The notes under the pieces are model-generated. The model searched no databases. It was given only the letters and a program-made list of their open reading frames with translations, and had not been told where the DNA came from. Position numbers and translations under genes: made by a program. Below, in pieces: positions 1-64,000 of a DNA stretch of 64,000 bases. How positions within the stretch are numbered: position 1 is the first letter of the stretch; every line of letters begins with the position of its first letter. Source of the stretch: Eledone cirrhosa (lineage: Eukaryota); contig OZ024740.1 in NCBI GenBank assembly GCA_964016885.1, positions 410,316,001 through 410,380,000 of the forward strand. Direction: 5' to 3'.

Positions 1-3000
1 GCAGAAGAAGAAACAATATATTGAGAAGGAGTTAGGCAGAAGGAGAAAGAAAATATTTAGCAGGAGTGAGGCAGAAGAAGAAAGAATATATTTAGAAGGA
101 GTAAGGCAGGAGAAGAAAGAATATATTTAGAAGGATTGAGACAGAAGAAGAAAGAATATATTCAGAAGGAGTGAGGCAGAAAAAGAAAGAATACATTTAG
201 AAGGAGTGAGGCAGAAGAAGAAAGAATATATTTAGCAGGAGTGAGGCAGAAGCGGAACGAATATATTTAGAAGGAGTAAGGCAGAAGAAAGAATATATTT
301 AGAAAGAGTGAGACAGAAGAAGAAAAAATATATTTAGAAGGAGTGAGGCAGAAGAAGAAAGAATATATTTAGCAGGAGTGAGGCAGAAGAAGAAAGAATA
401 TATTTAGACGGAGTGAGGCAGAAGGAGAAAGAATATATTTAGCAGGAGTGAGGCAGAAGAAGAAAGAATATATTTAGAAGGAGTAAGGCAGAAGAAGAAA
501 GAATATATTTAGAAGGAGTGAGGCAGAAGAAGAAAGAATATATTTAGAAGGAGTGAGGCAGAAGAAGAAAGAATATATTCAGAAGGAGTGAGGCAGAAGA
601 AGAAAGAATATATTTAGCAGGAGTGAGGCAGAAGAAGAAAGAATATATTTAGAAGGAGTGAGGGAGAAGAAAGAATATATTTAGAAAGAGTGAGACAGCA
701 GAAGAAAGAATATATTTAGAAGGAGTGATGGAGAAGAAGAAAGAATATATTTAGAAGGAGTGAGGGAGAAGAAAGAATTTATTTAGAAGGGGTGAGACAG
801 AAGAAGAAAGAATATATTTAGAAGGAGTGAGGGAGAAGAAGAAAGAATATATTTAGAAGGAGTGAGGCAGAAGAAGAAAGAATATATTTAGAAAGGGTGA
901 GGCAGAAGAAAGAATATATTTAGAAGGAGTGAGGGAGAAGAAGAAAGAATATATTTAGAAGAAGAAAGGTAGGACAAAGAATATATTTAGAAGGAGTTAG
1001 GGAGAAGGAAGAATATATTTGAAAGAGTGAGGCAGAAGAAGAAAGAATATATTTAGAAGGAGTAAGGGAGAGAAAAAGAATATATTTAGAAAGAGTAAGA
1101 CAAAAGAAGAAAGAATATATTTAGAAGGTATAAGGCAGAAGAAAGAATATATTGAGAGGGAGTGAGGGAGAGGAAGAAAGAATATATTTAGAAGGAGTGA
1201 GGTAGAAGGAGAAAGAATATATTTAGAAGAAGTAAGGTAGAAGAAAGAATATATTTAGAAAGAGTGAGACAGAAGAAGAAAGAATATATTTAGAAGGTAT
1301 AAGGCAGAAGAAAGAATATATTGAGAGGGAGTGAGGTAGAAGAAGAAAGAATATATTAAGAAGGAGTGAGGCAGAAGAAGAAAGAATATATTTAGAAGGA
1401 GTGAGGCAGAAGAAGAAAGAATATATTTAGCAGGAGTGAGGCAGAAGCGGAACGAATATATTTAGAAGGGGTAAGGCAGAAGAAAGAATATATTAAGAAA
1501 GAGTGAGACAGAAGAAGAAAAAATATATTTAGAAGGAGTGAGGCAGAAGAAGAAAGAATATATTTAGCAGGAGTGAGGCAGAAGAAGAAAGAATATATTT
1601 AGACGGAGTGAGGCAGAAGGAGAAAGAATATATTTAGCAGGAGTGAGGCAGAAGAAGAAAGAATATATTTAGAAGGAGTTAGGCAGAAGAAGAAAGAATA
1701 TATTTAGAAGGAGTGAGGCAGAAGAAGAAAGAATATATTTAGAAGGAGTGAGGCAGAAGAAGAAAGAATATATTTAGAAGAAGAAAGGTAGGACAAAGAA
1801 TATATTTAGAAGGAGTTAGGGAGAAGGAAGAATATATTTGAAAGAGTGAGGCAGAAGAAGAAAGAATATATTTAGAAGGAGTAAGGGAGAGAAAAAGAAT
1901 ATATTTAGAAAGAGTAAGACAAAAGAAGAAAGAATATATTTAGAAGGTATAAGGCAGAAGAAAGAATATATTGAGAGGGAGTGAGGGAGAGGAAGAAAGA
2001 ATATATTTAGAAGGAGTGAGGTAGAAGGAGAAAGAATATATTTAGAAGAAGTAAGGTAGAAGAAAGAATATATTTAGAAAGAGTGAGACAGAAGAAGAAA
2101 GAATATATTTAGAAGGTATAAGGCAGAAGAAAGAATATATTGAGAGGGAGTGAGGGAGAGGAAGAAAGAATATATTTAGAAGGAGTGAGGTAGAAGAAGA
2201 AAGAATATATTTAGCAGGAGTGAGGCAGAAGCGGAACGAATATATTTAGAAGGGGTAAGGCAGAAGAAAGAATATATTTAGCAGGAGTGAGGCAGAAGAA
2301 GAAAGAATATATTTAGAAGGAGTAAGGCAGAAGAAGAAAGAATATATTTAGAAGGAGTGAGGCAGAAGAAGAAAGAATATATTTAGAAGGAGTGAGGCAG
2401 AAGAAGAAAGAATATATTTAGAAGGAGTGAGGCAGAAGAAGAAAGAATATATTCAGAAGGAGTGAGGCAGAAGAAGAAAGAATATATTTAGCAGGAGTGA
2501 GGCAGAAGAAGAAAGAATATATTTTAGAGGAGTAAGGCAGAAGAAGAAAGAATATATTTAGAAGGAGTGAGGCAGAAGAAGAAAGAATATATTTAGAAAA
2601 TGTGAGAGAGAAGTGGAAAGAATATATTTAGAAGGAGTGAGGCAGAAGAAAGCATATACTTAGAAAGATTGAGACAGTAGAAGAAATAATATATTTAGAA
2701 GGTATAAGGCAGAAGAAAGAATATATTTAGAAGCAGTGAGGCAGAAGAAGAAAGAATATTTTTAGAAAGAGTGAGGCAGAAGAATAAAGAATATATTTAG
2801 AAGGAGTGACGCAGAAGAAAGAATATATTTAGAAGGAGTGAGGGAAAAGAAGAAAGAATATATTTAGAAGGAGTAAGGCAGAAGAAGAAAGAATATATTT
2901 AGAAGGAGTGAGGCAGAAGAAGAAAGAATATATTTAGAAGGAGTGATGGAGAAGAAGAAAGAATATATTTAGAAGGAGTGAGGGAGAAGAAAGAAGAATA

Positions 3001-6000
3001 TATTAAGAAGGAATGAGGCAGAAGAAGAAAGAATATATTTAGAAGGAGTGAGGGAGAAGAAGAAAGAATATTTTTAGAAAGAGTGAGGCAGAAGAATAAA
3101 GAATATATTTAGAAGGAGTGAGGCAGAAGAAGAAAGAATTTATTTAGAAGGGGTGAGACAGAAGAAGAAAGAATATATTTAGAAGGAGTGAGGGAGAAGA
3201 AGAAAGAATATATTTAGAAGGAGTGAGGCAGAAGAAGAAAGAATATATTTAGAAAGGGTGAGGCAGAAGAAAGAATATATTTAGAAGGAGTGAGGGAGAA
3301 GAAGAAAGAATATATTTAGAAGAAGAAAGGTAGGACAAAGAATATATTTAGAAAGAGTGAGACAGAAGAAGAAAGAATATATTTATAAGGAGTGACGGAG
3401 AAGAAGAAATAATATATTTAGAAGGAGTGAAGCAGAAGAAGAAAGAATATATTTATAAGGAGTTAGGGAGAAGGAAGAATATATTTGAAACAGTGAGACA
3501 GAAGAAGAAAGAATATATTTAGAAGGAGTGAGGGAGAAGAGGAAATAATATATTTAGAAAGAGTGAGGGAGAAGAAGAAAGAATATATTTAGAAGGAGTA
3601 AGGCAGAAGAAAATAAGAATTTATTTAGAAGGAGTGAGGCAGAAGAAGAAAGAATATATTTAGAAGGAATAAGGCAGAAGAAGAAAGAATATATTTAGAA
3701 GGAGTGAGGCAGAAGAAGAAAGAATATATTCAGAAGGAGCGAGGCAGAAGAAGAAAGAATATATTTAGCAGGAGTGAGGCAGAAGAAGAAAGAATATATT
3801 TAGAAGGAGTAAGGCAGAAGAAGAATGAATATATTTAGAAGGAGTGAGGCAGAAGATGAACGAATATATTTAGAAGGAGTAAGGCAGAAGAATGAATATA
3901 TTTAGAAAGAGTGAGACAGAAGAAGAAAAAATATATTTAGAAGGAGTGAGGCAGAAGTGGAACGAATATATTTATAAGGAGTAAGGCAGAAGAAAGAATA
4001 TATTTAGAAAGAGTGAGACAGAAGAAAAAAAATATTTAGAAGGAGTGAGGGAGAAGAAAGAATATATTTAGAAGGAGTGAGGGAGAAGGATTAAGAATAT
4101 ATTTAGAAGGAGTGAGGCAGAAGAAGAAAGAATATATTTAGAAGGAGTGAGGCAGAAGAAGAAAGAATATATTTAGAATGAGTGAGGGAGAAGAAAGAAT
4201 ATATTTAGAAGGAGTAAGGCAGAAGAAAGAATATATTTAGAAAGAGTGAGACAGAAGAAGAAAGAATATATTTAGAAGGAGTGAGGGAGAAGAAGAAAGA
4301 ATATATTTAGAAGGAGTGAGGCAGAAGAAGAAAGAATATATTTAGAAGGAGTGAGTCAGAAGAAGAAAGAATATATTTAGAAGGAGTAAGGCAGAAGAAA
4401 GAATATATTTAGAAAGAGTGAGACAGAAGAAGAAAGAATATATTTAGAAGGAGTGAGGGAGAAGAAGACAGAATATGTTTAGAAAGAGTGAGGCAGAAGA
4501 ATAATGAATATATTTAGAAGGAGTGAGGGAGAAGAAAAAAGAATATATTTAGAAGGAGGGAGGCAGAAGAAGAAAGAACATATTTAGAAGGAGTAAGGGA
4601 GAGAAAAAGAATATATTTAGAAAGAGTGAGACAAAAGAAGAAAGAATATATTTAGAAGGAGTGAGGGAGAAGAAGAAAGAATATATTGAGAGGGAGTGAG
4701 GGAGAAGAAAGAATATATTTAGAAAGAGTGAGACTGAAGAAGAAAGAATATATTTAGATGGAGTGAGGGAGAAGAAGAAAGAATATATTTAGAAGGAGTG
4801 AGGCAGAAGAAGAAAGAATATATTTAGAAGGAGTGAGGCAGAAGAAGAAAGAATATATTTAGAAGATGTGAGGGAGAAGAGGAAAGAATATATTTAGAAG
4901 GAGTGAGGCAGAAGAAAGCATATATTTAGAAAGAGTGAGACAGAAGAAGAAATAATATATTTAGAAGGTATAAGGCAGAAGAAAGAATATATTTAGAAGG
5001 AGTGAGGCAGAAGAAGAAAGAATATTTTTAGAAAGAGTGAGGCAGAAGAATAAAGAATATATTTAGAAGGAGTGACGCAGAAGAAAGAATATATTTAGAA
5101 GGAGTGAGGGAGAAGAAGAAAGAATATATTTAGAAGAAGAAAGGTAGGACAAAGAATATATTTAGAAAGAGTGAGACAGAAGAAGAAAGAATATATTTAT
5201 AAGGAGTGACGGAGAAGAAGAAATAATATATTTAGAAGGAGTGAAGCAGAAGAAGAAAGAATATATTTAGAAGGAGTTAGGGAGAAGGAAGAATATATTT
5301 AGAAAGAGTGAGACAGAAGAAGAAAGAATATATTTAGAAGGAGTGAGGGAGAAGAGGAAATAATATATTTAGAAGGAGTGAGGGAGAAGAAGAAAGAATA
5401 TATTTAGAAGGAGTGAGGCAGAAGAAGAAAGAATATATTTAGAAGGAGTAAGGGAGAGAAAAAGAATATATTTAGAAAGAGTAAGACAAAAGAAGAAAGA
5501 ATATATTTAGAAGGTATAAGGCAGAAGAAAGAATATATTGAGAGGGAGTTAGGGAGAGGAAGAAAGAATATATTTAGAAGGAGTGAGGTAGAAGGAGAAA
5601 GAATATATTTAGAAGAAGTAAGGTAGAAGAAAGAATATATTTAGAAAGAGTGAGACAGAAGAAGAAAGAATATATTTAGAAGGTATAAGGCAGAAGAAAG
5701 AATATATTTAGAAGGAGTGAGGGAGAAGAAGAAAGAATATATTTAGAAGGAGTGAGGCAGAAGGAGAAAGAATATATTTAGCAGGAGTGAGGCAGAAGAA
5801 GAAACAATATATTGAGAAGGAGTTAGGCAGAAGGAGAAAGAAAATATTTAGCAGGAGTGGGGCAGAAGAAGAAAGAATATATTTAGAAGGAGTAAGGCAG
5901 GAGAAGAAAGAATATATTTAGAAGGAGTGAGGCAGAAGAAGAAAGAATATATTCAGAAGGAGTGAGGCAGAAGAAGAAAGAATACATTTAGAAGGAGTGA

Positions 6001-9000
6001 GGCAGAAGAAGAAAGAATATATTTAGCAGGAGTGAGGCAGAAGCGGAACGAATATATTTAGAAGGAGTAAGGCAGAAGAAAGAATATATTTAGAAAGAGT
6101 GAGACAGAAGAAGAAAAAATATATTTAGAAGGAGTGAGGCAGAAGAAGAAAGAATATATTTAGCAGGAGTGAGGCAGAAGAAGAAAGAATATATTTAGAC
6201 GGAGTGAGGAAGAAGGAGAAAGAATATATTTAGCAGGAGTGAGGCAGAAGAAGAAAGAATATATTTAGAAGGAGTAAGGCAGAAGAAGAAAGAATATATT
6301 TAGAAGGAGTGAGGCAGAAGAAGAAAGAATATATTTAGAAGGAGTGAGGCAGAAGAAGAAAGAATATATTCAGAAGGAGTGAGGCAGAAGAAGAAAGAAT
6401 ATATTTAGCAGGAGTGAGGCAGAAGAAGAAAGAATATATTTTAAAGGAGTAAGGCAGAAGAAGAAAGAATATATTTAGAAGGAATGAGGCAGAAGAAGGA
6501 AGAATATATTTAGAAAATGTGAGAGAGAAGTGGAAAGAATATATTTAGAAGGAGTGAGGCAGAAGAAAGCATATATTTAGAAAGATTGAGACAGTAGAAG
6601 AAATAATATATTTAGAAGGTATAAGGCAGAAGAAAGAATATATTTAGAAGCAGTGAGGCAGAAGAAGAAAGAATATTTTTAGAAAGAGTGAGGCAGAAGA
6701 ATAAAGAATATATTTAGAAGGAGTGACGCAGAAGAAAGAATATATTTAGAAGGAGTGAGGGAAAAGAAGAAAGAATATATTTAGAAGGAGTAAGGCAGAA
6801 GAAGAAAGAATATATTTAGAAGGAGTGAGGCAGAAGAAGAAAGAATATATTTAGAAGGAGTGAGGGAGAAGAAAGAATATATTTAGAAGGAGTGAGGGAG
6901 AAGAAAGAAGAATATATTAAGAAGGAATGAGGCAGAAGAAGAAAGAATATATTTAGAAGGAGTGAGGGAGAAGAAGAAAGAATATTTTTAGAAAGAGTGA
7001 GGCAGAAGAAGAAAGAATTTATTTAGAAGGGGTGAGACAGAAGAAGAAAGAATATATTTAGAAGGAGTGAGGGAGAAGAGGAAATAATATATTTAGAAGG
7101 AGTGAGGGAGAAGAAGAAAGAATATATTTAGAAGGAGTGAGGCAGAAGAAGAAACAATATATTTAGAAGGAGTAAGGGAGAGAAAAAGAATATATTTAGA
7201 AAGAGTGAGACAAAAGAAGAAAGAATATATTTAGAAGGAGTGAGGTAGAAGGAGAAAGAATATATTTAGAAGAAGTAAGGTAGAAGAAAGAATATATTTA
7301 GAAAGAGTGAGGCAGAAGAAGAAAGAATATATTTAGAAGGAGTGTGGGAGTAGAAAGAATATATTCAGAAGGAGTGAGGTAGAATATATTTAGAAGGAGT
7401 GAGGGAGAAGAAGAAAGAATATATTTAGAAGGAGTGAGGGATAAGAAGAAAGAATATATTTAGAAGGAGTGAGCAGAAGAAGGAAGAATATATTTAGAAG
7501 GGGTGAGGGAGAAGAAAGAATATATTTAGAAGGAGTGAGGGAGAAGGATTAAGAATATATTTAGAAGGAGTGAGGCAGAAGAAGAAAGAATATATTTAGA
7601 ATGAGTGAGGGAGAAGAGAGAATATATTTAGAAGGAGTAAGGCAGAAGAAAGAATATATTTAGAAGGAGTACGGCAGAAGAATATATTTAGAAAGAGTGA
7701 GACAGAAGAAGAAAGAATATATTTAGAAGGAGTGGGGGAGAAGAAGAAAGAATATATTTAGAAGGAGTGAGGCAGAAGAAGAAAGAATATATTTAGAAGG
7801 AGTGAGGCAGAAGAAGGAAGAATATATTTAGAAGGAGTAAGGCAGAAGAAAGAATATATTTAGAAAGAGTGAGACAGAAGAAGAAAGAATATATTTAGAA
7901 GGAGTGAGGGAGAAGAAGACAGAATATGTTTAGAAAGAGTGAGGCAGAAGAATAATGAATATATTTAGAAGGAGTGAGGGAGAAGAAGAAAGAATATATT
8001 TAGAAGGAGTTAGGCAGAAGAAGAAAGAATATATTTAGAAGGAGTAAGGGAGAGAAAAAGAATATATTTAGAAAGAGTGAGACAAAAGAAGAAAGAATAT
8101 ATTTAGAAGGAGTGAGGGAGAGAAGAAAGAATATATTGAGAGGGAGTGAGGGAGAAGAAGAAAGAATATATTTAGAAGGAGTGAGGCAGAAGAAGAAAGA
8201 ATATATTTAGAAGGAGTGAGGGAGAAGAAAGAATATATTTAGCAGGAGTGAGGGAGAAGGATTAAGAATATATTTAGAAGGAGTGAAGCAGAAGAAGAAA
8301 GAAGATATTTAGAAGCAGTGAGGCAGAAGAAGAAAGAATATCTTTAGAATGAGTGAGGGAGAAGAAAGAATATATTTAGAAGGAGTAAGGCAGAAGAATA
8401 TATTTAGAAAGAGTGAGACAGAAGAAGAAAGAATATATTTAGAAGGAGCGAGGGAGAAGAAGAAAGAATATATTTAGAAGGAGTGAGGCAGAAGAAGAAA
8501 GAATATATTTAGAACGAGTAAGGCAGAAGAAGACAGAATATGTTTAGAAAGAGTGATGCAGAAGAATAATGAATATATTTAGGAGTGAGGGAGAAGAAGA
8601 AAGAATATATTTAGAAGAAGTGAGGCAGAAGAAGAAAGAATATATTTAGAAGGAGTAAGGGAGAGAAAAACAATATATTTAGAAAGAGTGAGACAAAAGA
8701 AGAAAGAATATATTTAGAAGGAGTGAGGGAGAAGAAGAAAGAATATATTGAGAGGGAGTGAGGGAGAAGAAGAAAGAATATATTTAGAAGGAGTAAGGAA
8801 AAAGAAGAAAAAATATATTTAGAAGGAGTGAGGCAGAAGGAGAAAGAATATATTTAGAAGAAGTAAGGTAGAAGAAAGAATATATTTAGAAAGAGTGAGA
8901 CAGAAGAACAAAGAATATATATAGAAGGAGTGAGGGAGAAGAAGAAAGAATATATTTAGAAGGAGTGAGGCAGAAGAAAGCATATATTTAGAAAGAGTGA

Positions 9001-12000
9001 GACAGAAGAAGAAATAATATATTTAGAAGGTATAAGGCAGAAGAAAGAATATATTTAGAAGGAGTGAGGCAGAAGAAGAAAGAATATTTTTAGAAAGAGT
9101 GAGGCAGAAGAATAAAGAATATATTTAGAAGGAGTGACGCAGAAGAAAGAATATATTTAGAAGGAGTGAGAGAGAAGAAGAAAGAATATATTTAGAAGAA
9201 GAAAGGTAGGACAAAGAATATATTTAGAAAGAGTGAGACAGAAGAAGAAAGAATATATTTATAAGGAGTGACGGAGAAGAAGAAATAATATATTTAGAAG
9301 GAGTGAAGCAGAAGAAGAAAGAATATATTTAGAAGGAGTTAGGGAGAAGGAAGAATATATTTAGAAAGAGTGAGACAGAAGAAGAAAGAATATATTTAGA
9401 AGGAGTGAGGGAGAAGAGGAAATAATATATTTAGAAGGAGTGAGGGAGAAGAAGAAAGAATATATTTAGAAGGAGTGAGGCAGAAGAAAGCATATATTTA
9501 GAAAGAGTGAGACAGAAGAAGAAATAATATATTTAGAAGGTATAAGGCAGAAGAAAGAATATATTTAGAAGGAGTGAGGCAGAAGAAGAAAGAATATTTT
9601 TAGAAAGAGTGAGGCAGAAGAATAAAGAATATATTTAGAAGGAGTGACGCAGAAGAAAGAATATATTTAGAAGGAGTGAGGGAGAAGAAGAAAGAATATA
9701 TTTAGAAGAAGAAAGGTAGGACAAAGAATATATTTAGAAAGAGTGAGACAGAAGAAGAAAGAATATATTTATAAGGAGTGACGGAGAAGAAGAAATAATA
9801 TATTTAGAAGGAGTGAAGCAGAAGAAGAAAGAATATATTTAGAAGGAGTTAGGGAGAAGGAAGAATATATTTAGAAAGAGTGAGACAGAAGAAGAAAGAA
9901 TATATTTAGAAGGAGTGAGGGAGAAGAGGAAATAATATATTTAGAAGGAGTGAGGGAGAAGAAGAAAGAATATATTTAGAAGGAGTGAGGCAGAAGAAGA
10001 AAGAATATATTTAGAAGGAGTAAGGGAGAGAAAAAGAATATATTTAGAAAGAGTAAGACAAAAGAAGAAAGAATATATTTAGAAGGTATAAGGCAGAAGA
10101 AAGAATATATTGAGAGGGAGTTAGGGAGAGGAAGAAAGAATATATTTAGAAGGAGTGAGGTAGAAGGAGAAAGAATATATTTAGAAGAAGTAAGGTAGAA
10201 GAAAGAATATATTTAGAAAGAGTGAGACAGAAGAAGAAAGAATATATTTAGAAGGTATAAGGCAGAAGAAAGAATATATTTAGAAGGAGTGAGGGAGAAG
10301 AAGAAAGAATATATTTAGAAGGAGTGAGGCAGAAGGAGAAAGAATATATTTAGCAGGAGTGAGGCAGAAGAAGAAACAATATATTGAGAAGGAGTTAGGC
10401 AGAAGGAGAAAGAAAATATTTAGCAGGAGTGGGGCAGAAGAAGAAAGAATATATTTAGAAGGAATAAGGCAGGAGAAGAAAGAATATATTTAGAAGGAGT
10501 GAGGCAGAAGAAGAAAGAATATATTCAGAAGGAGTGAGGCAGAAGAAGAAAGAATACATTTAGAAGGAGTGAGGCAGAAGAAGAAAGAATATATTTAGCA
10601 GGAGTGAGGCAGAAGCGGAACGAATATATTTAGAAGGAGTAAGGCAGAAGAAAGAATATATTTAGAAAGAGTGAGACAGAAGAAGAAAAAATATATTTAG
10701 AAGGAGTGAGGCAGAAGAAGAAAGAATATATTTAGCAGGAGTGAGGCAGAAGAAGAAAGAATATATTTAGACGGAGTGAGGAAGAAGGAGAAAGAATATA
10801 TTTAGCAGGAGTGAGGCAGAAGAAGAAAGAATATATTTAGAAGGAGTAAGGCAGAAGAAGAAAGAATATATTTAGAAGGAGTTAGGCAGAAGAAGAAAGA
10901 ATATATTTAGAAGGAGTGAGGCAGAAGAAGAAAGAATATATTCAGAAGGAGTGAGGCAGAAGAAGAAAGAATATATTTAGCAGGAGTGAGGCAGAAGAAG
11001 AAAGAATATATTTTAAAGGAGTAAGGCAGAAGAAGAAAGAATATATTTAGAAGGAATGAGGCAGAAGAAGGAAGAATATATTTAGAAAATGTGAGAGAGA
11101 AGTGGAAAGAATATATTTAGAAGGAGTGAGGCAGAAGAAAGCATATATTTAGAAAGATTGAGACAGTAGAAGAAATAATATATTTAGAAGGTATAAGGCA
11201 GAAGAAAGAATATATTTAGAAGCAGTGAGGCAGAAGAAGAAAGAATATTTTTAGAAAGAGTGAGGCAGAAGAATAAAGAATATATTTAGAAGGAGTGACG
11301 CAGAAGAAAGAATATATTTAGAAGGAGTGAGGGAAAAGAAGAAAGAATATATTTAGAAGGAGTAAGGCAGAAGGAGAAAGAATATATTTAGAAGGAGTGA
11401 GGCAGAAGAAGAAAGAATATATTTAGAAGGAGTGAGGGAGAAGAAAGAATATATTTAGAAGGAGTGAGGGAGAAGAAAGAAGAATATATTAAGAAGGAAT
11501 GAGGCAGAAGAAGAAAGAATATATTTAGAAGGAGTGAGGGAGAAGAAGAAAGAATATTTTTAGAAAGAGTGAGGCAGAAGAAGAAAGAATTTATTTAGAA
11601 GGGGTGAGACAGAAGAAGAAAGAATATATTTAGAAGGAGTGAGGGAGAAGAGGAAATAATATATTTAGAAGGAGTGAGGGAGAAGAAGAAAGAATATATT
11701 TAGAAGGAGTGAGGCAGAAGAAGAAACAATATATTTAGAAGGAGTAAGTGAGAGAAAAAGAATATATTTAGAAAGAGTGAGACAAAAGAAGAAAGAATAT
11801 ATTTAGAAGGAGTGAGGTAGAAGGAGAAAGAATATATTTAGAAGAAGTAAGGTAGAAGAAAGAATATATTTAGAAAGAGTGAGGCAGAAGAAGAAAGAAT
11901 ATATTTAGAAGGAGTGTGGGAGTAGAAAGAATATATTCAGAAGGAGTGAGGTAGAATATATTTAGAAGGAGTGAGGGAGAAGAAGAAAGAATATATTTAG

Positions 12001-15000
12001 AAGGAGTGAGGGATAAGAAGAAAGAATATATTTAGAAGGAGTGAGCAGAAGAAGGAAGAATATATTTAGAAGGGGTGAGGGAGAAGAAAGAATATATTTA
12101 GAAGGAGTGAGGGAGAAGGATTAAGAATATATTTAGAAGGAGTGAGGCAGAAGAAGAAAGAATATATTTAGAATGAGTGAGGGAGAAGAGAGAATATATT
12201 TAGAAGGAGTAAGGCAGAAGAAAGAATATATTTAGAAGGAGTACGGCAGAAGAATATATTTAGAAAGAGTGAGACAGAAGAAGAAAGAATATATTTAGAA
12301 GGAGTGGGGGAGAAGAAGAAAGAATATATTTAGAAGGAGTGAGGCAGAAGAAGAAAGAATATATTTAGAAGGAGTGAGGCAGAAGAAGGAAGAATATATT
12401 TAGAAGGAGTAAGGCAGAAGAAAGAATATATTTAGAAAGAGTGAGACAGAAGAAGAAAGAATATATTTAGAAGGAGTGAGGGAGAAGAAGACAGAATATG
12501 TTTAGAAAGAGTGAGGCAGAAGAATAATGAATATATTTAGAAGGAGTGAGGGAGAAGAAGAAAGAATATATTTAGAAGGAGTTAGGCAGAAGAAGAAAGA
12601 ATATATTTAGAAGGAGTAAGGGAGAGAAAAAGAATATATTTAGAAAGAGTGAGACAAAAGAAGAAAGAATATATTTAGAAGGAGTGAGGGAGAGAAGAAA
12701 GAATATATTGAGAGGGAGTGAGGGAGAAGAAGAAAGAATATATTTAGAAGGAGTGAGGCAGAAGAAGAAAGAATATATTTAGAAGGAGTGAGGGAGAAGA
12801 AAGAATATATTTAGCAGGAGTGAGGGAGAAGGATTAAGAATATATTTAGAAGGAGTGAAGCAGAAGAAGAAAGAAGATATTTAGAAGCAGTGAGGCAGAA
12901 GAAGAAAGAATATCTTTAGAATGAGTGAGGGAGAAGAAAGAATATATTTAGAAGGAGTAAGGCAGAAGAATATATTTAGAAAGAGTGAGACAGAAGAAGA
13001 AAGAATATATTTAGAAGGAGCGAGGGAGAAGAAGAAAGAATATATTTAGAAGGAGTGAGGCAGAAGAAGAAAGAATATATTTAGAACGAGTAAGGCAGAA
13101 GAAGACAGAATATGTTTAGAAAGAGTGATGCAGAAGAATAATGAATATATTTAGGAGTGAGGGAGAAGAAGAAAGAATATATTTAGAAGAAGTGAGGCAG
13201 AAGAAGAAAGAATATATTTAGAAGGAGTAAGGGAGAGAAAAACAATATATTTAGAAAGAGTGAGACAAAAGAAGAAAGAATATATTTAGAAGGAGTGAGG
13301 GAGAAGAAGAAAGAATATATTGAGAGGGAGTGAGGGAGAAGAAGAAAGAATATATTTAGAAGGAGTAAGGAAAAAGAAGAAAAAATATATTTAGAAGGAG
13401 TGAGGCAGAAGGAGAAAGAATATATTTAGAAGAAGTAAGGTAGAAGAAAGAATATATTTAGAAAGAGTGAGACAGAAGAACAAAGAATATATATAGAAGG
13501 AGTGAGGGAGAAGAAGAAAGAATATATTTAGAAGGAGTGAGGCAGAAGAAGAAAGAATATATTTAGAAGGAGTGAGGGAGAAGAAAGAATATATTTAGAA
13601 AGAGTGAGACAGAAGAAGAAAGAATATATTTAGAAGGAGTGAGGCAGAAGAAGAAAGAATATATTTAGAAGGAGTGAGGTAGAAGAAAGCATATATTTAG
13701 AAAGAGTGAGACAGAAGAACAAAGAATATATATAGAAGGAGTGAGGGAGAAGAAGAAAGAATATATTTAGAAGGAGTGAGGCAGAAGAAGAAAGAATATA
13801 TTTAGAAGGAGTGAGGGAGAAGAAAGAATATATTTAGAAAGAGTGAGACAGAAGAAGAAAGAATATATTTAGAAGGAGTGAGGCAGAAGAAGTAAGAATA
13901 TATTTAGAAAATGTGAGAGAGAATTGGAAAGAATATATTTAGAAGGAGTGAGGCAGAAGAAAGCATATATTTAGAAAGATTGAGACAGAAGAAGAAATAA
14001 TAAATTTAGAAGTTATGAGGCAGAAGAAAGAATATATTTAGAAGCAGTGAGGCAGAAGAAGAAAGAATATTTTTAGAAAGAGTGAGGCAGAAGAATAAAG
14101 AATATATTTAGAAGTAGTGACGCAGAAGAAAGAATATATTTAGAAGGAGTGAGGGAAAAGAAGAAAGAATATATTTAGAAAGAGTGAGACAGCAGAAGAA
14201 AGAATATATTTAGAAGGAGTGAGGGAGAAGAAGAAAGAATATATTTAGAAGGAGTGAGGGAGAAGAAAGAAGAATATATTAAGAAGGAATGAGGCAGAAG
14301 AAGAAAGAATATATTTAGAAGGAGTGAGGGAGAAGAAGAAAGAATATATTTAGAAAGAGTGAGGCAGAAGAATAAAGAATATATTTAGAATGAGTGAGGC
14401 AGAAGAAGAAAGAATATATTTAGAAGGGTGAGACAGAAGAAGAAAGAATATATTTGTAAGGAGTGAGGGAGAAGAAGAAAGAATATATTTAGAAGGAGTG
14501 AGGCAGAAGAAGAAAGAATATATTTAGAAAGGGTGAGGCAGAAGAAAGAATATACTTAGAAAGAGTGGGACAGAATAAGAAAGAATATATTTAGAAGGTA
14601 TAAGGCACAAGAAAGAATATATTTAGAAGGAGTGAGGCAGAAGAAGAAAGAATATATTTAGAAGGAGTGAGGGAGAAGAAGAAAGAATATATTTAGAAGG
14701 AGTGAGGCAGAAGAAGAAAGAATATATTTAGAAGGAGTGAGGGAGAAGAAAGAATATATTTAGAAAGAGTGAGACTGAAGAAGAAGAATATATTTAGAAG
14801 GAGTGAGGCAGAAGAAGAAAGAATATATTTAGAAAATGTGAGAGAGAAGTGGAAAGAATATATTTAGAAGGAGTGAGGCAGAAGAAAGCATATATTTAGA
14901 AAGAGTAAGGCAGAAGAAGAAAGAATATATTTAGAAGGTGTGAGGCAGAAGAAGAAAGAATATATTTAGAAGGAGTGAGGGAGAAGAAAGAATATATTTA

Positions 15001-18000
15001 GAAGGAGTGAGGGAAAAGAAGAAAGAATATATTTAGAAAGAGTGAGACAGAAGAAGAAAGGATATATTTAGAAGAAGTAAGGGAGAAGAAGAAAGAATAT
15101 ATTTAGAAGGAGTGAGGGAGAAGAAGAAAGAATATATTTAGAAGGAGTGAGGCAGAAGGAGAAAGAATATATTTAGCAGGAGTGAGGCAGAAGGAGAAAC
15201 AATATATTGAGAAGGAGTTAGGCAGAAGGAGAAATAAAATATTTAGCAGGAGTGAGGCAGAAGAAGAAAGAATATAGTTAGCAGGAGTGAGGCAGAAGTG
15301 GAACGAATATATTTAGAAGGAGTAAGGCAGAAGAAAGAATAAATTTAGAAAGAGTGAGGATGAAGAAGAAAAAATATATTTAGAAGGAGTGAGGCAGAAG
15401 AAGAAAGAATATATTTAGCAGGAGTGAGGCAGAAGGAGAAAGAATATATTTAGAAGGTGTGAGGCAGAAGGAGAAAGAATATATTTTGCAGGAGTGAGGC
15501 AGAAGCGTAAAGAATATGTTTAGAAGGAGTAAGGCAGAAGAAGAAAGAATATATTCAGAAGGAGTGAGGCAGAAGAAGAAAGAATATATTCAGAAGGAGT
15601 GAGGCAGAAGAAGAAAGAATATATTTTGAAGGAGTGAGGCAGAAGAAGAAAGAATATATTCAGAAGGAGTGAGGCAGAAGAAAGAATATATTTAGCAGGA
15701 GTGAGGCAGAAGAAGAGAGAATATATTTAGAAGGAGTAAGGCAGAAGAAGAAAGAATATATTTAGAAGGAGTTAGGCAGAAGACGAACGAATATATTTAG
15801 AAGGAGTAAGGCAGAAGAAAGAATATATTTAGAAAGAGTGAGACAGAAGAAGAAAAAATATATTTAGAAGGAGTAAGGCAGAAGTAGAACGAATATATTT
15901 ATAAGGAGTAAGGCAGTAGAAAGAATATATTTAGAAAGAGTGAGACAGAAGAAAAAAAATATTTAGAAGGAGTGAGGGAGAAGAAGAAAGAATATATTCA
16001 GAAGGAGTGAGGCAGAAGAAGAAAGAATATATTTAGAAGGAGTGTGGGAGAAGAAAGAATATATTCAGAAGGAGTGAGGTAGACGAAGAAAGAATATATT
16101 TAGAAGGAGTAGGGCAGAAGAAGAAAGAATATATTCAGAAGGAGTGAGGGAGAAAAAGAAAGAATATATTTAGAAGGATTGAGGCAGAAGAAGAAAGAAT
16201 ATATTTAGAATGAGTGTAGGAGAAGAAAGAATATATTTAGAAGGAGTAAGGCAGAAGAAAGAATATATTTAGAAGGAGTAAGGCAGAAGAATATATTTAG
16301 AAAGAGTGAGACAGAAGAAGAAAGAATATATTTAGAAGGAATGAGGGAGAAGAAGAAAGAATATATTCAGAAGGAGTGAGGCAGAAGAAGAAAGAATATA
16401 TTTAGAAGGAGTGAGGCAGAAGAAGAAAGAATATATTTAGAAGGAGTAAGGCAGAAGGAAGAATATATTTAGAAAGAGTGAGACAGAAGAGGACAGAATA
16501 TGTTTAGAAAGAGTGAGGCAGAAGAATAATGAATATATTTAGAAGGAGTGAGGGAGAAGAAGAAAGAATATATTTAGAAGGAGTGAGACAGAAGAAGAAA
16601 GAATATATTCAGAAGGAGTGAGGCAGAAGAATAAAGAATATATTTAGCAGGAGTGAGGCAGAAGAAGAGAGAATATATTTAGAAGGAGTAAGGCAGAAGA
16701 AGAAAGAATATATTTAAAAGGAGTTAGGCAGAAGAGGAACTAATATATTTAGAAGGAGTGTGGGAGAAGAAAGAATATATTCAGAAGGAGTGGGGTAGAC
16801 GAAGAAAGAATATATTTAGAAGGAGTAAGGCACAAGAAGAAAGAATATATTCAGAAGGAGTGAGGGAGAAAAAGAAAGAATATATTTAGAAGGATTGAGG
16901 CAGAAGAAGAAAGAATATATTTAGAAGGAGTGAGGGAGAAGAAGAAAGAATATATTTAGAAGGAGTAAGGCAGAAGAAAGAATATATTTAGAAGGAGTAA
17001 GGCAGAACGAATATATTTATAAGGAGTAAGGCAGTAGAAAGAATATATTTAGAAAGAGTGAGACAGAAGAAGAAAGAATATATTTAGAAGGAGTGAGGGA
17101 GAAGAAGAAAGAATATATTCACAAGGAGTGAGGCAGAAGAAGAAAGAATATATTTAGAAGGAGTAATGCAGAACGAATATATTTATAAGGAGTAAGGCAG
17201 TAGAAAGAATATATTTAGAAAGAGTGAGACAGAAGAAGAAAGAATATATTCAGAAGGAGTGAGGTAGAAGAAGAAAGAATATATTTAGAAAGAGTGAGAC
17301 AGAAGAAGAAAGAATATATTTAGAAGGAGTGAGGGAGAAGGATTAAGAGTATATTTAGAAGGAGTGAGGCAGAAGAAGAAAGAATATATTTAGAAGGAGT
17401 GAGGGAGAACAAGAAAGAATATATTTAGAAGGAGTGAGGGAGAAGAAAGAATATATTTAGAAGGAGTAAGGCAGAAGAAAGAATATATTTAGAAGGAGTG
17501 AGGTAGACGAAGAAAGAATATATTTAGAAGGAGTAGGGCAGAAGAAGAAAGAATATATTTAGAAGGATTGAGGCAGAAGAAGAAAGAATATATTTAGAAG
17601 GAGTGAGGGAGAAGAAGAAAGAATATATTTAGAAGGAGTAAGGCAGAAGAAAGAATATATTTAGAAGGGGTAAGGCAGAACGAATATAAGGAGTAAGACA
17701 GTAGAAAGAATATATTTAGAAAGAGTGAGACAGAAGAAGAAAGAATATATTTAGAAGGAGTGAGGGAGAAGAAGAAAGAATATATTCACAAGGAGTGAGG
17801 CAGAAGAAGAAAGAATATATTTAGAAGGAGTAAGGCAGAACGAATATATTTATAAGGAGTAAGGCAGTAGAAAGAATATATTTAGAAAGAGTGAGACAGA
17901 AGAAGAAAGAATATATTCAGAAGGAGTGAGGTAGAAGAAGAAAGAATATATTGAGAAAGAGTGAGACAGAAGAAGAAAGAATATATTTAGAAGGAGTGAG

Positions 18001-21000
18001 GGAGAAGTATTAAGAATATATTTAGAAGGAGTGAGGCAGAAGAAGAAAGAACATATTTAGAAGGAGTGAGGCAGAAGAAGAAAGAATATATTTAGAAGGA
18101 GTGAGGCAGAAGTAGAAAGAATATATTTAGAATGAGTGAGGGAGAAGAAAGAATATATTTAGAAGGAGTAAGGCAGAAGAAAGAATATATTTAGAAGGAG
18201 TAAGGCAGAAGAATATATTTAGAAAGAGTGAGACAGAAGAAGAAAGAATATATTTAGAAGGAATGAGGGAGAAGAAGAAAGAATATATTTAGAAGGAGTG
18301 AGGCAGAAGAAGAAAGAATATATTTAGAAGGAGTGAGGCAGAAGAAGAAAGAATATATTTAGAAGGAGTGAGGGAGAAGAAGAAAGAATATATTTAGAAG
18401 GAGTGAGACAGAAGAAGAAAGAATATATTTAGAAGGAGTGAGGCAGAAGAAGAAAGAATATATTCAGAAGGAGTGAGGCAGAAGAATAAAGAATATATTT
18501 AGCAGGAGTGAGGCAGAAGAAGAGAGAATATATTTAGAAGGAGTAAGGCAGAAGAAGAAAGAATATATTTAAAAGGAGTTAGGCAGAAGAGGAACGAATA
18601 TATTTAGAAGGAGTGTGGGAGAAGAAAGAATATATTCAGAAGGAGTGAGGTAGACGAAGAAAGAATATATTTTGAAGGAGTAAGGCAGAAGAAGAAAGAA
18701 TATATTCAGAAGGAGTGAGGGAGAAAAAAAAAGAATATATTTAGAAGGATTGAGGCAGAAGAAGAAAGAATATATTTAGAAGGAGTGAGGGAGAAGAAGA
18801 AAGAATATATTTAGAAGGAGTAAGGCAGAAGAAAGAATATATTTAGAAGGAGTAAGGCAGAACGAATATATTTATAAGGAGTAAGGCAGTAGAAAGAATA
18901 TATTTAGAAAGAGTGAGACAGAAGAAGAAAATATATTTAGAAGGAGTGAGGGAGAAGAAGAAAGAATATATTCACAAGGAGTGAGGCAGAAGAAGAAAGA
19001 ATATATTTAGAAGGAGTAAGGCAGAACGAATATATTTATAAGGAGTAAGGCAGTAGAAAGAATATATTTAGAAAGAGTGAGACAGAAGAAGAAAGAATAT
19101 ATTCTGAAGGAGTGAGGTAGAAGAAGAAAGAATATATTTAGAAAGAGTGAGACAGAAGAAGAAAGAATATATTTAGAAGGAGTGAGGGAGAAGGATTGAG
19201 AATATATTTAGAAGGAGTGAGGCAGAAGAAGAAAGAATATATTTAGAAGGAGTGAGGGAGAACAAGAAAGAATATATTTAGAAGGAGTGAGGGAGAAGAA
19301 AGAATATATTTAGAATGAGTAAGGCAGAAGAAAGAATATATTTAGAAGGAGTAAGGCAGAAGAATATATTTAGAAAGAGTGAGACAGAAGAAGAAAGAAT
19401 ATATTTAGAAGGAATGAGGGAGAAGAAGAAAGAATATATTTAGAAGGAGTGAGGCAGAAGAAGAAAGAATATATTTAGAAGCAGTAAGGCAGAAGAAAGT
19501 ATATATTTAGAAGGAGTAAGGCAGAAGAATATATTTAGAAACAGTGAGACAGAAGAAGAAAGAATATATTTAGAAGGAATGAGGGAGAAGAAGAAAGAAT
19601 ATATTTAGAAGGAGTGAGGCAGAAGAAGAAAGAATATATTTAGAAGGAGTGAGGCAGAAGAAGAAAGAATATATTTAGAAGGAGTAAGGCAGAAGGAAGA
19701 ATATATTTAGAAAGAGTGAGACAGAAGAGGACAGAATATGTTTAGAAAGAGTGAGGCAGAAGAATAATGAATATATTTAGAAGGAGTGAGGGAGAAGAAG
19801 AAAGAATATATTTAGAAGGAGTGAGGCAGAAGAAGAAAGAATATATTTAGAAGGAGTGAGGCAGAAGAAGAAAGAATATATTCAGAAGGAGTGAGGCAGA
19901 AGAATAAAGAATATATTTAGCAGGAGTGAGGCAGAAGAAGAGAGAATATATTTAGAAGGAGTAAGGCAGAAGAAGAAAGAATATATTTAAAAGGAGTTAG
20001 GCAGAAGAGGAACGAATATATTTAGAAGGAGTAAGGGAGAAGAAAGAATATATTTAGAAAGAGTGAGACAGAAGAAGAAAAAATATATTTAGAAGGAGTG
20101 AGGCAGAAGTAGAACGAATATATTTATAAGGAGTAAGGCAGTAGAAAGAATATATTTAGAAAGAGTGAGACAGAAGAAAAAAATATTTAGAAGGAGTGAG
20201 GGAGAAGAAGAAAGAATATATTCAGAAGGAGTGAGGCAGAAGAAGAAAGAATATATTTAGAAGGAGTGTGGGAGAAGAAAGAATATATTCAGAAGGAGTG
20301 AGGTAGACGAAGAAAGAATATATTTAGAAGGAGTAAGGCAGAAGAAGAAAGAATATATTCAGAAGGAGTGAGGGAGAAAGAGAAAGAATATATTTAGAAG
20401 GATTGAGGCAGAAGAAGAAAGAATATATTTAGAAGGAGTGAGGGAGAAGACGAAAGAATATATTTAGAAGGAGTAAGGCAGAAGAAAGAATATATTTAGA
20501 AGGAGTAAGGCAGAACGAATATATTTATAAGGAGTAAGGCAGTAGAAAGAATATATTTAGAAAGAGTGAGACAGAAGAAGAAAGAATATATTTAGAAGGA
20601 GTGAGGGAGAAGAAGAAAGAATATATTCACAAGGAGTGAGGCAGAAGAAGAAAGAATATATTTAGAAGGAGTAAGGCAGAACGAATATATTTATAAGGAG
20701 TAAGGCAGTAGAAAGAATATATTTAGAAAGAGTGAGACAGAAGAAGAAAGAATATATTCAGAAGGAGTGAGGTAGAAGAAGAAAGAATATATTTAGAAAG
20801 AGTGAGACAGAAGAAGAAAGAATATATTTAGAAGGAGTGAGGGAGAAGGATTAAGAATATATTTAGAAGGAGTGAGGCAGAAGAAGAAAGAATATATTTA
20901 GAAGGAGTGAGGGAGAACAAGAAAGAATATATTTAGAAGGAGTGAGGGAGAAGAAAGAATATATTTAGAAGGAGTAAGGCAGAAGAAAGAATATATTTAG

Positions 21001-24000
21001 AAGGAGTAAGGCAGAAGAATATATTTAGAAAGAGTGAGACAGAAGAAGAAAGAATATATTTAGAAGGAATGAGGGAGAAGATGAAAGAATATATTTAGAA
21101 GGAGTGAGGCAGAAGAAGAAAGAATATATTTAGAAGGAGTAAGGCAGAAGAAAGAATATATTTAGAAGGAGTAAGGCAGAAGAATATATTTAGAAAGAGT
21201 GAGACAGAAGAAGAAAGTATATATTTAGAAGGAATGAGGGAGAAGAAGAAAGAATATATTTAGAAGGAGTGAGGCAGAAGAAGAAAGAATATATTTAGAA
21301 GGAGTGAGGCAGAAGAAGAAAGAATATATTTAGAAGGAGTAAGGCAGAAGGAAGAATATATTTAGAAAGAGTGAGACAGAAGAGGACAGAATATGTTTAG
21401 AAAGAGTGAGGCAGAAGAATAATGAATATATTTAGAAGGAGTGAGGGAGAAGAAGAAAGAATATATTTAGAAGGAGTGAGGCAGAAGAAGAAAGAATATA
21501 TTTAGAAGGAGTGAGGCAGAAGAAGAAAGAATATATTCAGAAGGAGTGAGGCAGAAGAATAAAGAATATATTTAGCAGGAGTGAGGCAGAAGAAGAGAGA
21601 ATATATTTAGAAGGAGTAAGGCAGAAGAAGAAAGAATATATTTAGAAGGAGTTAGGCAGAAGACGAACGAATATATTTAGAAGGAGTAAGGCAGAAGAAA
21701 GGATATATTTAGAAAGAGTGAGACAGAAGAAGAAAAAATATATTTAGAAGGAGTGAGGCAGAAGTAGAACGAATATATTTATAAGGAGTAAGGCAGTAGA
21801 AAGAATATATTTAGAAAGAGTGAGACAGAAGAAAAAAAATATTTAGAAGGAGTGAGGGAGAAGAAGAAAGAATATATTCAGAAGGAGTGAGGCAGAAGAA
21901 GAAAGAATATATTTAGAAGAAGTGTGGGAGAAGAAAGAATATATTCAGAAGGAGTGAGGTAGACGAAGAAAGAATATATTTAGAAGGACTAGGGCAGAAG
22001 AAGAAAGAATATATTCAGAAGGAGTGAGGGAGAAAAAGAAAGAATATATTTAGAAGGATTGAGGCAGAAGAAGAAAGAATATATTTAGAAGGAGTGAGGG
22101 AGAAGAAGAAAGAATATATTTAGAAGGAGTAAGGCAGAAGAAAGAATATATTTAGAAGGGGTAAGGCAGAACGAATATAAGGAGTAAGGCAGTAGAAAGA
22201 ATATATTTAGAAAGAGTGAGACAGAAGAAGAAAGAATATATTTAGAAGGAGTGAGGGAGAAGAAGAAAGAATATATTCACAAGGAGTGAGTCAGAAGAAG
22301 AAAGAATATATTTAGAAGGAGTAAGGCAGAACGAATATATTTATAAGGAGTAAGGCAGTAGAAAGAATATATTTAGAAAGAGTGAGACAGAAGAAGAAAG
22401 AATATATTCAGAAGGAGTGAGGTAGAAGAAGAAAGAATATATTGAGAAAGAGTGAGACAGAAGAAGAAAGAATATATTTAGAAGGAGTGAGGGAGAAGGA
22501 TTAAGAATATATTTAGAAGGAGTGAGGCAGAAGAAGAAAGAATATATTTAGAAGGAGTGAGGCAGAAGAAGAAAGAATATATTTAGAAGGAGTGAGGCAG
22601 AAGTAGAAAGAATATATTTAGAATGAGTGAGGGAGAAGAAAGAATATATTTAGAAGGAGTAAGGCAGAAGAAAGAATATATTTAGAAGGAGTAAGGCAGA
22701 AGAATATATTTAGAAAGAGTGAGACAGAAGAAGAAAGAATATATTTAGAAGGAATGAGGGAGAAGAAGAAAGAATATATTTAGAAGGAGTGAGGCAGAAG
22801 AAGAAAGAATATATTTAGAAGGAGTGAGGCAGAAGAAGAAAGAATATATTTAGAAGGAGTAAGGCAGAAGGAAGAATATATTTAGAAAGAGTGAGACAGA
22901 AGAGGACAGAATATGTTTAGAAAGAGTGAGGCAGAAGAATAATGAATGTATTTAGAAGGAGTGAGGGAGAAGAAGAAAGAATATATTTAGAAGGAGTGAG
23001 ACAGAAGAAGAAAGAATATATTTAGAAGGAGTGAGGCAGAAGAAGAAAGAATATATTCAGAAGGAGTGAGGCAGAAGAATAAAGAATATATTTAGCAGGA
23101 GTAAGGCAGAACGAATATATTTATAAGGAGTAAGGCAGTAGAAAGAATATATTTAGAAAGAGTGAGACAGAAGAAGAAAGAATATATTCAGAAGGAGTGA
23201 GGTAGAAGAAGAAAGAATATATTTAGAAAGAGTGAGACAGAAGAAGAAAGAATATATTTAGAAGGAGTGAGGGAGAAGGATTAAGAATATATTTAGAAGG
23301 AGTGAGGCAGAAGAAGAAAGAATATATTTAGAAGGAGTGAGGGAGAACAAGAAAGAATATATTTAGAAGGAGTGAGGGAGAAGAAAGATTATATTTAGAA
23401 GGAGTAAGGCAGAAGAAAGAATATATTTAGAAGGAGTGAGGTAGACGAAGAAAGAATATATTTAGAAGGAGTAGGGCAGAAGAAGAAAGAATATATTCAG
23501 AAGGAGTGAGGGAGAAAAAGAAAGAATATATTTAGAAGGATTGAGGCAGAAGAAGAAAGAATATATCTAGAAGGAGTGAGGGAGAAGAAGAAAGAATATA
23601 TTTAGAAGGAGTAAGGCAGAAGAAAGAATATATTTAGAAGGGGTAAGGCAGAACGAATATAAGGAGTAAGACAGTAGAAAGAATATATTTAGAAAGAGTG
23701 AGACAGAAGAAGAAAGAATATATTTAGAAGGAGTGAGGGAGAAGAAGAAAGAATATATTCACAAGGAGTGAGGCAGAAGAAGAAAGAATATATGTAGAAG
23801 GAGTAAGGCAGAACGAATATATTTATAAGGAGTAAGGCAGTAGAAAGAATATATTTAGAAAGAGTGAGACAGAAGAAGAAAGAATATATTCAAAAGGAGT
23901 GAGGTAGAAGAAGAAAGAATATATTGAGAAAGAATGAGACAGAAGAAGAAAGAATATATTTAGAAGGAGTGAGGCAGAAGAAGAAAGAATATATTTAGAA

Positions 24001-27000
24001 GGAGTGAGGCAGAAGTAGAAAGAATATATTTAGAATGAGTGAGGGAGAAGAAAGAATATATTTAGAAGGAGTAAGGCAGAAGAAAGAATATATTTAGAAG
24101 GAGTAAGGCAGAAGAATATATTTAGAAAGAGTGAGACAGAAGAAGAAAGAATATATTTAGAAGGAATGAGGGAGAAGAAGAAAGAATATATTTAGAAGGA
24201 GTGAGGCAGAAGAAGAAAGAATATATTTAGAAGGAGTGAGGCAGAAGAAGAAAGAATATATTTAGAAGGAGTAAGGCAGAAGGAAGAATATATTTAGAAA
24301 GAGTGAGACAGAAGAGGACAGAATATGTTTAGAAAGAGTGAGGCAGAAGAATAATGAATATATTTAGAAGGAGTGAGGGAGAAGAAGAAAGAATATATTT
24401 AGAAGGAGTGAGACAGAAGAAGAAAGAATATATTTAGAAGGAGTGAGGCAGAAGAAGAAAGAATATATTCAGAAGGAGTGAGGCAGAAGAATAAAGAATA
24501 TATTTAGCAGGAGTGAGGCAGAAGAAGAGAGAATATATTTAGAAGGAGTAAGGCAGAAGAAGAAAGAATATATTTAAAAGGAGTTAGGCAGAAGAGGAAC
24601 GAATATATTTAGAAGGAGTGTGGGAGAAGAAAGAATATATTCAGAAGGAGTGAGGTAGACGAAGAAAGAATATATTTAGAAGGAGTAAGGCAGAAGAAGA
24701 AAGAATATATTCAGAAGGAGTGAGGGAGAAAAAGAAAGAATATATTTAGAAGGATTGAGGCAGAAGAAGAAAGAATATATTTAGAAGGAGTGAGGGAGAA
24801 GAAGAAAGAATATATTTAGAAGGAGTAAGGCAGAAGAAAGAATATATTTAGAAGGAGTAAGGCAGAACGAATATATTTATAAGGAGTAAGGCAGTAGAAA
24901 GAATATATTTAGAAAGAGTGAGACAGAAGAAGAAAGAATATATTTAGAAGGAGTGAGGGAGAAGAAGAAAGAATATATTCACAAGGAGTGAGGCAGAAGA
25001 AGAGAAGAATATATTTAGAAGGAGTAAGGCAGAACGAATATATTTATAAGGAGTAAGGCAGTAGAAAGAATATATTTAGAAAGAGTGAGACAGAAGAAGA
25101 AAGAATATATTCAGAAGGAGTGTGGTAGAAGAAGAAAGAATATATTTAGAAAGAGTGAGACAGAAGAAGAAAGAATATATTTAGAAGGAGTGAGGGAGAA
25201 AGATTAAGAATATATTTAGAAGGAGTGAGGCAGAAGAAGAAAGAATATATTTAGAAGGAGTGAGGGAGAACAAGAAAGAATATATTTAGAAGGAGTGAGG
25301 GAGAAGAAAGAATATATTTAGAAGGAGTAAGGCAGAAGAAAGAATATATTTAGAAGGAGTGAGGTAGACGAAGAAAGAATATATTTAGAAGGAGTAGGGC
25401 AGAAGAAGAAAGAATATATTTAGAAGGAGTGAGGCAGAAGAAGAAAGAATATATTTAGAAGGAGTGAGGGAGAAGAAGAAAGAATATATTTAGAAGGAGT
25501 AAGGCAGAAGAAAGGATATATTTAGAAGGGGTAAGGCAGAACGAATATAAGGAGTAAGACAGTAGAAAGAATATATTTAGAAAGAGTGAGACAGAAGAAG
25601 AAAGAATATATTTAGAAGGAGTGAGGGAGAAGAAGAAAGAATATATTCACAAGGAGTGAGGCAGAAGAAGAAAGAATATATTTAGAAGGAGTAAGACAGA
25701 ACGAATATATTTATAAGGAGTAAGGCAGTAGAAAGAATATATTTAGAAAGAGTGAGACAGAAGAAGAAAGAATATATTCAGAAGGAGTGAGGTAGAAGAA
25801 GAAAGAATATATTGAGAAAGAGTGAGGCAGAAGAAGAAAGAATATATTTAGAAGGAGTGAGGGAGAAGGATTAAGAATATATTTAGAAGGAGTGAGGCAG
25901 AAGAAGAAAGAATATATTTAGAAGGAGTGAGGCAGAAGAAGAAAGAATATATTTAGAAGGAGTGAGGCAGAAGTTGAAAGAATATATTTAGAATGAGTGA
26001 GGGAGAAGAAAGAATATATTTAGAAGGAGTAAGGCAGAAGAAAGAATATATTTAGAAGGAGTAAGGCAGAAGAATATATTTAGAAAGAGTGAGACAGAAG
26101 AAGAAAGAATATATTTAGAAGGAATGAGGGAGAAGAAGAAAGAATATATTTAGAAGGAGTGAGGCAGAAGAAGAAAGAATATATTTAGAAGGAGTGAGGC
26201 AGAAGAAGAAAGAATATATTTAGAAGGAGTAAGGCAGAAGGAAGAATATATTTAGAAAGAGTGAGACGGAAGAAGAAAGAATATGTTTAGAAAGAGTGAG
26301 GCAGAAGAATAATGAATATATTTAGAAGGAGTGAGGGAGAAGAAGAAAGAATATATTTAGAAGGAGTGAGACAGAAGAAGAAAGAATATATTTAGAAGGA
26401 GTGTGGCAGAAGAAGAAAGAATATATTCAGAAGGAGTGAGGCAGAAGAATAAAGAATATATTTAGCAGGAGTGAGGCAGAAGAAGAGAGAATATATTTAG
26501 AAGGAGTAAGGCAGAAGAAGAAAGAATATATTTAAAAGGAGTTAGGCAGAAGAGGAACGAATATATTTAGAAGGAGTGTGGGAGAAGAAAGAATATATTC
26601 AGAAGGAGTGAGGTAGACGAAGAAAGAATATATTTAGAAGGAGTAAGGCAGAAGAAGAAAGAATATATTCAGAAGGAGTGAGGGAGAAAAAGGAAAGAAT
26701 ATATTTAGAAGGATTGAGGCAGAAGAAGAAAGAATATATTTAGAAGGAGTGAGGGAGAAGAAGAAAGAATATATTTAGAAGGAGTAAGGCAGAAGAAAGA
26801 ATATATTTAGAAGGAGTAAGGCAGAACGAATATATTTATAAGGAGTAAGGCAGTAGAAAGAATATATTTAGAAAGAGTGAGACAGAAGAAGAAAGAATAT
26901 ATTTAGAAGGAGTGAGGGAGAAGAAGAAAGAATATATTCACAAGGAGTGAGGCAGAAGAAGAAAGAATATATTTAGAAGGAGTAAGGCAGAACGAATATA

Positions 27001-30000
27001 TTTATAAGGAGTAAGGCAGTAGAAAGAATATATTTAGAAAGAGTGAGACAGAAGAAGAAAGAATATATTCAGAAGGAGTGAGGTAGAAGAAGAAAGAATA
27101 TATTTAGAAAGAGTGAGACAGAAGAAGAAAGAATATATTTAGAAGGAGTCAGGGAGAAGGATTAAGAATATATTTAGAAGGAGTGAGGCAGAAGAAGAAA
27201 GAATATATTTAGAAGGAGTGAGGGAGAACAAGAAAGAATATATTTAGAAGGAGTGAGGGAGAAGAAAGAATATATTTAGAAGGAGTAAGGCAGAAGAAAG
27301 AATATATTTAGAAGGAGTAAGGCAGAAGAATATATTTAGAAAGAGTGAGACAGAAGAAGAAAGAATATATTTAGAAGGAATGAGGGAGAAGAAGAAAGAA
27401 TATATTTAGAAGGAGTGAGGCAGAAGAAGAAAGAATATATTTAGAAGGAGTAAGGCAGAAGAAAGAATATATTTAGAAGGAGTAAGGCAGAAGAATATAT
27501 TTAGAAACAGTGAGACAGAAGAAGAAAGAATATATTTAGAAGGAATGAGGGAGAAGAAGAAAGAATATATTTAGAAGGAGTGAGGCAGAAGAAGAAAGAA
27601 TATATTTAGAAGGAGTGAGGCAGAAGAAGAAAGAATATATTTAGAAGGAGTAAGGCAGAAGGAAGAATATATTTAGAAAGAGTGAGACAGAAGAGGACAG
27701 AATATGTTTAGAAAGAGTGAGGCAGAAGAATAATGAATATATTTAGAAGGAGTGAGGGAGAAGAAGAAAGAATATATTTAGAAGGAGTGAGGCAGAAGAA
27801 GAAAGAATATATTTAGAAGGAGTGAGGCAGAAGAAGAAAGAATATATTCAGAAGGAGTGAGGCAGAAGAATAAAGAATATATTTAGCAGGAGTGAGGCAG
27901 AAGAAGAGAGAATATATTTAGAAGGAGTAAGGCAGAAGAAGAAAGAATATATTTAAAAGGAGTTAGGCAGAAGGGGAACGAATATATTTAGAAGGAGTAA
28001 GGCAGAAGAAAGAATATATTTAGAAAGAGTGAGACAGAAGAAGAAAAATATATTTAGAAGGAGTGAGGCAGAAGTAGAACGAATATATTTATAAGGAGTA
28101 AGGCAGTAGAAAGAATATATTTAGAAAGAGTGAGACAGAAGAAAAAAATATTTAGAAGGAGTGAGGGAGAAGAAGAAAGAATATATTCAGAAGGAGTGAG
28201 GCAGAAGAAGAAAGAATATATTTAGAAGGAGTGTGGGAGAAGAAAGAATATATTCAGAAGGAGTGAGGTAGACGAAGAAAGAATATATTTAGAAGGAGTA
28301 AGGCAGAAGAAGAAAGAATATATTCAGAAGGAGTGAGGGAGAAAAAGAAAGAATATATTTAGAAGGATTGAGGCAGAAGAAGAAAGAATATATTTAGAAG
28401 GAGTGAGGCAGAAGAAGAAAGAATATATTTAGAAGGAGTAAGGCAGAAGAAAGAATATATTTAGAAGGAGTAAGGCAGAACGAATATATTTATAAGGAGT
28501 AAGGCAGTAGAAAGAATATATTTAGAAAGAGTGAGACAGAAGAAGAAAGAATATATTTAGAAGGAGTGAGGGAGAAGAAGAAAGAATATATTCACAAGGA
28601 GTGAGGCAGAAGAAGAAAGAATATATTTAGAAGGAGTAAGGCAGAATGAATATATTTATAAGGAATAAGGCAGTAGAAAGAATATATTTAGAAAGAGTGA
28701 GACAGAAGAAGAAAGAATATATTCAGAAGGAGTGAGGTAGAAGAAGAAAGAATATATTTAGAAAGAGTGAGACAGAAGAAGAAAGAATATATTTAGAAGG
28801 AGTGAGGGAGAAGGATTAAGAATATATTTAGAAGGAGTGAGGCAGAAGAAGAAAGAATATATTTAGAAGGAGTGAGGGAGAAGAAGAAAGAATATATTTA
28901 GAAGGAGTGAGGGAGAAGAAAGAATATATTTAGAAGGAGTAAGGCAGAAGAAAGAATATATTTAGAAGGAGTAAGGCAGAAGAATATATTTAGAAAGAGT
29001 GAGACAGAAGAAGAAAGAATAAATTTAGAAGGAATGAGGGAGAAGAAGAAAGAATATATTTAGAAGGAGTGAGGCAGAAGAAGAAAGAATATATTTAGAA
29101 GGATTGAGGCAGAAGAAGAAAGAATATATTTAGAAGGAGTAAGGCAGAAGAAAGAATATATTTAGAAAGAGTGAGACAGAAGAGGACAGAATATGTTTAG
29201 AAAGAGTGAGGCAGAAGAATAATGAATATATTTAGAAGGAGTGAGGGAGAAGAAGAAAGAATATATTTAGAAGGAGTGAGGCAGAAGAAGAAAGAATATA
29301 TTTAGAAGGAGTAAGGGAGAGAAAAAGAATATATTTAGAAAGAGTGAGACAAAAGAAGAAAGAATATATTTAGAAGGAGTGAGGGATAAGAAGAAAGAAT
29401 ATATTTAGAAGGAGTGAGGCAGAAGAATAAAGAATATATTTAGCAGGAGTGAGGCAGAAGAAGAGAGAATATATTTAGAAGGAGTAAGGCAGAAGAAGAA
29501 AGAATATATTTAAAAGGAGTTAGGCAGAAGAGGAACGAATATATTTAGAAGGAGTAAGGCAGAAGAAAGAATATATTTAGAAAGAGTGAGACAGAAGAAG
29601 AAAAAATATATTTAGAAGGAGTGAGGCAGAAGTAGAACGAATATATTTATAAGGAGTAAGGCAGTAGAAAGAATATATTTAGAAAGAGTGAGATAGAAGA
29701 AAAAAATATTTAGAAGGAGTGAGGGAGAAGAAGAAAGAATATATTTAGAAGGAGTAAGGCAGAAGAAGAAAGAATATATTCAGAAGGAGTGAGGGAGAAA
29801 AAGAAAGAATATATTTAGAAGGATTGAGGCAGAAGAAGAAAGAATATATTTAGAAGGAGTGAGGGAGAAGAAGAAAGAATATATTTAGAAGGAGTAAGGC
29901 AGAAGAAAGAATATATTCACAAGGAGTGAGGCAGAAGAAGAAAGAATATATTTAGAAGGAGTAAGGCAGAACGAATATATTTATAAGGAATAAGGCAGTA

Positions 30001-32625
30001 GAAAGAATATATTTAGAAAGAGTGAGACAGAAGAAGAAAGAATATATTCAGAAGGAGTGAGGTAGAAGAAGAAAGAATATATTTAGAAAGAGTGAGACAG
30101 AAGAAGAAAGAATATATTTAGAAGGAGTGAGGGAGATGGATTAAGAATATATTTAGAAGGAGTGAGGCAGAAGAAGAAAGAATATATTTAGAAGGAGTGA
30201 GGGAGAAGAAGAAAGAATATATTTAGAAGGAGTGAGGGAGAAGAAAGAATATATTTAGAAGGAGTAAGGCAGAAGAAAGAATATATTTAGAAGGAGTAAG
30301 GCAGAAGAATATATTTAGAAAGAGTGAGACAGAAGAAGAAAGAATATATTTAGAAGGAATGAGGGAGAAGAAGAAAGAATATATTTAGAAGGAGTGAGGC
30401 AGAAGAAGAAAGAATATATTTAGAAGGATTGAGGCGGAAGAAGAAAGAATATATTTAGAAGGAGTAAGGCAGAAGAAAGAATATATTTAGAAAGAGTGAG
30501 ACAGAAGAGGACAGAATATGTTTAGAAAGAGTGAGGCAGAAGAATAATGAATATATTTAGAAGGAGTGAGGGAGAAGAAGAAAGAATATATTTAGAAGGA
30601 GTGAGGCAGAAGAAGAAAGAATATATTTAGAAGGAGTAAGGGAGAGAAAAAGAATATATTTAGAAAGAGTGAGACAAAAGAAGAAAGAATATATTTAGAA
30701 GGAGTGAGGGATAAGAAGAAAGAATATATTTAGAAGGAGTGAGGCAGAAGAATAAAGAATATATTTAGCAGGAGTGAGGCAGAAGAAGAGAGAATATATT
30801 TAGAAGGAGTAAGGCAGAAGAAGAAAGAATATATTTAAAAGGAGTTAGGCAGAAGAGGAACGAATATATTTAGAAGGAGTAAGGCAGAAGAAAGAATATA
30901 TTTAGAAAGAGTGAGACAGAAGAAGAAAAAATATATTAAGAAGGAGTGAGGGAGAAGAAGAAAGAATATATTCAGAAGGAGTGAGGCAGAAGAAGAAAGA
31001 ATATATTTAGAAGGAGTGTGGGAGAAGAAAGAATATATTCAGAAAGAGTGAGGTAGACGAAGAAAGAATATATTTAGAAGGAGTAAGGCAGAAGAAGAAA
31101 GAATATATTCAGAAGGAGTGAGGGAGAAAAAGAAAGAATATATTTAGAAGGATTGAGGCAGAAGAAGAAAGAATATATTTAGAAGGAGTGAGGGAGAAGA
31201 AGAAAGAATATATTTAGAAGGAGTAAGGCAGAAGAAAGAATATATTTAGAAGGAGTAAGGCAGAAGAAAGAATATATTTAGAAGGAGTAAGGCAGAACGA
31301 ATATATTTATAAGGAGTAAGGCAGAAGAAAGAATATATTTAGAAAGAGTGAGACAGAAGAAGAAAGAATATATTTAGAAGGAGTGAGGGAGAAGAAGAAA
31401 GAATATATTCACAAGGAGTGAGGCAGAAGAAGAAAGAATATATTTAGAAGGAGTAAGGCAGAACGAATATATTTATAAGGAATAAGGCAGTAGAAAGAAT
31501 ATATTTAGAAAGAGTGAGACAGAAGAAGAAAGAATATATTCAGAAGGAGTGAGGTAGAAGAAGAAAGAATATATTTAGAAAGAGTGAGACAGAAGAAGAA
31601 AGAATATATTTAGAAGGAGTGAGGGAGAAGGATTAAGAATATATTTAGAAGGAGTGAGGCAGAAGAAGAAAGAATATATTTAGAAGGAGTGAGGGAGAAG
31701 AAGAAAGAATATATTTAGAAGGAGTGAGGGAGAAGAAAGAATATATTTAGAAGGAGTAAGGCAGAAGAAAGAATATATTTAGAAGGAGTAAGGCAGAAGA
31801 ATATATTTAGAAAGAGTGAGACAGAAGAAGAAAGAATATATTTAGAAGGAATGAGGGAGAAGAAGAAAGAATATATTTAGAAGGAGTGAGGCAGAAGAAG
31901 AAAGAATATATTTAGAAGGAGTGAGGCAGAAGAAGAAACAATATATTTAGAAGGAGTGAGTGAAAAGAAAGAATATATTTAGAAGGAGTGAGGGAGAAGA
32001 AGAAAGAATATATGTAGAAGGAGTGAGGCAGAAAAAGAAAGAATATATTTAGAAGGAGTGAGGGAGAAGAAGAAAGAATATATTTAGAAGGAGTGAGGGA
32101 GAAGAAGAAAGAATATATTTAGAAGGAGTGAGGCAGAAGAGGAAAGAATATATTTAGAAGGAATGAGGCAGAAGAAGAAAGAATATATTTAGAAAGGGTG
32201 AGGCAGAAGAAGAAAGAATATATTTAGAATGAGTGAGGGAGAAGAAAGAATATATTTAGAAGGAGTGAGGCAGAAGAAGAAAGAATATATTTAGAAAGAG
32301 TGAGGGAGAAGAAAGAATATATTTAGAAAGAGTGAGACAGAAGAAGAAAGAATATATTTAGAATGGGTGAGGCAGAAGAAGAAAGAATATATTTAGAAGG
32401 AGTGAGGGAGAAGAAAGAATATATTTAGAAGATGTGAGGGAGAAGAAGTAAGAATATATTTAGAAGGAGTGAGGCAGAAGATAGAATGTATTTAGAATGT
32501 GTGAGGGAGAAGAAGAAAGAATATATTTAGAAGGAATGAGGGAGAAGAAGAAAGAATATATTTAGAAGGAGTGAAGCAGAAGAAGAAAGAATATATTTAG
32601 ATGGAGTGAGGCAAAAGAAGAAAAA
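1..32625 (+). repeat. Satellite array, 35-bp monomer (GCAGAAGAAGAAAGAATATATTTAGAAGGAGTGAG) with 32-bp and shorter variants; runs off the left edge
   Basis: Continuous head-to-tail tandem repeat; period 35 (GAGT at 481 and 516); roughly 950 monomers; frequent loss of one GAA. Confidence 0.99.
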
Positions 32626-33276
32626 CATGAAGGAAATGAAAGATATACAAAACGAAGAAATCGAAAAGACTTTGTAAAAAGGAGAATAGGGTGAAAAGAA
32701 GACAATTAATAATAAGAAAAATAGATGATAAAGAAGATGAAGAAGTTATTTAGAAGTTTGAAGTAGTGGGGGAGGGGGTGGAGGAGGGCTGGGGAGGTTG
32801 AGTAAATACAAAGAAGTCGTAGGAGAAGTGGGACAATGCAGAGGCGTGCAGACAAATGAGAAGGAATGTGATGGAATGTACGAAAACTGTAAGAGGAAAT
32901 TCTCAAGTTGACAACAACACTGAAACGTAACCTTATACGTTGCAGCTATTATAATCGATTTCAATGAGGAAATAATGCTTATTAGAACCTCTTAGAATGT
33001 AATTTACTGGCTAATTAAGTCAAATAACATTTAACCTCGTAATGTCCCCGCAGGATAATGAAAACGTAACGCAAACAATATCAACTCAAGTCATATTTAG
33101 GGTTAAACGATTGATAGTTATGAAAGCAGTTTCAGGCTGTATGTAGGAATGTGTCTATATATATATGTATATAAGAGTTAGCGCTCAAACAGGCAAGGAC
33201 TATATATGTGTATATATATATATATTATATATATAAATTATGATACAGGTCCACATATCATACGCACACACACAAA

Positions 33277-33337
<61 letters not shown>

Positions 33338-33339
<2 letters not shown>

Positions 33340-33633
33340 CAAAAAAAGTGTGGTAAGGAACCATATGGACCATAACGCACCAGAGTACTAGATACTTAGC
33401 GTAGTAGAGTGTGTAATAGGAAAAGAGTCAGGACCCCGACAGCTGAGCCCCGAAGTTCGGATCTAGCTGTCCAAACGGCCGGAGCTCAGCCGTTGGGGTC
33501 CTGACTTTTCCCTATATATATAATATTGAAACGGCAAGAGCTCAGCCGTAGGGGTCCCGACTATTTCATATTACCCAAAGTATCGAGTACTCTGGTGAGT
33601 AATGGTCTAAACGGGTTTTTACAGCATCCATTT

Positions 33634-33635
<2 letters not shown>
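33338..33635. mobile_element. (TA)n-flanked fold-back repeat made of pLTR-like tails carrying hammerhead 3' halves; same family as 61608-61803
   Basis: Inverted arms around ~33465; GAAA-CGGC..GCCG-TA-GGGGTC at 33528-33556; tail GAGTACTCTGGTG..ATGGTC shared with 61751-61773. Confidence 0.7.
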
Positions 33636-33685
<50 letters not shown>

Positions 33686-34124
33686 ACCCTGTTTGTGTAT
33701 GTTTTTGGAAATATTGGTTGAATGTTTAAGTCGATAAACACACAGTCCTAATATTTTCTTTCTATTCTGAACAAAGATTCTCCGAGCCATTACTTCATTG
33801 TATACAGGAGCGGAAGAAATTAATTGATTTTATTTTCATACTTGGGCCTCAGGTGAATAAAAAGCTATATTTCAGCAATGCACCACGAATAATAACAATA
33901 ACGAATAGTAATACCCGTGTATATACATGTACATATAATTGTGTCGATCGTCTACAGTTAATGTATAGGTAAATAGATTCAAGATTATTAAGACTTTAAG
34001 CAAAAAATTCAAACGGATTTACAAAACACTATTCAACGTATATTTCTCCATTCATTATGTACAAGTTCCATTTTACTCTGTTGTTGTTTCGTGGTTTTCT
34101 TTTGTTCTGTAGTAATTAGCCTAT

Positions 34125-34242
34125 GGTGGTTGGTTCATTGGCAAATTCGTGGAAACGTTGAGTAAAAATACTTTGAGCATTTAATTATGGCTGTTTATGT
34201 ACTGAGTTCAAATCGAGTGGGATCAATAAAATAAGTACCAGT
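34125..34242 (+). mobile_element. Degenerate tRNA-derived SINE
   Basis: B-box-like GAGTTCAAATC followed by ATAAAATAAGTACCAGT. Confidence 0.6.
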
Positions 34243-34256
34243 GAAAAACAGATCAA

Positions 34257-34455
34257 CATCATCATCATCATTTTACGCCTGCTTTTCCCTGCTTGCTAGG
34301 GTGGGACGGGTCCTATTAAGCACGGAATCTTTCCTTTGTCATCTCCTCCGTGAGTTTCAGCGATCTGAGGTCTGCTCTCACCACCTCCGCCCATATATTT
34401 CGTGGTTTACCTCGACTGCGTCTTCCTTTTACTGGGATATCTTAGCACTTCTTTA
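34257..34455 (-). mobile_element. RTE-clade LINE 3' end fragment with (GAT)n tail
   Basis: Minus translation VKGRRSRGKPRNIWAEVVRADLRSLKLTEEM resembles the RTE C-terminus; ends in (GAT)n. Confidence 0.7.
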
Positions 34456-35517
34456 CCCAGCTATAATTGACTATACTCAGTCGTGAAATCTTATGCACAA
34501 CGGCCTTTGCTAGAAACCAGTGTTGAAGTATTGATTAACTAGTTATTATGTTCGAAAATGTTTGGCATTGCCAATAAAAAAAGTGAATATTTAAAATTTT
34601 ATGTTATTGAATGGTTTTGTGGGCAGGATTTTGTCGTAATATGTTAAGCGGAGAGAAAAGCTAACACTGGTGACGTACGTAGTCTTACAGCGACTGAATA
34701 GGACAATAATGGTTGAATGCAGTTTTCTCTATACTTTATTTCAATTGTTGAGGTCATTATGCCTCCTTATTATAGGTTATGTAGATTTAGATGAATATTT
34801 AATAGGACAATACGTGACATTTCTGAATCTGATTACATTTTCCATTATTATTTCAACTTTATAATAGCATCATTTAAATATTCATTTGATTCTGAAATAA
34901 GATAATCTTCAAAAACAGGTTTTAATGCTTTTCTTTGTAAGAAAAAGTTAATGACTCCCGAAAGAGACCAGCAGAGCCTAGAGTAAAAAAACTCTAAATG
35001 ATACGGAAATTCCCATAGTTTTACAGACATAATCTTAACGTTGTTATGATAGAAATATATCTTATATTAAACAAAAGTGTTTTGAATGTATTTTAACGTT
35101 GCATTCAATGTATATAGTAGCTGCCAACATATTCATCAACATTGTTTATAAGAGCAGTTGATGGCACATTTTGTGGGAATCTTATCACAGCCAAACCATT
35201 TATTGCTCAGATATTGCAATATATTTCACATTCATAAACCAAGCAACCAAAAGTGAGTGTCACTATTTTGCAGTATAAACATTTTCTTTTAATTTGTACA
35301 AATGATTCACAATTCAAGTAAATGAAACAGTGATTTTCATGATAAAGGTTTTAACATTTTTTAATCTGGATTATATGAGGGACACATTAAATATATATCA
35401 CAAATACCAAAGGATAGTGATGTGGTTCAATTGAAAATTGGACACTCCTACCCTAGAATATTGTATCTTCTCAGACACTTGTCAATCAAAACAAAATGAA
35501 TATATAGAAACTGAAAC

Positions 35518-35700
35518 GCATTGGCAGTATCAGTAGAGGGTCGGTCGCCATGCTTTGACGCATAGAGTTACGGCCCTTTCCATTCTGAGTTCAAATCCCG
35601 CCAAGGTTAACTTTGCCTTTCATCCTTATGGGGTCGATAAAATAAAGTACCAGTAATGCACTGAGTAATTGCTGGTCTTGTGCCAAAAGTAGAAACAATT
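35518..35700 (+). mobile_element. tRNA-derived SINE (dominant family of the window)
   Basis: A box TGGCAGTATCAGTAG, B box GAGTTCAAATCC, core TTTGCCTTTCATCCTT..GGGGTCGATAAAATAAAGTACCAGT, tail TTGTGCCAAAAGTAGAAAC. Confidence 0.9.
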
Positions 35701-35929
35701 ATTTATATTCTATTAAACAGAGAAGACAAATATGTTCACCTATTGAAACTTTAAAGAATGATTATCAAATTTGAACATTAGCGTCGTAGTTTATAAGTTT
35801 TCAAACAAACAATCTGTATTTCAGTACATTTCCCACAGAAACAGATAAATGGGTAGAGTTAAAAAAGGTATTATATTCATAAAGTACCAGTTTTTCGGTT
35901 TTCTTGTCTTGGTTTATATCATCTGTTGA

Positions 35930-36075
35930 TGTATATCAGCTTAACAAGTTCGTTTCGAAAGCACTTGATCATGGGTTCAGTTCTTCAGTGCGGCAGCCTG
36001 GTCAATGTGCATCTTATTTTACAACCTCGTGAGTGGAATTCTGAAGACGAAACCTACAGATGCCCATTGTATAAT
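35930..36075 (+). mobile_element. Degenerate SINE of a second family
   Basis: B-box-like GGGTTCAGTTC; 3' part GTGAGTGGA..GACGAAAC..GCCC then TA. Confidence 0.4.
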
Positions 36076-36089
36076 ATGTATATATATTT

Positions 36090-36385
36090 ATGTACAAAAT
36101 GGCGTAGACTTTACAATACAATGGGAGGAAACATAATAGTACCACTGATAATGTCGCAGATGTGTGACGAAAGAACTTTGATAGACTATATATATATATA
36201 TATATATTTATATCTGTATTTTTAACCGTTGGTCAATCAATGATAAACGTTGATTGCCAAATAAATTAACTATGGAGATATAAAAGATACAGAAGCGAAA
36301 ACCAACCTAAGCCAAACAGTGAGTGTGTTCTGTTATTATTTATAGCAATATTATAACAATATGACCCTCCCCACGCATAACAATA
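36090..36385 (+). mobile_element. Diverged solo pLTR related to PLE-A with a decayed hammerhead (36143-36181)
   Basis: ACAAAATGGCGTAG, CTGATAA-T-GTCGCA..TGTGAC-GAAAGAACTTTGA and ATGACCCTCCC..ATAACAATAT align with the PLE-A pLTR. Confidence 0.75.
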
Positions 36386-36875
36386 TATATATATATATAT
36401 GTATATATCACGATACATTAACGGAGCCATAGACTCTCGCCATTCCCTGTAAATAATGTGCTCAAAGGAGAGGAAATCCAGGGCTCTTTAAAATACAATA
36501 TGTTGAAAAGGTAACACACTAGAAAGAGATACAGTGCGCTATCAATAAAAACAGGGAAAAACCACGAGTGTATGGAATCTATAACCTATGAAAGGCAGAG
36601 TATAGACACGATAATTAAAAATATAAATTAATAATAAATACCTCTATAACTATATAATTATATAATTATATTTCGTTTCTGAATTTGTTTAGCAAGATTC
36701 TTTATCTGAAATCGTGTGTTGAAACCGATATTGTTATACTTTGGGAGGGTCATGTTGCCAATAAGAAACACACGCACCAGTTGCTTTCACTTCAATTTAT
36801 TATATATTTATAAATTTATAAATTTACAAATCTACAAACTTATAAATTTCTGGTTGGTTGGTTGGTTCCACAACC

Positions 36876-38186
36876 CTTAAGGAACATATGTTCAAATTTA
36901 ATGGTAAAACATATGCCCAAGAGGGAGGAGCAGCCATTGGTGTTAGCATTGCAGGCGACATAGCTAACTTATTTATGGTATGGTGGGACAGTAGACTTAA
37001 ACAAAAACTTAAAGAACAATTAGAAGACAGCTTAACCCTGATAATGTACTCCCGCTACGTAGATGATATAAACATCGTAGTTAAGACACCCCCACTAAAA
37101 AACAGTCAGGAACTAGAGAAAAACACAATGGAAAGCATCCAGCAAATAGCAAACTCCATCCACCAGAGCATTAGAGTTACTATAGACTACCCAAGTAGAC
37201 ACCCCAACCATCGATTACCTGTACTAGACACAGAGCTCTGGTTAGATACCATTAACAACCAAAAACAAATCCTCCATTCCCATTATGCCAAACCCATGAC
37301 TTCCAAACATCTGATCCACCGAAACTCGGCCATTTCGGACCATACCAAAATCAACATACTGATTGCGGATTTGGTACGGGTGATGAGAAATGTGTCCCGC
37401 ATGTGCAACCCCGAAGAACTAGAGAGACACATACAACACTTCATCCACCGTATGCAGTTCTCTGGCTACAATCAGAGAGATAGAATCAGAGTGTATAGAG
37501 GAGCCAGAACCAAATGAGAAAAAATGGTAAATAATGACATAAATGGGACCTGCCCCTTGTATAGGAGCAAATTTTGGAATAGAATAGAAAGAACTAGGAA
37601 CAAGGCCAATAGAATAAACTCATGGTATGATAGCAATAAATACCAGAGTGTAATGTTCATCAATACAACCCCTAGAGGCGAACTAGCCTACAAATTTAGA
37701 AGGGCCCTAAATAAACATAAACTCAATATTAAGATAGTAGAAAGACCAGGTACCTCCGTAAAAACACTTATTAGCAAGACATACCCGTTCCAAAGACCCT
37801 CATGTATAGATAAGAAATGTATAACCTGTAAAATAAGCCCCCATATTAAGTGTAAAACTAGAAATGTAGTGTATAGCATAAGATGTACTGAAGGACAATG
37901 TAGAAACAAAAATATAGTGTACATAGGTGAGACAGCTCGTAGTATAGGGGAACGAATAAATGAACACTGGCGAGACCTTCAAGATAATAAAGAATCATCT
38001 GTGCTCTACCAACATGCTAAGATAGAACACAGGGGTAAATTAGAGAACATAGAAATAAAAATAGAATCCACACACAGAAAAGATGCAATGTTTAGGCAAA
38101 TTACAGAGGCAGTAAGCATAAAAGAATTACAACCAAAATTAAATAGAAAATATGAGTGGAACAGCAACATCACAACTTACAATTAA
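36876..38186 (+). pseudogene. PLE-A RT C-terminal half + Cys linker + GIY-YIG endonuclease; one frame broken only by TGA at 37515-37517
   Basis: FKFNGKTYAQEGGAAIG, YSRYVDD, LPVLD, HYAKPM; CIDKKCITC..C; NVVY..YIGETARSIGERINEH; RQITEAV..PKLN. Clade possibly Nematis-like (not certain). Confidence 0.93.
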
Positions 38187-38394
38187 GGACAAAATGAAAA
38201 CACACACACACATAGAACAAACAACTAACCAACAATAAATAAATAAATAAATAAACAAATAGATAAATGAACACAAACACACACAGACACCCGGATGTGG
38301 CGCATGCGCAAACTGAGCACACAACACACACACAGAAACAAAATGGCGTAGGACAGAAGAAAGGAAAGGCACAGAAACAAAGAAAGGAATCCCC

Positions 38395-38439
38395 AGTCAC
38401 TGAAGAGGTCACAGAGTGTGTGACGAAAGGACTATGACT
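38395..38439 (+). ncRNA. Minimal type I hammerhead ribozyme in the PLE-A pLTR
   Basis: Stem I AGTCA/TGACT; CTGAAGA; one extra G; stem II GTCACA/TGTGAC; GAAA; vestigial stem III GGAC; TA. Confidence 0.85.
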
Positions 38440-38774
38440 ATATATAAACAACTATCTGGTTGTGGAACCAACCAACCAACCAGAAATTTATAAGTTTGTA
38501 GATTTGTAAATTTATAAATTTATAAATATATAATAAATTGAAGTGAAAGCAACTGGTGCGTGTGTTTCTTATTGGCAACATGACCCTCCCAAAGTATAAC
38601 AATATATAATTATAGTTATAGAGGTATTTATTTACGCTTTAATTTATATTTTTAATTATCGTGTCTATACTCTGCCTTTCATAGGTTATAGATTCCATAC
38701 ACTCGTGGTTTTTCCCTGTTTTATTGATAGCGCACTGTATCTCTTTCTAGTGTGTTACCTTTTCAACATATTGT

Positions 38775-38780
<6 letters not shown>

Positions 38781-38830
<50 letters not shown>
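38781..38830. repeat. (TA)n microsatellite between PLE-A and the Naiad-type element; further (TA)n/(CA)n tracts at ~33285, 33637, 41115-41340, 42735, 43195, 46270-46470, 49725-49835, 60305-60412, 61564, 63239
   Basis: Direct observation. Confidence 0.97.
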
Positions 38831-38834
<4 letters not shown>

Positions 38835-38845
38835 TAACAGATTAA

Positions 38846-38896
38846 AGTTTAAGCAAAGAATCGCTGCTTTCACCCTTAACGGGATCTTCTGAAACT
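38846..38896 (-). ncRNA. Type I hammerhead (CAGAAGA core variant) in the Naiad pLTR
   Basis: AGTTT-CAGAAGA-T-CCC(GTTAA)GGG-T-GAAA-GCAG(CGATTCT)TTGC-TT-AAACT. Confidence 0.8.
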
Positions 38897-39106
38897 AACA
38901 AAGTCAATCTGTAAACGCAGAAGTGGATATTTCAAAAAACGTTGCAACCGGAGGAAGACTGGAAGACGATACTTTGGTTCGTGGAAACGTTTCCTACACA
39001 AAACATACAGGTAATATATACTTACCTATGCAAATAAGTAATGGTATAAACATAACATATACTTAGCTACCACATCAAGACGTAAAATATCCACGTATAG
39101 ATCGTA

Positions 39107-41075
39107 CTATCCGTTAGGGTATAATGTGGGGCTGTAATACAGGAAAGTTTTGTGCAATTTATGTTTACAAGCCGAAATTGCCTCAGATTTTTTGTTTAAG
39201 ATGTGGTCTGTGGCGTAGAGTATTTCCAGGGCCTCAGTGGCGCAGAGGTCACATGGTCTTTTATTTCCGTTATACGATCTAGCCCTAGCTAGGATCTCCC
39301 AGTGTAACTTATATTGGGTGTGGTTGTCTTTTAGACTCCAGATATAAGCTGAAAGTGACGTCATATTCCTTCTTAGAGGGTAACGAAAAGAATGGGTATG
39401 CATGTAGAGACGCTGCTTGAATCTATTGGCGGTTAACCCTATGTAGGCCCTACGAGACGTGGGTGTTTAAACCTTACATTTGTAGACAATGTAACTAGAG
39501 AGGCATTTCCCGGATAGGGGGCAACCAACCCGATTCCTACAATTACAGTTAGTACTAACTACAGGATTGCACGTGTTCCTACGGCTAGGTAGTTTAGCTA
39601 AATTTGAAGCTGTGATGTTATGTGCAAGGTTAGGAGTCGTAGAGTAAGAAATTTTAATAGTATTTCTATTAAAAAGTTTACTATATTTATGTGTAGGGCG
39701 AAAATGCTTCGTAATAAGGGATAGAAAGATCTTAGCTAATGGTGTGACCACCTCCATATTATATGGTGGGTTATACCATATAATGCGACGGGATCTATTT
39801 CTTCTAGGTCTATTCTTGTACTCTGTATATGCTACCTTATCGACAAATCCACTCCGAGCAAGAGCTTCATTGTAATATGTGCTCATTGAAGATATGCTCG
39901 TTAGTAGATAGACGGGAAAGCCTCAACAAAACGTTTCTTACCAGATTCTTGGTTATGCTGGCAGGATGTTTGGAATGCTTACTTATGTAATTAAGCGTAT
40001 CATTCGGCTTTCTATACGGGTAATACAACCCATTCGATAAATTGAGGGTAACCTCGAGGTAATTAACGACCGAGAGGTTGGCCTCAACCTGTATAGAGAG
40101 GTTGAAGCCTTTAAAGAAGGCTGTGAGTTCTTTTCTGAACCTGTCGCAAGCACAAGGGCCGCACTTAGTCATGGTCTAAAGATCATCATCACGGTACAAA
40201 CCACCGCCCGCGTTGGGGAATTCGTCCTTGATAGAGAAAAGAAGGAAAAGGCCGATAAGATCAGTAACCTCCGCAGAATCGCTGGTGCCCATACTCACGT
40301 CGAATTGGGTACTATTGGATTTTTTAATCCAAATAGAGTCGTCAAAATTAATCACCGACTTACGGGCATTGAGGATGACATCAACTTCGAAATCCTTAAC
40401 CACTGTGAGTGTTTTAGCGAAATTGATAGCTATAAGGAGAAGTGGTAAAGTGATGGAGGAGTAGTAATTATTGATGTCGAATTGGGTAAAACGGCAATGT
40501 TCCTTGTTACATATGCCGTTGAACCAATCAATCACCGCGAAAGAATTGTTCCCCAGTGCAAGAGGGGCCACACTTCTAATTTCAGGTATAATTCTATCAA
40601 GAATCCTTTTACTAAATCTACCTAAATCGGACTTCGTAGGGTTAATAAGTTGAATAGAGGGGTTGTTCGGAAAATTAGATTTGTGATCCTTCAGGGTAAA
40701 GTGGGGAGAAATATGGTCCAGAGGTTCTGTCCGGTCCAGGATGTTGCGATCAGAGGTGATTTTAAACCCAGCATCGTTGGTTTCATTGATGACGCACCGA
40801 TTAGTTTAACGGTAATCCTTAGTTACAGCATTTTGTAGTAGTTGATGGTAAGTACTGCGCTCCACTTGATATAGGTTGCCAGTTTTGTCGGAATGGACGT
40901 GCACGGCATTAGAATCCTTAATAGAACGCATTCTATTCTTCAGGTGCTGCTGGAAGGAATTGCTCCTATTCCGAAATTTGATACTCCGTATGAGTTCCAA
41001 GACATCATTTTCAAAGGGTAGCAATGCTGGGTTACACGGAGGGTTATTATAGGTTTTAAACCCAAATTATCGAGC
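39107..41075 (-). pseudogene. Naiad-type RT + GIY-YIG polyprotein with stops (TAA 40806, TAG 40176, TAA 39467) and frameshifts (~41050, ~39880)
   Basis: SDKTGNLY, TLKDHKSNF, LINPTKSDLG, QFDINNYYSSI, FDVSMGTSDSAEV, GLYRDD, YYPYRKPN, RRIIWYNPPY, CNCR..CPLSGKCL, IVY..YIGLT..FKQR, CDLCATE, LNKKSEAISACKH. Confidence 0.92.
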
Positions 41076-41198
41076 CCTCTTTGGATTTTAGTCTTCAAAT
41101 TTATTATTATTACTATATATATATAAAGATATACACACACACGCATATATATTTGTGTATATATATGTGTATATATATATGTGTATATATATATATAC

Positions 41199-41256
<58 letters not shown>

Positions 41257-41599
41257 GTATATATATATGTATATATATATATATGTATGTGTGTGTGTAT
41301 ATATATATGTGTGTGTGTGTGTGTGCGTGTGCGTGCGTGCGTGTCTATTTTATACCCAACAACTTAGCGGTTATTTAACGTAACGCACTCTATAAAATAA
41401 ATACTAGGCTTTAAAATATAAGCACTGGGGTAGATAAAAGAAACAACTAAAATAAGGTGGTGCCGCCCACATGTCCGCAGTTTAATATGTGAAACTAGTA
41501 AAAGAATATATAAATATATGTATATCCAGCCATGGATTCTTATCTCTTAATGGAACTGTAGGGGCACAGTCTTTCACACTTTTAACTGGTGACTTAAGC

Positions 41600-42560
41600 G
41601 TGGAGAAGACGGGAAAAAGAGAGGCAAAACTATCGTTTGAAATGGCAGATGAACTTATTCGATATTTATAGGTTATTGGAAGCGAGCTGTTGAGTATATT
41701 AAAGAGCTATACGGTTTTGATCTGATAGTGTAGAGATCTGTAAGAGGGAGTGGAGGAGGGCACCTTAGGTAGATTACTGAATGTAAAATAGAATGCCGCT
41801 CTATATTGGAGGCTCTGTAAAAGCTAAATGTTCTCAGAGATATGTGAAATATGTTTCAATGTGTGTTGAAAGTGTTTTCTGTGCGAGAGAGTTTTAGTCG
41901 TTGTTTTTCAGTTTTTAAATATATATTTGGTCATGAGTGGGCAGCGGTTGAATTCGTCTGCTCTCGTATCTAGGCAGTAATTCGTGGAGTGCAGCGTTTG
42001 TTTTAGTATACTTCGAATTTTGCCTGTGCATAAATAAGATGATGTCGTTCTGTTGCATTGGGCTTAGATCTTTCTAGAATCTTGACATTCGACGAGAAAC
42101 TCACAAGTTCAGCTTTTATGTTCAGTAATTTATGGAACATCCTAATAAGCTGAACCCCACGAATAACTACCGAAATACGAGAGCACATTTCTTCAACCAC
42201 TGCTCACATTTGTCCAAATACATACTTAAAACTGGAAAAAAAGGTTAAAATGTTCTCACACACCACAACCACACACCTTGAGACCTACTTCACCTCTCTC
42301 TAAGAATAATGAGCTTCTATAAATCCTACAATGTAGTGAGGCTTTCTAATTAACGTACAATAAAGCACCTAAGGTGCCTGCCACACTTGCTCCTATCCCC
42401 CACCCTCATACAGATTTTTACTATATTGGATATAACAATTGTAGCTTCTTTATGTATTCAGCAGCTCGTCCGCAATAACCTATAAATATGGAATAAGTTA
42501 GGTTCATTCACTTGGCATTTCTGAAAGGGGGTTTCTCCCCATTTCACCCATTCTTTACAC
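41600..42560. repeat. Old, diverged long inverted repeat (arms ~41600-42000 and ~42140-42560)
   Basis: CTTATTCGATATTTATAGGTTATTG (41654) pairs with CAATAACCTATAAATATGGAATAAG (42473); CTCTCGTATCTAGGCAGTAATTCGTGG (41961) pairs with CCACGAATAACTACCGAAATACGAGAG (42157). Confidence 0.8.
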
Positions 42561-42728
42561 CTAACCACTAATACTTATTGCTATTTTCTTTTTCTTATGA
42601 GCTCCTTTATAAAAGAAGAACTGAACCAAAGCATTCATTTCAAGATGGCCGAACTAGCAAGCTGAGATGGTATATTAGGTCCTCTTAGTTAAACACGCGT
42701 ATTCGGAAAATGTTTAGTTGATGTAATA

Positions 42729-42804
<76 letters not shown>

Positions 42805-42844
42805 AGGAAATAATAGACAAAAGTATACCTATTTTTTCTTCAAA

Positions 42845-42939
42845 GTCCCGACTGCAGTTTCGCCGATCCGTGTGTAACGTTTTTTCTGCACTATAAAAAT
42901 GCATCAACACTGTGAGGTTGATACGGCTTATCAAGAAAC
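42845..42939 (-). ncRNA. Decayed hammerhead with a long stem II insertion, within a (TA)n-terminated pLTR-like repeat
   Basis: GTTTC-TTGATAA-GCCG..~65 nt..CGGC-GAAA-CTGCAG-TC-GGGAC. Confidence 0.6.
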
Positions 42940-43241
42940 CCCTGAGAAAAAAAGACTGTTTCTTGACGCGGAGGGAGGAATTAACAATGATATAGTGGTA
43001 AAAAAAAGGACTGTTTCTTTCGTAGCCATTGAGAATATCCCGAGAGGCGGAGGGAGAAATTAACACATGATACAATGGTCACAGACGGGTAGTAAGGTGG
43101 ACAGTGAGTGAATAACGTATTTGCTAGAAAAAGCAGTTAGTACACTTCTGGGTTAACTCGACCATAGGGAAGTTTGGGACACTATAATAATGAAATATAT
43201 ACACACAAACACACACACACACACGCATACACACAAACAAA

Positions 43242-43295
<54 letters not shown>

Positions 43296-43323
43296 AAGAG
43301 AAAGAAAGCAAGAGAGAAAAAGA

Positions 43324-43401
43324 GAAGAAGAAGAAGAAGAAGAAGAAGAAGAAGAAGAAGAAGAAGAAGAAGAAGAAGAAGAAGAAGAAGAAGAAGAAGA
43401 A
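43324..43401 (+). repeat. (GAA)n microsatellite
   Basis: About 26 perfect units. Confidence 0.97.
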
Positions 43402-43810
43402 TTTACCCACACACATCTATAACTTCTAATCAATGGCTACTATTCGAATTGTTTGTATTTATTTCTTTGTTTATAATCTAATTTCGTTGAATATCGTTTC
43501 ACTGAGCATGTGAAGATCATTCACGTCTATATGTTTGCACTTTCAAACTGATATGATGTGCCAACATTCTTGAGTAAATATTTCCTTAATAAAAACAGGT
43601 TCTTCTAAATTAAAATCGTTGCTTATGGGATAGAAAAATAAAAAAATTTTTTACATATATTGTAAAGAAATTCTAATATCCGGATAATAAAGAATTACTT
43701 TAACTGCTGAATAAACTTTCTTGACAATTAGAGATTGGTCATCAAACAAACATGTAAACTCCCAACCCTCCAAAATGCATACATAAACATAAGCAGCTAT
43801 GTATATAAAT

Positions 43811-44165
43811 AATTGTTTCTACTCTTGGCACAAGGCCAGCAATTACCCAGTACATTACTGGTACTTTATTTTATCGACCCCGAAAGGATGAAAGGCAAAG
43901 TTAACCTCGGCGGGATCTGAACTCAGTCCGTAACTATGCTGGAAAGCATGGCGTCCGATGCTCTACCGATACTGCCAATCCACCGCCTATGTATATAAAT
44001 AGTGGTTTCTTATATAGGCACAAGGCCAGCAATTTTTTATGGAGGGGAAAGTTGATTAAATCGACCCCAGTGCGTGACTGGTACTTTATTTTATCGACCC
44101 CATAAGGATGAAAGGCAAAGTTAACGGCGTCCGACCCTCTACCGATACTGCCAATCCACCGCCTA
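43811..44165 (-). mobile_element. Two tandem SINE copies (43811-43987 and 44000-44165, the second internally deleted)
   Basis: Reverse complement of the 35518 SINE core, twice. Confidence 0.88.
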
Positions 44166-44243
44166 TGTATATAAATAATATATATTAAAATCATTTCGTG
44201 CACAGGCTGAATGCATTCTTACATTGTGTATAGTGACAGGAAA

Positions 44244-44402
44244 GGCGGCGAATTGGCATAGTCGTTAGAATGTCGGATATAATGCTTTATGGTATTCGTT
44301 CCGGCTTTCTACTGTCTGAGTTCAAATCCCGCCGAGGTCAACTTTGCCTTTCATCCTTACGTAGTCGATAAAAAGAGTACCAGTCTAGTACTGGGGTCGA
44401 TT
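44244..44402 (+). mobile_element. tRNA-derived SINE
   Basis: GGCGGCGAATTGGCATAGTCGTTAG (A box), GAGTTCAAATCC (B box), family core. Confidence 0.88.
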
Positions 44403-45779
44403 CTTCCTCTATATCTCTTTCTCATTTCCTCTCTATCACTTTCTATCTTTCTCTGGAAGAAATCTGCTGTGAAATCAGGCTTGGAGAGCGATGGGCTCTA
44501 TCAGGAGTTACATGACCATACCATACATTGTGACAGGCAGTATAGCACTGTCTCTCATTGTAAAATGACAAACACACAAACATACAAACATACATACACA
44601 CATACACACGCGCACAGAAAAAAACATATACCATGATGATTATGAGTTGATATTTAAGTGGACAGCAATAAAGCGAAAAAAGTACTCAATGATATTAAGT
44701 AGACTGAAATAATATTTATTCAAAGTTGAGTTCACACAAGTCGGTATTCGGAGTTTCCCCTTTCCGCAGCTCCTTTGATTAGGACCAGAAACGAGAAATT
44801 CCGATTAGTGATTCCACTCAAAATATTCTGTCTGTCCTTCAAGGCTGATAACATCTTTCAGGTTTGTGTTGTGAAGCGTTCCTTTTACATTCACAAATCA
44901 AAGTATTTTATCTCAAAACAGAAATAGACATTACCAGATATTTTAAAATAATAATATACGATACAACTAAGTCAAAATTGAGAAAACAAATTTTCACTCA
45001 AATAAACAATATTCAATATTAAAACAAATCACTGAAGCAAGTTGTCATATTTCTAATTTCCACCAGTATTTTACTGACTTAGTAAATTAATTCTTTCATA
45101 TCTCAAACATTCGCTTGTAGTGTGTTTGAAACACTGTCACATGTCTGATACTGTTTGGCCAGAAGGTTATATTCGGACATTTTGTGATCAATTTCAGATG
45201 AAGATCTGTATGGAATATATAATATATTCGATGATAAATAATTATTGTGAAAGAAATTATTTTTGTTAGGAGTTATCGTTATGATACTCAAGCCTTCAAC
45301 TATCAATATAAATTTATGTCACTGATTAAGTGTACTACAACTAATAATACTTCAATCAGTTTAGAGATAAACTTATTCAGTTTATACAGTAATGCTGGTT
45401 CGCAGCTGGATGGATAAACACTATCTATTAGATAGCATGAGCTCAATAAACGAAGGGTTGACAGTTCATACGCTGTCAGTCACAGCTTAGACTGCTCTAA
45501 GTAGTTAAGTGGACGTACAATTTATCACTAAATAAAAAGCTAACCTTATTCGTTTTAAAATATAAATGAATAAATACTGTTTCAATCATTGAGAATATGT
45601 TGAGAAGAACAGGAATGGTTCATAACAGTAAGGAATAACAAAAATCTTAGAGATGTAAATAATGTTTTGACCATTGCTTACCATATAATTAAAAATAATA
45701 TTCAAGTAAGATGATAGAAACTAGTGTTAAACTACATAAATAATTGTAAGAATGTGTAATATATATTCAAAAAACAAAC

Positions 45780-46128
45780 AGCGGAGGACGCGTTTCGCAC
45801 CTTTCCGACAGATAACCTTTCCCCCACCCCGGAAAAAACCCCAGTTGATGGATGTGAATCCGAAATATATAGGGACAATTAAATCTCTCCCAAGGTAACT
45901 CTCTCTCGTGTTGTTATTTTTATTTTATCCTTTATACTCTTTCCTTCATTCCTCTACACGTCTTATACACACCACGCATCTCAACGTACACCCACTTACA
46001 TCTCTCTCTCCACCACCGGATCTTGTTACCCGGAGATTTACCCATTTGCATTGTCGAGGCTTCCAAACGACTTAAAGATATTTACCTATTATTCCACAAT
46101 GCTTCAAGCAAACTTCAATACTCTCATA
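45780..46128. mobile_element. pLTR-like remnants with minimal hammerhead pieces
   Basis: Minus CGAAACGCGTC at 45787-45797; plus CCC-CAGTTGA-T-GGA(TGTGAA)TCC-GAAA-TATA-TA-GGG at 45839-45874; ends in (TA)n. Confidence 0.55.
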
Positions 46129-46145
46129 TATATATATATATATTT

Positions 46146-46418
<273 letters not shown>

Positions 46419-46438
46419 TTGTGTGTGTATGTGTGTGT

Positions 46439-46469
<31 letters not shown>

Positions 46470-46473
<4 letters not shown>

Positions 46474-47740
46474 GTGACTAAAAATCAACTGACCCGCCCC
46501 ACGTTTTGTGTCACTGTATATTCATTTTCTAACCGATCAACCTTAAATTTCAGGACATGGCAGATATAACGTCCGAAAGGACAACAGCACCTCAATGGGA
46601 GCTACATCACCAAATTTCTCTGAGAAACACCACTATAGTACAAGCAGGTCCAGGAGCAGTTTCATACACTTTTTGGAACGGACAAATCTCCATTCAAACC
46701 AATGTACAAAACTGGATGAAGAAGTTTGAGACCTATGGGACAGTGGAGAATCTCAATAAAATGCCTGAGAATCGTCCGGCCCACTCTGAACGACTCAGGA
46801 AGCGTACGTAGGAAGTTATTGACATGGTCTGAGAGCCTGTTGAACAGAGCCCAAAACGATCGCTGCACAGGAGAAGCCAATCCTTGAGTCTATCCACAGA
46901 AACTTGCAGATGGGTTGTCAAAGAGGATATTCAAAAGTACCCCTTCAGAATACAAACTAAACAAAAGCTTACTATAGTTGATAAGACCAAGAGATAGATT
47001 ATGGCTGAGAATTTTCTGAATCTAGCTGTGGTCCTCTGATGAGGCCCACTTTTCTTTAGAAGGGAAGATAAACTCCAAGTGAAATGTATTCTGTGAGTCA
47101 AAGAAACCTACTAAAGTGTTTGTCAAATGTACTACCTAGGCGGTCATTTCCGAGAGAAGCTTCATCTGCTTATTCTTCTTCGAAGAAAATGGTGTCACTA
47201 CTACAGTGACAAAGAAGGGCTACGTGGAGCTCCTGAAAGACTTCAAAAAGGGGCTACAGACCTTGCATCCATCTCTAATCAATAAGTTCTGGTTTCGGCA
47301 AGACGGAGCAAACCATCACACCTCCAATGAGTCGCGGGAATGGCTGAAATCGTGTGATCAGTTTGAAGACTGATTTTGAATGAGACCAACATAGCCCCTG
47401 ATTTAAGACCCCTAAATTTCTTTCTTTGGGACCATCTGAAGGATATGGTATATGTCAACAGCACTAAACTAAAGGTAACCCCCAGGGAGGAATTGAGACT
47501 CATTCCTAGGTCTTCTTGTAAAAGCGTTATCCTAAACTTAACCATGCGTCCCTCAAAACATGGATTCAAGCGGGGATCACTTAAAACATGTGCACTAACT
47601 CTGGAGATAATCAAAATACTGGAGATATGTTGTTTTAATGGTTTAAACTAAATATAATCGGAGTTTCATTAGCCTTGTCAACAAATGAATAATGTAAACA
47701 AAAATAAAATAGGAGTCAGTAGTTTTCGAGTAACCCTGTA
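46470..47740 (+). mobile_element. Decayed Tc1/mariner-superfamily DNA transposon (rosa/maT-like DDD transposase pseudogene)
   Basis: NWMKKFETYGTV, EQSPKRSLHRRS, YPFRIQ, SDEAHF, FFFEENG, WFRQDGA, PDLRPLNFFLWDHLK; degenerate TIRs (GTGACTAAAAATCAACTGAC / GTCAGTAGTTTTCGAGTAACCCTG); TA at both ends. Confidence 0.88.
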
Positions 47741-48039
47741 TACGACTTAACAAGCTGTAAGTTATTAACATTTGTTAGAAATAGTTTGAAATGAATCGGA
47801 GGTAACAAGTAATAACTAATATTTTAAGAATTATATATAGGAAAAAAGTTGATTATCATAAACATTGATAAGCTGGATCAAAATGAATAAACGCTTTTAT
47901 GAGTAGTGAAAACCATTGGAAAGAGAAGGAAATGATTCCTTTGTAAGATTTCCTCGAAGAAATGAGTTATTATTTAGCACGAATAATTCTATTCGAAGCT
48001 TCCGCACAATACACATAACTAAAATGGATAGTAGGAAAT

Positions 48040-48252
48040 AATGGTTTTTTATAAAGGCACAAGGCCAGCAATTTTGGGGGAAGGAAAAGTCAATTAAATC
48101 GACCCCAGTGCGTAACTGGTACTTTATTTTATCGACCCTTTAAGGATGAAAGGCAAAGTTAACCTCGGCGGATTTGAGCTCAGACCATAAAGGGCCGTAA
48201 TTCTTTGCTACAAAGCATGGCGTCCGACCTTCTACCGATACTGCCAATCCGC
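48040..48252 (-). mobile_element. tRNA-derived SINE
   Basis: Full family match on the minus strand. Confidence 0.9.
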
Positions 48253-48752
48253 ATGAAAATATCAATCTCGATTCACTTTTTACATTGTAAACCGTGGGAT
48301 TTGGCAAAGAGTATACAATCGAACGTAACGTTTTCAATTTTGACGTTTTTTTAATATTTTTTCTTTTTACTGAATTACGTTTTATACATAGGCAATTATG
48401 ATTCGGCCAAACAAATCTAAATTTCAATTTTAAAGAGAATTGACACCTACTGAGCTTCAGAATATGTAACTGATCATTTCAGCTTTTAAAACATGTTTTT
48501 GTTTTTCTAAATTAAACCAAGCTGATGTAGGTGCAACGTCACCAACAATAGCTGCTTCCAAGGCCACTGCAATGTGATTGGTACACGTTGATGAAATCCC
48601 CTTCTATCACTGGGATTCCACACACAACGGTTATTACATTAACGGTTTGAAATGCAACGGGCATTGTTGATTTCAATCTTAGAAACTGCCTTTTTACACT
48701 TTGAGTAATCCCGTCAAGATGTCTTTGAATTTGTTCAATGGCATATTATAAC

Positions 48753-48786
<34 letters not shown>

Positions 48787-49319
48787 TACACACAGAGTTT
48801 ATCATTGGCAATAATACCTTTCGTTTGTAAAACTATACAACAATGTTAGTTGTTAAATTGTTCAATATTCGTAGAATAGCCATCTAGAATCGGCTTAAAA
48901 CAAGTTATTGTAAAACACAAAAGCAAGTTATTGCAACAATTTTAAAAACAAAAGTCGTCGGAAACTTCTTTGGAGAAAGAATATCGATGTTTTACCATCT
49001 GGTTCACAAATTAAATGCAAAAAAAAAAAAAAATTAAAGAAGACAACTCCAATACATTAATGAAGCACATGTTTTATTATAGAAAGTAAAGGATTTCAAC
49101 ATTTTTGTATTTGTTTTGGAAGATTCAGGATGTTAAATCATGCATAGAAAGTCAAGAGGAAGTAAATACTGTAGAACAATATCAGAGCAGCGAGGAGACA
49201 GAGAGACGCAAAAACAGCCATTGAGAAGGACACAAAATGTGTGAGGGAAGAGCTCAGACAAATATGACAATTAAATAACCAGCTGGTTACTAAACTAACC
49301 GAGGAATTGATTAATTAAT

Positions 49320-49548
49320 GATTTCTGATTTAGGCACAAGGCCAGCACTTTTGGGGAGAGGAAAGTCGATTAAATCGACCCTAGTTCATTACTGGTGCTT
49401 TATTTTATCGACCCTGGAAGGATGAAGGGCAAAGTTAACCCCGGCAGGTTTGAACTCAGAACGTAAATAATTGTAACTCTATGCTACGAAGCATGTTGTC
49501 TGACGCTCTACCGATTCTGCCAAACCACCGATTCTGCCAAACCACCGC
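49320..49548 (-). mobile_element. tRNA-derived SINE with a 19-bp duplication in its 5' part
   Basis: Family core; ACCGATTCTGCCAAACC occurs twice. Confidence 0.88.
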
Positions 49549-49561
49549 CTTGATTAATTAC

Positions 49562-49636
49562 TTAATAATAAAAGTGAAGTGAAAATCAACCGTGGGTGTT
49601 TTGTTATTAGCAACATAACCCTCCCAAATTATAACA
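49562..49636 (+). mobile_element. Short PLE-A-family pLTR fragment
   Basis: TGAAGTGAAA..GCAACATAACCCTCCCAAATTATAACAA matches 38539-38602. Confidence 0.6.
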
Positions 49637-49722
49637 AAAGGTGTATTAAATATACTAATACTTTCATTATAGAAAGTAAATGATTATTTGGAGTACTAAA
49701 ATACTAATACTTTTATTAGCAA

Positions 49723-49839
<117 letters not shown>

Positions 49840-50944
49840 AGAAAAAAAAGAGAATCAGTGTTGCGAAGAATGGAATTTATTGGCCATTACAATCGTTTCT
49901 CTGGCGACCAGCTCGAGGCACGATCGATGTGATGATCGAACCTGACTCTGAAAATCGCAAGGTCCTCACATACATCTTGATTCTACGAAGCAGATTTTCC
50001 TATATATATATATATATTACTTTCGTTATTTGGCTCAGGGATATGGTTTTGGAATATTTTCTGAAAATCTTTTTTGCCGAAATCTGAGTATAGTTCTAAA
50101 GGATTCATTGTTGAATATATCTTACTTTAATTAATTGGATCGAGTTCTGAAATAGTACATAGAAGAGTTTTGATTTAATGAAAACTACATAAATATTTAG
50201 TGACGAATAAGAACTTAAAAAAAATATATATCAATTTCATATACTTTGATAATCATGATTAAAGGGAATTGTTTACAATGAAAATTGATTAGAGTTGTTT
50301 TGAACGAAATGTATAATTTCGAATGATAAAAAAAGCATGTGAATATGAAACCATAATAAACTAGATTCCAGCGAGAATATATACGAGAGAAGAACATGTG
50401 AACTTGATAAATATGTTTGTGTTAAACAGAACAGAAAGTGTATTATTTAGTATATTAGATGCTGTATAAAATATAAACTACTTTCAACTGTTGTTTATTT
50501 TCGGCCAGTCAACATTGAACAGACCTATCATTAAAGGCGTTCAACTTTTATAATTCTCTCATTTATAAAATTTTAACTATATTGTCTAATGAATTCTTTT
50601 ATTTTCTTTTTAACGGTTTAACGGTGAGGTACGATTGAGATGCATGAATACCAAAAGCCAAACGTGTCTTATTGATCACTATGTCGTTATCATGCCTGAC
50701 GGTATTTATACAGCATTCTCGCATACTGATGTAACAGAACAATTAAATGTCTTTTTTTAAAATAATTCAATCTTTGAAAAATCGGTAAAAATCGGTAAAA
50801 TCGGTAAAAACTTTGGAAAATCGGTAAAAATCGGTAAAATATAAACCCGAATTGATACCTACTCAACCTACTCATGCTTATGGAAGTAAATCTACTCTAC
50901 ATGCCACCACCATAAATGAAACTTAAATGTTATTCCGTTTCGTG

Positions 50945-52160
50945 GTCCCTGCCGACAGGATGGAGAAGTCATTGCCCCAGAGGACGGCGACGAAGATACG
51001 TTGGAACAACTACTCCACCTCATGGGATCGCACCTGCGGGCAGTCAACTTCGCTCCGATTGCAGTAAGAAGGGATGTGGTCCGGGGGCTGAGAACGTAGG
51101 ACGTCTCCCCTGCCACAGGCTCAACCACAGACCTATCAGAGAGCAACCACAGACCTATCAGAGAGCGACCGGTGCTTTGACAATTTGCCCTCTTCGGCCT
51201 AGTGCATAGCAAGGCCTGGGCTGGTAGCCAAACGCACCAGGTTGCCGTTAGAGAAGGTGTCACATGTGGCATTGCAGATGAGGAGCGTACTCCCGTGGAC
51301 CGAGAAGATTGTCATGTCGTTTAGGAAGGGAGGCCTGTGCAGTCTAGGCTTTATGATCTTGTTGAGAGCAGCATGGCGTGGGAGGCGGTCAGCACTATAA
51401 GAGCATCACAGTAAGTGTAGACCGAAAGAATCAACGTTGGGTCCGCAGTGGGGTTTTTTTAGACTCACAGATCCGGAGGCTGTCGCTCTCCAGTCAAAAG
51501 TGATAGTACTGTGTTGAACCAGGTGTCACTGTGGGGTTGGAAAACCGAGCAAAATATATCAAACGGTGCTGGTCTAGCCGACGCACCGGCCTATCTGAGG
51601 TCATGTTGCATTGGATGGCGTTTCATTTGTTTTAGAGGCCCAGCTACAGCAATGAGTGGGGACAATAAATATTTGAGGGGGCTGGGTCGGAGACTATTGG
51701 CACCCCCGCTGCTGCTGGCTGAAAAAGACTTCAGAGCAGAGATGATGCTCTCCTTGGTGATTACGAGCACGGTTGAGGGTCAGGTGGTTGTATGAATTTG
51801 ATATATGCATGTGGCTCAGAATGTTTGAGCCGGAGAGCAGCCAACACCTCATCGGTAATGTAGAGGACAGTGTCGTCAAATCCGTCTACTCTGACGGCAG
51901 CCAAGACATCACCCTCGATGAGTTTGGCGTTTACCTGGTCTCGTAAACGCTTTGGGCGGGCATCAGGGGTGGAGGACTGCGAGCATACGAATGAGTGGAG
52001 TGTGGCCTGCTCAAATATACTGGGTATGGGTACCTACCCGAAGGTCAAGATATTGGCCTTGACTAGGGCCTTTGTCGACAGGTCGCCTCGATCGGCACCA
52101 GTGTTGAGGAGACTAAGGGTGAGTGGAGCGAAATGAAGGAATCACTCTCAATCATCGTAT
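50945..52160 (-). mobile_element. Decayed CRE-clade non-LTR retrotransposon (pre-RT region fused to zinc knuckle/RLE; RT core deleted)
   Basis: VNAKLIEGDVLAAVRV..LRLKH, SALKSFSASSSGGANSLRP, CGPNVDSFGLHLL*C..RHAALNKIIK, PVAGET, LFQRIFVAVLWGN match CRE consensus motifs. Confidence 0.8.
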
Positions 52161-53055
52161 CTATCGAAGTCCACAGGGGTTTGGTCACTTCATAAAGTAC
52201 ATTCTAATATTCAACAATTATATTCTTTACTTTAAATCAGGTCAAACGTTCATAAACATATTTGAAGGTTAGAAAGTCTTTTGAAACGTAAACAATAACA
52301 ATTTTAGACACTTCGAAAATCTTCCCTCTTCGTATATACAGAAAATAAAAATGAGTTCAAGGATGGTTATTAAAATGCAGAAAGTGTTGTAAACAAATGT
52401 GTTTAGATTTAAGAATAGGATAAAAAATTGCAATATTTTTCAAACACTTCACATCTTCTGGGAAATAAATAGGCACTATTTATTTTTCATAACTATGCTT
52501 AAAAATAGATTGTATATAATGGACTTTGAGAGTATTGTTTAAATATGAATAGACTTTTGTAGGGAAAAAAATTCTTATTTATAATATTATAAAATATATT
52601 ATAAATAAGAGATTGGGAAGACAGAAAGAAATAGGCATTATATGGTACGGACAATTGTATTTCAAACTACCATAAACTGGAATTACTGGAACGACACAAC
52701 GTGAGAACAAGGGTGTGGTCGCTGGATATGCTAGAAATAGTAACTGGATCTCCACTCCAATCATACCCTACCATCTTAAATAAAAAAAACAAAATATAGA
52801 CATGTTCAATAATCGTGTCTTACATACGCCTAAAAGGTTATATAGTTATTATTGGAGCAATTCTGATCATTATTCTGTTCATTCAGAACTGACGTGGAAC
52901 AAACCAACAGCAACAACTTCTAGGAGAATTCAAGATATGTAGCGCATAAAAATATGAATAATCATTTCACATCTTAAAATATTGATCACTATAGGTCTAG
53001 AACCGATGATATTTAGCTGATATAGGGTGGTATAGGGTGGTATAGCTGGTATAGG

Positions 53056-53242
53056 GTGGTGGATTGACAGTATTGATAGGGCGTCGGACTACAAGCTTTG
53101 TGGCGTACAGTTGCGGCCCTTTACGTTCTGAGTTCAAATCCTGCGAAGTCGATGAAGTAAAGCTCCAGTAATGCACTGGGGTCGATTTAATCGAATCACC
53201 CTCCCTAAAAATTGTTGGCGTTTAGCCTAACTCAGAAACCAT
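53056..53242 (+). mobile_element. tRNA-derived SINE, internally deleted, preceded by (TATAGGGTGG)n
   Basis: B box GAGTTCAAATCC; CAGTAATGCACTGGGGTCGATTTAATCGA. Confidence 0.75.
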
Positions 53243-53584
53243 TGTTACAGTGATATACAGAACTAAGTTAACGTATTGAGATAAAGAGAATGTATAAATG
53301 AGTTAATGATTTCTAATACTGCCATGAGATCCCAGATTTTGTGTGAGATGTATAACTAGTTATATCGAATCCAGTACTTGAATGGTACTTATTTAATCAA
53401 CCCCAAACGCCTTAAGGCAAATTATAGAAAAATCTGGATGGTTGCATGAGGCGCCCCAAGTATGAGATATCTAAGATATTGCAGTTCATGTCTCGCATGA
53501 TTAGAGATAGAGGAAGACTACTAGTACACGATGAAGTCTCATGTTCTTTTCATGATGATATTTGTATCACACCATATTGGTTTG

Positions 53585-53776
53585 CAGATTTGTCAACCTC
53601 TAAAAACCCAAACGGGGAGTACCATGAAAAAAAGTGCCCCAAAGCGGGAGAAATGAGGCAAAATGGGGAGATTTTACTTAATGAAAGCTATACCCATTTT
53701 TACAAGAGAAGACATCTCTCACCCACTTCAAAGTGGGTGGGAGATCTCCCCGTCCGATGGGGAGAGTTGACAGGTC
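53585..53776. mobile_element. Possible MITE
   Basis: Imperfect terminal inverted repeats GATTTGTCAACCTC / GAGTTGACAGGTC; internal hairpin ACCCACTTCAAAGTGGGT. Confidence 0.35.
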
Positions 53777-53789
53777 AGGCTTTGTGTTT

Positions 53790-54235
53790 AGTTAGTGCTG
53801 CCATCTATGTTCTTGCAAGGATTTCTCATCTCTGTCCTTTATCATTATAGAAGGTTTCTAGGAATTCGAAATGATGCACTATCTCTAATTTTGTTCTTCA
53901 ACAGAAGTATCTGTTCTATTGATATCTTTGGCGTTTATCATGTTTTTTCTGCATTGGTGACCATTCCAAAATTGGTTGTGCGTTTATCAAGGTAGCTGAT
54001 CACATCAATCAATTCGTTCCCCTCTTCCTACCAGTTCAATAATAGCGACAGCATTTCTTCGGCTTGTGATGTTCCGCCCTCCAATATTGACTGTACTCTT
54101 ATGGTTTTTATGATTATCACTCATGATCCGTACTAGGAATACACCGAAGTACGTGAAAGAAAGGAGGCAGCTCTGACTGGCTCATTCAAGGGTATAGAAC
54201 TATTAATCGATGGAGCCTTGAGATCATACTATATT
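53790..54235 (-). mobile_element. Decayed RTE-clade reverse transcriptase fragment
   Basis: QSCLLSFTYFGVFLVRIMS..TVNIGGRNITSRRNA resembles QGCLLSP.LFNIFLERIM..SIGGRTITNLRFADD; FGMVTNAEKT; EILART. Confidence 0.75.
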
Positions 54236-54747
54236 CCTTCATTGGTAAATTCCTTCATTGTGGCCCATAAAACACCTTAGCAGGTTCTATAAAACACTTG
54301 CCTGGTGTCAATGAAAACATGGTATGATTATGCTTGGTGCTGAAATTATTTCTCGCAGAATGTGTGGTGGGTGAGTATCTTCTCGAAAACCTTTCTGTTT
54401 GAAATTTCAGTTTATTCGGGATAACTTCGAGCATTAGCTCTTTTGTACAGGTTAACTTTGTTATTATCACCAACCAATAAAAACAGATGTTATTTTACCA
54501 ATTAATGGGTGATTATTATTCTTTTAATCTCAGGCGTCAATAACCAGCGGTGCCAAATTTTGTTTCCTCTCCTTCTCGAATAGAAAATATGTATGTTGTT
54601 GAATTAAAACGCCTACATTATACTATTTTTTTCTAACATTTAGAAATAAACAGAAGTGTCTAGAACTGTGATACTCTAAAAACTACGTAAAGCAAAATAA
54701 TAAAGACTGAAAAAGAAAATTATAAATGATAAATAGATAAATATATA

Positions 54748-54920
54748 TCTAGGGCGGGTAAAATTCTCGAGATCGATGGACGAGTTCTCTCCAGCGGTCT
54801 CTGTCCCTCATTATCACTGCCATGTCCTGCGTCTCCAAGAGACCAGTGTCTGTCCTTATGGCATCAACTTATGTTAACCTCGGTTTTCCTCTTCCAGTGT
54901 GTCCATAGTACTATATGGAA
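54748..54920 (-). mobile_element. RTE-like LINE 3' end fragment
   Basis: GRGKPRLT*VDAIRTDTGL..MRDRDRWRELV. Confidence 0.7.
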
Positions 54921-55017
54921 ACGTATAAGACACTGTTTTAATTAAGCAAATAACATGCTGATTGTCAAAGATGGTGAGGAATGTGTTACAATTCATAAAA
55001 GCATGATTAGATATAAA

Positions 55018-55640
55018 CCCTTGCTACAGCCATACATCTCCCTTCACGAGTCTCGATGCCCGTATCCGACGGGCTGCTGAAAAGATATGCAACGTCCGGG
55101 TTGAGGACACTTGATGGCAATAGACTACCTTATCCGTCAAATACGGTAACCTCGATCTCCAGTCACTCTAGCATGGCCAGCATTTCTTTCGTCTGTGACC
55201 TTCTGCCGTATTTTCATCAACAAAGGTTTTTACAACACAACAGAACATACAGTGATAAAGGAACACAAGGAGGTCTACGTGACCTGGAATCGGCTCGGGC
55301 TTCGCTCTGCGGATGTCCAGCTTTCTTCCTCTGTGTTGACGTAGAGTCTCTCCAAAGCAAATGGGAAGCAATCCAGTGCGATATAGTCTTGGACAGGTTT
55401 GTGTGCGGGCTAATGGTGTCAGCCTCCTAACACCGCAGCGATGTTTGAACTAACACTGTACCCTCGCTTTCAACCAGCACTCATCTGGACAATGACTTTC
55501 GGCGTTCGAGCTCCCCAGACCATCTCCCTACTCATTACTTACTGGGCGGAGTTGGTCATCCACAGGAGGGAGAACCACGAGATGGAATGGCTATTCCAAC
55601 ACATCTCCCTCACTATCCTCCGGGGCAACGTCCACTGGGA
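55018..55640 (+). mobile_element. Second decayed CRE-clade fragment (post-RT region joined to the C-terminus)
   Basis: LDARIRRAAEKICNVRVEDT*WQ*TTLSVKYGNLDLQS..LAWPAFLSSV; WLFQHISLTILRGN. Confidence 0.75.
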
Positions 55641-56552
55641 CCACACAGCGGAACACCCCCACGCGGTCCAGGCCCGTATCATTGGGGAAACGATGTTATG
55701 GCAACACTTAATATTTTATTTCTCATATTTTGTCTCATAAAAACATTTCTTTTATTCACGTTTCAATAAAAATACAAAACTCTAAATATGTTGACTTCAT
55801 CAGAGAAAAGACGTAATGCTCATGATCACCATGGGACCTTGAGACAGATAAGATTGATACAGCTGCGGTTTAACTTGAACATTCAAGGCCTACAGGGAGA
55901 ATGCTCGACCAAAGGCATTTGTATATGATTAGCAATATCTAATGTTTGATTTTTAGAACGGCTAAACCGTACTAACGATGTATTCTCAGGTTGAATTGGA
56001 TAGAAGTTTAGAGAAAACAGTTGTTTAGGAACGAATATGATTCTCTTGCAAATTGAAAAGTGTTTAAAAATTCGAAAATATACCATCGGACAGAAATGTG
56101 TTAAACAGTTTTAAAACATAAATCTAAGCAATACAATTGAATGATAAATTATAAAGTAAAAAGTATAATATAATACAACTAATGTTTCAGATAGTCTGAA
56201 ATGAATAGCAACTTGGAAGCAAATAACTTATTTGACATTAATGTATATTTACGTATTTTGTATACAAAGCATGTATCAAAAAATATACATGGACTATTTT
56301 AGAATGAGTTTTTGATATACAGAAAATTCTAAATTCCTACGTCAGACAGAAATTAATGTGTCGTACGAACTGATATATGATACTTATTGATTATTGTATT
56401 TCATAGAAAACAAAGCTTATGAATGTGCCATAACAACAAGTCATCTCCATGCTTCAACTTATAAATGATAAGAATAAAAATACAATAGTCAAAACTAAAA
56501 CGTCTCTCACTATTTATCTGTTTGTCGCCATAATTATAAACTATCCTTCCAA

Positions 56553-56737
56553 TAATTGTTTCTACTTTTGGCACAAGGGCAGCAATTATCCCAGTACATT
56601 ACTGGTACTTTATTTTATCGACCCGGTAAGGATGAAAGGCAAAGTTAACCTCGGCGGGATTTGAACTCAGGCCATAAAGGGCCATAACTCTTTGCTGCAA
56701 AGCATGGCGTTCGACCCTCTACCGATACTGCCAATCC
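56553..56737 (-). mobile_element. tRNA-derived SINE
   Basis: Full family match on the minus strand. Confidence 0.9.
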
Positions 56738-56833
56738 ATATGTGTACAGGGTTACATATTTTTAAGGGAATGTTTTGTTGATTATATTGACTTCAGTAGT
56801 TCACTGGTATATATTTTATCATCCATTCCTCCA

Positions 56834-57803
56834 GAGAAAGAAGGAAAGATGTTTGAGAATTTTGACTAGCGATTCTAACCGTAAAAACTCACGATTGCTA
56901 AAGAAACAGCAAGAAGAAATGCGTAACAAAATCAAACCTAGTGCAAATATGGAGGAAATGGATAACAACCATGTTCTAATAAAAGATGAAAGAAAGGAGT
57001 CAAATTCTAAGCGCAAAAGCTATGACAAAAGCTATAACAAAAGCTATAGCAAAAGCTATAACAAAAGCTATAACAAAAGCTATAACAAAAGCTATGACAA
57101 AAGCTATAACAAAAGCTATGACAAAAGCTATGACAAAAGCTATAACAAAAGCTATAACAAAAGCTATAGCAAAAGCTATAGCAAAAGCTATAACAAAAGC
57201 TATAACAAAAGCTATAACAAAAGCTATAGCAAAAGCTATAACAAAAGCTATAACAAAAGCTATAACAAAAGCTATAACAAAAGCTATAACAAAAGCTATA
57301 ACAAAAGCTATAGCAAAAGCTATAGCAAAAGCTATAACAAAAGCTATAACAAAAGCTATAACAAAAGCTATAACAAAAGCTATAACAAAAGCTATAACAA
57401 AAGCTATAACAAAAGCTATAGCAAAAGCTATAGCAAAAGCTATAACAAAAGCTATAACAAAAGCTATAACAAAAGCTATAACAAAAGCTATAACAAAAGC
57501 TATAACAAAAGCTATAACAAAAGCTATAACAAAAGCTATAACAAAAGCTATAGCAAAAGCTATAGCAAAAGCTATAACAAAAGCTATAACAAAAGCTATA
57601 ACAAAAGCTATAACAAAAGCTATAACAAAAGCTATAACAAAAGCTATAACAAAAGCTATAACAAAAGCTATAACAAAAGCTATAACAAAAGCTATAACAA
57701 AAGCTATAACAAAAGCTATAACAAAAGAGTTAACGTGGAACATAGGGACAAGTGGAAAATGACTCTAAGTTTCCCCCCAAAAAGCAAAACGAATCCAATA
57801 TGA
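56834..57803 (+). CDS. Candidate terminal exon encoding a charged segment followed by (KSY[N/S/D])x59
   Basis: Pyrimidine-rich acceptor TTTTATCATCCATTCCTCCAG; 60 open non-repeat codons before and ~26 after the repeat in the same frame; no homology recognised. Confidence 0.35.
57015..57722 (+). repeat. 12-bp minisatellite (AAAAGCTATAAC)x59
   Basis: Near-perfect; the only variants are AAC/AGC/GAC in the last triplet. Confidence 0.99.
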
Positions 57804-57994
57804 ATGAAACCCAGAACTTAAAAGGGTGTAACTAAATACATTTGTTATTCAATATTGTTTTGGCGGCTGCTGCCAACACCTTGAGTTGGACAGCTAAGAG
57901 GACCGAAGTCTTTTCTAAATTGACAAGTTTGGCTGCTCCTGTCAAACAAGTCTTTGACTATTAACCCTTTAGCATTTACATTACTCTATATTTA

Positions 57995-58158
57995 TTAGCG
58001 TCGGACGCCATGCTTTCCAGCATAGTTACGTCCCTTTACGATCTGAGTTCAAATCCCGCCGAGGTTAACTTTGTCTTTCATCCTTACGGGGTCGATAATA
58101 TAAAGTACCAGTAATGCACTGGATAATTGCTGGCCTTGTGCCAAAAGTAGAAACAATT
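57995..58158 (+). mobile_element. tRNA-derived SINE, 5' clipped
   Basis: B box, family core and tail. Confidence 0.88.
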
Positions 58159-58177
58159 ACTCTATATTTAGTATCGT

Positions 58178-58563
58178 ATGGTGGCAATGGTGGTTATGGT
58201 GGTGTTGGTGGTGGTGGTGGTGGTGGTGGTGATGGTGATGGTGGTGGTGGTGATGGTGGCGTTGGTGATGGTGGTGGTGGTGTTGCTGGTGGTGATGGTG
58301 GTGGTGGTGATGGTGGTGATGGTGGCAGTGGTGGTGTTGCTGGTGGTGATGGTGATGGTGGTGGTGGTGATGGTGGTGGTGGTGGTGAGGGTGATGGTGG
58401 TAGTGGTGGTGATGGGGGTGATGGTGAGGGTGATGGTCGTTGAGGTGGTGATGGGGTGATGGTGGTGGTAGTGATGGTGGCAATGGTGGTGATGGTGGTG
58501 GTGGTGATGGTGAGGGTGGTGGTGGTGATGATGGTGGTGTTGGTGGTGGTGCTGGTGATGATG
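58178..58563 (+). repeat. Degenerate (GGT/GAT)n microsatellite
   Basis: Direct observation. Confidence 0.95.
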
Positions 58564-58564
58564 T

Positions 58565-59056
58565 ATTACTGGTACTTTTATTTTTATCGACCCCGTAAGG
58601 ATGAAAGGCAAAGTTAACCTCGGCGGGATTTGAACTCAGAATGGCAAGGGCCGTAACTCTATGCGTCAAAGCATGGCGTCCGGCCCTCTACCGATACTGC
58701 CAATCCCAAAATCAATTATAATAATAATGGTTTCTGATTTAAGCACAAAGTCAGTGGGTGGGAAAGTCGATTAAATCGACCCCAGTGCATTACTTAGTAC
58801 ATTATTTTATCGAACTCGAAAGGGTGAAAGGCAAAGATAAATTTGGCAGGTTTTTAAATTCCGAACGTAAATGCCAAAACTAAACATCTGACGCATTAAA
58901 CAATATTGATAACGGTTTTAAATTGAGGTACAAGGCGAACACATTTGGTAGGAAAAGAAAGTCGATAGAATCGATCCTATTACTTGACTGGTAATTTATC
59001 GACACCGGAATGTTGTAAGGCAAATTTGACCTTGGTGGGATTTGAACTCAGAACGT
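58565..59056 (-). mobile_element. Three tandem SINE copies of increasing divergence (58565-58707, 58728-58880, 58910-59056)
   Basis: Repeated TTTATCGA..AAGGCAAA core. Confidence 0.8.
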
Positions 59057-59949
59057 ATAACAGAATGTTAGAAGAAAAAAGGTCATAATCGAGGCCAGAA
59101 TTTATTCAAAAGAGAATCATTGTCGCATATTAAAATATTTGCAGGAAACTAGAAACGAAGTTATATTTAAGCTATTAAAGATGGTTTGTCTAACCAACCG
59201 TCTTCTGCTTTTAGATACCACTGATTGATTGAGATAAAATCATGGTTAAGAAACGATGCAGTGATTGTGGTTCTGATGTTGTTTGCGAGATTTCTATTGG
59301 AGGGGGAACAAACATTATTTCTATGAAACAGTTGAATACAAATAATGTGACAACAACAAAAAAAATCCAACGAAGAAAAAATGACTAGCAAGAAAAAGGA
59401 AAAAGAAAAGCGACTGGTGAATCATGTGATAATTCAATAATATCATGTTAGAATCCAACTGATCTCTCATCTGCAGACATAACAAAGTTCAGACAAAGCT
59501 ATGAATACTAAATAAAATGTCATAATTTATCAAACGGTAGGTGAATATTCGCTTTTAGATAATTCCCCATCTGTTTGTGGAGACTATAGAAGAAGACATT
59601 TTACAGTAATTATATCTTTTAGGTTCAATTTTCAAAGATAAGATTAATTATTTACTTGCCAGGTTCCAATAGTGCTATAACGCAACACAAAAGGTTATTT
59701 ACTGAGGTATAACATTTCTTTTGTGATAAGCTTAATTGAGATCATTGATTGCGCCTAAAGTAGAATCAATGTAAGATTTAAGCTGTTAATATACAGTTAC
59801 TTTTTCGTATTATCAGATAGAAGAGTATGGAGGAAAACAAAATTGGTCATTTATATTCTAAGGTCGATTTTACTTTTTCCTTTAGAGATCGATTGAATAG
59901 GTACCAGTCAAGTACTAGAATCAATTAGATGCAGGTTCTTACTGCACCC

Positions 59950-60080
59950 TTCTTCTTCTTCTTCTTCTTCTTCTCGGGGGTAGAGTGCTCACACATTTGT
60001 CAGAATCGACCGTCTCCAATTGATCCGGCTAGATCCCCAAGCGATATATCAAAGCTGTGATCTCTTCTTCTGCACCCGGT
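59950..60080 (-). mobile_element. Probable RTE-like 3' end with (GAA)n tail
   Basis: RINWRRSI-type terminal motif then (GAA)8. Confidence 0.4.
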
Positions 60081-60301
60081 CACTTAAAATGCATGAACAT
60101 TGTGTCTAAATTACAATCTTGTATTAGACATTAGTGCAATATCACAGAAAAGTGATTTAGTTGACTGAGCTGAAATCCTAATATATCAGCAACCAGGAAA
60201 GAGAATCTGAACACAAGGACGTTCGAGCTGCTATTGGTAATGCATACACAATGTCGATCATTGTTTCATCCGAGTTGCCTAATTAAAAGCTGAGACACCA
60301 G

Positions 60302-60377
<76 letters not shown>

Positions 60378-60423
60378 ACAGTATATATAAATATATATAT
60401 ACATATATATATATCATCGGGAA

Positions 60424-60472
60424 GCTTCCTGATGATTTCTCCCGAATTAAACAGTTCTAGTCCTGTAGAAGT
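60424..60472 (+). ncRNA. Type I hammerhead with one core substitution (G12U) in a (TA)n-flanked 145-bp element (60413-60558)
   Basis: CTTC-CTGATGA-T-TTC(TCCC)GAA-T-TAAA-CAG(TTCTAGTC)CTG-TA-GAAG. Confidence 0.75.
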
Positions 60473-60701
60473 CTTTTCTATATTAAATATTTATACCCCG
60501 CTTTGTGTTGAGTACCTTACTTACTGTGGTTACCCCCGATTGAACCCGGGATAAACTTATATATATATGCAAATGTGGCTCATCAGTGGATCTGCTAATA
60601 TGCAGATCTGACTGATCAGTCAGTCTGCTAATATGCAAATCAGGCCGATCTGTCACTGTGTATTTTTGCAAATAGCATATATTTTCACTAGCTCTGACAG
60701 T

Positions 60702-60781
60702 TTGGCAGGTGAACAGTGAGCTGTACTGATGAAGGGTGATACCCAGAAACATTAGTGTCTGCAGTTCTGTTCACATGCCAA
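60702..60781 (+). ncRNA. Apparently intact extended type I hammerhead ribozyme; predicted cleavage after GUC (60759)
   Basis: CTGATGA 60726-60732; A.A; stem II GGGT/ACCC; GAAA 60746-60749; stem III CA(TTAG)TG; TC; 21-bp stem I (TTGGCA-G-GTGAACAG-TG-AGCTGTA / TGCAGTT-CTGTTCAC-A-TGCCAA). Confidence 0.9.
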
Positions 60782-61561
60782 CACAAGAGCAAGAATGAAG
60801 GGTTCATTCTAAGGACATGGCTATAAAATTGAGGCTTGTTTGCATAATTGCAAACGATTCGAATGTTATTATTAATATTCGAAAAACTCAGATTACATTT
60901 ATTGTATTCAGCCAAGTAGAGCGATATATATATAGTTAAAGAGTAACATGTTTGGCTGTACAATAAGGGCTTTATTTAAAGTAGTGACAATTATTTCGTT
61001 GATCAGGTGAGTCTAGAGTTCGCTAATCGCTTGAGGTTGCGTCATTCGATATCCAATACATTATTTACCTCTGGTCAACACATCAGAGTACGTAGGTATG
61101 AAAGTAATTCACTCGAGGCAAGGCTTATATAGAAAAATAGCGTATAATCAAAACAATAACATCAATAATAAAACGTGTATGGTAAATAGGTAAAGAATTT
61201 ACAGATGTAAAAAGTAAAAAGTAAAATATAAGATAGGGTACATTAAAAAATGAGAAAATGAGAAAATGGAAAATATAAAGAAATAAATAAGTGAGAGCGT
61301 GTAAGTACATAGTAGTAGTTTTTTAGTAAATGTTCTTATAAGGATTCGTTGGTTGGTTTAGTGCTAACACGAGAAACCAGATTACTCTTCATTCTTTAAC
61401 TATTATTACTCCAAGTATAACCTGCATAGAAATTACCGCGAACTCGCCGCATAACTATGGAAGCATCTTGTTGAGTCAAACAAAGCCGTACATTAAAACT
61501 ATCCACGACACAGAGTACTCACAACCTCTAACTGGATTACCTATAACGATAACTTGTTATC

Positions 61562-61607
<46 letters not shown>

Positions 61608-61612
<5 letters not shown>

Positions 61613-61803
61613 AAAAAATATGACCCCGACGGCAGAGCTCAAGCCGTTTCGACGGCTATTTCTGAGTCCAGAAATAGCCGTCAAAACGGCTTGAGCTCTG
61701 CCGTCGAGGTCATACTTTTTCCTATTTCCCACTCTACTACCCTAAGTATTGAGTACTCTGGTGCATTATGGTCCATCTGGTTCCTTACCACAATTCCTTT
61801 GTT
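61608..61803. mobile_element. (TA)n-flanked fold-back element: ~57-bp near-perfect hairpin of hammerhead 3' halves plus a pLTR-like tail
   Basis: Arms 61608-61664 and 61669-61725, loop AGTC, 3 mismatches. Confidence 0.85.
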
Positions 61804-61817
61804 ATATATATATATAT

Positions 61818-63240
61818 ATTGTTATGCTTTGGGAGGGTCATGTTGCCAATAAGAAACACACGCACCAGTTGATTTCACTCCAATTTATTATAAATTAAAT
61901 TTATAAATTTCCGGTTGGTTGGTTGGTTCCACAACCGGACGGTTGTTCATATATTGGCAAAGTTCTTTCGTCACACATTCTGTGACCTCTTTAGTGACTG
62001 GGGATTATTTTCTTTGTTTTTGTGTCTCTCCTTTGTTCTGTCCTACGACATCTTGTTCATCCACCGTATGCAGTTCTCGGGTTACAATCAGAGAGATAAA
62101 ATCAGAGTATATAGAGAAGCCAGAACCAAATAGGAAAAAAATGGTAAATAATGATACAAATGGGACCTGCCCCTTGTATAGGAGCAAATTTTGGAATAGA
62201 ATAGAAAGAACTAGGAATAAGGTTAATAGAATAAACTCATAGTATGATAGCAATAAATACCAGAGTGTAATGGTCATCAATACAACCCCTAGAGTTGAAT
62301 TAGCTTACAAATTTAGAAGAGCCCTAAATAAATATAAACTCAATATTAAGATAGTAGAAAGACCAGGTACCTCCATAAAAACACTTATTAGCAATACATA
62401 CCCTTTTCAAAGACCTCCCTGTATAGATAAGAAATGTATAATCTGTAAACTAAGCCCCCATATTAACTGTAAAACTAGAAATGTAGTATATAGCATAAGA
62501 TGTACTGAAGGACAATGTAGAGATAAGAATATAGTGTACATAGGTGAGACAGCTCGTAGTATAGGAGAACGGATAAATGAACACTGGCGAGAGCTTCAAG
62601 ATAGAAAAGAATCATCTGTACTCCACCAACATGCTAAAATAGAACATAAGGGTAAATTAGAGAACATAGAAATAAAAATAGAATCTACACACAGAAAAGA
62701 CGCAATGTTTAGACAAATCACAGAGGCAATAAACATAAATGAACTCCAATCAAAATTAAATAGAAAACATGAATGTAATAGCAACATCACAACTTACAAT
62801 TAAGGAGAAAATGAAAACACACACACAACGAGTAACATGTAAATAAACAAATAAATAAACAAATATAAACACACACAGACACCCGGATGTAACACATGCG
62901 CAAACTAAGCACACAACACACATAAAAACAAGATGGCGGAGGACAGAACAAAGGAGAGGCACACAAACAAAGAAAAGAACCCCCAGTCACCGAAGAGGTC
63001 ACAGAATGTGTGACGAAAGAACTTTGACAATATATGAACAACCGTCCGATTGTGGAACCAAGCAACCAACCGGAAATTTATAAATTCTTAAATTTATAAA
63101 TTTAATTTATAATAAATTGGAGTGAAAGCAACTGGTGCGTGTGTTTCTTATTGGCAACATGACCATCCCAAAGCAAAACAATATCGGTTTCAACACATGT
63201 TTTCTGTTAAAGAATCTTGCTAAACAAATTCAGAAACGAT
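61818..63240 (+). mobile_element. PLE-A copy 2, more truncated, with inverted 5' pLTR (61818-62056), linker + GIY-YIG remnant (62057-62803) and 3' pLTR; hammerheads at 62985-63028 (+, U4C) and 61956-61999 (-, G5A)
   Basis: Colinear with 37441-38605; NVVY..YIGETARSIGERINEH; stops TAG 62131 and TAG 62240. Confidence 0.95.
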
Positions 63241-63259
63241 ATATATATATATATATATA

Positions 63260-63425
63260 TTAAAATTACAGATTAAAGTTTAAGGAAAGAATCGCTGCTT
63301 TCACCCTTAACGGGATCTTCTGAAACTAAAATAGTCAATCTGTTAACGCATAAGTAAATATTTCAAAAAACGTTGCAACCGTAGGAAGACAGGAAGACGA
63401 TACATTGGTTCGTGGAAACGTTCCC
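63260..63425 (-). mobile_element. Third Naiad pLTR 3' end with hammerhead at 63277-63327
   Basis: Colinear with 38830-38994. Confidence 0.9.
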
Positions 63426-63619
63426 TGGCAAAGGACGAAAAAAAACGAAGATAATACGTCATTATTTGGTGCAGTGAAAACAATTACACGCAAAGACAAA
63501 ACCACGTAAATGGTATAACTGAAGTCGTAGACTAAAATTCTATTTAGGAAACCGAATGATTCTCCCCTTCAGAGTTAAGAATAAAGTAAATAAAATACAG
63601 AGGTAATTGAAATTAAATA

Positions 63620-64000
63620 TATACATACACGCATCCATATACGTACATACACAAGCATACGCGAAAACACTCGCCATGGGTATGCAAACACAAGTACGTA
63701 CACAAAAAAAAAACAAAAAAAACACACGCACATACAGAACCCACGCAACGCCTGTACCGCACACATACAAACGTATACACCAAATACACATAAAATATAA
63801 AAAAACATATATACATATACATGTGTGTGTGTGTGCGTGTATACATAATTAAATAAATGTATATAAATATACACACATAAATACGTATATAACGCGCGCA
63901 CACACATACCCACATGCAAATACACATATGTTCGCGGACGTACGTCAACCAAAACACAAAGTACACATATACACACACCCTACATACGTACGAACCCACA
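63620..64000. repeat. Degenerate CA/TA-rich low-complexity tract
   Basis: Alternating purine-pyrimidine sequence. Confidence 0.8.

Follow-up and report, generated by a model that had tools for sequence, protein, structure and literature searches.

The closest described systems to the repeat reported here are the non-LTR retrozymes of animals, the hammerhead-bearing repeats of newt and Schistosoma, and the Penelope-like elements (PLEs). It is established that the type I hammerhead motifs of newt and viroids (PMC6155905), and also those of axolotl (PMC7229834), cleave as dimeric RNAs by way of an elongated helix III, and only one of nine tested Xenopus retrozyme dimers cleaved (bioRxiv 10.64898/2026.07.22.740005). 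PLE insertions are typified by 5' truncation, a partial tandem arrangement, an adjacent inversion, a 30-40-bp tail, and (TA)n targets (PMC8557442). The consulted portion of PMC7229834 names no promoter for animal retrozymes, whose mechanisms are described as remaining to be elucidated (bioRxiv 10.64898/2026.07.22.740005), and that of PMC10886601 holds nothing further on promoter-plus-hammerhead units. A literature search conducted outside Repbase, Dfam, supplements, and most subscription papers found no cephalopod retrozyme and no U6-type promoter in a retrozyme; the families described below may be catalogued unnamed in repeat databases or supplements.

The locus under study lies in a window of 64,000 nucleotides, by which we mean the whole stretch of Eledone cirrhosa DNA that was analyzed. 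An initial annotation had recognized there an ORF-less, TA-flanked hammerhead element and suggested a cephalopod retrozyme. Reading of the sequence and a scripted check located each conserved box of the ribozyme and its GUC site where the annotation had placed them, and the script verified a helix I of 21 pairs (7 + 8 + 6, with one G.A mismatch) and a UG bulge 7 bp from the core. A proposed helix I extension (GCTCT at 60691, AGAGC at 60786), three further hairpins (arms 60792/60803, 60838/60849, and 60858/60877), and TA runs at both ends, of only about five units each, are also present (Table 1). For helices II and III the description held in part: both can form, but A.A stands at the base of helix II and the helix III sequence is a palindrome. 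The length was misjudged, as the ~370 bp taken for a whole element are a truncated copy of a ~438-bp unit. Overall, the earlier reading was partly borne out, having overlooked a U6-type promoter and the sister families. With a single ribozyme and without a terminator of its own (the terminal U-run is lost, and the next T run lies at 61319), the window copy is likely a dead-end monomer.

Table 1. Positions of the retrozyme copy, its parts, and the neighboring Penelope-like elements in the window
Feature	Position	Strand	Detail and basis
Window copy of family A	60566-60924	+	5'-truncated monomer, ORF-less; ~65 bp of 5' sequence and the U-rich last ~12 bp are missing
5' (TA)n run	60558-60568	.	likely target microsatellite; sequence
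3' (TA)n run	60924-60934	.	likely target microsatellite; sequence and ends of other copies
Three 33-bp sub-repeats	60566-60664	+	each starts TATGC(A)(A/G)AT, with an ATCAGT-like site 16 bp on
Proximal U6-type promoter element TATGCAAATCAG	60632-60643	+	predicted type-3 Pol III PSE; match to host-gene motif
RYCAGT-like site	60648-60653	+	ATCTGT in the window copy; resembles host Pol II snRNA element
TATA-like box	60678-60683	+	TATATT, 46 bp from where the U6-type element begins
Helix I, 5' strand	60702-60725	+	UG bulge at 60717-60718
Hammerhead core	60726-60759	+	CUGAUGA 60726-60732, GAAA 60746-60749, GUC 60757-60759
Helix II	within 60726-60759	+	A.A, then three G-C pairs, loop UGAUA
Helix III strand	60749-60758	+	self-complementary; sequence and folding
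Predicted cleavage site	after C60759	+	sequence reading and script check
Helix I, 3' strand	60760-60781	+	AGAGC arm 60786-60790 pairs with GCUCU 60691-60695
Three downstream hairpins	60792-60883	+	60792-60810, 60838-60855, 60858-60883
Penelope-like element	36846-38780	+	broken RT + GIY-YIG, outside the retrozyme; candidate kind of mobilizer; own minimal hammerhead at ~38396-38435, ends in (TA)n
Second copy of the same PLE	61907-63240	.	truncated; RT/GIY-YIG remnants

The surroundings are rich in other repeats. On the left flank (60413-60557) is a repeat bounded by TA runs, found also beside loci L287 and L044, which holds a CTGATGA inside an inverted repeat. Half of the window (1-32623) consists of a 35-bp satellite array of ~955 copies, and a 12-bp array (~60 copies) with a TGG-rich array (57014-57727 and 58188-58557) produces spurious long ORFs.

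Rfam gave no match in the window at the gathering score; at E<=10, there were nine weak matches, with no hammerhead model among them, and no tRNA was found in the element. A loose type I descriptor, its helix III gap being too short, missed the motif at 60726-60759 and matched just one other site of the window, at 38396 within a PLE pLTR. No second copy was found within the window by covariance model R1. The 376-nt element folds with a z-score of -6.96 and the ribozyme region with -4.51, and no shuffled sequence folded equally well in either case. The minimum-energy fold predicted for the window copy pairs the core to the strand of helix III and is 7.5 kcal/mol more stable than the catalytic fold; over 48 family A copies the median gap is 9.5 kcal/mol. 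Because the gap is shared by families B-D (5.7-10.1), it may reflect a limit of the energy model. All three helices are able to form, but the predicted pairing probability of helix III in a monomer is ~0. A double hammerhead reaches -67.6 kcal/mol versus -55.4 kcal/mol for two single folds, although a core-blocked dimer is lower still at -78.2 kcal/mol. The first position of helix II (10.1-11.1 in hammerhead numbering) is an unpaired A.A in 96 of 108 family A copies. Given this family-wide A.A and the palindromic helix III, efficient cleavage likely needs a dimer, and self-cleavage of family A RNA is predicted to occur mostly in the double-hammerhead form.

A search of the whole 3.0-Gb source genome returned 1,445 family A candidates. 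All 40 of these that were scored gave near-full-length matches and, the window copy aside, the other 39 have an identity of 94-97%. The exact 34-nt core has 1,104 genome matches (none for the reversed control), and a relaxed core pattern has 2,065. Since the exact 34-mer occurs in 29 of 108 ribozyme regions at loci not selected on the core, these 1,104 matches correspond to ~4,100 family A copies. The tandem or dispersed copies that the initial annotation had proposed to look for thus exist in both forms: the estimated ~4,100 are dispersed, and 299 head-to-tail junctions were counted genome-wide. Natural dimers define a unit of 438 and 444 nt between cleavage sites (L155 and L098, respectively) with 37-38% GC, inside the 150-450 bp typical of low-GC non-LTR retrozyme units. 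Its longest stop-free frame is 74 aa (110 aa in a dimer region), in keeping with the earlier statement that no coding remnant is present. Family A occurs mostly as monomers and partial dimers, and no long tandem array of it was seen. Nineteen promoter-bearing dimers (28 matches minus 6 of family B and 3 from a minisatellite) carry the promoter in both units; two of the 12 that were fetched, L233 and L234, have two perfect cores. The family is also present in the X1, X4, and X5 contigs, where depth falls from 3' to 5' and the X4 pieces, at depth 2-10, are too thin to be informative.

Two secondary changes to family A copies were seen. Repeated insertions of a SINE-like repeat that ends in an ATT tail lie at unit position 367/368 (L095, L097, L111, L115, L120, L180, and others), and in L246 (G000:C25:2169000-2174000) the 33-bp promoter repeat has expanded to a ~3-kb minisatellite. 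Rfam assigned no family at the gathering score to L244-L246.

The 5' part of the unit resembles a small-RNA gene promoter. The element TATGCAAATCAG lies 94 bp upstream of the hammerhead core, and the U6-type promoter element of family copies is TATGCAAAT. We located host small-RNA genes with Rfam and compared them with the 5' repeats of the element. The motif TATG(C/G)(A/T)AAT(T/G)AG stands at -77 to -80 in all seven host type-3 promoters, namely those of U6 (three types), U6atac, RNase MRP, and tRNA-Sec (two); left out of the seven were U6 loci L044 and L045 and five of six U6atac hits, which are retrocopy-like and lack the motif, as well as several U6 copies of the C19 array with an insertion in the promoter. 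We refer to this motif as a PSE and to the promoters as type-3. These host genes have a TATA box at -30/-31, 47-49 bp from the PSE start. The motif is present in none of 13 distinct U1/U2/U5 promoters, and the U6-type 12-mer matches one in 61,600 background positions. No donor gene for the promoter was found; the matches on C14 were family B.

From this motif and its spacing, Pol III likely transcribes family A from the U6-type promoter. Transcription is predicted to start at about 60708-60712, inside distal helix I, which would place the entire ribozyme within the transcript. In L003, the predicted transcript contains no T4 run before the unit end, where the first one lies at +224 relative to helix I; this oligo-T terminator of family A is absent from the window copy. 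The assignment to Pol III is weakened by a PSE-to-TATA spacing of 46 bp in family A and 41-44 bp in families B-D versus 47-49 bp in host genes. The TATATT of family A is a weak TATA box, and T-runs of 4-8 would need Pol III read-through for the promoter to be copied.

The host genes showed further promoter features. Host Pol II snRNA promoters carry a AATTAAAT-like motif near -90, RYCAGT at -57, and a TATA-like box near -31, and the same genes (L081-L083, L185-L191, and L208-L221) have a downstream AAA(A/T)CAGA motif. A 3'-box-like motif occurs in the 3' part of the family A unit, but on the wrong side of the 3' ends. In the C19 U6 array (L037, L038, and L040-L043, G000:C19), a SINE-like insertion between the TATA box and the gene displaces the promoter in some units.

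The pairing of promoter and ribozyme extends beyond family A. A U6-type motif 75-105 bp before a hammerhead core has 26,070 genome matches, compared with none for the reversed control; the independent units of this count are families, not matches. The first 100 matches listed are mainly from families A, B, and C, with one copy of family D, and a family B-specific pattern has 14,013 matches. Tandem arrays of 30 units at 466 bp and 14 units at 469 bp belong to families B and C. Families A and B are alike in the promoter motif only (22 bp, E=5e-5). In each of families A-D, a bulge of 2 nt lies 7 bp away from the core, and helices I, II, and III remain paired despite sequence differences among the families, as judged on one or two copies each. 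Helix III is self-complementary in A-D (-8.8, -4.8, -4.8, and -12.4 kcal/mol) but not in one C-variant copy, and position 10.1-11.1 is U.U in family B and G-C in family C. The hairpin directly 3' of the ribozyme recurs in families B and C. This cross-family conservation, with one or two copies representing each family, is the best evidence that the fold and the promoter are functional. We lean slightly toward the view that at least four families (>26,000 promoter-ribozyme units) captured an upstream U6-type Pol III promoter and retained it by carrying it within a circularly permuted unit that the ribozyme cuts and PLE enzymes copy; thousands of monomers would in that case be self-sufficient Pol III genes for self-cleaving small RNAs. 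Two further candidates, L307 and L309, matched the promoter-core pattern and were rejected as families for having no hammerhead fold. The family B dimers (L244, L245, and L247-L276; G000:C14:25.0-25.4 Mb) lie within a larger multi-kb tandem duplication.

Insertion anatomy was read from 88 junction loci (90 of the first 100 listed junctions, minus two duplicates), and unit ends were mapped at 111 loci, from which nine duplicates had been dropped beforehand. An inverted segment abuts the 5' end in 60 of the 88 junction loci, and the spacers at head-to-tail junctions are nearly uniform. Among 190 unit ends, 57 continue into a next unit; the other 133 are free and fall into two groups ~30 bp apart, at unit positions 395-410 (72) and 411+ (61). 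By raw count, taken with no genome background, 111 of the 133 free 3' ends adjoin TA runs. Upstream partial units extend past the predicted start in at least 8 of 88 junction loci. These insertion products, which bear the full PLE signature, are direct genomic support for PLE mobilization.

Two candidate 5' boundaries were rejected. For the cleavage site, 5 of 88 starts fell at unit positions 258-261, and a genome-wide count showed no spike (11 starts versus 13 and 4 at control positions +8 and -9, for patterns that differ somewhat in their chance of matching). For the predicted start site, upstream units run past that point.

PLEs coexist with the retrozyme, as RT and GIY-YIG remnants occur in the same window. 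The window PLE matches RVT_1 at E=8.8e-4 (below the cut-off) and GIY-YIG at E=1.5e-4 and 9.2e-5. The regions 36727-38780 and 61810-63240 are two truncated members of the same PLE family; they have 5' pLTR pieces in inverted orientation and end in (TA)n. The pLTR of this family carries the motifs GCGCATGCGC and AAAATGGCG, presumably NRF1- and YY1-like, and the 3' end of the family (AGAAACGAAAT) is similar to GAAAT motifs located close to the ends of retrozyme families A-C. On the minus strand, 39107-40805 holds a second, different broken PLE-like ORF set, two scanned pieces of which gave no Pfam match.

Family A has no sequence in common with either window PLE family at E<0.9, and the pLTR of the window PLE lacks the U6-type motif. 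Among 160 loci, searched with five window ORF pieces over flanks of 800-1,500 bp, none has a PLE ORF joined to the unit; a PLE ORF match lies nearby in 18, and the two inspected same-strand upstream ORFs (L099 and L124) are ~550 bp off with unrelated spacers. The check for a joined PLE ORF that the initial annotation had suggested therefore turned up no copy that is the pLTR of a coding PLE in these loci. Its proposal of mobilization by the PLEs of this window gains from the PLE-type insertion anatomy only as to the kind of element and is weakened by the lack of common sequence with either family. PLE-type anatomy without a joined ORF makes family A non-autonomous and likely PLE-mobilized. We are highly confident that family A is a non-autonomous, PLE-type hammerhead element, and the original placement among non-autonomous retroelements similar to metazoan retrozymes is supported, the copies being dispersed and in some cases tandem.

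A full cycle of Pol III transcription, double-hammerhead cleavage, circle formation, and PLE copying into (TA)n seems to us fairly probable. RNA would start at the U6-type promoter ~50 nt before the cleavage site, as the observed motif and spacing suggest, and most transcripts would be RNAs of ~220 nt that end at the terminal U-run of the unit. The genome holds promoter-bearing dimers, in which read-through could take in the next promoter and a second hammerhead. The two hammerheads would pair via the palindromic helix III and yield a 438-nt ribozyme-to-ribozyme monomer, which might circularize as other retrozymes do. At a TA microsatellite, a PLE enzyme would then go around the circle more than once during reverse transcription, and such copying could generate the truncated monomers, partial tandems, 5' inversions, and ~30-bp tail observed in the genome. 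As the monomer would be cut ribozyme-to-ribozyme from a dimer, a promoter outside its own primary transcript would still be inherited.

The same element and promoter could also operate with no circle, the PLE copying linear dimers or multimers or jumping between templates while the ribozyme only trims multimers, as in an Sm-alpha-like SINE. Many 3' ends do lie at the terminal U-run, as a Pol III end would give, and the prevalence of monomers and partial dimers agrees with linear templates. Uncleaved oligomers serve as PLE templates (PMC6765202), and a U6atac retrocopy fused to an inverted family A piece (L226) suggests template switching. The nearly uniform junction spacers and the upstream units that run past the predicted start nevertheless fit a continuous template, circular or multimeric, and in the retrozymes of coral, mussel, and axolotl circular RNAs are the norm (PMC7229834). 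We regard copying without a circle as unlikely, though with a real chance of being correct.

Which polymerase acts is not settled by the promoter, since family A also carries a Pol II-type RYCAGT. This element is found at -56 to -59 in 22 of 23 U1/U2/U5 loci and in none of the seven type-3 promoters, and the ATCAGT of family A lies at the same spacing, 56 bp before helix I. The site scores 10.5 by PWM in L003 and 6.1 in the window copy (ATCTGT there, ATCAGT in most family copies), with a background frequency of 2e-4, and is retained in 70 of 89 copies versus 50 of 89 for the U6-type 12-mer, a longer motif. An snRNA-type promoter might accordingly direct Pol II to family A, as in newt satellite 2 (cited in PMC2220036 and PMC6765202), or the family might be transcribed by read-through from a neighbor, the U6-type motif being inherited or secondary; T-runs would be no obstacle to Pol II. 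Families B, C, and D, however, keep the U6-type motif and TATA box without RYCAGT, and the absence of this motif from all 13 Pol II snRNA promoters also counts against Pol II, which we judge to be quite improbable.

The A.A at 10.1-11.1, the competing fold, and the lack of a 5'-end spike would suit a catalytically dead relic inside a PLE-mobilized SINE-like repeat. So would the covariation result: in an alignment that took in 48 of 156 ribozyme regions, none of 32 pairs changed on both sides among 47 family A sequences, and the score equaled that of shuffles. The most frequent variants are located at a CpG. In vitro, eight of nine Xenopus dimers were left uncleaved (bioRxiv 10.64898/2026.07.22.740005). 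Conservation of the core, however, points the other way. The CUGANGA, GAAA, and NUH elements are intact in the window copy and in 80 of 108 copies from loci chosen without regard to the core, and the majority letter is canonical at every core position. Family B has U.U at the start of helix II like axolotl HHR_Amex2, which cleaves (PMC7229834), and the fold is maintained over four divergent families, so that we consider a dead relic very unlikely. An origin of the copies from an autonomous PLE, as its solo or truncated pLTRs, is scarcely credible: the insertion anatomy is PLE-like, pLTRs carry type I hammerheads, and Xenopus retrozymes resemble pLTRs (bioRxiv 10.64898/2026.07.22.740005), but another unit sits upstream of the unit start at the 299 junctions, the two inspected same-strand PLE ORFs, among 18 of 160 loci with one nearby, are separated by unrelated spacers, stop-free frames are short, and the window pLTR is without the U6-type motif.

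The weight of the finding rests on the promoter and the multi-family radiation rather than on a single truncated copy. The promoter motif, predicted start, two-ribozyme dimers, and PLE-type products make retrozyme transcription and mobilization testable in one system. If correct, the proposed cycle would show one way in which an upstream (type-3) promoter can survive retrotransposition. Guide-RNA expression in this animal group is another possible use of the host Pol III and Pol II snRNA promoter motifs. In the same genome, the U6atac retrocopy fused to an inverted family A piece (L226:1257-1625) ends in a T run and CA/TA repeats, and U6atac copies L223 and L224 adjoin TA runs, suggesting that the same machinery copies snRNAs.

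Family A thus combines features of four described systems. With PLEs it shares 5' truncation, partial tandem arrangement, adjacent inversion, a 30-40-bp tail, (TA)n targets, and a hammerhead (PMC8557442); unlike them, it has no RT or GIY-YIG ORF and its hammerhead is full-size rather than minimal, and it has no homology to the pLTRs of the window PLEs. Like newt satellite 2 (Coats et al. 1994, cited in PMC2220036 and PMC6765202), it has an snRNA-type promoter inside a hammerhead repeat and, by prediction, dimeric cleavage via a palindromic helix III. Newt satellite 2 is reported to use Pol II, whereas the family A motif is that of host Pol III genes, accompanied by a TATA-like box, and lies in dispersed, TA-targeted copies in an invertebrate-type genome. 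Schistosoma Sm-alpha likewise places a promoter and then a hammerhead in a tandem unit transcribed by Pol III, with single copies as dead ends and an upstream unit transcribing the next (PMC6765202). Its promoter is tRNA-derived (a tRNA-Glu part, PMC4918200), unlike the upstream type-3 motif of family A, which is that of U6, MRP, and tRNA-Sec.

The closest likeness is to the metazoan non-LTR retrozymes of coral, mussel, and axolotl, which also have a type I hammerhead within an AT-rich unit that is short and free of ORFs (PMC7229834), head-to-tail copies, and coexisting PLEs (PMC7229834; bioRxiv 10.64898/2026.07.22.740005); weak helix II or palindromic helix III is seen in axolotl Amex1/Amex2 as well (PMC7229834). 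Family A differs in its 438-bp unit, compared with an expressed range of 170-400 nt, and in consisting mostly of dispersed, truncated monomers with explicit PLE insertion signatures. Circles are known from metazoan retrozymes, whereas cleavage and circles in family A are predicted. Family A also has an identifiable U6-type promoter, whereas in the consulted portion of PMC7229834 the word promoter refers to T7 constructs only. By its sequence features, family A is likely a non-LTR retrozyme, with a probable type-3 Pol III promoter as a new trait.
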